From NCBI GenBank assembly GCA_003647715.1, contig QMNJ01000001.1, positions 1 to 38,671 of the forward strand: a DNA stretch of 38,671 nt. The letters are read 5' to 3'. Under the pieces are notes generated by a model. That model saw only the letters and a program-made list of their open reading frames with translations, made no database searches and was not told where the DNA came from. How positions within the stretch are numbered: the first letter of the stretch is position 1; each line of letters opens with the position of its first letter. Both the position numbers and the translations under genes were made by a program. Positions 1 to 38,671 of this stretch are shown one piece after another. The DNA comes from Candidatus Coatesbacteria bacterium. GTDB lineage: Bacteria > RBG-13-66-14 > B26-G2.

Positions 1-126
1 AGATATTATTTGCCATATTAATTATTCGGTTATTGTGAATAGAATACAGATAACAATATAGGAGTTTTGACCGCAAGGGCTTTGAGATAGTATATAGATA
101 GTAAACTTCTATTGGCTAATATATAT

Positions 127-1875
127 TTAGTCAGATGATATAAGTTTCAGATTCTTCAGTGGGGTTTCATTTAGCAGATAGTTCTTAATTTCCATGGCAG
201 TTGCCATCTTAAGCGCTTTTAAGGCAATCTCTCTCAGCTCGCTGAACTCAACCGACCTTATGGCATATTTCACAGCGGGAATGTTTGTGGGGCTTGCTGA
301 TAGTTCATCTACTCCCATTCCCACAAGCAATAAAGTTGATATGGGGTCTCCCGCCATCTCGCCGCATACACCAACCCATATTCTGTTCTTGTGGGCGCTG
401 TCAATAACCCTGTGGATGAGGTTCAATACCGCAGGATGATAGGGGTCGTAGAGATAAGAGATACGCTCGTTTACTCTATCTACAGCAAGCGTGTATTGTA
501 TGAGGTCATTTGTGCCTATGGAGAAGAAGTCAACCTCCTTTGCGAACAGGTGGGCGAGGACAGCGGTTGAGGGCACCTCCACCATTATCCCTACCTCAAT
601 CTCTCTATTAAATTTTATACGCCTCTTCTTCAGTTCATCCTTGACCTCTTTCACTATCATCTTTGCTCTTCTCAGTTCGTGTATGTCGCTAACAAGTGGG
701 AACATAACTTTAGCATCTCCGAAGGCGCTTGCTCTCAGTATAGCCCTCAATTGTGCCTTGAAGATATCCGTCCGCTCCAGGCAGAACCTGATTGCTCTCC
801 AGCCGAGGAATGGGTTTAACTCCTTCGGGGTGTCTGCATAGAACATGAACTTGTCGCCGCCCAGGTCTATAGTCCTTATCACCGTGGGATGAGGGTTCAT
901 CTCCTCAACTACCATTTTGTATATCTCAAACTGCTCGTCTTCTGATGGTACATCGGTTCGGTTGAGGAATAAAAACTCGGTTCGGTATAGTCCAATACCT
1001 TCCCCACCACACTCCTTCACCTGTTTGACCTCCCGAGCAAGTTCAATGTTGCAAGATAGCGTTACCTTGTAGCCGTCTTTTGTGACTGCAGGTAGCTTTG
1101 ACTGTTCAATCAGGTCTTTTGTTATTTTATCGTAACGCTTCTTCTTACTCTTATATTTCCTCAACACCGGGGGTGATGGGTTTACAATTACCAGCCCCTC
1201 TTTACCGTCAATTATGACAGTGTCACCATCTTTTATGAATAGGGTTGCAGTTCTGGTCCCCACCACTGCAGGGATGCCCAGGGATTTTGCCATTATAGCG
1301 GTGTGGCTGGTCTTGCCACCTGCGTCAGTGACGAAACCCAATACCTTGTCTCTGGTGAATAGGGCTGTTTGAGATGGAGCAAGGTTCTTCGCAACGATTA
1401 TCTGTGGTTCATCGCCTCCAATAATATCCAAATCTTCGTTCTGGAGTTCTGCTATCAGAAGACGGGTTAAATCCTTTAAGTCCTGCATTCTCTCTAAAAA
1501 GAATCTATCATCCGATTGACTATAGTTCTTTATTATATCTGTAATGGTTGCGTGTATTCCCGCCTCTGCTTTTGTCTTTCCCTCTTTTATCTTATCTTTG
1601 CATATATTAATTATGCTATTATCCTCAAGCAATTCCAGATAGAAATCAAAAACAGAAAACGCAGGGGATGAGCTATCCATACTTTCTTTAATTGTGGTTA
1701 TTCTATTCTTAACTCCCTCTACCGCATCTTCAAATCTCTTTACCTCAATCTCGGGATTCTCTACCCTGCCTGCAAAATCCTCCATCTTCGTGTGGGTGGA
1801 TTTTACTATCGTTGCTTTACCGATAGTAATGCCGGGTGACGCTGGAATTCCTGATAATTTCTTCTCTCTTGGCAT
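127..1875 (-). CDS. ptsI: Phosphoenolpyruvate-protein phosphotransferase (PTS Enzyme I)
   Basis: 582-aa ORF with EI hallmarks: GGKTSHTAIMAKSLGIPAVVG (phospho-His loop), GTNDLIQYTLAVDR and VGVCGEMAGDP (PEP-binding domain). The ATG at 1875 abuts the ptsH stop (TAA, 1876-1878). Confidence 0.97.
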   Translation of the reverse strand: MPREKKLSGIPASPGITIGKATIVKSTHTKMEDFAGRVENPEIEVKRFEDAVEGVKNRITTIKESMDSSSPAFSVFDFYLELLEDNSIINICKDKIKEGKTKAEAGIHATITDIIKNYSQSDDRFFLERMQDLKDLTRLLIAELQNEDLDIIGGDEPQIIVAKNLAPSQTALFTRDKVLGFVTDAGGKTSHTAIMAKSLGIPAVVGTRTATLFIKDGDTVIIDGKEGLVIVNPSPPVLRKYKSKKKRYDKITKDLIEQSKLPAVTKDGYKVTLSCNIELAREVKQVKECGGEGIGLYRTEFLFLNRTDVPSEDEQFEIYKMVVEEMNPHPTVIRTIDLGGDKFMFYADTPKELNPFLGWRAIRFCLERTDIFKAQLRAILRASAFGDAKVMFPLVSDIHELRRAKMIVKEVKDELKKRRIKFNREIEVGIMVEVPSTAVLAHLFAKEVDFFSIGTNDLIQYTLAVDRVNERISYLYDPYHPAVLNLIHRVIDSAHKNRIWVGVCGEMAGDPISTLLLVGMGVDELSASPTNIPAVKYAIRSVEFSELREIALKALKMATAMEIKNYLLNETPLKNLKLISSD

Positions 1876-2148
1876 TTATTCAACTCCAAATTTATCGTTT
1901 ATAAGATTTACAAGTTCTTCAATTGCAATATCAGCATCATCACCATCAGCAATCAGTTTTATTTTATGCCCCTTTGCACAGGCAAGCATCAACACGCCCA
2001 TAATAGATTTGGCATCAATGCGCTCACCGTCTTTCTCCACAAATATATCACTTTTGAACTTCTTTGCGGTCTGGACAAACTTGGCTGCTGGTCTGGCGTG
2101 AAGACCATACCTATTAAGTATCTCTACTTCTCGCTCTTTTATGGTCAT
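1876..2148 (-). CDS. ptsH: Phosphocarrier protein HPr
   Basis: 90 aa. GLHARPA (His15 site) and KSIMGVLML (Ser46 site for HprK) are both present. GGAGGA SD lies upstream of the ATG at 2148. Confidence 0.95.
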   Translation of the reverse strand: MTIKEREVEILNRYGLHARPAAKFVQTAKKFKSDIFVEKDGERIDAKSIMGVLMLACAKGHKIKLIADGDDADIAIEELVNLINDKFGVE

Positions 2149-2169
2149 TAAAAATCCTCCGTCTGTTAA

Positions 2170-2658
2170 TCAACCGAACAGTATTTCCCTTATCAGCCCC
2201 TCTATCTGCAACATTGATATTCTTCTTATGGGGTCAAGAAATATCTTTGTTCCTGTCTGCCTTAATAACAACAGTTTTTGGTAATCAAGTGGTGATATGT
2301 TGACCTTTTCCATTAATTGTTTTCGTGTTCCAATATCGGGCATCCTGGCAATGTATAATTGCTTAAGGGGCATTCCCCTATATATCAGTTCAATTATGTC
2401 TTCTAAACTCTCAAAAATAATCAGTGTTCTTTCCTCAATATCTCTTTTAAGAGACATTATTGGCACCTGCTCCGGGGACATTATTTTGATGTTAAGAAAT
2501 TGGGGGACCCTGAACCTCCATATGAATTCAGCTATTCTGTTTCTTGATAGGGTCTTACTTACTATTACCAAACTTCTGGCGTTGAATATATCAACCCATG
2601 GCAGAGCACTTTGTATCTCACTCGCCAATTCATCCAGTATGTAATATACCTTCATCAT
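2170..2658 (-). CDS. PTS EIIB(mannose/sorbose family)-like protein, apparently lacking the phosphorylatable His
   Basis: 162 aa. It aligns by eye along the full length of EIIB-Man/SorB: ILDELASEIQ versus IDDRLIHGQV, RTLIIFESLEDIIELIYRGMPLKQLYIARM versus the ..F.nP.D.l.lv..Gv.i..lNiGgM core, and KQLMEKVNISPLDYQKLLLLRQTGTKI versus KQl.kavsld..d..a...L...Gv.l. The canonical His position is Ser. Confidence 0.7.
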   Translation of the reverse strand: MMKVYYILDELASEIQSALPWVDIFNARSLVIVSKTLSRNRIAEFIWRFRVPQFLNIKIMSPEQVPIMSLKRDIEERTLIIFESLEDIIELIYRGMPLKQLYIARMPDIGTRKQLMEKVNISPLDYQKLLLLRQTGTKIFLDPIRRISMLQIEGLIREILFG

Positions 2659-2678
2659 ATAAATATATCTAAATCTGT

Positions 2679-3104
2679 CTAAATAATCTTGGTCGCATCT
2701 AAATGACTCATCTTACCTACCTCAATTACCTTTTTTACGAGGTCCTGGATGTTCATCTCTCTGTGATATGCAATAGCAGATATCAACATAGGTAAATTCA
2801 AGCCGGTAACTAATGCGGTTTCTATGTTATTTGACCTGAGATTCTTTACCGCCTCTACTGCTGAGTTTGCCGGACTGGCTCCCCACATATCGGTTAATAT
2901 GAGAATTGCTTCACATCTGCTTTTAAGTTCATCTGCCTCATGTTTTATCACCTCAACAACCTCTTCCAATTTATCCTTTGACCTCACCGATACACAACGA
3001 ATCAGATTGGTTCTGCCAAGTATTAACTCCGCTGCCTCCATCATATCTCTGCCAATCGTGTTGTGGCTTACTAATAGTAACCCTATGCTATGGTTATTCT
3101 TCAT
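2679..3104 (-). CDS. PTS EIIA component, mannose/fructose family
   Basis: IGLLLVSHNTIGRDMMEAAELILG matches the EIIA-Man N-terminus, including the active-site His. I prefer the ATG at 3104 (MKNNHSIGLL..), which overlaps the hprK stop as ATGAAGAATAA. The track ORF starts at a TTG at 3134. Confidence 0.85.
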   Translation of the reverse strand: MKNNHSIGLLLVSHNTIGRDMMEAAELILGRTNLIRCVSVRSKDKLEEVVEVIKHEADELKSRCEAILILTDMWGASPANSAVEAVKNLRSNNIETALVTGLNLPMLISAIAYHREMNIQDLVKKVIEVGKMSHLDATKII

Positions 3105-4053
3105 TTTTATTACTTTCTTTAAGCATCTTTTCAATAAGCATTCTGTTGAACTCCTTTGCAGAGTGATAGCCCTTCTGTTTAAGAATCTGGTTCAGAACTG
3201 CAACCTCAATGAGGGTTGCAATATTCTTGCCGGGGAATACGGGAATGGTCACATAGGGGAGTTTCACATCCAGAATGTCATAAATCTGCTCATATAGACC
3301 TGTTCTGTCATATTCCTTGGACTTATCAAACTCTTCAAGATTTATTATCAATTCAATTCTCTTTGATTCCTTTATAGCGCTTGCTCCGAAAAGTCGTGCA
3401 ATGTTCACTATGCCCAATCCCTGTATCTCCATATGGTTCTGTATATTGGTGTCTGACCTTCCTACGAGTTCACCCCCTATCAGCCGTTTTGCATATATCT
3501 GGTCATCGGATATCAACCTATGCCCCCTGGAGACGAGTTCAAGGGCGCACTCACTCTTACCTATTCCACTCTTGCCGAGAATCAGTGTTCCCACACCATA
3601 TATGTCAACTAAAACACCGTGAATGAGTTTTTCCTTAGACATGGTATCCCAGAGGAAATAACTGAGGTTAGCGACCAATATTCCAGTGGGGTGAGGAGAA
3701 GCAAAGACAGGTATTCTCTTGTGGTCTGCTGATTCCAGCAGTTCCTGCGGGCAGGGTAGAGAGCGGGAGATTATGAAACAGGGTATGTCATAGGTGACTA
3801 TTTTCTCAAAGACCTCTTTTTTATACTTTTTATCTTTTGTCTTGAGGTAATCATGCTCCGTCTTGCCAAGGACTTGAATTCTCTTGGAAGCAAAGGTGTC
3901 AAAGAAACCAGCGATAGCAAGTGATGGTCTATTAACCTCTTTTTTCGCAATTTCTCTATCTAGGTCAGCATTGGAATTTAGAAGTATGAGGTTGTCGTTC
4001 TCACCGAACTCAGAATACAATCTCTCTACCGTGAGCTTGTTTACCTTAACCAT
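3094..4053 (-). CDS. hprK: HPr kinase/phosphorylase
   Basis: Matches Bacillus HprK along its length: HGVLVDIYGVGTLILGKSGIGKSECALELVSRGHRLISDD (Walker A plus signature) and MEIQGLGIVNI. The ATG at 4053 (MVKVNKL, compare MAKVRTK) is preferred. An alternative TTG lies at 4068. Confidence 0.95.
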   Translation of the reverse strand: MVKVNKLTVERLYSEFGENDNLILLNSNADLDREIAKKEVNRPSLAIAGFFDTFASKRIQVLGKTEHDYLKTKDKKYKKEVFEKIVTYDIPCFIISRSLPCPQELLESADHKRIPVFASPHPTGILVANLSYFLWDTMSKEKLIHGVLVDIYGVGTLILGKSGIGKSECALELVSRGHRLISDDQIYAKRLIGGELVGRSDTNIQNHMEIQGLGIVNIARLFGASAIKESKRIELIINLEEFDKSKEYDRTGLYEQIYDILDVKLPYVTIPVFPGKNIATLIEVAVLNQILKQKGYHSAKEFNRMLIEKMLKESNKNEE

Positions 4054-4087
4054 ATTTGGTAATGACAACTTATAGTAATAATTAAAT

Positions 4088-4555
4088 CTAACTCAATTCT
4101 TCTTCTCTCTTTGATATGAGTTTTAATACATCATCAGGGGTTTTTGCCTTATTCAACTCCTCTCTGAATTCCTCCTTTTTTAGCATTCTTGAGAGTCGTG
4201 CCAGTGCCCTTAGATGTTCTTGGTCATTTGGGGCGGCTAGCATAAAGAATATATATACCGGTTCTTCATCCAGCGCCTCAAAGTCCACTCCATTCTTTGA
4301 CGAACCAAATGCAATGGTTAGGTTCTCCACTATATCCGGCTGACCCTGTCTTGGATGTGGAATTGCTACTCCATGCTCAAAGCCGGTGGAACATAGTCGC
4401 TCTCTTTCCACCACCGCTTCGTATATCCTGTTCGGGTCTTTGATGTTTCCTGAATTGGATAGAACCTCAACCATCTCTTTCAGGATTTCATCTTTTGTTT
4501 TACCTGTCAGACCAATCTTAATGGTCTTACTTGAGATGTGGTCAGCAATACGCAT
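4088..4555 (-). CDS. ptsN: PTS EIIA-Ntr (nitrogen regulatory IIA)
   Basis: 155 aa with a fructose/mannitol-type EIIA fold and GVAIPHPR (phospho-His motif). Sits in the typical position next to hpf and rpoN. GGAGG SD before the ATG at 4555. Confidence 0.9.
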   Translation of the reverse strand: MRIADHISSKTIKIGLTGKTKDEILKEMVEVLSNSGNIKDPNRIYEAVVERERLCSTGFEHGVAIPHPRQGQPDIVENLTIAFGSSKNGVDFEALDEEPVYIFFMLAAPNDQEHLRALARLSRMLKKEEFREELNKAKTPDDVLKLISKREEELS

Positions 4556-4579
4556 ATTATTCCTCCCTGTAAAAATATG

Positions 4580-5095
4580 TTATAATGGTTTTAACAAACA
4601 AATCCTACCGTCAGTTCTTCTGTATAATACATTAACCCTGTCGGTATGAGCATCTATAAATGCAAAAAACTCGTGATTAGATGACCTGAAATGCTGTAGT
4701 GCTTCTTCCATCGTCATCGGTTTGTATTGTATATTATGAATAATAATCTCCTCTTCAGCAATGGTGGTTGTTTCCTCCTCAACGGTTGGTTCCGTTGCCG
4801 GTCGCTTTGATGATAAGTATCTATCCTTCTGGCGTCTTATCTGCTTTTCAATCTTATCAAATGCATTATTAATTGAGGTTCTGAGGTCGTTGGAATCATC
4901 AGTTCCCCTATAGGAATGACCTTTGGATTTTAGAGATACCTCAACGATATATCTGTGCTTTTCTAAACTTATCACCATATTTAGATTATCATAACCAAAT
5001 TTTAACATTCTCTCAATTTTAGATAACCTCTTATTTATATATTTCTCGGTTGATGGTGAAATTTCAATATTTTTACTCTGAATGTTTATAGCCAT
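4580..5095 (-). CDS. hpf: Ribosome hibernation promoting factor (long HPF)
   Basis: The N-terminus MAINIQSKNIEISPSTEKYINKRLSKIER is typical of sigma-54 modulation protein/HPF. The C-terminal FFAFIDAHTDRVNVLYRRTDGRICLLKP is the long-HPF dimerisation domain. GGAGG SD present. Confidence 0.9.
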   Translation of the reverse strand: MAINIQSKNIEISPSTEKYINKRLSKIERMLKFGYDNLNMVISLEKHRYIVEVSLKSKGHSYRGTDDSNDLRTSINNAFDKIEKQIRRQKDRYLSSKRPATEPTVEEETTTIAEEEIIIHNIQYKPMTMEEALQHFRSSNHEFFAFIDAHTDRVNVLYRRTDGRICLLKPL

Positions 5096-5116
5096 ATTAA
5101 CCTCCTTACCTTCTGT

Positions 5117-5995
5117 TCATACAGTCGCATGGTATGATGTTCTGGCTAATGGTTCTGATAATACACTTTCAAACCCCATCTCTTTCGCCCTCTCACCCCA
5201 TTCTTTAAATTCTTCTTCTGTATAGTATCTGCTTACTGGAACATTCGCATGTGACGGTCTTAAATATTGACCTATAACCAACTTCTTAACCTTCACATCT
5301 CTCAGGTCATACATCAGTTCCTCAATTTCTTCGTTTTTTTCACCCAATCCTAACATAAAGCCCGACTTTGTGGATATACCATCTTTCCTGCTGTTTATTT
5401 TTCGCAATATCTCAAGAGACCTATCGTAGTCAGCGCCAGGGCGAATGCTTTTATATAATCTTCTCACCGTCTCAATATTATGAGAGATACAGTATGGCTC
5501 ACTGTCTATGACCCTATTGAGGGCATCTTCATCACCATTGAAGTCAGGAATCAGTATCTCAACCTTTGTAGCAGGCGAGTGTTTTCTTATCATCTTTACG
5601 GTCTCGTAGAAGACCCCGGCGCCGCCATCCTGCAGGTCGTCTCTGGTAACTGATGTAATAACCACATAGTCCAGATTTAGCTCCCTTAGGGCTAATCCTA
5701 CCCTCTCGGGCTCATCTGGTTCAACTGGTAGTGGTATGCCACCGGTTACACCGCAGAAAGCACACCCTCTGGTGCATATATTCCCGAGTATCATAATAGT
5801 CGCTACGCCGGCGCTGAAGCACTCGCCCTTATTAGGACACTTCGCCTCCTCACATACCGTGTGAAGGCGGTATCGCTTCAATATATTGAGTATCCTTTTT
5901 GTGGAACCCGCCTCTGGCAATCCCGTCTTCTTATATCTTGGGGGTCTTCTCATATTATTCAAAGCGAGTGTATCATTCTTTCTGATAAGCCCCAT
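5117..5995 (-). CDS. lipA: Lipoyl synthase
   Basis: CEEAKCPNKGEC (auxiliary cluster, CX4CX5C) and CTRGCAFC (radical-SAM CX3CX2C). The ATG at 5995 has a GGTGAGG SD and overlaps the lpdA end by 37 nt. An alternative ATG lies at 5953. Confidence 0.95.
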   Translation of the reverse strand: MGLIRKNDTLALNNMRRPPRYKKTGLPEAGSTKRILNILKRYRLHTVCEEAKCPNKGECFSAGVATIMILGNICTRGCAFCGVTGGIPLPVEPDEPERVGLALRELNLDYVVITSVTRDDLQDGGAGVFYETVKMIRKHSPATKVEILIPDFNGDEDALNRVIDSEPYCISHNIETVRRLYKSIRPGADYDRSLEILRKINSRKDGISTKSGFMLGLGEKNEEIEELMYDLRDVKVKKLVIGQYLRPSHANVPVSRYYTEEEFKEWGERAKEMGFESVLSEPLARTSYHATV

Positions 5996-7326
5996 AATGC
6001 CTCACCTGTTGCCTCTGACAGGGTAGGGTGACTATGGACAAGGTCTTTGAACTCATCTGCTTTCATCTCAGAGAGTATTGCCAGTGAAATCTCACCAATC
6101 AATTCGCCAGCAGATAGACCGACTATGGTTCCCGATAGAATCCTTCCATCAGCACCTGAGATTATTTTAACGAAACCATCTGTCTCTCCCATCGCAAGTG
6201 CCCTTCCAAGCGCTCTAAAATGAAATGTGCTTGTTGTGTATTCATACCCGCTCTCTTTCAATTCATCCTCAGTGGGTCCCACTTGGGCTATTTCAGGTAT
6301 TGTATATACCACACTTGGAATAATATCATATCTCACCTTTCTTTTGTATCCAAGTATATTCTCTACCGCTATTACGCCTTCGTAGAATGCCTTGTGAGCC
6401 AGCATGGGGCGGGGAAGAATGTCGCCAATAGCATAGATATTGCCACAGCCAGTGTGGAGGTATTCATCGGTCTCCACAAAGCCACCGTTATTCAGCTTTA
6501 TACCACCTATATTGCTGAAACTATCGGTATTGGGAACCCTGCCAACCGATAGTAAGATACATTCTGCTTCAATCACTATGCCGTCCTCTAAGGTCGCTTC
6601 CAGACAGCCGTCCTTCTTTGTCCATCTCTTGATAGTAGTTTCTGTTGAAAGTTTTACTCCAAGTGATTTCAATTTTGATGCGATGACCCTTGAGGCGCGT
6701 TTATCACTGCCAGGAATTGCTCTATCAAGCAGTTCAACAAGATAAACCTTGACACCTATATTTGCGAATATATATGCAAACTCACATCCGATTGCACCCG
6801 CTCCAACCACTATCAATCTCGCTGGTGGTTTTTCTAGTTCAAGTATATCATCACTGGTCAGAATGTATTTGTTATCTATCTCAAGACCAGGTAATGAAGA
6901 AGGTTTTGAACCAGTAGCAAGAATTATATTGTTCGCCCTGATTTCCTCTACTCCATCAACCATAATTGTGTTCTCTGATGTAAGCTCTCCATATCCCTCT
7001 ATCAAGTCAACCTTTAACTTCTTCAAAAGGTGCAGAACACCATCCCTCAATGTTTTCACCACCTCTTCTCTCGTCTTCAACATGCGTTTGTAGTTGAATT
7101 CAGCATCTCTGATATCAACGCCGTATTCGCTTGAATTTAATGCTATGTTGTATCTGTGCCCTGCTTCTATCATCACCTTGGTAGGTATACAGCCCCGATT
7201 AAGGCAGGTGCCACCTACCTTATCCTTCTCTATTAGGGCTACACTCACTCCCATCTTCGCCGCCCTTATCGCTGCTACATATCCACCCGACCCTCCTCCC
7301 AGAATTGCTATATCATATTCCCTCAA
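5959..7326 (-). CDS. lpdA: Dihydrolipoyl dehydrogenase (E3)
   Basis: GGGSGGY FAD motif, redox disulfide GGTCLNRGCIPTK, second dinucleotide fold VVGAGAIGCEFA, and C-terminal HSHPTLSE. TTG start at 7326 with GGAGG 8 nt upstream. Confidence 0.93.
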   Translation of the reverse strand: MREYDIAILGGGSGGYVAAIRAAKMGVSVALIEKDKVGGTCLNRGCIPTKVMIEAGHRYNIALNSSEYGVDIRDAEFNYKRMLKTREEVVKTLRDGVLHLLKKLKVDLIEGYGELTSENTIMVDGVEEIRANNIILATGSKPSSLPGLEIDNKYILTSDDILELEKPPARLIVVGAGAIGCEFAYIFANIGVKVYLVELLDRAIPGSDKRASRVIASKLKSLGVKLSTETTIKRWTKKDGCLEATLEDGIVIEAECILLSVGRVPNTDSFSNIGGIKLNNGGFVETDEYLHTGCGNIYAIGDILPRPMLAHKAFYEGVIAVENILGYKRKVRYDIIPSVVYTIPEIAQVGPTEDELKESGYEYTTSTFHFRALGRALAMGETDGFVKIISGADGRILSGTIVGLSAGELIGEISLAILSEMKADEFKDLVHSHPTLSEATGEALWGLSERMIHSL

Positions 7327-7344
7327 ATCTCATACCTCCATTAT

Positions 7345-8685
7345 CTATATCCTCTTATTCCTTCTTACTACTCCAGATAATCTTTTTCTCTTCCACAACG
7401 ACGGTATATTAAGCATATCTCTGTATTTCGCTACTGTTCTGCGGGCAATATCATAACCATCCGCCTTGAGTTTTGCAAGTATCTCTTCATCCGATAGGGG
7501 ATTTCTGGGGTCTTCATCAGCGATTATCTCTTTTATCGCCTCCAGTATCTCCCTCTGTGATTTATCCCTGACCTTCTTGGTGAAGAATATCTTCATGGGA
7601 AGTATGCCATGCGGTGTCTTTATATACTTTGATGATACTGCTCTGCTTATCGTAGAGATTGATGTGCCCAGTTTGTCTGCTATATCCTCCATCTTCAGGG
7701 GTCTTATTCCCTTGAGACCCTCTTTTAAGAAGCGGGGTTGTGCGTCCAGCACCGCCTGAGATACCTCAAGGACTGTCTCCAGGCGCCGGTTCACCGTCCA
7801 GCGCATATCCTTTGCCTGCCTGAATAACCCTCTGATGAACCTCAAATCATCTTTCGTTACTCCCTCCGAATTCATAATTGTGTTATAGTATTCGCGCTTA
7901 ACTATCAGATTGGGACAAGCCCTGGGGTTAAGTCGCACCTTAAGACCACCATTTGCGGGCACTGCCTCCAGTTCCCACTCTCCAACCCGCTCAATGTCAT
8001 CCATACCCTCAGCCGGATATGGTCTGGCATTTCTTATCAGTATCTTAAACTCTTCAAACTTTTCCTCTGTAAGTTTGTATCTCTTTGAGATATCTGTGTA
8101 TTCAATTCCAGGATTCTTGATGTATGTTTTAACCAGTTGTTTCAAATTCTTTATCCTGAAACCCGCCTCACGCAACTGTATTTCAATTGCCTCCTCAACG
8201 CTCTCGGCACCTACTCCTGTCGGCTCCATCCTCTGTATCACCCTTTTGAGCACATCTCTAAGTTTGCTCTCCTCAATACCATACCACTTTGAGAGTTCAG
8301 TCACGGAGGCGGTAAAGAGACCCCGCTCATCTATCTCGCCTATAAGTATTTCGCCAATCTTTTTCTCCTCTTCACTTTCAACTAAAAGGTTTAACTGATT
8401 GAGAAGGTGACTCTGGAGGGAGGGCTTTCTATTAGCGATTTTTGCCTCCATCACCACTCGCCTATTGGGCTCGTAATCGGAGGTCGGCGCTGTTTCATCG
8501 GGATAATCCTCCTCTGTTGATTCATCAGAAACATCCACGAAAGGGTTCTGCTCAGCTGACTGCCTGAGGTAGGTTCTCAACTCCTGAGCCGGCATTCTGA
8601 GTATCTTGATGTATTCAAGAACCCTCGGCGCCATCTTCAATTTCTGCTTTATCTTCTGCTCGCTTTTCTGTGCTCTATCAACCAT
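7345..8685 (-). CDS. rpoN: RNA polymerase sigma-54 factor
   Basis: 446 aa with RpoN box ARRTVAKYR, HTH LGTSISTISRAV and region I-like QKLKMAPRVLEYIKILRMPAQEL. Confidence 0.93.
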   Translation of the reverse strand: MVDRAQKSEQKIKQKLKMAPRVLEYIKILRMPAQELRTYLRQSAEQNPFVDVSDESTEEDYPDETAPTSDYEPNRRVVMEAKIANRKPSLQSHLLNQLNLLVESEEEKKIGEILIGEIDERGLFTASVTELSKWYGIEESKLRDVLKRVIQRMEPTGVGAESVEEAIEIQLREAGFRIKNLKQLVKTYIKNPGIEYTDISKRYKLTEEKFEEFKILIRNARPYPAEGMDDIERVGEWELEAVPANGGLKVRLNPRACPNLIVKREYYNTIMNSEGVTKDDLRFIRGLFRQAKDMRWTVNRRLETVLEVSQAVLDAQPRFLKEGLKGIRPLKMEDIADKLGTSISTISRAVSSKYIKTPHGILPMKIFFTKKVRDKSQREILEAIKEIIADEDPRNPLSDEEILAKLKADGYDIARRTVAKYRDMLNIPSLWKRKRLSGVVRRNKRI

Positions 8686-9124
8686 AGTTATTCTATATAG
8701 TTTATTATAACTTGCGGTGCAGATTGTAGAACTATTATATGAGAATATATTTTGAAGAGTAAGGGTGTTTTCGCCAGGATTTTGATGTTCAGTAAATTCA
8801 ACTGTAGAATTAGTTATTGTTGGATAATTTTATGCCTTTAGAATTTATCTGTTTATCTTATTACTTTGAACGATTCTCTGAATACTTCATTCGCTCCTTC
8901 CATATATCTCAGTCTAAAAGATTCTTAACTCTTAGAGAGGTCTAATGATTGTTATTTTTATTTGTTAGCACGGTTTCTATTATGTCCATATACAATATTT
9001 CATTTTTGCTTAATATTGTTTAATTTGCCTTGAAAATAATGTTATTATTATGTAGAAAAACCGAGTGTTTTTTAACTATAATTTTGGCATAAAATAGTGT
9101 ATTATTAAAGAGATAAGAGATGTT

Positions 9125-12100
9125 ATGAAAGACCCGGGAAGAATAACCCTGGTTGTGGCGATAGGATTGGTTTTGTGTTTATCTATTACCTTCTCATATA
9201 CAGAAGAGTGGGTAGTAGATTATGCAGGTGTTAAGGCAACTATATCCAGCCCTGCCATTGGCGATGTCAATGGTGATGGCAGGAAAGAGGTAGTAATTGG
9301 CTCAGGAACCGGTGAGCTGTATGTATTTACCGGCTCGGGGAGTATTGCCACTGGTTTCCCAATTGACCTCGGTAGTTCAGTCATTTCGTCCCCAGTTCTT
9401 GCGAATATTGACTCCGATTCAGCACTTGAGATAATCATAGGAACAACCGATGGAAAATTGTATGCCTACAATGGCAATGGCTCAATTGTGTCGGGATTCC
9501 CTGTGGTTGCGGATGATGGAATAGTAGCAACACCCGCAGTAATTGACCTTGATAAAGACGGCAGGAACGATATTATAGTCCCCGCAGTTGATGGAAAACT
9601 CTATGCCTGGTCTGGTAGCGGTGGATTGTTGCCTGGCTTCCCTGAGAAGATCTCAAAGACAGGCAACCCAAGGGTAGAATCATCGCCTGCGGTTGGTGAT
9701 GTTGATGGCGATGGTAACATAGAGATTGCATTTGGTGCTGACGATGGTCGTGTTTACTTTTGCAGGTATGCTTCAGGTGTTCTATCGGTGATATGGTCTA
9801 GAAAGACCGGTTACTATGTAAGGTCAAGCCCCGCCATCGGTGATATTGATGGAGATGGTCTTTACGAGATTGTTGTGGGCAGTGATGACTACTCTGTCTA
9901 TGCCTTTGAACTATCTGGCTCGCCAGTTAGGGGTTTTCCTGTAAGCACCGGTTATAAACTGCGATATGTCTCACCCGCTCTTGCGGATATTGATTTTGAC
10001 ACTGTAGTAGAAGTGGTGGTTGCCAGTGGTGATGGTAATGTCTATGTCATAGATGAAGATGGGACATTTCTTCCTGGTTTTCCTGTAAATCTGAACAGTA
10101 AGGTTCTTTATTCCTCTCCGGTGGTTTCGGACATAGACGGAGATGGCAAGCTGGACATAATAGTCGGGTGTGAGAACGGGAATGTCTATGCTGTCTCAGG
10201 GGATGGCACCATAATGCCTGGCTATCCATATGTTCTGGGTGGAGCAGCTTATACCTCACCTGCGGTTGGTAACATAGATGCTGATTCAAGTTTAGAGATG
10301 GTGATAGGTGGAAAGGATGGGTTTTTATACTGTGTGGATGTTGGGGGGATGGAGTCGAGAGCCAACATGCCCTGGTCGCAGTTCAAGAAGGATAATTACA
10401 GAGATTCGGTATTTGGATTTGTAGGTGGTGTAGCTGAGTTGCCATCGGTCACCGTCTCGGATATAAATGATGAGGTCTCTGGTGATGTAACCATCAATTA
10501 TGTTCTCTCGGATAAGCAGGGTGATTACTTAAGCATTCAGGCAATGTATTCAGATGACGCAGGCAGGACCTGGCATGAGGCGAGTATTATTGGAAGGACT
10601 GAAAACATAGGTCCTTCCGAATACAAGGGCAGTTTATTGTGGAAGTCAAATGATGACCTCATAGGTCCGCTGGAGAAGAAGGGCGAGGCAGACCCCGTGC
10701 TCATCGCTGAGGAGAGGAGGGAATATAGAGAGCAGAAGGATATCAAGTTCAAGATTATACCATCTGATTCAAGTGGGATAGGAACCAGTGGTGAAACAAT
10801 ATTATTTCATGTTGATAATAATGTTGCACCATCAATAACAATTGAACCCATAGAGGGCGAGAAGACCGGGGATGTGGTATTCAATTATACAATATCTGAT
10901 GAAGAGCAAGACCTGATAGGTTTACAGTTTGAGTATTCTCTTGACAGTGGTGAGACATGGAAACCCGCCACTGTTTCGGGTGCGACTACATCTATACGCC
11001 CAGCCAGGTATTCCGGACAATGCACATGGGATTCGGTGGCTGATTGTCAGGCGATTGATTCAGAGAATGTGATGTTCAGGATAATCGCATATGATAACGA
11101 CCCTGGACCTCCCGGTTTCTCAAACAAATTTCACCTTGATAACAATACACCTCCCAGGGTCATTGTTGAGGATATCCTTGAAGAGGTAGGGGGAGACATT
11201 GTAATTAATTATCAATTGCAGGACAGGGAGGAGGATAAGCTGTCACTTGACTGCTTCTATTCACTTGATAGCGGCGAGAACTGGGAGAAGGCAACGGTGG
11301 AGGGGAACATAACCGATATAACCTCTACCGATTATAAGAGTAATCTGGTGTGGAAGAGTTTGGATGACACCAGAGGTGTTGATATAAGGACGACGCAGTT
11401 CAAGATAGTTCCTATGGACAATGACGAGGGAAAGATAGATACCACCAGTAATTTCCACCTTGATAATAACAATCCGCCTGCGGTCAAGGTTGCAGAGGTG
11501 GTAGGTGAGCAGACGGGCGAGTTTCCCATTGGCTTTACAATCAGTGATGATGAGGGTGACGAGGTGTCGTTGTTATGTGAGTATTCCAAGGATAAAGGGC
11601 AGTCGTGGATAAACGCTACGGTCAGTGGACGCTTAAGCGGTATAAAACCTGCTGATTATTCCAGTGAATTGATGTGGGACTCAATAATTGACCTTCTTGG
11701 AGTGGATTCTGCAGAGATACTGTTCAGGATAACGCCTTCCGACGCAGATGTTGGTGAGCCGGGTGTAAGCGGAATGATTTATGTAGATAATAACAAACCA
11801 CCATCAATATTACTGTCAGATTTCACTGAGGAGCAGAGTGGTGATATAGATGTCTATTTCACCGTCTCTGACCTTGAGAGGGATACTGTGAGTTTATACT
11901 GTGAGTATTCACCTGATGCCGGCACAACCTGGTATGAGGCGACAGTGTCAGGTAATACTGATTTCGGGGAGGAAGGATATATTGGGCATATTACCTGGAA
12001 TTCACTTGTTGATGTTCCTGACCAATATCTTGAAAAAACCAGGTTCAGAATAACACCTTCTGATAATGATGAGGGTGAGCCGGGGACGACCAATAACTTC

Positions 12101-15100
12101 ATCGTTGATAACGACAATCCACCAACCGTTGTCGTTATGGGTGTCAGCGGTGAACAAGCAGGAGATATAACTATTCCTTATGAGATAAGCGATAAAGAAG
12201 GCGACCCGGTCTCGTTATTTGTTGAATATTCAGTTGATGGGGGTGAAAACTTCTATCCAGCAACTATAACCGGCTCTTTGGAGGGCATCACCGTAGGCAG
12301 TTACAGAGGCGCCTTTACCTGGGAATCAGAGCGTGATATTAAGGGTGTTGATTCAACTCAAGTCCTGGTGAGAGTGACCCCATCTGACCTTGATGCGGGT
12401 GAACCAGGGATATCGCCTCCCATCTGGGTGGACAATAATACGCCTCCGACAATCTCTCTTTCAGATGTTTCAGGCGAACAGTATGAGGATGTTGTCATTG
12501 ATTACTCCATAGATGATATGGAATCAGACCTGGTGAGTTTGATATGTGAGTTTAGTGAGGACGGTGGTTTGAACTGGAAACCCGCTACGGTTGAGGGCTT
12601 TATTGAGGAGATAGACAGCACCGGTTATTTAGGCTCTGTGATATGGAGAAGCGATTCTGACCTGCCTGGCACTGACCAGATGGATATTAGGTTCAGGATA
12701 ACACCAGTTGATAATGATACTGGAACCCCTGGGGAGACAGAGAACTTCCATCTTGATAATAACGAACTTCCATCTATTATAGTTGAGGATATCACAGAAG
12801 AGCAGAGTGGTAATGTCTCTGTCTCATATAAACTGGAGGATGCTGAGTATGATGCCAGTATGATAAAGGTTGAATACTCAAGTGATGGTGGTTTCACCTG
12901 GCACCCCGCAACTGTTGCCACAAAACTGGAGATTGACCCCGCCCGATATGCTGGAACAGTTATGTGGACATCGGAGGCGGATTTACCAGCGATTGACAGC
13001 CACGATGTTATGGTGAGAATTACACCATTTGATAACGACGAGGGCTTCCCCGATGAGACCGACCCATTCCACCTTGACAATAATCAACCACCTGTTGCAG
13101 TGGTTGACGATATACTGGAAGAGGTATCTGAGGATGTGAGAATCTCGTTCTCGCTTGATGATAATGATGGGGATATACTGTCAATAGATGCTGAATACTC
13201 AACCGATGGAGGAGAAACATGGAACACGGCGACTATAACGGGTGACACCGTCAATCTACGACCTCCATATTCAGGCAGTATAATATGGAACTCTACACTT
13301 GATGTTCTGGGGTTAGACAGCGACGATGTGGTATTTAAGATAATACCATCGGATAATGATGTCGGTGAGGCGAAAGTGAGCAATAGTTTCCACCTGGACA
13401 ACAACAGTTTGCCCATATCCTTCGTGGCGGATATTCATGACGAGAGCTCGGGGGATATAGATATTGAATATTCACTTCAGGATGACGAGAGAGACCCGTT
13501 GAGTATCACCTGTTTCTACTCAGATGATGGTGGCTCTACCTGGCGAGAGGCAACCGTTTCGGGAACCACCACCGGTATAACCGAGGTGGGATATGAGGGC
13601 TCTGTAATATGGCATTCTAAAGAAGACCTATTAGGTGTAGATAGAGATGACATTATGTTCAAGGTGGTTGCCAGCGATAATGATACTGGTGAGAGAGCAA
13701 GTCCAGGTCTTGTAGTGCTTGACAACAATAACACACCGAGGGTTGAGGTCAATGCACCTGAGGGTGAGAGTTCAGGAATTGTCAGGGTTCCGGTTGATAT
13801 CTCGGATGATGAGGGTGATATGATTGAACTGGTATGTGAGTTTTCCATAGATGGTGGACAGGTATATCAGCCGGCAACAGTGATAAGTCCAAAGGGTCAG
13901 ATACACACCTCGGAGTATTCAACATTCATTGAATGGGATTCAATGAATGACATAGAGGGACTTGATGTTGAGGATGTGAGATTTAAGGTTATACCATGGG
14001 ATGAGGATGAGGGAGAGGCATCTGTGTCACCACCATTCCATGTTGATAACAATATTCCGCCGATGGTTGAAGTAGCAGGTATTACCGAAGAGGTTTCAGG
14101 TGAGGTCTTTGTTGACTTCACTATTGAGGATGTTGAGAATGATAATGTAAGTATGAAGGTTGAATATTCAATTGATGGTGGAAGAACATGGGCACCTGCT
14201 ACAATAGATGGCAATATGAATAATATAACAAGTTTGATGTATGCTAATACATTTGTGTGGAGAAGCGACCAGGATGTTCCATCAGCCGATTTGACCGATG
14301 TCGCCTTACGGCTCACCCCTAGCGATAGAGATGTTGGAGAGCCGGCTATTGTCTCGCCCATTCACCTTGATAATAACATACCTCCCGAGGTCACTGTTAC
14401 TATTCCCTCTGGTGAACTCACGGGTGATGTGGATATTGGCTATACAATCAGTGACCCCGAGGGAGACACTGTATCATTGATGATGGAGTATTCAGTAGAT
14501 GGTGGAATAACCTATAACGAGGCGACCATAAGTGGACAGATAAGCGGTATTACCCCTGCGAGATACTCTGGAGTTATAAAGTGGGATTCAGGTGCGGATA
14601 TTGCCGGTGTGGATTCAGGGGATATAAGATTACGGGTGGTTGCAATGGATGCGGATGAGGGTAAACCGTTTGAGAGCGAACTAATAAGTGTGGACAATAA
14701 CATTCCACCAGATGTATCTCTTGGTAGTTATGAATTCTCACCCACCGGTGATATAATATTGCTCTATCATCTCTCTGATAATGAGGGTGACAGTTTGAGT
14801 TTGGTGTGTGAATACTCGGAGGATGGAGGTTCCACATTCAAGAATGCAACCATTATGGGGCTTACCACCGATATAACACCAAAGGAGTATGATGGTGAAC
14901 TTATATGGGCAGTGGGAACCGACCTTCCGGGGAAGGTCCTATCAGATGTGCTATTCAGGATAACTCCGTATGATACAGAAGCGGGTCAGCCGGAGACATT
15001 GGCAATAGGTAAACTTGATACCAATATTCCACCTACCTTGAATGTTATTGAACCGTTTGAGGAGGTGTCTGGTGATGTGGCAATAAGTTACTCAATTTAT

Positions 15101-15658
15101 GACCCGGAAGAGGATACAGTGGATTTGAAGGTTGAATATTCGGTGGATGGTGGGATGACATTTAAGGAAGCGACTATAAGGTCTGGTAGCACGGGGATTA
15201 GTTCGTCTGGATATCTGGGCAAGTTTGTATGGGATACAAGGGCAGACCTTGATAATAAGGAATTTAATGTCGTTTTAAGGGTTACAGCAAGCGATATAAA
15301 AGAAGGCGAGGAGATAATAACGCCTTCATTTCCTGTTGATAATAACAGACCACCGAAGATATCAATAAAGAGTTATGCATTGAGCGAAGATAAGGAGACG
15401 GTATCTATTGAATTCACCATTCTGGATGATGAAAGGGACAAGGCGAGAATTAAGTGTCAGTTCAGCGAGGATGGGGGGGTCACATGGAACGATGCTACAG
15501 TTGAGGGAATGACCACCGACCTTGTTCCGGATGGATTATATAAGCTTATATGGAAGAAGTCAGAAGACATCCCAACCATTCTTGAGGGGGCGAGAATCAA
15601 GTTTAAGATAATTCCATTTGATTATGATGAGGGAACATCAAGTGAATTAGAGTTATAA
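9125..15658 (+). CDS. Giant (2177 aa) predicted cell-surface/adhesin-like protein: N-terminal signal/anchor, 8 FG-GAP-like propeller blades, 16 tandem Asp-box modules
   Basis: A single uninterrupted ORF. The hydrophobic N-terminus is MKDPGRITLVVAIGLVLCLSITF. The internal repeat structure is listed separately below. No paralogue or known gene name recognised. Confidence 0.9.
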   Translation: MKDPGRITLVVAIGLVLCLSITFSYTEEWVVDYAGVKATISSPAIGDVNGDGRKEVVIGSGTGELYVFTGSGSIATGFPIDLGSSVISSPVLANIDSDSALEIIIGTTDGKLYAYNGNGSIVSGFPVVADDGIVATPAVIDLDKDGRNDIIVPAVDGKLYAWSGSGGLLPGFPEKISKTGNPRVESSPAVGDVDGDGNIEIAFGADDGRVYFCRYASGVLSVIWSRKTGYYVRSSPAIGDIDGDGLYEIVVGSDDYSVYAFELSGSPVRGFPVSTGYKLRYVSPALADIDFDTVVEVVVASGDGNVYVIDEDGTFLPGFPVNLNSKVLYSSPVVSDIDGDGKLDIIVGCENGNVYAVSGDGTIMPGYPYVLGGAAYTSPAVGNIDADSSLEMVIGGKDGFLYCVDVGGMESRANMPWSQFKKDNYRDSVFGFVGGVAELPSVTVSDINDEVSGDVTINYVLSDKQGDYLSIQAMYSDDAGRTWHEASIIGRTENIGPSEYKGSLLWKSNDDLIGPLEKKGEADPVLIAEERREYREQKDIKFKIIPSDSSGIGTSGETILFHVDNNVAPSITIEPIEGEKTGDVVFNYTISDEEQDLIGLQFEYSLDSGETWKPATVSGATTSIRPARYSGQCTWDSVADCQAIDSENVMFRIIAYDNDPGPPGFSNKFHLDNNTPPRVIVEDILEEVGGDIVINYQLQDREEDKLSLDCFYSLDSGENWEKATVEGNITDITSTDYKSNLVWKSLDDTRGVDIRTTQFKIVPMDNDEGKIDTTSNFHLDNNNPPAVKVAEVVGEQTGEFPIGFTISDDEGDEVSLLCEYSKDKGQSWINATVSGRLSGIKPADYSSELMWDSIIDLLGVDSAEILFRITPSDADVGEPGVSGMIYVDNNKPPSILLSDFTEEQSGDIDVYFTVSDLERDTVSLYCEYSPDAGTTWYEATVSGNTDFGEEGYIGHITWNSLVDVPDQYLEKTRFRITPSDNDEGEPGTTNNFIVDNDNPPTVVVMGVSGEQAGDITIPYEISDKEGDPVSLFVEYSVDGGENFYPATITGSLEGITVGSYRGAFTWESERDIKGVDSTQVLVRVTPSDLDAGEPGISPPIWVDNNTPPTISLSDVSGEQYEDVVIDYSIDDMESDLVSLICEFSEDGGLNWKPATVEGFIEEIDSTGYLGSVIWRSDSDLPGTDQMDIRFRITPVDNDTGTPGETENFHLDNNELPSIIVEDITEEQSGNVSVSYKLEDAEYDASMIKVEYSSDGGFTWHPATVATKLEIDPARYAGTVMWTSEADLPAIDSHDVMVRITPFDNDEGFPDETDPFHLDNNQPPVAVVDDILEEVSEDVRISFSLDDNDGDILSIDAEYSTDGGETWNTATITGDTVNLRPPYSGSIIWNSTLDVLGLDSDDVVFKIIPSDNDVGEAKVSNSFHLDNNSLPISFVADIHDESSGDIDIEYSLQDDERDPLSITCFYSDDGGSTWREATVSGTTTGITEVGYEGSVIWHSKEDLLGVDRDDIMFKVVASDNDTGERASPGLVVLDNNNTPRVEVNAPEGESSGIVRVPVDISDDEGDMIELVCEFSIDGGQVYQPATVISPKGQIHTSEYSTFIEWDSMNDIEGLDVEDVRFKVIPWDEDEGEASVSPPFHVDNNIPPMVEVAGITEEVSGEVFVDFTIEDVENDNVSMKVEYSIDGGRTWAPATIDGNMNNITSLMYANTFVWRSDQDVPSADLTDVALRLTPSDRDVGEPAIVSPIHLDNNIPPEVTVTIPSGELTGDVDIGYTISDPEGDTVSLMMEYSVDGGITYNEATISGQISGITPARYSGVIKWDSGADIAGVDSGDIRLRVVAMDADEGKPFESELISVDNNIPPDVSLGSYEFSPTGDIILLYHLSDNEGDSLSLVCEYSEDGGSTFKNATIMGLTTDITPKEYDGELIWAVGTDLPGKVLSDVLFRITPYDTEAGQPETLAIGKLDTNIPPTLNVIEPFEEVSGDVAISYSIYDPEEDTVDLKVEYSVDGGMTFKEATIRSGSTGISSSGYLGKFVWDTRADLDNKEFNVVLRVTASDIKEGEEIITPSFPVDNNRPPKISIKSYALSEDKETVSIEFTILDDERDKARIKCQFSEDGGVTWNDATVEGMTTDLVPDGLYKLIWKKSEDIPTILEGARIKFKIIPFDYDEGTSSELEL
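9245..10342 (+). repeat. Eight FG-GAP/VCBS-like beta-propeller blade repeats (coding, aa 41-406 of the giant protein)
   Basis: Eight copies at roughly 47-50 aa spacing of the pattern SSPA(I/V)GD(I/V)(D/N)GDG..E(I/V)(I/V)(I/V)G..DG.(L/V)Y(A/V)..(G)..G...GFP. Examples: SSPAIGDVNGDGRKEVVIGSGTGELYVF, SSPAVGDVDGDGNIEIAFGADDGRVYF, SSPVVSDIDGDGKLDIIVGCENGNVYAV. Confidence 0.8.
10436..15655 (+). repeat. 16 tandem in-frame coding modules of 321/324 nt (107-108 aa). Module 1 is 129 aa with an insertion and module 16 is 103 aa.
   Basis: Module starts counted from the sequence: about 10436, then 10823, 11147, 11471, 11795, 12116, 12440, 12764, 13085, 13406, 13730, 14054, 14378, 14702, 15026 and 15347. 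Consensus: xPPxvxVxdixgEqsGDvxIxYxlsDxEgDxvSLxcEYSxDGGxTWxxATvxGxxxxIxxxxYxGxxxWxSxxDlxGvDsxdvxFRItPsDnDxGxPgxsxxFhlDNN. The copies are diverged at the nucleotide level. Confidence 0.9.
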
Positions 15659-15668
15659 AGGATTCTAT

Positions 15669-16826
15669 ATGGCTGAGGAAAAGAAACTGTATCTGAGAGT
15701 AAAAGGTGTTGAGCACGGACCCTTCACTGTGGAAGAGGTAAAGACCTGGATTGAGGGTGGGAAGTTCAAGCCAACCGACTATATAAGAATGGAGGGGATG
15801 AAGCACTGGGTGATGGCTAAGAACCTGGTTCACCTCAAGGAATATTTTGATGCCAAGAAGGAGGAGGATAGAAAGGGAGCATTTGCTTCATGGCTGGGAC
15901 AGGTTAGAGAAGGTAAGCCACCTATTGTGTTGACTCCCACTGGTGTAACGGAGGAGCATACAAGGATTGCAGAGGCAAGGAAGCAACTTGAAGAGGATGC
16001 GAAGCGACTTGAAGAGAGAGAAGCGGAGTTAAGGGAGCAGATAGAGAGGGAGTTAACCAAGAAGCAGGAGGAGGAGTTTGAGAGATTGCGTAAGGAGAGA
16101 GAGCGTCTTGAGGAACATCGGATGGAGTTAGAAGAAGCCGAGATAGAGATAAAACAGATGGAGAAGACGGTGAGGAGGAGAAGGAGAATACCCTTGATAA
16201 TAGCAGGGGCTGTTATAGTTGCAGTTATTGCGGTCAGCACTCCAATTGTTATTAATTACTACAAGAGCACGAAGGAGTTGCAGGAGGCAATCAATAGAAT
16301 AGACATAATTGACAATGAGATTAAGAACCTGATGGCTAAATTAGAAGATGCAGAGACAACGATGGAGAGAGAAGCAATAATGGAGAAGATAGAGGAGTTG
16401 AAGAAGGAGAGGGAGGAATTGGTCAAAGAGGTTGAGAAGAAAGGCGGAGGGGAACCAATTGAAAATATTGAGACCACCCTCGGTAGTGTCAGTATTACAG
16501 GTCCGTTAAGCATTATCGGTCCAGGGTCTGATGACCCATCAAGGAGCTCTTCTACGGTGGATTCCATCATCAGAGGTAGAATGGGTGCAATCAATAGTGT
16601 TTACAACCGAGAATTAAGGAGCAATCCATCGCTAGAGGGAAAGGTAGTAGTATCGTTTACTGTATCCTCTGATGGGACGGTTACCCGAGCTAATGTAATA
16701 TCCTCCACACTCAGCAACTCCAAACTTGAGAATGCAATTGTCTCTAATATTATGCTCGCTAGATTCCCAAGCACCAGCAGTGGTGATATTACGGTTACTT
16801 ATCCGTTTACCTTTGAAACAAAATAA
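15669..16826 (+). CDS. GYF_2 domain / coiled-coil / single TM / AgmX-PglI-type (TonB_C-like) C-terminal domain protein (GltJ-like architecture)
   Basis: N-terminus GPFTVEEVKTWIEGGKFKPTDYIRMEGMKHWVMAKNL has the GYF_2 pattern. An E/K/R-rich coiled coil follows, then RRRRR and the TM IPLIIAGAVIVAVIAVSTPIVINYY (aa 174-197). The C-terminus GRMGAINSVYNRELRSNPSLEGKVVVSFTVSSDGTVTRANVISSTLSNSKLENAIVSNIMLARFPSTSSGDITVTYPFTF fits the AgmX/PglI / TonB_C pattern. AAGGA SD present. The start lies 10 nt after the giant gene stop. Confidence 0.7.
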   Translation: MAEEKKLYLRVKGVEHGPFTVEEVKTWIEGGKFKPTDYIRMEGMKHWVMAKNLVHLKEYFDAKKEEDRKGAFASWLGQVREGKPPIVLTPTGVTEEHTRIAEARKQLEEDAKRLEEREAELREQIERELTKKQEEEFERLRKERERLEEHRMELEEAEIEIKQMEKTVRRRRRIPLIIAGAVIVAVIAVSTPIVINYYKSTKELQEAINRIDIIDNEIKNLMAKLEDAETTMEREAIMEKIEELKKEREELVKEVEKKGGGEPIENIETTLGSVSITGPLSIIGPGSDDPSRSSSTVDSIIRGRMGAINSVYNRELRSNPSLEGKVVVSFTVSSDGTVTRANVISSTLSNSKLENAIVSNIMLARFPSTSSGDITVTYPFTFETK

Positions 16827-16839
16827 TATGTAGTAATCT

Positions 16840-17970
16840 TTACCTTACAAGGTTTAATTTCTCTTTTACAAATTGCATTATCTCTTCGGGGTCTATATCC
16901 TCCCAACATATCATCCTAACGCAGTTCTCAAGGTATCCATCTCTATAACAGGGAGCACATTTTACACGGGGGCTGATAATAATTGAATTATCGTTTTTAT
17001 ATGGTCCATATCTAACTGGATTAGTCGGTCCAAAGATTACAATGGTGGGTGTCTTGAACGCAGACGAAATATGGAGGGGGAGGGAGTCATTAGTTATCAA
17101 TAGGCGAGAGCACTTTATTACTGCCGATACCTCTGGGATGGTAGTTTTACCAGTAATGTCCGTGATATTTGAAGATAGAGAGGCAAGTATTCTAGCCCTT
17201 TTTCTATCACTTTTGCTACCAATGATTAAAATTGGAATACTTAATGAACAAAGTTTCTGAACGAGTGCATTCCATTTGTTAATTGGCATTAATTTATTAG
17301 GCATCTTTGTCTTTGGGTTGTCGCCACCACCAGGTGCTATGACTATGTATTTCTCTGAGATGCCCGCATCCTTTAATTGCTTTTCTACTTTATTGGTCAC
17401 TTTCTCTGTGAGGAATATCTCAAGCCCTTTATCCTCAGGTTTACCACCGAGTGAGAGAACCACATTGAGGTATTCATCTGCCTGATGTATTGTCTCATCA
17501 TATTCAGTTGAGTAGTTCAGAAGTGCTCCCTCACCCCTGCGGTTTATTCCTGCCAGGATACCAGAGCAGATAATTCTAAATATCAGCGCGAAGGCAAATG
17601 AGTGATGAAATAGAATACAGAGGTCGTAGTCCTGTTTTCTTATGTCAAGCATTAGTTGCATTATTTTAATTGGGTTGAGAGAGATAAATATAGATTCATC
17701 CACTGTCAATATTCTGTTAATGTTAGGATTGGTAGCAATGATTGGTGATGACCTAATCCCTGTCAGGTAGTTAATCTCTGCATTGGGGAATAATCTTCTC
17801 AGGGTTCTCAGGGCGGGTGTGGTAAGAAGGACCTCACCAGTAGCCCATATTTTGACCACGAGTATCTTTTTAACCTTCTGAGGTCTTTTAGTTCTATTCT
17901 TAAAAGGACTTATGAGAGGAGATATTGCTCTACCGGCAAGTGAACTCAGATTTTCAATCATGAACGGCAT
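16840..17970 (-). CDS. Glycosyltransferase family 9 (heptosyltransferase-like)
   Basis: KILVVKIWATGEVLLTTPALRTLRRLFPNAEINYLT (GT9 N-terminal motif) and LITNDSLPLHISSAFKTPTIVIFGPTNP (GT9 C-terminal motif). Confidence 0.85.
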   Translation of the reverse strand: MPFMIENLSSLAGRAISPLISPFKNRTKRPQKVKKILVVKIWATGEVLLTTPALRTLRRLFPNAEINYLTGIRSSPIIATNPNINRILTVDESIFISLNPIKIMQLMLDIRKQDYDLCILFHHSFAFALIFRIICSGILAGINRRGEGALLNYSTEYDETIHQADEYLNVVLSLGGKPEDKGLEIFLTEKVTNKVEKQLKDAGISEKYIVIAPGGGDNPKTKMPNKLMPINKWNALVQKLCSLSIPILIIGSKSDRKRARILASLSSNITDITGKTTIPEVSAVIKCSRLLITNDSLPLHISSAFKTPTIVIFGPTNPVRYGPYKNDNSIIISPRVKCAPCYRDGYLENCVRMICWEDIDPEEIMQFVKEKLNLVR

Positions 17971-19363
17971 ATATCTCTACCTCCCCTATCTCTTTGAATA
18001 AATAGTAATCATCTTTGATTAAGACCTTTATCTTGTCAGGACTATCAATACCCAGGATGACCCATTGTGGTTTCTGATTCAGTATTATCTGGCACTGTTC
18101 TTCGTGTGAGGGCAGGTGATATTTAGTTCTCTCCTCCTCAGTCAGCAGGTCTGATATTCTTCTGGAGAACTCGCCCAGAAGTAGGTCAGGGTGAGGTATG
18201 CCACTGGTGACATATCCGCTCCACCAGGTTGCGACCACATCATCTTCGTCAACATATTCATCTGTGAAGTCCTGGACTTTCACTATTTCGCTGATTCCAA
18301 CCATAGGTTTAGCATAGTAATTCATAGCAACCCTCCCCAAAGGTCTAACAAGCCCTGTTATGATGAAAAAGAGCATTACAGTTGTTATCAAAATAGATTT
18401 CTTTCGTGATGCTGTTAAATGGTGGATTAAATGGTTGGATGAGATGGCGGTAAATGGAACCAATAATACCAGATACTGGAGTGAAGCAGATATGGGTATA
18501 ATACTGATAATAAGGATGACCAGGACATATAGAGATGATATGCGCTCTATCATTTCAGTTCTTCTGCGGAATAATCTAAATATAGCGATTACTGCGAGTA
18601 TGACTATTATCGCTGAGTTGGGGTCTAATGCCATTTCTTTCACTATGCTAAATCTCGTCATCTGCGACTTATAACCACTGAGTGCGGTGGTGTGAATGCC
18701 GATTACATTGAACAGTAGATAATCGGTGTATTTGAGTGTATAAAATATGATAGGTATTATGCCCGCTATTAATCCGGAGAGAAATGGATAGATATTCCAA
18801 CGATTATTAGTTCTATTGAAGCAGTATATAGGGATGATTATTATGGGTATTAGGATGATTCGTGAAGATATAACAAGACCTGTGAAGAATCCGGACAGAA
18901 GCGCAAATATCAATCGTTTGTTATTGATAGAAAGTATCAAAAACATTATTGAGATAATCAGTAGTAGTATGGTCAGTGAATAGACCTTGACAGGTGATAA
19001 CCAGTTGATTGTTAGATATGAGAAACTGAATATATAGAGTGGTAAACTGCTTGCTTCATTGGTTGTTCTGATTAGCAGGTATAAGATGGTAAGTGAGGTT
19101 ATTGCAAGGGCAACACTGAGGAATCTTCCGGCAATCAGAGATGTCCCGGTAACCTTGAAGAGCAGGGCATATAATAGTGTAGTTAGGGGTGTGTGTGGCA
19201 ATGGAATGTCTCTGTATAATTCATACCCTCTGTTCAAGAGATGTGCTGAGCCAATCCAGAATCCCTCGTCCCTATCCACCGGTCTGTTATATATCTGAGT
19301 TATTAATATAATAGAGAATATGATTAAGATGACTGCAAATGTTCTATTAAGGTTTTTTAACAT
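17954..19363 (-). CDS. Polytopic GT-C glycosyltransferase, PMT_2/ArnT (GT39/GT83)-like
   Basis: 469 aa with about 10 or more hydrophobic helices. The first loop DRDEGFWIGSAHLLNRGYELYRDIPLPHTPL resembles the acidic DE loop of ArnT/PMT enzymes. There is a soluble C-terminal domain. Its end overlaps the GT9 start by 17 nt. Confidence 0.65.
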   Translation of the reverse strand: MLKNLNRTFAVILIIFSIILITQIYNRPVDRDEGFWIGSAHLLNRGYELYRDIPLPHTPLTTLLYALLFKVTGTSLIAGRFLSVALAITSLTILYLLIRTTNEASSLPLYIFSFSYLTINWLSPVKVYSLTILLLIISIMFLILSINNKRLIFALLSGFFTGLVISSRIILIPIIIIPIYCFNRTNNRWNIYPFLSGLIAGIIPIIFYTLKYTDYLLFNVIGIHTTALSGYKSQMTRFSIVKEMALDPNSAIIVILAVIAIFRLFRRRTEMIERISSLYVLVILIISIIPISASLQYLVLLVPFTAISSNHLIHHLTASRKKSILITTVMLFFIITGLVRPLGRVAMNYYAKPMVGISEIVKVQDFTDEYVDEDDVVATWWSGYVTSGIPHPDLLLGEFSRRISDLLTEEERTKYHLPSHEEQCQIILNQKPQWVILGIDSPDKIKVLIKDDYYLFKEIGEVEIYAVHD

Positions 19364-19378
19364 AACCGATTTTTTCTG

Positions 19379-20593
19379 TTATTTCTTACTTCTTTGCCTT
19401 TTATGGTAATTATAGACATTGGTCAGGATTTTCTCTAATGCTTCAGCGTGTTTACCCCATGACTGCTCTTCTTGAATGTATCGGGTAGCATTATCAGATA
19501 GTTTCTGTCTTAATGATGAGTTGTCTCTTATCATCTTGATTGCCTGTGCATATTCATCCGGTTTATCGGGATTGACCAGAATTCCTCTCTCACCATAGCC
19601 GACTATCTTCTCCAGGGTGTCATATTTACTCACTACCACGGGGAGTCCACTTGCCAGGTATTCCATCAATTTTGCCGGTGCCCAGAAGAACCCAAATTCC
19701 TCCAGTGGTTTGTAATAGGAGGCATTGAACGGTGCAAGCCCCACATCGCTTATTGCCATAAGGTAGGGAATTGTTTTGTAGGGCTGGGGACCAAGATAGA
19801 GACAGTATCTCCCGAGACCATTAGAGTGGATGTATTCCATCAATCTTGCCTCTTCGCCCCCTCCACCCACGAGCAAGAAAAGTGCATCTGGAATAATCCT
19901 AGAGGTGTGATAGATAATATCAGGAAGGTCATATATTCCCTGCCATTCTCTGAATGAGCCGACGAATAAGATGAGAAACCTGTTATTTAGATTGTATTTT
20001 TCTATTATTTCTCTGGCGGTGTTAGTATTTCTTAGGTTCTTGTTAAATCTTGAGTGGTCTGCACCCCAGAAAAGTAGGTAGGTTCTGTCTCGTGCGAAGT
20101 CAGGAACTACAGTAGATATTGTGGTAATATTTGCACTTGACTGTCTAAACTGAAAGTTGACCCAGGATTTGAGGGGTGCTTTAATGATGGGCGATTTTAT
20201 CTTCCAGCGGTGTATAATCTCATCAACATGTGGACTGTTCACTTCCAGAACCAGAGGTGTTCTCTTCAGAAATGAGTATATTGCACCAAGACCCCCTGCA
20301 GTTATATATCTCTCCATAACTATATCAAAGTTCTTGTTAAGAAGTGATGGGAGATAGGGGATGGATATCAGTGGGAGTTTTATGCTAATGACCTTCTGCC
20401 AGACCCTGATGACCTTGACGCCATCAACATTTTCAAGGGCACGCTGGTCGTTGCGCCTTAAAGAGAACAGCGTTACCTGGTGTCCAAGTCGGACCAGATT
20501 CCTGGCGACCTCAAAGGTATGAACCGCACCAGCGTGGCTTGCGGGAACATCCTCACATGAGAAGTATAGTATTTTCAATGAGTGGTTATTCAT
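19379..20593 (-). CDS. Glycosyltransferase family 4 (GT-B, group 1)
   Basis: N-terminus HAGAVHTFEVARNLVRLGHQVTLFS and C-terminal E..FG.....KLMEYLASGLPVVVS (EX7E-type region). ATGA start/stop overlap with the upstream gene at 20590-20593. Confidence 0.85.
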   Translation of the reverse strand: MNNHSLKILYFSCEDVPASHAGAVHTFEVARNLVRLGHQVTLFSLRRNDQRALENVDGVKVIRVWQKVISIKLPLISIPYLPSLLNKNFDIVMERYITAGGLGAIYSFLKRTPLVLEVNSPHVDEIIHRWKIKSPIIKAPLKSWVNFQFRQSSANITTISTVVPDFARDRTYLLFWGADHSRFNKNLRNTNTAREIIEKYNLNNRFLILFVGSFREWQGIYDLPDIIYHTSRIIPDALFLLVGGGGEEARLMEYIHSNGLGRYCLYLGPQPYKTIPYLMAISDVGLAPFNASYYKPLEEFGFFWAPAKLMEYLASGLPVVVSKYDTLEKIVGYGERGILVNPDKPDEYAQAIKMIRDNSSLRQKLSDNATRYIQEEQSWGKHAEALEKILTNVYNYHKRQRSKK

Positions 20594-22230
20594 TCCGTTA
20601 TATATATCAATACCTCTGGACCCCTGGTTATTTTACCATCAGGTGAGAAATTTTTTATGAGTTTGTATTTCTCTTTGAGTATTCGGTGGTATTCATTCTC
20701 ACAGGGATATGTCTCCACGCCATAGTCAAGGCATTGGTCAATATAGAATTCTTTATCCCCAAAGACAGAGGTAATAACATATTTGATGTTATTACCTTCA
20801 ATAAATGATACAACATCTTTTATCGCCATGGATACCAGATAAAGGTTGTATTTCCTTCTGTTTTTTATCTCTTTTGACACGCTTATTAATATTCTAAACC
20901 TGATATTGCCCCGCCCCCAGATTGATAGTCGCTCTGCTGATTCAGGGTTCGGAATGAGTTGTGGTGATTCCACATCCGGTATCACCCGGTCAATGAGGAT
21001 GGCAGAATTTTCAGTAAGGTTCTCTTCTATCCACTGTCGTGCCATCTCTCTGGTGTCTGTCATCGCTGATTTTCTAACAGCAATGAAAGTGGGTATTGCA
21101 ATAAATAACCCAATAAAAGATATGAATAAAATTCCAATGTATTTATTCTTCCTCTTTATTTTGGAGAATAAATATTGAAGACCATTTCCTCCGATAATAG
21201 CTATGGGTGGGAGGGAAACAATAAGGTAGTGAGGTGGCACATACCTTCCAACTATGATTGCTATATTAAGTAATACTAATAGTATCAGAGGAATGAGTTT
21301 TCTTTCTCTGGATGCCATCATAAAGCCGAGAAGGGCAAATGGTATTATCACCGGGGTAATCAATCTTGGTGAGATGTTCACTGCAAACCAGCGGAGTGAG
21401 CTCATCAACTGGAATCCCACCTCTCTTGCTCTATCTATCTGTGTTTTTATATCCCCAATAGCGCTGTGATGGTCAATCACAATGAATGGTGAGAATATAA
21501 GGAACGATAGTGTAGTAATTACAACAAACATCAATGATAACCTGATATGAGATTTTACATCTGTTTTCTGTATGAAAATATATGCTATTACTGCGGGTAT
21601 TATCAGGAGGGCGTTGTATTTTGTTGATATAGCAGTGCCTGTGAAGATTGCTGATAGGATGATATTTTGTTTTGACAGATTATGGTTTCGGTAGATAAAG
21701 AATAATGCCATTGAGGTGAAGAGCAGAAGATATGCCTCTGGCTTTGCAAGGTGTGAGTAGCGTATAAACAGCGGTGATGTTATGAGTATTACCGAGGCGA
21801 ATATAGCAGTAGTGCGATTTGCTATCCTTGAAGCCATCAGGTATATAAAGGGTATAGAAAGAGTAGAGAGTATTATGCTGAAAAGACGGGATGTAATATA
21901 TATAACGGTTGGATTCTCAAGGTAGAGGAGCATATAATCGTGTGTAGTTATCACAACATTCAAAACTTTTAGAACCACGAATAGAATTCCAAGAACTATG
22001 AAGAGCATATATACAGGTAGTTGTGCTGGCCAGGTGAAAAGGTGTGGATTGAAATCGCCGGTTCCACAGTGGAGGGCTCGCTCCACAATCTGGAATTCAT
22101 CGCTCACCGTTAAACTAGGAAGATTACCTTTCAAACCAGGTAATGTGAGCGCAAGAGATGAGATGATAAGAATCAGTATAATATATCTGTCTCTCAAGGT
22201 TCTCTCCTCATTCTGAGAACTGCATTGCAT
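20590..22230 (-). CDS. Polytopic GT-C glycosyltransferase, PMT_2/ArnT-like (second copy)
   Basis: 546 aa with many TM helices, an early acidic loop (TVSDEFQIVERALH) and a soluble C-terminal domain. An alternative TTG start at 22197 would form a TTGA overlap with the YfhO stop. Confidence 0.6.
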   Translation of the reverse strand: MQCSSQNEERTLRDRYIILILIISSLALTLPGLKGNLPSLTVSDEFQIVERALHCGTGDFNPHLFTWPAQLPVYMLFIVLGILFVVLKVLNVVITTHDYMLLYLENPTVIYITSRLFSIILSTLSIPFIYLMASRIANRTTAIFASVILITSPLFIRYSHLAKPEAYLLLFTSMALFFIYRNHNLSKQNIILSAIFTGTAISTKYNALLIIPAVIAYIFIQKTDVKSHIRLSLMFVVITTLSFLIFSPFIVIDHHSAIGDIKTQIDRAREVGFQLMSSLRWFAVNISPRLITPVIIPFALLGFMMASRERKLIPLILLVLLNIAIIVGRYVPPHYLIVSLPPIAIIGGNGLQYLFSKIKRKNKYIGILFISFIGLFIAIPTFIAVRKSAMTDTREMARQWIEENLTENSAILIDRVIPDVESPQLIPNPESAERLSIWGRGNIRFRILISVSKEIKNRRKYNLYLVSMAIKDVVSFIEGNNIKYVITSVFGDKEFYIDQCLDYGVETYPCENEYHRILKEKYKLIKNFSPDGKITRGPEVLIYITE

Positions 22231-24626
22231 ATTATTAGGATTATTATAATAGTGCCAGTCAGAGAAATGTATAGACCTGTGGCGAATGTCGCTGGAAGAA
22301 ATTCAAGGACTATTAGGTGTTCACCCGGTTGGATGGGGATAGCCATAAGTCCGCCAAATGCCTCCTCTACTCCAACCTCAACTCCATCTATAAAACACCG
22401 CCAGCCCGGATATGAGAGTATGGATGTGGCTATATAACCACCTTCTCCAATGTAGGTCATCTCAATTTGGTTGTCTTTTATAGCATCTATAATGACTTCT
22501 CCACCATCTGTATATTCAGCAAGTGACCTACTTCCTGTGATAATCAGGTCATATTCAGGTATGAAGTTGTTGTCGGTAATATATTCTTCCATCTCGTCTA
22601 TGTCTTTGACATATATAAATCTTGATGGAGTGTAGATTAGAGGTGGGGAGTTAATAAGTTCATATAAATAGATTGTAAATGATTCTCTATCTATTTTACT
22701 TATCAGTTTCACTTCTTCACTAATAATTTGATGGGTAGTGAGTAGATACTTAATGGATAGCATCTCCAGGGGTTTGAGGGAGACGGGTTTGGTGGTTGGA
22801 GTGTATCGTGATAATGGGTAGGTGCCCCTGCCTCTCTCATGGAGGTTGGTCCAGACCAATCTTCTCATCAATGCTGTATATTGGTGTTCAAAGGACAGTC
22901 GGGGTATAGGGGTGCGAAGACCAAATAGTATATTTGTGTTTGGAACCAACAGTTCTGTTGAGAATCTTTCATCTGCTAAGTCCCAGCCCGACGAGAAGAT
23001 AGAATAGTTTTCAGCACTTTTAAGAGATGTGATACATTCAGGTGATTTGAATTGAGTATATGGTATAACCCTCTCTCTAAAAACTGAACTCTGAGCAATA
23101 TCTATGAGAGTAATGATTGATACCAGCAATAGAGGCATAATGGTTCTCTTTTTTCTGCTCCTGATGGCTATTGTGGATACACCGATAAACATAGCCACCA
23201 TTACTATCGTCCTCAATCGCCCACTGTTGGTAATGTTAAGGCATTCACCAGCCCTTTCAAGCATAATGGTTATCTTCTCCCGATAAGCATCAGTTGACAG
23301 TTGGTCAGCCGAGCCGTCTCTTTCTCCATACCTCATCGTTAAGTAGTTTGTTATGCGGTTGCCTTCCTCGGTTATAAGGAGATTTAGGATGATAATTGTG
23401 ATGATAAAGGCAATCTGTGTGATGACAAGCAGATTGATAAATGATTTCTTTATCTTTTCTCTATTCAGGGCATCTACACCCATGGCGGATAGGACTGATA
23501 GGGAGACCAAAGTGAGGAACATGTATCTTGCCGGCATTCTAAAAAAAGATAAGGGAGGTATTTTAAGAATGAGTTTTGCAAGTGGGTTGAACTTCCCCAG
23601 AGCCAAGAAGATGCCTATAAGGGTCATCAACACGAAGAACCATTTTATTCTGTTAAGTCGCTTATGATGGATGGCAAATACTGCAAGCATAGCGAAGAGA
23701 AATGGGATAAGCCCAATGGAGTAAGTGGATTCAAAGTATGAGCCAGAACCCCAGTATGTTTCTTTCACATTTCTCAGTGCGATATTGCCTGTGGTATTAT
23801 ATGCGGGTGGGTGAGGAGAAGAGCCAAATAGTGAATTGTCAAAGAAGGTTATCAAGTGTATGGGATTATATGATTGTTCAAGCCGATTGAAACCCGATTT
23901 TAACCTATCGGAGTGTAGAGCGAGTTCAAGTGAGGGCAGGAGTTGTATGGATGATACCACAAATATACCTGATATCAGTATGAAAGTAATTATCAATCTT
24001 CTTAGAAATTTTCGGTTTGAGGTGAACAATATGTAAAGTAGCGAGAGTGCAATACCCATTGAAGCGAACTGGAAGTGACCGCAGAGAAGCGATAGACCCC
24101 CAACCAGTATAAATAAACCATACCAGATTATCTCATTGCCTCTCTTTGCCTTTTCCGCGAGAAACAACAGAAGTGGTGTATATGAAGCACCTTCAATGAA
24201 AGGCATTATTCCAAGATGGAGGGAGAACTGGCTGGATGAGGCGAAGGCGAGACCGCCTATAACGGATGAAATTCTTGATAGACCTATGAGACGGATGAAG
24301 GCATACAGAGATAATCCAGCGAGTAGAAGGTGGACAAGTATGGTGATATTGTGGGCAAGCCAGGGAGGTAATAGGTATGAAAGAATAATATGCAAGGGAT
24401 GGGCAAAACCACCCTGACTCTCAGCAAAGGCGGGGTAGTTCAGAAGATGAGACCAGAGAGGAAACTCACCATTCTTGAGACCATTCTTCAATATTGTGAA
24501 ATATGGGTAGGAGAATGTTATGGCATCCTTGGCATTCAGGGGACCTAAGAGGAGTGGGAGATTCAGTATAGTTATGAAAAGAGCGATGAAAAGGTATGTT
24601 GTTAACTCTTTAGTTCTTTCGCTCAA
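22194..24626 (-). CDS. YfhO-family polytopic membrane protein (GT-C glycosyltransferase)
   Basis: 810 aa. The N-terminal FPLWSHLLNYPAFAESQGGFAHPLH loop is typical of YfhO. It has more than 10 TM helices plus a large extracytoplasmic C-terminal domain and a final TM. The TTG start forms a TTGA overlap with the ATPase stop (24623-24626). Confidence 0.72.
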   Translation of the reverse strand: MSERTKELTTYLFIALFITILNLPLLLGPLNAKDAITFSYPYFTILKNGLKNGEFPLWSHLLNYPAFAESQGGFAHPLHIILSYLLPPWLAHNITILVHLLLAGLSLYAFIRLIGLSRISSVIGGLAFASSSQFSLHLGIMPFIEGASYTPLLLFLAEKAKRGNEIIWYGLFILVGGLSLLCGHFQFASMGIALSLLYILFTSNRKFLRRLIITFILISGIFVVSSIQLLPSLELALHSDRLKSGFNRLEQSYNPIHLITFFDNSLFGSSPHPPAYNTTGNIALRNVKETYWGSGSYFESTYSIGLIPFLFAMLAVFAIHHKRLNRIKWFFVLMTLIGIFLALGKFNPLAKLILKIPPLSFFRMPARYMFLTLVSLSVLSAMGVDALNREKIKKSFINLLVITQIAFIITIIILNLLITEEGNRITNYLTMRYGERDGSADQLSTDAYREKITIMLERAGECLNITNSGRLRTIVMVAMFIGVSTIAIRSRKKRTIMPLLLVSIITLIDIAQSSVFRERVIPYTQFKSPECITSLKSAENYSIFSSGWDLADERFSTELLVPNTNILFGLRTPIPRLSFEHQYTALMRRLVWTNLHERGRGTYPLSRYTPTTKPVSLKPLEMLSIKYLLTTHQIISEEVKLISKIDRESFTIYLYELINSPPLIYTPSRFIYVKDIDEMEEYITDNNFIPEYDLIITGSRSLAEYTDGGEVIIDAIKDNQIEMTYIGEGGYIATSILSYPGWRCFIDGVEVGVEEAFGGLMAIPIQPGEHLIVLEFLPATFATGLYISLTGTIIIILIICNAVLRMRREP

Positions 24627-26344
24627 CTCAAACCTCTATGAAGATGGGAGAGTTTGTCTTTTCCTCTCCACTCAAAGTTCTCAAAGAAATCACCAGCACT
24701 TCTGGCAAAACCACCAAAGCGGATGGCAAGTGAGGTTATGTCTGGTCTAATTACCCCACTTTCATTGAGTGCATCGTCATCGGTAAAGACCGTCTCTGGA
24801 GCGCCAACCTTCACAATTCTACCACCCTTCATAAGCGCAATTCTATCTGAATACTTGAGGGCAAGCCATATAGAGTGTGTTATGCAGATTACTGTAATAC
24901 CTCTCTCTCTTAACTCAATGACCGTTTTCATAAGCGAGGTGACCTCATTATAATCAAGTCCGGTGGATGGCTCATCCAGTATAAGTATCGCCGGTTCAAG
25001 AGCCAGGATAGATGCCAGAGCAAGACGCTGTCTCTCACCCTTGTTCAACGAGTATGGGTCTTCACCCTCAAGTCCCGAGAGGTTGAGGTAGTTAAGGTAG
25101 GTCTTAACTTTTCTATCAATCTCTTTCTGTTTTAGTTTCTGTATTTTCAAGCCAAAGGCGACCTCTTCAAAAAGTGTCTCGGAGAATATCTGGTGGTCGG
25201 GGTCCTGAAATAGATATCCTATTATCCTGCACATCTTCTCCGGCTCAATATCAGACGGATTTACGCCAAGGACTTCAATTTTACCCTTCTGTGGTTTTAG
25301 AAAACCGGTGATGAGACCTGCCAGGGTGGTCTTTCCACTACCGTTGGGACCGAGTAAGGTGAATATCTCGCCTTTTCTGATGGTTAGTGATACATCTTTT
25401 ACAACATCTGTTTTACCATCATACGAGAAGAATACACTACTAATGTTAATAACAGGACGAAGGTTGGGTTCTTTTCTACTCTTTTTATTCTTATACTTTA
25501 TATCGCTTGCTTTTAGATAGTCATAAAGGTCTTCCAGGTTATGTATATTATTTTCTGGTGATAACAATGTGAGGTCAGGTGGTTTTACACCCGATTCTAT
25601 CAGTTTGAGTGGATAGTTAAGTATTGTATTCGCCCTCCCCTGATTTATTATCTTGCCATCTTTCAATACGAAGACCCAGTCATATCTTTCTGGTAGGATG
25701 ACCTCTTCATCGGCGATGATTACTGTCTTATCATTCTTGCTTAGGTTATGAAGCATATTGATAATCTCCACCCTACTGCTACTATCTATATCTGTGAAGG
25801 GTTCGTCCAGCCCGATTATATCTGTTCCTCCAGATAGAACTGAAGCGATAGAAAGCCGTTGTTTCTCCCCTCCTGATAAACTGGATGGGGTTCTATCTGA
25901 TAGGTGCTCAATTCCAAGCATTCTCAATGACTTTTTTGCTCTCTTAATTGTTTCATCCCTGGATATTCCCAGGTTAGAGGGGTAGAAGGCGGATTCATAT
26001 AAAGCATTAGTAGAGAATAACTGGTATTTGAAGTCCTGAAAGACCACACCATATAAAGCCGGTATTTCCTTCTGTTCAAGTTTATGGATGTCTCTGCCAG
26101 AGATGAGAATCTTACCCTTAATATCTCCTGGTATAAACCTGGGTATTAGACCCGCTATGGAAAGGAGCAGAGTTGATTTCCCCGAACCACTTCCACCGAG
26201 TATGAGGTTTATTGTTGAGTAGTTGATTTGCATATTAATGCCAGAGAGTGCAGGCGTTGTAGAACCTTCATATTGGAATGAGAGGTCTTTTATCTGTAAT
26301 GCTGGTATATGTTTTTGTGATGTGTATTGAGCCGGTTCTGTCAT
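24623..26344 (-). CDS. Fused double ATPase of the ECF/CbiO type (EcfA-EcfA')
   Basis: Two ABC cassettes: GGSGSGKST / LSGGEKQR / IGLDEP, and GPNGSGKTT / LNKGERQR / LILDEPS. Both carry the EcfA-type Q-loop regions VFQDFKYQLF and LFQDPDHQIF. Confidence 0.9.
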   Translation of the reverse strand: MTEPAQYTSQKHIPALQIKDLSFQYEGSTTPALSGINMQINYSTINLILGGSGSGKSTLLLSIAGLIPRFIPGDIKGKILISGRDIHKLEQKEIPALYGVVFQDFKYQLFSTNALYESAFYPSNLGISRDETIKRAKKSLRMLGIEHLSDRTPSSLSGGEKQRLSIASVLSGGTDIIGLDEPFTDIDSSSRVEIINMLHNLSKNDKTVIIADEEVILPERYDWVFVLKDGKIINQGRANTILNYPLKLIESGVKPPDLTLLSPENNIHNLEDLYDYLKASDIKYKNKKSRKEPNLRPVINISSVFFSYDGKTDVVKDVSLTIRKGEIFTLLGPNGSGKTTLAGLITGFLKPQKGKIEVLGVNPSDIEPEKMCRIIGYLFQDPDHQIFSETLFEEVAFGLKIQKLKQKEIDRKVKTYLNYLNLSGLEGEDPYSLNKGERQRLALASILALEPAILILDEPSTGLDYNEVTSLMKTVIELRERGITVICITHSIWLALKYSDRIALMKGGRIVKVGAPETVFTDDDALNESGVIRPDITSLAIRFGGFARSAGDFFENFEWRGKDKLSHLHRGLS

Positions 26345-27123
26345 AAGAAAAGTATGGAGAGTAAGACCATTACAATGGCAGGTGATAAACTTAAACCGAT
26401 TATTAAAGAGGAATTAGTATTGGTTGTGGCAACAATCTTCATAGGGGTATAGTCCATTACACCGATAGAGAGAAGGTTGCCCATAATATAACCCCCAATG
26501 GCGCCTATGAGAAGGAGCGTTAAACCGACCCAGAAGGTTTTCTTCCTATTGTAATGCTCTTCTCCTAGAATCTGAGGGTATAGGAGATTCCATCGTCTTA
26601 TTCTCTTGAATATGAGTTTTACTATGATGGGTGCAAGAATGCAGGAGGCGATGGCATTATTGAAAGCAATGATGTTTGATAGTGCTGCAAATGGTGCCAG
26701 ACCAATGATATCTGCTCCCCAGCCGATTATCATCCCGCAGGTTATACTTGCAAGTATGGAAGAGAAGATAAGAAGGATTATCCTTCTGGTTCCAATATCT
26801 GAATCAAAACGCGGTGGTTTTACAATTTTGTAGGGAATATAGGCAAACATGAAGTTACCAATGAACCCAAACAGAGAACCCCAGCCAAGCATACCACCGA
26901 ATATATCGCCCACAAGATTTCCTATTGCTGAGCCCCAGGCGGCTGCTGGTCCAAAAACAAATGATAGTGCAATGGGAATAGAAACAGCGGGTCTTATCTC
27001 GGTCACGCCGGGGATGAGAACAAGTGCCTTGAATGGAATCATAAGACCTGCGTATAGTGCGGCTGTGGTTGCTGTTAGAACTACCATTCTGGTGTCTCGC
27101 CACATGTGTATTAATTCACGCAT
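26341..27123 (-). CDS. ECF transporter S-component-like membrane protein (QueT-like) with an extra C-terminal 2-TM extension
   Basis: TAALYAGLMIPFKALVLIPGVTEIRPAVSIPIALSFVFGPAAAWGSAIGNLVGDIFGG resembles QueT/ECF S components. ATGA overlap with the ATPase gene. I prefer the ATG at 27123, because the track start (TTG at 27201) would run through both intergenic promoters. Confidence 0.5.
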   Translation of the reverse strand: MRELIHMWRDTRMVVLTATTAALYAGLMIPFKALVLIPGVTEIRPAVSIPIALSFVFGPAAAWGSAIGNLVGDIFGGMLGWGSLFGFIGNFMFAYIPYKIVKPPRFDSDIGTRRIILLIFSSILASITCGMIIGWGADIIGLAPFAALSNIIAFNNAIASCILAPIIVKLIFKRIRRWNLLYPQILGEEHYNRKKTFWVGLTLLLIGAIGGYIMGNLLSIGVMDYTPMKIVATTNTNSSLIIGLSLSPAIVMVLLSILFL

Positions 27124-27180
27124 AATATTCGTTCTCGGTAAGGTGTTAATATGATAACAAATTGGCACAGGTTTTTGAAC

Positions 27181-27189
27181 ATTATAGCA
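27181..27189 (-). promoter_or_regulatory. Extended -10 element (TGCTATAAT) for the minus-strand ECF/glycosyltransferase operon
   Basis: The reverse complement of 27181-27189 reads TGCTATAAT, about 58 nt upstream of the ATG at 27123. No convincing -35 element. Confidence 0.3.
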
Positions 27190-27190
27190 G

Positions 27191-27220
27191 TTGACATACA
27201 ATGGATGTAGAAAGTATAAT
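27191..27220 (+). promoter_or_regulatory. Near-consensus sigma-70 promoter of tRNA-Lys
   Basis: TTGACA (27191-27196), an 18-nt spacer, then TATAAT (27215-27220). The tRNA 5' end lies 11 nt downstream of the -10. Confidence 0.7.
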
Positions 27221-27230
27221 AAGTTGTATA

Positions 27231-27303
27231 GAGCCGCTAGCTCAGTAGGTAGAGCAACGGCCTTTTAAGCCGTGGGTCGAAGGTTCGATTCCTTCGCGGC
27301 TCA
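27231..27303 (+). tRNA. tRNA-Lys (anticodon UUU)
   Basis: A perfect 73-nt cloverleaf folded by hand: acceptor GAGCCGC/GCGGCTC, D arm GCTC-AGTAGGTA-GAGC, anticodon arm ACGGC-CTTTTAA-GCCGT, variable loop GGGTC, T arm GAAGG-TTCGATT-CCTTC, discriminator A. CCA is not encoded. A T7 run follows. Confidence 0.96.
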
Positions 27304-27340
27304 TTTTTTTATTTTACATTCATTTGCTTTATTTTATCCT

Positions 27341-29029
27341 ATGTCTATCCCTATGGCAAAGGCAGTCGTAATCTATGTAAGAGGACTTGGACAGAACACT
27401 CTGAAGTGGGCACTCAAAAGAAAATTTCTTCCATATCTGAAGTCAACTATCAATGAAGGAACCATAAAGAGGGTAAAGCCATTTCTCCCTCTTGACCATT
27501 GGGTGAATGAGCTCTCCTTTTTGAGAGGTGATAACCCCGGTGTTTTCTCATACTCTGGTTATACCGGCTGGAACTGGGAAGAGATGAGACCTGAGAACTC
27601 CGGAATAGAAAGAATTGAGAGATTGTTCTTCAGAGATATTTTCTCTAACAGGGTGTATCCCATAGGAGATTTCAAGCATAGAATATTTACCATAGGTTTT
27701 GAGCAGACATTTACACCGAACTCAATGGGGATTAACTCTGTATCTATACCTCCAGTCAGGTTTTTAAATGGCTATGGAGAACCGGTTCTCTTTACCACTC
27801 AGGAGGAAGCGCTTGAAGTAAACGACACCGGCAAGGTTGTTCCCATAAAGGTGGCGGAGAATAGGGTTAAAACCGTTCTGGAAGGTATGATGGGGACAAA
27901 GTCGCATCTCTTATTTGAGGTTAGAGAGAACAATTTAATTATGTTAAGAACTGATAGGGATGAGGTTGAGGTCAGAAAGGGTGAGGTATCAAGACCTATT
28001 GAGATATTATTCAAAAACAGGTTGTTAAGAAGAATTAGAGGTTACTACCAATTTTATATCAGGTCAATAACCCCACACCTTATTGTAAGCGCCAGCCCCC
28101 TCTCTGTCCAACTTGAATCGCAGTTTGTTAAGCATACCAGACCAGGTGGTGTGTTCGCTAAGCTGGAAAGGGATGCAGGACCCATTATTCTTAGAAATCC
28201 ATATGCTATTCTTAATTCATTCATCAGTGGGTGGATAGACAGGAGAGCAATGTTAAGGTTATTAGAGTGGGATATAATGGGCTTGACTCAAATATTGATG
28301 AGGTCTACTTCTTGGAATAGCGAAGATGTGATAGTTGTTATGTTTCCCCATCTGGATATCGCCTATCACTGTATGGGGGGGGATGGTATATTATGGGCTG
28401 TTAGGGAGTTGGACTGGATTATTGGGTGGTTAAACCATATCTATGGAATAAGACCATTTGTGGTGGGAGATTTTTCTATGTCTAGGGTTAGGAAAGTGGT
28501 TGACCTTAACAGATATTTTTTGTCCCGTGGTATTATCAATCTAAAGAATATAGATAGAGTTCCTTATTCTGGCATTCATAATTTCTGGGATGATGTTGAT
28601 TGGGATAACACAATTGCGTTCTCACTTGGTGGTGGTAGGGTTTTCGTAAATAGGAAGAATTCTCAATTTAAAGATGGTGCAATAAAGAGAGAGATGGAGG
28701 ATAAGATTATTAGTGTAGTTAATGGATTGAATAGAATCTATGGAGGAGGGGTGAAGAGGGTAGTGAGAAAGTATGAGATATATTCAGGGGAACTCTTTCA
28801 CGAGATGCCAGATTTACTGGTATGCTTTGGTGGTGGTCTATTTAATGGTTATATGGATTTCACCGATTTGAATAACAGAATATTCAATGAGAAAGATGCA
28901 GTACAGTATGAACACTTATCGCAGGATAATGAGAGAAATGATGGTGTAATGCTCTCACCTGTGAAGACATCTAAGGATGCTATTTCAATAGATAGAGTAA
29001 TGGAAGATATAATGTCATTATTGGAATAA
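27341..29029 (+). CDS. Alkaline-phosphatase-superfamily (type I phosphodiesterase/nucleotide pyrophosphatase-like) protein, probably catalytically inactive
   Basis: Colinear by eye with the roughly 500-aa bacterial/archaeal AlkP-family proteins. VVIYVRGLGQNTLKWALKRKFLPYLKSTINEG matches ViviGlDG....l...g.lPnLk.l...G. VDWDNTIAFSLGGGRVFVNRK, VVRKYEIYSGELFHEMPDLLV and the C-terminal NDGVMLS...ISIDRVMEDIMSLL also fit. Start moved to the ATG at 27341, because the track ORF starts at a GTG inside the tRNA. No obvious SD. Confidence 0.45.
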   Translation: MSIPMAKAVVIYVRGLGQNTLKWALKRKFLPYLKSTINEGTIKRVKPFLPLDHWVNELSFLRGDNPGVFSYSGYTGWNWEEMRPENSGIERIERLFFRDIFSNRVYPIGDFKHRIFTIGFEQTFTPNSMGINSVSIPPVRFLNGYGEPVLFTTQEEALEVNDTGKVVPIKVAENRVKTVLEGMMGTKSHLLFEVRENNLIMLRTDRDEVEVRKGEVSRPIEILFKNRLLRRIRGYYQFYIRSITPHLIVSASPLSVQLESQFVKHTRPGGVFAKLERDAGPIILRNPYAILNSFISGWIDRRAMLRLLEWDIMGLTQILMRSTSWNSEDVIVVMFPHLDIAYHCMGGDGILWAVRELDWIIGWLNHIYGIRPFVVGDFSMSRVRKVVDLNRYFLSRGIINLKNIDRVPYSGIHNFWDDVDWDNTIAFSLGGGRVFVNRKNSQFKDGAIKREMEDKIISVVNGLNRIYGGGVKRVVRKYEIYSGELFHEMPDLLVCFGGGLFNGYMDFTDLNNRIFNEKDAVQYEHLSQDNERNDGVMLSPVKTSKDAISIDRVMEDIMSLLE

Positions 29030-29135
29030 TGACTATGAGGTAAAAAGAAATTGAGGGTATTGTATTCAATTATTTAAACAATATTGATTATGTATTCCAG
29101 AATTTTAGGTATTCATTACATATATTCTTTAATAC

Positions 29136-29164
29136 TTGACTTAATATAAAAATGCATTTAGAAT
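29136..29164 (+). promoter_or_regulatory. Sigma-70-type promoter for the TPR-Roadblock-efp-acc operon
   Basis: TTGACT (29136-29141), a 17-nt spacer, then TAGAAT (29159-29164). AGAGGT SD at 29191-29196 lies 8 nt before the TTG start at 29205. Confidence 0.6.
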
Positions 29165-29204
29165 ATTACAGTTAATAAGGATATTTGGTCAGAGGTAGAA
29201 GAAT

Positions 29205-30281
29205 TTGACTGAAAGAGATGAAAAAATCCTTAAGATGGTAGAGTTCTATAGAGGTCTTTTGATGGAAGACCCCACTCTACCTATCTTTGTCAAACTTGCA
29301 GGTGCATTACTTGATTTGAATAGAGTTAATGAAGCAAAGGAGGTAGTGAAAGGGGGTATTGAGCACAACCAAAAACTCCCGGAGGGTTATATATTGCTTT
29401 CAAGAATTCAGAGGATACAGGGTGAACTTAAGAATGCCAGTGAGAGTATAAATCGGGCTCTTCAATTAGACCCCTTTAATGTAGAAGCACTGATGGAAGA
29501 GGCGTTGTTGATGATGGATTTTGGGGATGCGGAGAAAGCGATAGCATCTCTGGAGAAGGCGCTTGATATTGAACCGGAGGATATGGAGATAAAGCGATTA
29601 AGAGCAACAATAAGAGCAAAGACCAGATTTGAGGAGATGAAGAAATATGTTGGCACCAGGAGGGGTCGGGAAATTCCAGAGGAAGAGTTGGTTGAGACCA
29701 CTGAAGAGGCAAAGACAGCCACACCATCACTTGCGGAGTTGTATCTCAAGCAGGGTTATCTGAAGAAGGCGAGAGATATATGCAAAACAATTCTAGCAAG
29801 ACAGCCAGAGAACGAAAGGGTTGTCAGGATTATGGCGCAGATAGAACAGATTGAATCTGCCAGAGATAAGATGCATGGTGAGTTTGAGTTTGAGATTGCT
29901 CCCGTTCCGACACTTACTTCGGGGGAGAGGGGTGAGTATGAGTTCAAATTAAGCGATGAGATTGACAAGGCATTCAGGGACCTTGAACTAGAAGATGTTG
30001 TCATTGAGGAACCTATACCTCCCGATAGGTTTATTGGATTTGATTTTGACCAGTTTTATATCAGGGAGGGGGAAGAGGAGGGTAAACCACCCCCTTTTGA
30101 GGGGCGAGTAGAACTTATGGGACCTGGAGCAGTAAAGCCAGAGTCCCACCTTGGGAAGAAAGAATTGGCAGGTGCGCCGGAGCTTGAATTGCCTGAGAGT
30201 ATTGATATATCAGACCTTGACGAAGAGGTGGATGATATATCAAAATTCCAGGATTGGCTTGATAAGTTGATTTCAGAGTAG
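29205..30281 (+). CDS. TPR-repeat protein with an acidic C-terminal tail
   Basis: TPR-like helices (EAKEVVKGGIEHNQKLPEGYILLSRIQRIQGELKNASESINRALQLDPFNVEAL; TPSLAELYLKQGYLKKARDICKTILARQPEN). The C-terminal third is E/D/P-rich and low in complexity. TTG start with a good SD. Confidence 0.7.
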   Translation: MTERDEKILKMVEFYRGLLMEDPTLPIFVKLAGALLDLNRVNEAKEVVKGGIEHNQKLPEGYILLSRIQRIQGELKNASESINRALQLDPFNVEALMEEALLMMDFGDAEKAIASLEKALDIEPEDMEIKRLRATIRAKTRFEEMKKYVGTRRGREIPEEELVETTEEAKTATPSLAELYLKQGYLKKARDICKTILARQPENERVVRIMAQIEQIESARDKMHGEFEFEIAPVPTLTSGERGEYEFKLSDEIDKAFRDLELEDVVIEEPIPPDRFIGFDFDQFYIREGEEEGKPPPFEGRVELMGPGAVKPESHLGKKELAGAPELELPESIDISDLDEEVDDISKFQDWLDKLISE

Positions 30282-30287
30282 GTGTAT

Positions 30288-30644
30288 ATGGATTTCAGAG
30301 GGATACTGCTTGAGATGATACATAATGTAGAGGGTTCAATAGCATCAAGTTTTTGTGGAATTGATGGTATAGGAGTTGAGACAGTAGTTCTGGATAAAGA
30401 TATAGATGCAAATGAAGCTGAAGTAGAGATTTCAACAATGTTGAAGGTTATTGGAGAGATAGCTAATAATCTGCAAGCGGGAAATATCAGGTCGTTCATA
30501 TTTGAAGCAGAGAAATTCAATGGTTTATTGGAGAAATGCGGTAATGACTACTTTATATGTATATTGTTGAAGCCAGAATCAAATATTGGTAAGGCAAGAT
30601 ATGTATTGAGGAAATACGCAAAGATGATAGAGAAAGAGATATAG
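30288..30644 (+). CDS. Roadblock/LC7 (MglB-like) domain protein
   Basis: VEGSIASSFCGIDGIGVETV and YFICILLKPESNIGKARYVLRKYAKMIE fit the Robl_LC7 pattern. ATG at 30288 with AGGTG just upstream. An alternative GTG at 30282 lies immediately after the TPR stop. Confidence 0.7.
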   Translation: MDFRGILLEMIHNVEGSIASSFCGIDGIGVETVVLDKDIDANEAEVEISTMLKVIGEIANNLQAGNIRSFIFEAEKFNGLLEKCGNDYFICILLKPESNIGKARYVLRKYAKMIEKEI

Positions 30645-30682
30645 TTTCTTAAAACCGGATGGTGTATTCTTAGAAATGAATT

Positions 30683-31033
30683 ATGGTGTTGAATGAGATA
30701 TTAGTCAAGTTGGTAGAAGAGGGACCCTTGAAGAAAGTTATTTTGGTTGACTATGATGGCTTTCTCATAGAGAAGGTAGGTGTTGAGGATAAAGAAGATG
30801 ATTTAGTAGCAGCAATAGTGAGAGACCTTCTAGAAAAGATTAAGAAAATAACCAGGTCATCATCTAATTCATTACCAATACAAGGTATATTTGAGACCAC
30901 CTCTGGATTGGTTGCCTTCTCTTTCTTCCCAAACAATCTGGCTTTATTTGGTGTATCAAAGGATGGTGTTAAGATAAGGGATGTGTGGAACTCACTATCA
31001 AAGATGTATAAAACAATAGCAGAGGCATTGTGA
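30683..31033 (+). CDS. Roadblock/LC7 (MglB-like) domain protein, second copy
   Basis: LKKVILVDYDGFLIEKVG, an internal helix DLVAAIVRDLLEKIKKI and NLALFGVSKDGVKIRDVWNSLSKMYKTI fit the Robl_LC7 pattern. Confidence 0.65.
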   Translation: MVLNEILVKLVEEGPLKKVILVDYDGFLIEKVGVEDKEDDLVAAIVRDLLEKIKKITRSSSNSLPIQGIFETTSGLVAFSFFPNNLALFGVSKDGVKIRDVWNSLSKMYKTIAEAL

Positions 31034-31045
31034 TTCAAGGATTAT

Positions 31046-31612
31046 ATGATTTCTTCAAATGATATACGGTCAGGAATGGTTATTGAGCTGAATGGAACTC
31101 TGTTTGAAGTGGTATTCGCAGAGCATTGCAAGCCGGGTAAGGGTTCTGCATTTGTGAGAACACAGTTGAGGAATCTTGACACGGGTGCAATAATTGACCA
31201 TAAGTTCAGAGCCGGTGAGAAGTTGGAACTGGTCAAACTGGAGGAAAGAAGAGCACAATTTCTATATAGTGAAGGAGAGAACTACTATTTTATGGATGAA
31301 GAGACATTTGAGCAGGTATTGGTAAAGGTAAATCAGCTGGGAGATGGCATCAAATTCTTAAGCACTGATGCAGTATTTATAATAGTATATAGAGATAAAA
31401 CCCCTTTGATGGCTAAACCGCCAATATTCATAAATCTCAGGGTTGAAAAGGCAGAACCAGGCGTTAAAGGTGATACACAATCAGGTGCAACAAAACCAGT
31501 TGTTATGGAGACCGGCTATACTTTGCAGGTTCCTTTATTTATTGAAGAGGGTGACATACTGAAGATAGACACAAGGACAGGGGAATATGTAGAAAGGGTT
31601 AAGGATAGTTGA
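31046..31612 (+). CDS. efp: Translation elongation factor P
   Basis: MISSNDIRSGMVIELNGTLFEVVFAEHCKPGKGSAFVRTQLRNL, with the conserved KPGKG loop. 188 aa. Confidence 0.97.
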   Translation: MISSNDIRSGMVIELNGTLFEVVFAEHCKPGKGSAFVRTQLRNLDTGAIIDHKFRAGEKLELVKLEERRAQFLYSEGENYYFMDEETFEQVLVKVNQLGDGIKFLSTDAVFIIVYRDKTPLMAKPPIFINLRVEKAEPGVKGDTQSGATKPVVMETGYTLQVPLFIEEGDILKIDTRTGEYVERVKDS

Positions 31613-31641
31613 TATAATTACCATGATTAAGGAGTAGTAAG

Positions 31642-32163
31642 GTGAACATAAAAAAGATAAAGGAATTGATGGATAAGTTGGAACAGACAGACCTTGCTGA
31701 GATTGAAATATCAGGTATATTCAGCAAGGTTGTGATAAGAAAAACTACATCCGGCGCTGTTACCTCTTTCTCTACATTCCAACCTGTTTATCAACCTCCT
31801 TCCTTGCCACAGGGGGAGCAACAGGACTTAGCCAGTGGAGTTTCAAAGCAGGTGCTGGAGAAAAATTTGACAGAGCCGACCATAGAAGTTGAAAAGGCAA
31901 AAGAAGAGGAGAAGGTGGAGAATATCGCTCATATAACTTCACCTATGGTAGGCACCTTTTATCGTGCTCCTGCTCCAGGTGCAGAACCATATGTAAAAGA
32001 AGGCGATAGAGTTACAAAAGGAACTATCGTATGTATCATTGAGGCAATGAAATTGATGAACGAGATTGAGAGCGAACAAAACGGAATAATAAAAGAGATA
32101 CATGTGGAGAACGCAAAGCCGGTTGAATATGGTCAGATTCTATTTACAATTCAGCTAGATTAA
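31642..32163 (+). CDS. accB: Acetyl-CoA carboxylase biotin carboxyl carrier protein
   Basis: [21 protein letters not shown] and the biotinyl-lysine motif [16 protein letters not shown] start with AAGGAG SD 7 nt upstream. Confidence 0.95.
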
Positions 32164-32200
32164 TATTCCATAAAGAATATGATAATTTTAACATCACCCG

Positions 32201-33847
32201 TTGAATATTGACATGTTCGGACTGCTTACCAGAGCATTGTTGGTTCTTGTCCTGCTATTTGGTGTTCTATTCGCAGTGGTAATGGCACTTGGTTACTACT
32301 TAGAGTGGAGCACTATGACCATTGTCTTAATTACTGTTGGAATTGTTGCCCTTCAGTATCTTCTTGGACCTTTCATTATACAGACCGTATATAGAATAAG
32401 ATGGATTAATTTGGATGAGTTGCCGATGGAGGTGAGGAATTTTATCGTATCATCTTGCCAGAAAGATAGAATAAAACTACCCAGAATCGGTATAATTGAT
32501 GATGGCAATCCCAATGCCTTCACCTTCGGTCATTATCCATCCAATGCGAGATTAGTTTTGACCAGAGGTCTGCTTGAAAGATTAAATACCGATGAGGTCA
32601 ATGCAGTTGTGGGACATGAATTGGGTCACATCGTCCATTGGGATTTTGTGGTGATGACCCTGGCGTCAGTGGTTCCACTCTTCTTCTACATCATATTCAT
32701 AACGATGTTATGGTCTAGAGGTGGAAACAGGAGAAGTCGTGGAGGGACTATAATTGTGGGGCTTGCATCTTTTCTTCTTTATATTATAACTCAATATGTT
32801 GTGCTTCTGCTCTCAAGGATTAGAGAATATTATGCCGATGAACACTCGGCAGAGTTGACCCAGAATCCCAACCTGCTCGCCTCATCACTGGTCAAGATAG
32901 CATATGGTCTGGCTGAGAAAAAACGGGAGACCGAGGAGAGTGTTATTTTCAGCAGAAAATTAAATGCTATAAAGTCGTTAGGTATATTTGACCCTTCAAG
33001 TGCAAGGAACCTCGCAGTTGCCAGTGCAGGCACAGAAGGTTTTACACTGGAGAATATGGGGAATGCAATGAAGTGGGACCTGTGCAATCCCTGGGCTTCT
33101 ATGTTTGAATTGAGGTCAACTCACCCACTTCCAGCGAAGAGAATAAAGCGACTTGGGAATATGTCAAAGAGAATGGGCAAAGCGCCATTGTATGACTTTG
33201 TTACACAGAAGCAGGAGTCATTCTTTGGCGAATTTATGGTTGATGTAATGGTAAAGTATGCACCCTTTATAACATTCGTCATTATATTCATCGCATCCGT
33301 TATCTTTATCCCCTATTACTATGTAATAGACACAATCCCCCTTATCGCATTCTCTCTCGGTAATGCTCTTGCGGTAGCGATGATATTCTCCCTGCTGAAG
33401 ACGAGATTCAAATATCCAGTGCGTGGTTTCCCTGAGAGGAAGATAGAAGACCTTCTCGGTGAGGTCAAGGTCTCGGGAATGAGGCCGGTTCCTGCAACAT
33501 TGAAGGGAGAGATTATTGGAAGGGGTATTCCAGGTCTGTTCTTAAGCGAGGATATGGTTCTTGAGGACGAGACCGGTTTTATAGTAATAGATTACAAACA
33601 GCCATTGTCTATTGCCAATATGCTCTTTGGTCTGGTTGTCACTGAGAGGATGATTGGAAGGAGTGTAGTTGCTGAGGGCTGGTATAGGCGTGCACCTACT
33701 CCTCACCTTGAGATGTATCACCTCAGGTCCGATGGCGATGTGTGGAAAGGATACACTCGTATGGTAAGGATTATCCTTGCTATTATTGGTTTGATTACTG
33801 GTATAGCAATATCGGGTTATATATTTATCCATATGAATGTTTTCTAA
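32201..33847 (+). CDS. M48-family (HtpX-like) zinc metalloprotease with a long C-terminal membrane plus beta-rich extension
   Basis: [10 protein letters not shown] zinc motif, downstream [11 protein letters not shown]-terminal TM pair, additional TM helices around aa 330-400 and a terminal TM. The start is either the TTG at 32201 or the ATG at 32213. Confidence 0.85.
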
Positions 33848-33864
33848 ATGATACATTTGGCAGG

Positions 33865-35241
33865 ATGATGTTTGAGAAGATATTAATAGCAAATAGAGGG
33901 GAGATTGCAGTAAGGATTATCAGGGCTGCAAGGGAGATGGGAATAAAGACGGTGATTGCTTGTTCGGAGGCAGACAGGAATTCCCTCGCTTCACGACTTG
34001 CAGATGAGGTAATATGTATAGGTCCGCCTGAATCGGCTAAGTCATATCTCAATATACCCAGGATTATCAGTGCAGCAGAAATTACAGGCGTGGATGCTAT
34101 TCACCCTGGATATGGCTTCCTCGCCGAAAACTCCTACTTCGCAGAGGCGGTTGAGGCATCAAATATTGTGTTCATTGGTCCGCCGTATAGGGCAATAGGT
34201 CTTATGGGGGATAAGGCGTTCGCCAGAAGCACAATGCGTGAGCACAGAGTTCCGATACTACCGGGTAGCGATGGTGGTCTTACTGACCAGAAGACCGCTC
34301 TCAAGGTGGCTCACGATATTGGCTACCCCATTATGGTAAAAGCGGTGGCGGGTGGTGGTGGTAGAGGAATGAGGATTGTTCATAATGATGATACAATGAG
34401 GAAGGCGGTTGAGATGGCTTCATCAGAGGCGAATGTTGCATTCGGCAACCCTGAGATATATCTTGAGAAATACCTTATTGAGCCAAGACATATAGAGATA
34501 CAGGTCATTGCTGATAAGCACGGTAATACCGTCTATCTGGGTGAACGCGAGTGCTCAATTCAGAGAAGGCACCAGAAACTGCTTGAGGAGGCGCCGTCAA
34601 TCGCTATTGATGAGGAGACCAGAAAGAGGATGGGTGAGGCGGCAGTCAGAGCATGCAAGGCGGTTGGTTACTACAGCGCCGGAACGGTGGAATTCCTTTT
34701 AGACAAGGATGGCAATTTCTACTTTATGGAGATGAACACCAGAATTCAGGTTGAACATCCTGTTACCGAGATGATTACGGGTATTGACCTCATCAAGTCA
34801 CAGATACTTGTCGCTATGGGAGAGAAATTACCCTTTAAGCAGAAAGACATAAGCATAGACGGTCATGCCATAGAGTGTCGGATAAATGCTGAAGACCCCG
34901 AGAGGGGATTTGCCCCATCTCCTGGAACCATAAAAGGTCTCATACTCCCTGGAGGTCTGGGAGTGAGGGTTGATACCCATATCTATCAGGGCTATACCGT
35001 CCCACCATATTACGATTCGCTGGTGGCAAAGTTGATATGCTGGGGCAGGGACAGGGAAGAGGCGAGGATTAGGACTGCTCGTGCTCTTGATGAATTCGTG
35101 ATTGAGGGTATTAAGACCACCATTCCATTCCAGAAGCGTGTTGTGGTCTCTGACCTGTTTAAGTCGGGAGACCTTTCAACCTCATTTATTGAACGACTTG
35201 AAAAGAATGAAAAATCTATTGGGGTAGATAAATCAGAGTAA
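33865..35241 (+). CDS. accC: Acetyl-CoA carboxylase biotin carboxylase subunit
   Basis: [61 protein letters not shown]. The start is set at the ATG at 33865. The track ORF start (33742) would add 41 aa and overlap the M48 gene. Confidence 0.97.
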
Positions 35242-35266
35242 TTGAAGTAGAAAAGGGGATGCATTT

Positions 35267-36004
35267 ATGAGGATTGATGTTACCTTCACTCCTGGTGAAT
35301 TAAAAGCATACCTTGCGAATTCTGATAGAAATCATAGGAGATTAATTGTAATTATTGATGTTCTGAGAGCCACCACAACAATAATCACAGCGTTGAAGAA
35401 TAAGGCGATATGGGTTCTACCTGTATTAGCACCTGAAGAAGCATTTGAGATGAAGAAGGTATATGGCGACGCAATCCTTGCCGGTGAGAGAGACGGTGAG
35501 AAGATTGATGGTTTTGACCTTGGGAATTCACCGTTTGAATTTACGGAGGAAGTAGTTGCAGGCAGGGGCATCATACAATCTACCACAAATGGAACGGTCA
35601 ACATCAGGTATGCTATGGGGTATGGAGAGGTGATAATCTGTTCATTCATCAACATCAACGCTGTAAGAAGGTTTTGCCTTGATTATAATGCGGATATACT
35701 TGTTGCATGTTCAGGAAGGTATAACATTATGTGTCTGGAGGATGCGGTGTGTGCTGGAATTTTAGTTGAGGGCATTATTGAGCAATCAGATTGTTACCGT
35801 TATGAGATGGATTCAGTTATAATATCAATGCACTTATATGATGAATGTAGGAATGAGATACTTGGTATGCTTAAGAAATCTCAGCATGGAAGGTATTTAA
35901 CCTCACTTGGGTATGGAAGGGACCTTGAGTTTTCAGCCAAGGTTGACAGCACAGATATTGTTCCGTATATTGCAGATGACAGAGTGGTAATAGGTTTACA
36001 ATGA
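35267..36004 (+). CDS. 2-phosphosulfolactate phosphatase (ComB) family protein
   Basis: IIDVLRATTTIITAL and LAGERDGEKIDGFDLGNSP are the ComB-family signature regions. AAAGGGGA SD present. Confidence 0.85.
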   Translation: MRIDVTFTPGELKAYLANSDRNHRRLIVIIDVLRATTTIITALKNKAIWVLPVLAPEEAFEMKKVYGDAILAGERDGEKIDGFDLGNSPFEFTEEVVAGRGIIQSTTNGTVNIRYAMGYGEVIICSFININAVRRFCLDYNADILVACSGRYNIMCLEDAVCAGILVEGIIEQSDCYRYEMDSVIISMHLYDECRNEILGMLKKSQHGRYLTSLGYGRDLEFSAKVDSTDIVPYIADDRVVIGLQ

Positions 36005-36013
36005 TGTTAATAT

Positions 36014-37357
36014 ATGGTTATGGATGATATTAAGAGTGATGAAAGAGATAGTTTAAAAAAGAGGGCTGATAATTACCTCAGAAGGGCGATAGAATACGAG
36101 AGGGATGGGTATGTAGAGATGGCGAGTTTGGAGTATGTCCACTATGCAGATATTTTATGGCAGATGGGTAATAAGGAAGAATCAATCAAATATTATGAGA
36201 CCGCTGACCGCCTTTCTCCATTGAGTTCTCATTTCAGAAATAACCTGGGAGATATGTATTACGACCTGGGGAAGAGGGAGCTGGCGGCGAGGGAGTATGC
36301 CAAGGTGGTGGGGCTTTATGCCGAACAGGGTCTTCTTGATTCAGCGATAAGATTATGCAGGTCGTTTTTAGAGAAACTACCTGGCAATATTACTCTTATG
36401 TATGAACTGGCAGAATTGTATATGAAATCAGAGAGAACTCAGAAAGCGGTTAATGAGTATCAGAGAATTATTGACGAGGAGGGCGAGGGTATCGCATTGG
36501 CACACGAACGGCTTGGAGATATCTATGCCAGGCGTGGTTCTACTAAGGAGGCGCTTCACAACTACCTCAAAGCGGCGAATGAGTATTTCAAGGAGAGAGA
36601 ATTATCAGAAGCGATAGAGCAGTATAGGAACATTCTGAAGTTGAAACCTGAGAGTGTCGCCGCAAGACAGCGACTGGTGGAGCTTCTGGCAATGAAGAAG
36701 GACAAGAAATCGCTGACGGAGGAGTTGCTTGCTCTCGCTGACATTCTGATGAAGCAAGGCAAGAAAGAGATGGCGTTATCCACCTACACAAAAGTGAGAG
36801 AGATTGAACCGTCTAATCTTCAAGCACAAAAGAGGTTGAGCGAGGCATTACGACTGGCAACGGTGGAGGAGGCAACGGGTGGACTGGAAATTGACGAGAG
36901 GATGAGTAATGAAGTGATGTCAAGTTTGGATTCCATAGTAAAGGAATTAGGGGGGACGGATACTGAAGAGGCGGAAGAGACCATAAAGGATGCAGAGACC
37001 CATTATAACCTTGGGACTGGGTATCTTGAGATGGATTTGTATGACGATGCGATAAGGGAATTGCAAATGGCGAGCAGGAATAAACGGTTGAGAGCAAAGG
37101 CGTGCAATATTCTGGGCTTGTGTTTTATGGAGAAAGGTGATGTGGAGATGGCAATAAGGGAGTATATACGGGGTTTAAAGGCGGTGGAGAATGAGTATGA
37201 AGAATTGGGTTTGAGGTATAATCTTGCGAGTGCCTATGAGTATGCTGGTGAGTTGAAAAAGGCACTAGACCAGCTTATAGATATATATGTAGTGGATGTG
37301 AACTATCTGGATGTGAAGGAGAAGATTGAATCAATAAAGAATAGATTATCTAAATAG
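36014..37357 (+). CDS. TPR-repeat protein
   Basis: 447 aa with repeated 34-aa TPR-like units (e.g. LGDMYYDLGKRELAAREYAKVVGLYAEQG; LGDIYARRGSTKEALHNYLKAANEY; YNLGTGYLEMDLYDDAIRELQMA). Confidence 0.75.
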   Translation: MVMDDIKSDERDSLKKRADNYLRRAIEYERDGYVEMASLEYVHYADILWQMGNKEESIKYYETADRLSPLSSHFRNNLGDMYYDLGKRELAAREYAKVVGLYAEQGLLDSAIRLCRSFLEKLPGNITLMYELAELYMKSERTQKAVNEYQRIIDEEGEGIALAHERLGDIYARRGSTKEALHNYLKAANEYFKERELSEAIEQYRNILKLKPESVAARQRLVELLAMKKDKKSLTEELLALADILMKQGKKEMALSTYTKVREIEPSNLQAQKRLSEALRLATVEEATGGLEIDERMSNEVMSSLDSIVKELGGTDTEEAEETIKDAETHYNLGTGYLEMDLYDDAIRELQMASRNKRLRAKACNILGLCFMEKGDVEMAIREYIRGLKAVENEYEELGLRYNLASAYEYAGELKKALDQLIDIYVVDVNYLDVKEKIESIKNRLSK

Positions 37358-37377
37358 TTTAAAACATTTTTTGTAAT

Positions 37378-37422
37378 AAGCCCTGAAGTATATCACTATA
37401 ATCGGGGCTTGTATTCTTTATT
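37378..37422 (+). terminator. Probable intrinsic terminator between convergent genes
   Basis: Hairpin AAGCCCTGA (37378-37386) / TCGGGGCTT (37402-37410): 9 bp including one G-U, with an inner TATA/TATA stem. GTATTCTTTATT follows on the plus strand. The T-tract is imperfect. Confidence 0.45.
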
Positions 37423-37441
37423 GGTATAAATATAACTCTAA

Positions 37442-38671
37442 TTACATCCCATACTTCTCTATTATCTCTTCCCTGCTCTTGCCGAGTATGTCATACTTCT
37501 TACCAACCTTAATAAACGCTTCAATCGCCTTGTCAAGATGCTCCTTCTCGTGCGCCGCAGATAGTTGCACCCTTATCCTCGCCTGCCCCTTTGGAACAAC
37601 CGGGAAGAAGAAACCTATGACATATATACCCTCATCATAGAGGTCCTTTGCCATATTCTGTGCAAGTTGCGCATTATACAGCATTATCGGCACTATCGGG
37701 TGGACACCTGGACGGATGTCAAAGCCCGCCTCTGTCATCTTCTCGCGGAAGTACTTGGTATTCCACTCTAATTTATCTCTCCTCTCTGTGGTTTCTGAAA
37801 GAATGTCAATAACCCTGCTCGCTGCGTTGATAATGACGGGTGGGACAGTATTGGAGAATAGATATGGGCGTCCCTTCTGACGGTAAATCTCTATCAGTTC
37901 CTTTCTCCCACTTATGCAACCACCACTTGCACCACCCAGTGCCTTTCCCAGCGTGGTAGTAATGAGGTCTATACGACCCACAACCCCACAGTGCTCGTGT
38001 GTCCCACGCCCGGTCTTACCCATAAATCCCGTTGCGTGTGAGTCGTCAACCATAACCATTGCGTCGTATTTTTCTGCAAGGTCACATATCTTATCAAGTG
38101 GTGCTATATCACCATCCATTGAAAAGACACCATCTGTTGCTATAACCCTGAAGCGCTTGTCTTGATGCATATCCAGTTTCTTCTCCAGATGCTTCATATC
38201 AAGGTGTTTGTATGAATCCTGCTGAGCAGAGGCAAGACGGATACCGTCTATGATAGATGCGTGGTTTAATCGGTCAGAGATGATGATGTCATCTTTGGTG
38301 AAAGCTGCTTCAAAGACCGCCGCATTGGCATCCATACAGGAAGAAAACAATATTGTATCCTCAGTGCCGAGGAACTCGCTCAGTTTTTTCTCTAATTCGC
38401 GGTGAATATCCTGGGTTCCACAGATGAAACGCACCGAGCTCATGCCATAGCCCCTCTTATCCAACCCTTCACGTGCTGCTTTCATAACCTCCGGGTGGCT
38501 TGAGAGACCCAGATAGTTGTTGGCGCACAAGTTGATTACCTTTCGTGGCTCTGCACCCTCAGGGAACTCAACCTCAATGTCGGCGGACTGAGGCGAGTGA
38601 ATATATCGCTCCTCCTTGAATAGACCCTGCTCCTTTAAGTCGTTTAGTTCGTTTGCAAAAAACTCTCTTGC
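37442..38671 (-). CDS. kbl: 2-amino-3-ketobutyrate CoA ligase (glycine C-acetyltransferase), 5'-truncated by the window edge
   Basis: Colinear with E. coli Kbl: CANNYLGL, SVRFICGTQDIHRELE, ATDGVFSMDGDIAPL, VDDSHATGF, PLP-lysine region TTLGKALGGASGG, PVVPKGQARIRVQLSAAH. The frame stays open from 38530 to 38671 (..LKEQGLFKEERYIHSPQSADIEV..), so the real start lies outside the window. Confidence 0.95.
   Translation of the reverse strand, partial: AREFFANELNDLKEQGLFKEERYIHSPQSADIEVEFPEGAEPRKVINLCANNYLGLSSHPEVMKAAREGLDKRGYGMSSVRFICGTQDIHRELEKKLSEFLGTEDTILFSSCMDANAAVFEAAFTKDDIIISDRLNHASIIDGIRLASAQQDSYKHLDMKHLEKKLDMHQDKRFRVIATDGVFSMDGDIAPLDKICDLAEKYDAMVMVDDSHATGFMGKTGRGTHEHCGVVGRIDLITTTLGKALGGASGGCISGRKELIEIYRQKGRPYLFSNTVPPVIINAASRVIDILSETTERRDKLEWNTKYFREKMTEAGFDIRPGVHPIVPIMLYNAQLAQNMAKDLYDEGIYVIGFFFPVVPKGQARIRVQLSAAHEKEHLDKAIEAFIKVGKKYDILGKSREEIIEKYGM

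Follow-up and report, generated by a model that had tools for sequence, protein, structure and literature searches.

The 38.7-kb stretch of DNA analysed here (38,671 nucleotides, in the following the window) carries a cluster of nine genes on one strand, which begins with a TPR gene and two small open reading frames, ORF2 and ORF3, continues with efp and the two acc genes, and ends with a second TPR gene (Table 1). The three leading reading frames lie where the first-pass annotation had placed them, efp beginning exactly 12 nt past the end of ORF3 and the TPR gene ending 6 nt ahead of the ATG of ORF2. An alternative GTG start of ORF2 at position 30282 would give a protein of 120 instead of 118 amino acids; the ATG at 30288 was adopted, as it is used by the orthologues and by the gene caller. 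The first-pass annotation had proposed a synteny check, and in other metagenomic lineages the three genes are indeed kept in the same order with 48-71% identity; on account of this conservation, they are considered genuine genes rather than chance ORFs.

The nine genes, with gaps of 6-38 nt, are predicted to be a single operon and are probably transcribed as such. The promoter-like sequence TTGACT-N17-TAGAAT described previously is present and agrees with the consensus in 10 of 12 positions, but such sites are not more frequent in the scanned region than in shuffled sequence (19 versus 16.9), and it is thus to be regarded as a consensus match only. The M48 peptidase gene inserted between accB and accC also occurs in the nearest lineages and in a further genome (G001), and is absent from the two accC-bearing loci of the f4 family (L104 and L113). 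As noted before, no gene for a small GTPase is located nearby: a P-loop scan revealed none in the window.

Table 1 Features of the locus, with positions in the window
Feature	Position	Strand	Basis
Match to a sigma-70-like promoter (TTGACT-N17-TAGAAT), 41 nt ahead of the TPR gene	29136..29164	+	Consensus, 10/12 matches
TPR358 (TPR gene, TTG start, 358 aa)	29205..30281	+	Pfam TPR, AF2 model, orthologue alignment
mglC orthologue, ORF2 (118 aa)	30288..30644	+	Profile match to PDB 7ct3
Robl3, ORF3 (116 aa), Roadblock/LC7 fold, rare subfamily	30683..31033	+	Pfam PF03259, AF2, Foldseek
efp (elongation factor P)	31046..31612	+	NCBIfam TIGR00038, 228.7 bits
accB (biotin carboxyl carrier protein)	31642..32163	+	Pfam Biotin_lipoyl, 6.4e-25
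Membrane M48 peptidase	32201..33847	+	Pfam Peptidase_M48, 8.3e-33
accC (biotin carboxylase)	33865..35241	+	Translation; Pfam matches of orthologues
2-Phosphosulfolactate phosphatase (ComB) family protein	35267..36004	+	NCBIfam NF002054, 192.7 bits (cut-off of 330 not reached)
TPR447 (short SgmX-like TPR protein), last gene of the cluster	36014..37357	+	Top NCBIfam match SgmX; BLASTP; synteny

The two Roadblock proteins

MglA, MglB, MglC, and RomR constitute the best-studied front-rear polarity switch of bacteria, and knowledge of it stems almost entirely from one species. MglB, the GAP of MglA, is a protein of about 160 residues with a C-terminal extension and is encoded beside mglA; the contact between MglC and MglB of M. 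xanthus is disrupted by MglA-GTP. In another type of arrangement, the conservon, a Roadblock protein (CvnB) is combined with a kinase (CvnA), a DUF742 protein (CvnC), and a GTPase (CvnD).

ORF2 has no match in Pfam, and a word-based homologue search found only the protein itself. A profile of its orthologues aligned with M. xanthus MglC (PDB 7ct3) at an E value of 1.5e-17, covering residues 1-117 and 1-119, respectively, and the two proteins share 35% identity over their full length. Judged by this homology, ORF2 is an orthologue of MglC and a member of the MglB_orphan1 subfamily of Roadblock proteins, the M. xanthus representative of which is MXAN_5770 (PDB 7ct3 and 7cy1). In M. xanthus, MglC connects the polar scaffold RomR with MglB and functions neither as GAP nor as GEF (PMC10329633). 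It is a homodimer, and the cleft that accommodates RomR spans the homodimer interface (PMC12719032; PMC10329633). The basic residues K104, R106, and R110 form the interface with RomR and the acidic patch of F25, D26, and I28 that with MglB, the contacts in the published MglC-MglB model being made by D26 and I28 (PMC10329633; PMC12719032). The RomR-binding residues correspond to K102, R104, and R108 of ORF2, which lie within the motif NIGKARYVLRK; among 17 aligned sequences, the first position is K or R in 16, the second is invariably R, and the third is R or K. D26 and I28 are invariant in the aligned MglC sequences, and at the position of F25, ORF2 has Ile and its relatives within the phylum have Val, Ala, Met, or Thr.

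ORF3, designated Robl3, matches the Pfam family Robl_LC7 (PF03259) with 25.5 bits at a cut-off of 23. Its AF2 model (pLDDT 75.5) has the topology alpha-beta-beta-alpha-beta-beta-beta-alpha and in Foldseek resembled LAMTOR2, MglB, and an Asgard Roadblock protein with TM scores of 0.72-0.76 and a probability of 1.00. A word-based search yielded two relatives, and only eight clusters were present among 1.84 billion (1.84e9) representative proteins; the gene is always located directly behind the TPR gene or mglC. ORF3 is a real but rare and very divergent second Roadblock protein. Both small proteins are thus of the Roadblock type, as the first-pass annotation had stated, ORF3 according to Pfam and fold and ORF2 according to its full-length homology to MglC; the additional designation as MglB-like partners of the GAP/GEF type does not apply to ORF2, since MglC is a connector (PMC10329633). 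Their supposed paralogy holds at the superfamily level, where a comparison of broader profiles of the MglC and Robl3 families by hhalign gave a probability of 87% and an E value of 3.9e-6, but the two are not close: identity in this alignment is 18%, and neither BLASTP nor hhalign with three sequences detected any similarity. They are best described from these alignments as distant relatives.

Two other assignments of ORF3 were rejected. A small profile matched MglB only at an E value of 0.3, and the profile of the family did so at 5.5e-5; however, ORF3, at 116 residues, has no extension and is not encoded beside mglA, and the true MglB is encoded elsewhere. The best PDB match of the family profile was the conservon protein CvnB5 (3leq, 1.8e-8); however, ORF3 has the TPR gene, mglC, and efp as its neighbours, and neither a kinase nor a GTPase gene lies beside the TPR-Robl3 pair in the examined loci.

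MglA, MglB, and the TPR protein

The expectation that a GTPase is encoded elsewhere was borne out by a genome search for MglA-like GTPases, which located a canonical, Myxococcus-type MglB-MglA pair (G000:C4:20687-21768) on a contig other than that of the window. MglB (20687-21181) scored 151 bits against its M. xanthus counterpart and MglA (21184-21768) 299 bits; according to a P-loop scan, MglA is the sole small Ras-like GTPase of its genome. The MglB residues aligning with K14, R115, and K120, which make up a patch contacting MglC (PMC10329633), are conserved, so that the K/R/K patch is intact.

MglA was present in all 25 genomes surveyed in the phylum and Robl3 in 24 of them. A strong MglC match was obtained for each of the 15 genomes of the window's class, its gene preceding Robl3 by 13-21 nt in the same orientation; the TPR gene upstream of mglC was confirmed in the window, in the metagenome loci, and in the five loci fetched from this class. 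The TPR gene adjoins Robl3 also in all seven loci examined from the sister class, but without mglC as a neighbour, and a single genus gave no MglC match at all; in this class, the TPR-Robl3 pair is located beside the translation-related genes rsfS, rlmH, and argS. PilB/PilT-type ATPases are absent from the whole class to which the window's genome belongs.

The TPR repeats and the acidic tail ascribed to the first protein of the cluster are both present. TPR358 matches TPR_19 of Pfam (2e-17) and further TPR families and begins with a TPR domain (residues 1-145), to which another TPR-like unit is added (171-222). An acidic stretch of about 120 disordered residues (223-342) then leads to a C-terminal helix (343-357) with the motif F-x-x-W-L. 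In the AF2 model, pLDDT values exceed 90 for residues 10-140 and are below 40 for residues 223-333, and a helix is formed by residues 343-357. The segment from residue 216 to 358 has a pI of 4.2, with 41 acidic (D+E) versus 15 basic (K+R) residues. All 15 TPR proteins examined across the phylum carry an invariant F-x-x-W-L motif. A word-based search with the tail returned only itself, and searches of the M. xanthus, Thermodesulfovibrionales, and own genomes with an F-x-x-W-L tail profile yielded chance matches only (HemA and an LRR protein, E around 1).

RomR consists of a folded domain, a disordered region, and a C-terminal helix, in which W394 is essential for binding to MglC (PMC12719032). 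Homology of the TPR358 tail to the RomR C-terminus is not claimed, as the tail profile fails to find RomR in M. xanthus; the likeness is therefore architectural and not a demonstrable homology, and the N-terminus of TPR358 is a TPR domain rather than the receiver domain of RomR. The genome (92% complete) contains no RomR-type protein as judged by domain architecture rather than by a RomR profile; its three receiver-domain proteins are a REC-GGDEF protein, a single REC domain, and an NtrC-type activator, none of which resembles RomR in architecture. Since a RomR-type protein was not found, we hypothesise that TPR358, by means of its disordered acidic region and F-x-x-W-L helix, likely takes over the part of RomR in docking Roadblock proteins. 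As the tail is also kept in the sister class, where mglC is not adjacent, its primary partner may be Robl3 or another protein rather than MglC.

Gene order and the SgmX-like protein

SgmX is an effector of MglA-GTP with 14 TPRs, which licenses the formation of type IV pili. In a synteny comparison of 85 loci, most showed the order mglC-(efp)-accB-accC-TPR. Myxococcota such as M. xanthus have the gene order mglC-(efp)-accB-accC-sgmX, and the TPR protein encoded downstream of accC in M. xanthus is SgmX (1960 bits). The linkage to efp and accBC, which had been called odd, is thus a conserved arrangement. In other phyla, mglC occurs in the same gene string beside pilQ or aroKB, which points to an inherited gene order, and we infer that the linkage reflects this inheritance and no functional tie to translation. 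The literature searched contained no paper linking MglC to EF-P and did not mention the conserved order mglC-(efp)-accBC-sgmX.

The last protein of the cluster, TPR447, matched the SgmX family of NCBIfam (NF052243) at profile positions 893-1011 with 71.3 bits, far below the cut-off of 1800. By BLASTP, its residues 325-434 align with residues 880-993 of M. xanthus SgmX (32% identity, E 3e-12), and residues 105-276 also align with residues 16-206. The three C-terminal TPRs of SgmX bind MglA and the middle TPRs bind FrzS (PMC11580455).

Function of the locus and related systems

Taken as a whole, the locus can be read as a variant of a known polarity system with new partners, namely a TPR scaffold and Robl3. 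The earlier suggestion that it belongs to a polarity circuit is supported. We assign a probability of roughly 0.7 to the reading that TPR358, MglC, and Robl3 act as accessory components of an MglA/MglB polarity switch of the Myxococcus type; MglC and Robl3 most likely work together with the MglA and MglB encoded elsewhere in the genome. In the proposed mechanism, the acidic, Trp-bearing helix of TPR358 would dock on Robl3, on the MglC dimer at its conserved basic K/R/R cleft, or on the two together, and MglC would in turn bring in MglB, giving a stack of Roadblock dimers that could be broken by MglA-GTP. Type IV pili are not the expected output of the switch, given that PilB/PilT-type ATPases are missing throughout the class. 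A more specific version is put forward only tentatively: the three proteins might assemble in the manner of Ragulator, with two unlike Roadblock dimers stacked and held by the disordered, Trp-bearing tail of TPR358 as a scaffold in place of RomR, and might set MglA/MglB polarity without RomR or type IV pili, perhaps steering a GltJ-like adhesion machinery. A GltJ-like adhesion gene is encoded 13 kb upstream of the locus; a tie between the two is speculation.

MglC and Robl3 could instead form an obligate heterodimer like LAMTOR2/LAMTOR3, wrapped by the TPR tail as LAMTOR1 wraps Ragulator. Throughout the window's class, the two genes lie side by side with short spacing, the proteins share the Roadblock fold and are of nearly equal length, and one of the best structural matches of Robl3 is LAMTOR2, taken from heterodimeric complexes. 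Nevertheless, this arrangement is unlikely in view of the homodimeric M. xanthus MglC, with its RomR cleft across the homodimer interface (PMC12719032; PMC10329633), and of the sister class, in which Robl3 occurs without adjacent MglC and, in one genus, without any MglC match, so that it cannot depend on MglC everywhere. That same separation, together with the rank of CvnB5 ahead of MglB in the profile search, would fit an MglA-independent module of TPR358 and Robl3, conservon-like or another Roadblock pair, which merely lies beside mglC in one class. This we hold to be still less likely, as CvnA, CvnC, or CvnD genes do not accompany the pair in the loci examined, MglA/MglB are present in all surveyed genomes carrying it, MglA is the only small Ras-like GTPase in its own genome, and mglC directly precedes Robl3 in every one of the 15 genomes of the class.

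The operon-like spacing, with efp following Robl3 so closely, and the recurrence of translation-related genes beside the TPR-Robl3 pair of the sister class might indicate that the three proteins regulate or scaffold EF-P and acetyl-CoA carboxylase rather than polarity. Cross-phylum synteny speaks against this as the main reading and makes it highly improbable: M. xanthus shares the mglC-(efp)-accBC order, and its MglC has a demonstrated role in polarity and no known link to EF-P (PMC4719450; PMC10329633), the same string occurs with pilQ or aroKB in other phyla, and the literature searched contained no such link either.

As accessory parts of the MglA/MglB switch, the three proteins would belong to a natural variant in which MglA, MglB, and MglC are clearly orthologous to those of Myxococcus, a RomR-type scaffold was not found, TPR and second Roadblock genes are joined to mglC, and type IV pili, the usual output, are probably missing. 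If the TPR tail docks Roadblock proteins, the basic cleft of MglC would serve generally as a socket into which acidic Trp helices fit, and the evolutionary relationship that has been proposed for bacterial Roadblock stacks and the Ragulator of eukaryotes would gain support. The gene order mglC-(efp)-accBC-sgmX provides a practical marker for locating polarity genes in uncultured phyla.

With M. xanthus MglC, ORF2 shares its length, the K/R/R patch and D26/I28, the status of an orphan gene whose genome also encodes a group-1-type MglA and a coupled MglB, and a place ahead of efp-accB-accC and of a TPR gene of the SgmX type. It differs in the Ile that replaces F25, in the flanking TPR and second Roadblock genes, both missing from the M. 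xanthus locus, and in its Coatesbacteria host, in which no RomR-type protein was found and which, having no PilB/PilT-type ATPase, is unlikely to form type IV pili. TPR447 occupies the place of sgmX downstream of accC at the end of the cluster, and its C-terminal and N-terminal parts align with the corresponding parts of SgmX; however, it has 447 rather than about 1060 residues, does not match the middle third with the FrzS-binding TPRs, and comes from a class without PilB. TPR358 resembles RomR in its folded N-terminus, long disordered region, and short acidic C-terminal Trp helix, and differs in having a TPR instead of a receiver domain and a tail that is conserved also where MglC is not adjacent.

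Ragulator (LAMTOR) is built of stacked Roadblock dimers that are wrapped by the disordered LAMTOR1, with binding tuned by the Rag GTPases. The locus described here is bacterial, a sequence relationship beyond the fold is not detectable, and heterodimer and wrapping are hypothetical in its case. In both systems, however, two different Roadblock proteins are encoded with a partner bearing a long disordered region, LAMTOR2 is among the best structural matches of Robl3, and a small GTPase is thought to control the contacts between Roadblock dimers, a parallel that has already been drawn between Ragulator and MglC/MglB (PMC10329633).

Gene layout and identity of the two small proteins

All genes between 29205 and 37357, from the TPR gene to the second TPR gene, lie on a single strand with intergenic gaps of 6-38 nt, and no terminator-like sites were found between the genes of the cluster. 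The TPR protein, the two small ORFs and efp lie where the first-pass annotation had placed them (see table). The good promoter that it described is present as a consensus match, but such matches are no commoner here than in shuffled sequence. A 585-aa ORF at 27272-29029, without a Pfam or NCBIfam match, precedes the TPR gene across a 175-nt gap with a promoter-like site and is kept at this position in the nearest lineages, there with 559-566 aa. A 548-aa membrane M48 peptidase (32201-33847) splits accB from accC, an unusual break in this pair; it occurs in the nearest lineages and in genome G001 and is missing from two f4-family loci with accC (L104, L113).

Features of the locus, parts of the TPR protein in its AF2 model, and the MglB-MglA pair
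Feature	Position	Strand	Remarks
Promoter match	29136-29164	+	TTGACT-N17-TAGAAT, consensus match
TPR protein	29205-30281	+	TTG start, 358 aa
Confident TPR domain	aa 1-145 of TPR protein		AF2 model
Second TPR-like unit	aa 171-222 of TPR protein		AF2 model
Low-confidence, acidic region	aa 223-342 of TPR protein		AF2 model, about 120 residues
C-terminal helix	aa 343-357 of TPR protein		AF2 model, invariant Trp
ORF2	30282 (GTG) or 30288 (ATG) to 30644	+	ATG used by orthologues and public gene call, 118 aa
ORF3	30683-31033	+	116 aa
efp	31046-31612	+	12 nt 3' of ORF3
MglB, directly followed by MglA	G000:C4:20687-21768		164 aa and 194 aa, outside the window

ORF2 has no Pfam match, and a profile built from ORF2 and two of its orthologues matched Myxococcus xanthus MglC (PDB 7ct3) over its full length (E 1.5e-17; 35% identity between ORF2 and MglC). 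MglC carries two functional patches, K104/R106/R110, which bind the acidic C-terminal helix of the polar scaffold RomR, and F25/D26/I28, which bind MglB, the GAP of the GTPase MglA (PMC10329633, PMC12719032). The RomR-binding residues are all kept in ORF2 (K102/R104/R108), and the MglB-binding patch has Ile in place of F25 together with invariant D26 and I28. Judged by sequence, ORF2 is an MglC orthologue, an identity narrower than the one first proposed.

ORF3 exceeds the Pfam Robl_LC7 cut-off (25.5 versus 23 bits), in line with the suggested Roadblock assignment, and the match spans its N-terminal half. Its AF2 model (pLDDT 75.5) has the Roadblock topology alpha-beta-beta-alpha-beta-beta-beta-alpha and resembles LAMTOR2, an Asgard Roadblock protein and MglB at TM 0.72-0.76 (Foldseek). 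A profile search among 1.84 billion representative proteins recovered only eight clusters, the two traceable ones with the same neighbours; this protein, designated Robl3, is a new rare Roadblock subfamily. ORF2 and ORF3 had been regarded as paralogous, of which a distant kinship stands, as their family profiles align end to end (18% identity, hhalign probability 87%, E 3.9e-6); BLASTP gave no match between them, and close paralogues they are not. In the profile alignment an invariant Trp of Robl3 is aligned with MglC R104, so Robl3 would present a different surface at this site.

Conservation and linkage to efp and accBC

Two sediment-metagenome lineages keep the TPR-Robl-Robl-efp synteny, with the order unknown 559-566-aa protein, TPR, MglC, Robl3, efp, accB, M48 peptidase, accC, ComB-like and TPR; sequence identity is 68-71% (MglC), 61-63% (Robl3) and 48% (TPR protein). 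In a phylum survey of 25 species genomes, MglA was present in all (68-87% identity; in two pieces in one fragmented assembly), adjoining the MglB-like match in each case where one was listed, and Robl3 in 24. Each genome of the window's class (15 of 15) has a strong MglC match, 13-21 nt 5' of Robl3 on the same strand, with a TPR gene 5' of mglC in the five loci of this class that were inspected. In each of the seven sister-class loci examined, Robl3 directly adjoins or is overlapped by the TPR gene, and mglC does not intervene; MglC-like matches in this class are weak and located elsewhere in three of four genera and missing in the fourth. The TPR-Robl3 overlap in these loci (L105-L111) is a few nucleotides long; L105 and L107, both read completely, continue with a gene for an HD-domain protein and with rsfS, rlmH and argS in place of efp-accBC.

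Co-transcription with efp and accBC had been considered odd; the linkage reflects a conserved gene order, M. xanthus included. An MglC-alignment scan of GTDB genomes yielded 80 loci, mostly from Myxococcota, and gene order was classified for these and five metagenome loci: mglC-efp-accB-accC-TPR occurs in 43 of the 85 and mglC-accB-accC-TPR in 13. The M. xanthus TPR protein at that position is SgmX (NCBIfam 1960 bits, cut-off 1800). In other phyla mglC lies within the same housekeeping string: after pilQ in Acidobacteriota, after aroC-aroK-aroB in Thermodesulfobacteriota, and before aroQ-pepP-efp-accBC in a Thermodesulfovibrionales genome. Given this cross-phylum synteny, the efp/accBC linkage is an inherited gene order common to the model organism, and the locus heads a gene string shared with Myxococcus. 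In Acidobacteriota mglC directly follows pilQ (L084, L088), in M. xanthus one gene later (L014); these neighbours point to an ancestral position tied to the end of the pilMNOPQ cluster. A text search found no paper linking MglC and EF-P, and McLoon et al. mention neither efp nor the operon (PMC4719450).

The last gene of the cluster (36014-37357) stands after accC, where sgmX stands, in a lineage without PilB. The best NCBIfam match of its 447-aa product is SgmX, at 71 bits far under the cut-off; both ends of the protein align with SgmX, the C-terminus with residues 880-993 (32% identity, E 3e-12) and the N-terminal part with residues 16-206. Because MglA binding is assigned to the three C-terminal TPRs of SgmX (PMC11580455), the protein is a plausible candidate for a short MglA effector.

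The GTPase and the output of the switch

A P-loop scan of the 38.7-kb window found no small GTPase, as anticipated. The first-pass annotation had proposed that these Roadblock proteins regulate a GTPase "encoded elsewhere or absent"; this general idea was right, and the answer is elsewhere, since a search of the 1.62-Mb assembly (92% complete), of which the window is contig C1, revealed an MglB-MglA pair on another contig. This MglA matches M. xanthus MglA structures with 299 bits and contains the TVPGQ and NKRD motifs; MglB (151 bits against the M. xanthus protein) keeps the residues aligned with K14, R115 and K120, which contact MglC in M. xanthus (PMC10329633). Just 5' of the pair is a gene cluster for 2-oxoacid:ferredoxin oxidoreductase. 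Contig C110 encodes a third Roadblock/LC7 protein, an orphan (G000:C110:1646-2023; 125 aa, Pfam 48.8 bits) flanked by genes for a glycosyltransferase and secreted proteins.

The genome encodes only three receiver-domain proteins, a REC-GGDEF protein, a single REC and an NtrC-type activator, none with RomR architecture. PilB/PilT-type ATPases (PF00437) were found neither in this genome nor in any of the 15 of the window's class (two being single contigs); all 10 sister-class genomes, whose MglC-like matches are weak or lacking, have two or three each. With MglC in 15/15 and the ATPase in 0/15, the clear MglC orthologue is confined to the class without these ATPases, and type IV pili are an unlikely output of its switch. 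Across the 25 genomes the two distributions are opposite. As M. xanthus GltJ binds MglA-GTP (PMC11135422), the GltJ-like protein at 15669-16826 is by analogy a candidate output.

The TPR protein and a possible polarity complex

The TPR repeats of the TPR protein were confirmed by Pfam, and the acidic tail noted earlier takes in aa 223-342. At their C-termini, all 15 TPR proteins examined are acidic and share the invariant motif F-x-x-W-L. [quoted passage not shown] The modelled TPR protein has a RomR-like layout, a folded domain followed by a disordered region and a helix, with no demonstrable homology between its tail and RomR. In the Thermodesulfovibrionales genome (L011:3938-5408), a TPR gene overlaps the mglC start by 23 nt; its 378-aa product is acidic in the middle and has a different tail, LNSFLERI. 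By this overlap the TPR-mglC pairing extends to Nitrospirota.

We hypothesize that the TPR protein, MglC and Robl3 form a complex in which the TPR protein would serve as polar or scaffold partner, its tail docking on the basic cleft of MglC, on Robl3, or on both; MglC would then bridge to MglB, and MglA-GTP would dissolve the stack. The tail is kept even at loci lacking an adjacent mglC, so its main partner may be Robl3. The locus represents a variant of the known Myxococcus polarity system, in which an MglC orthologue, Robl3 and a TPR protein with the layout of RomR are encoded together.
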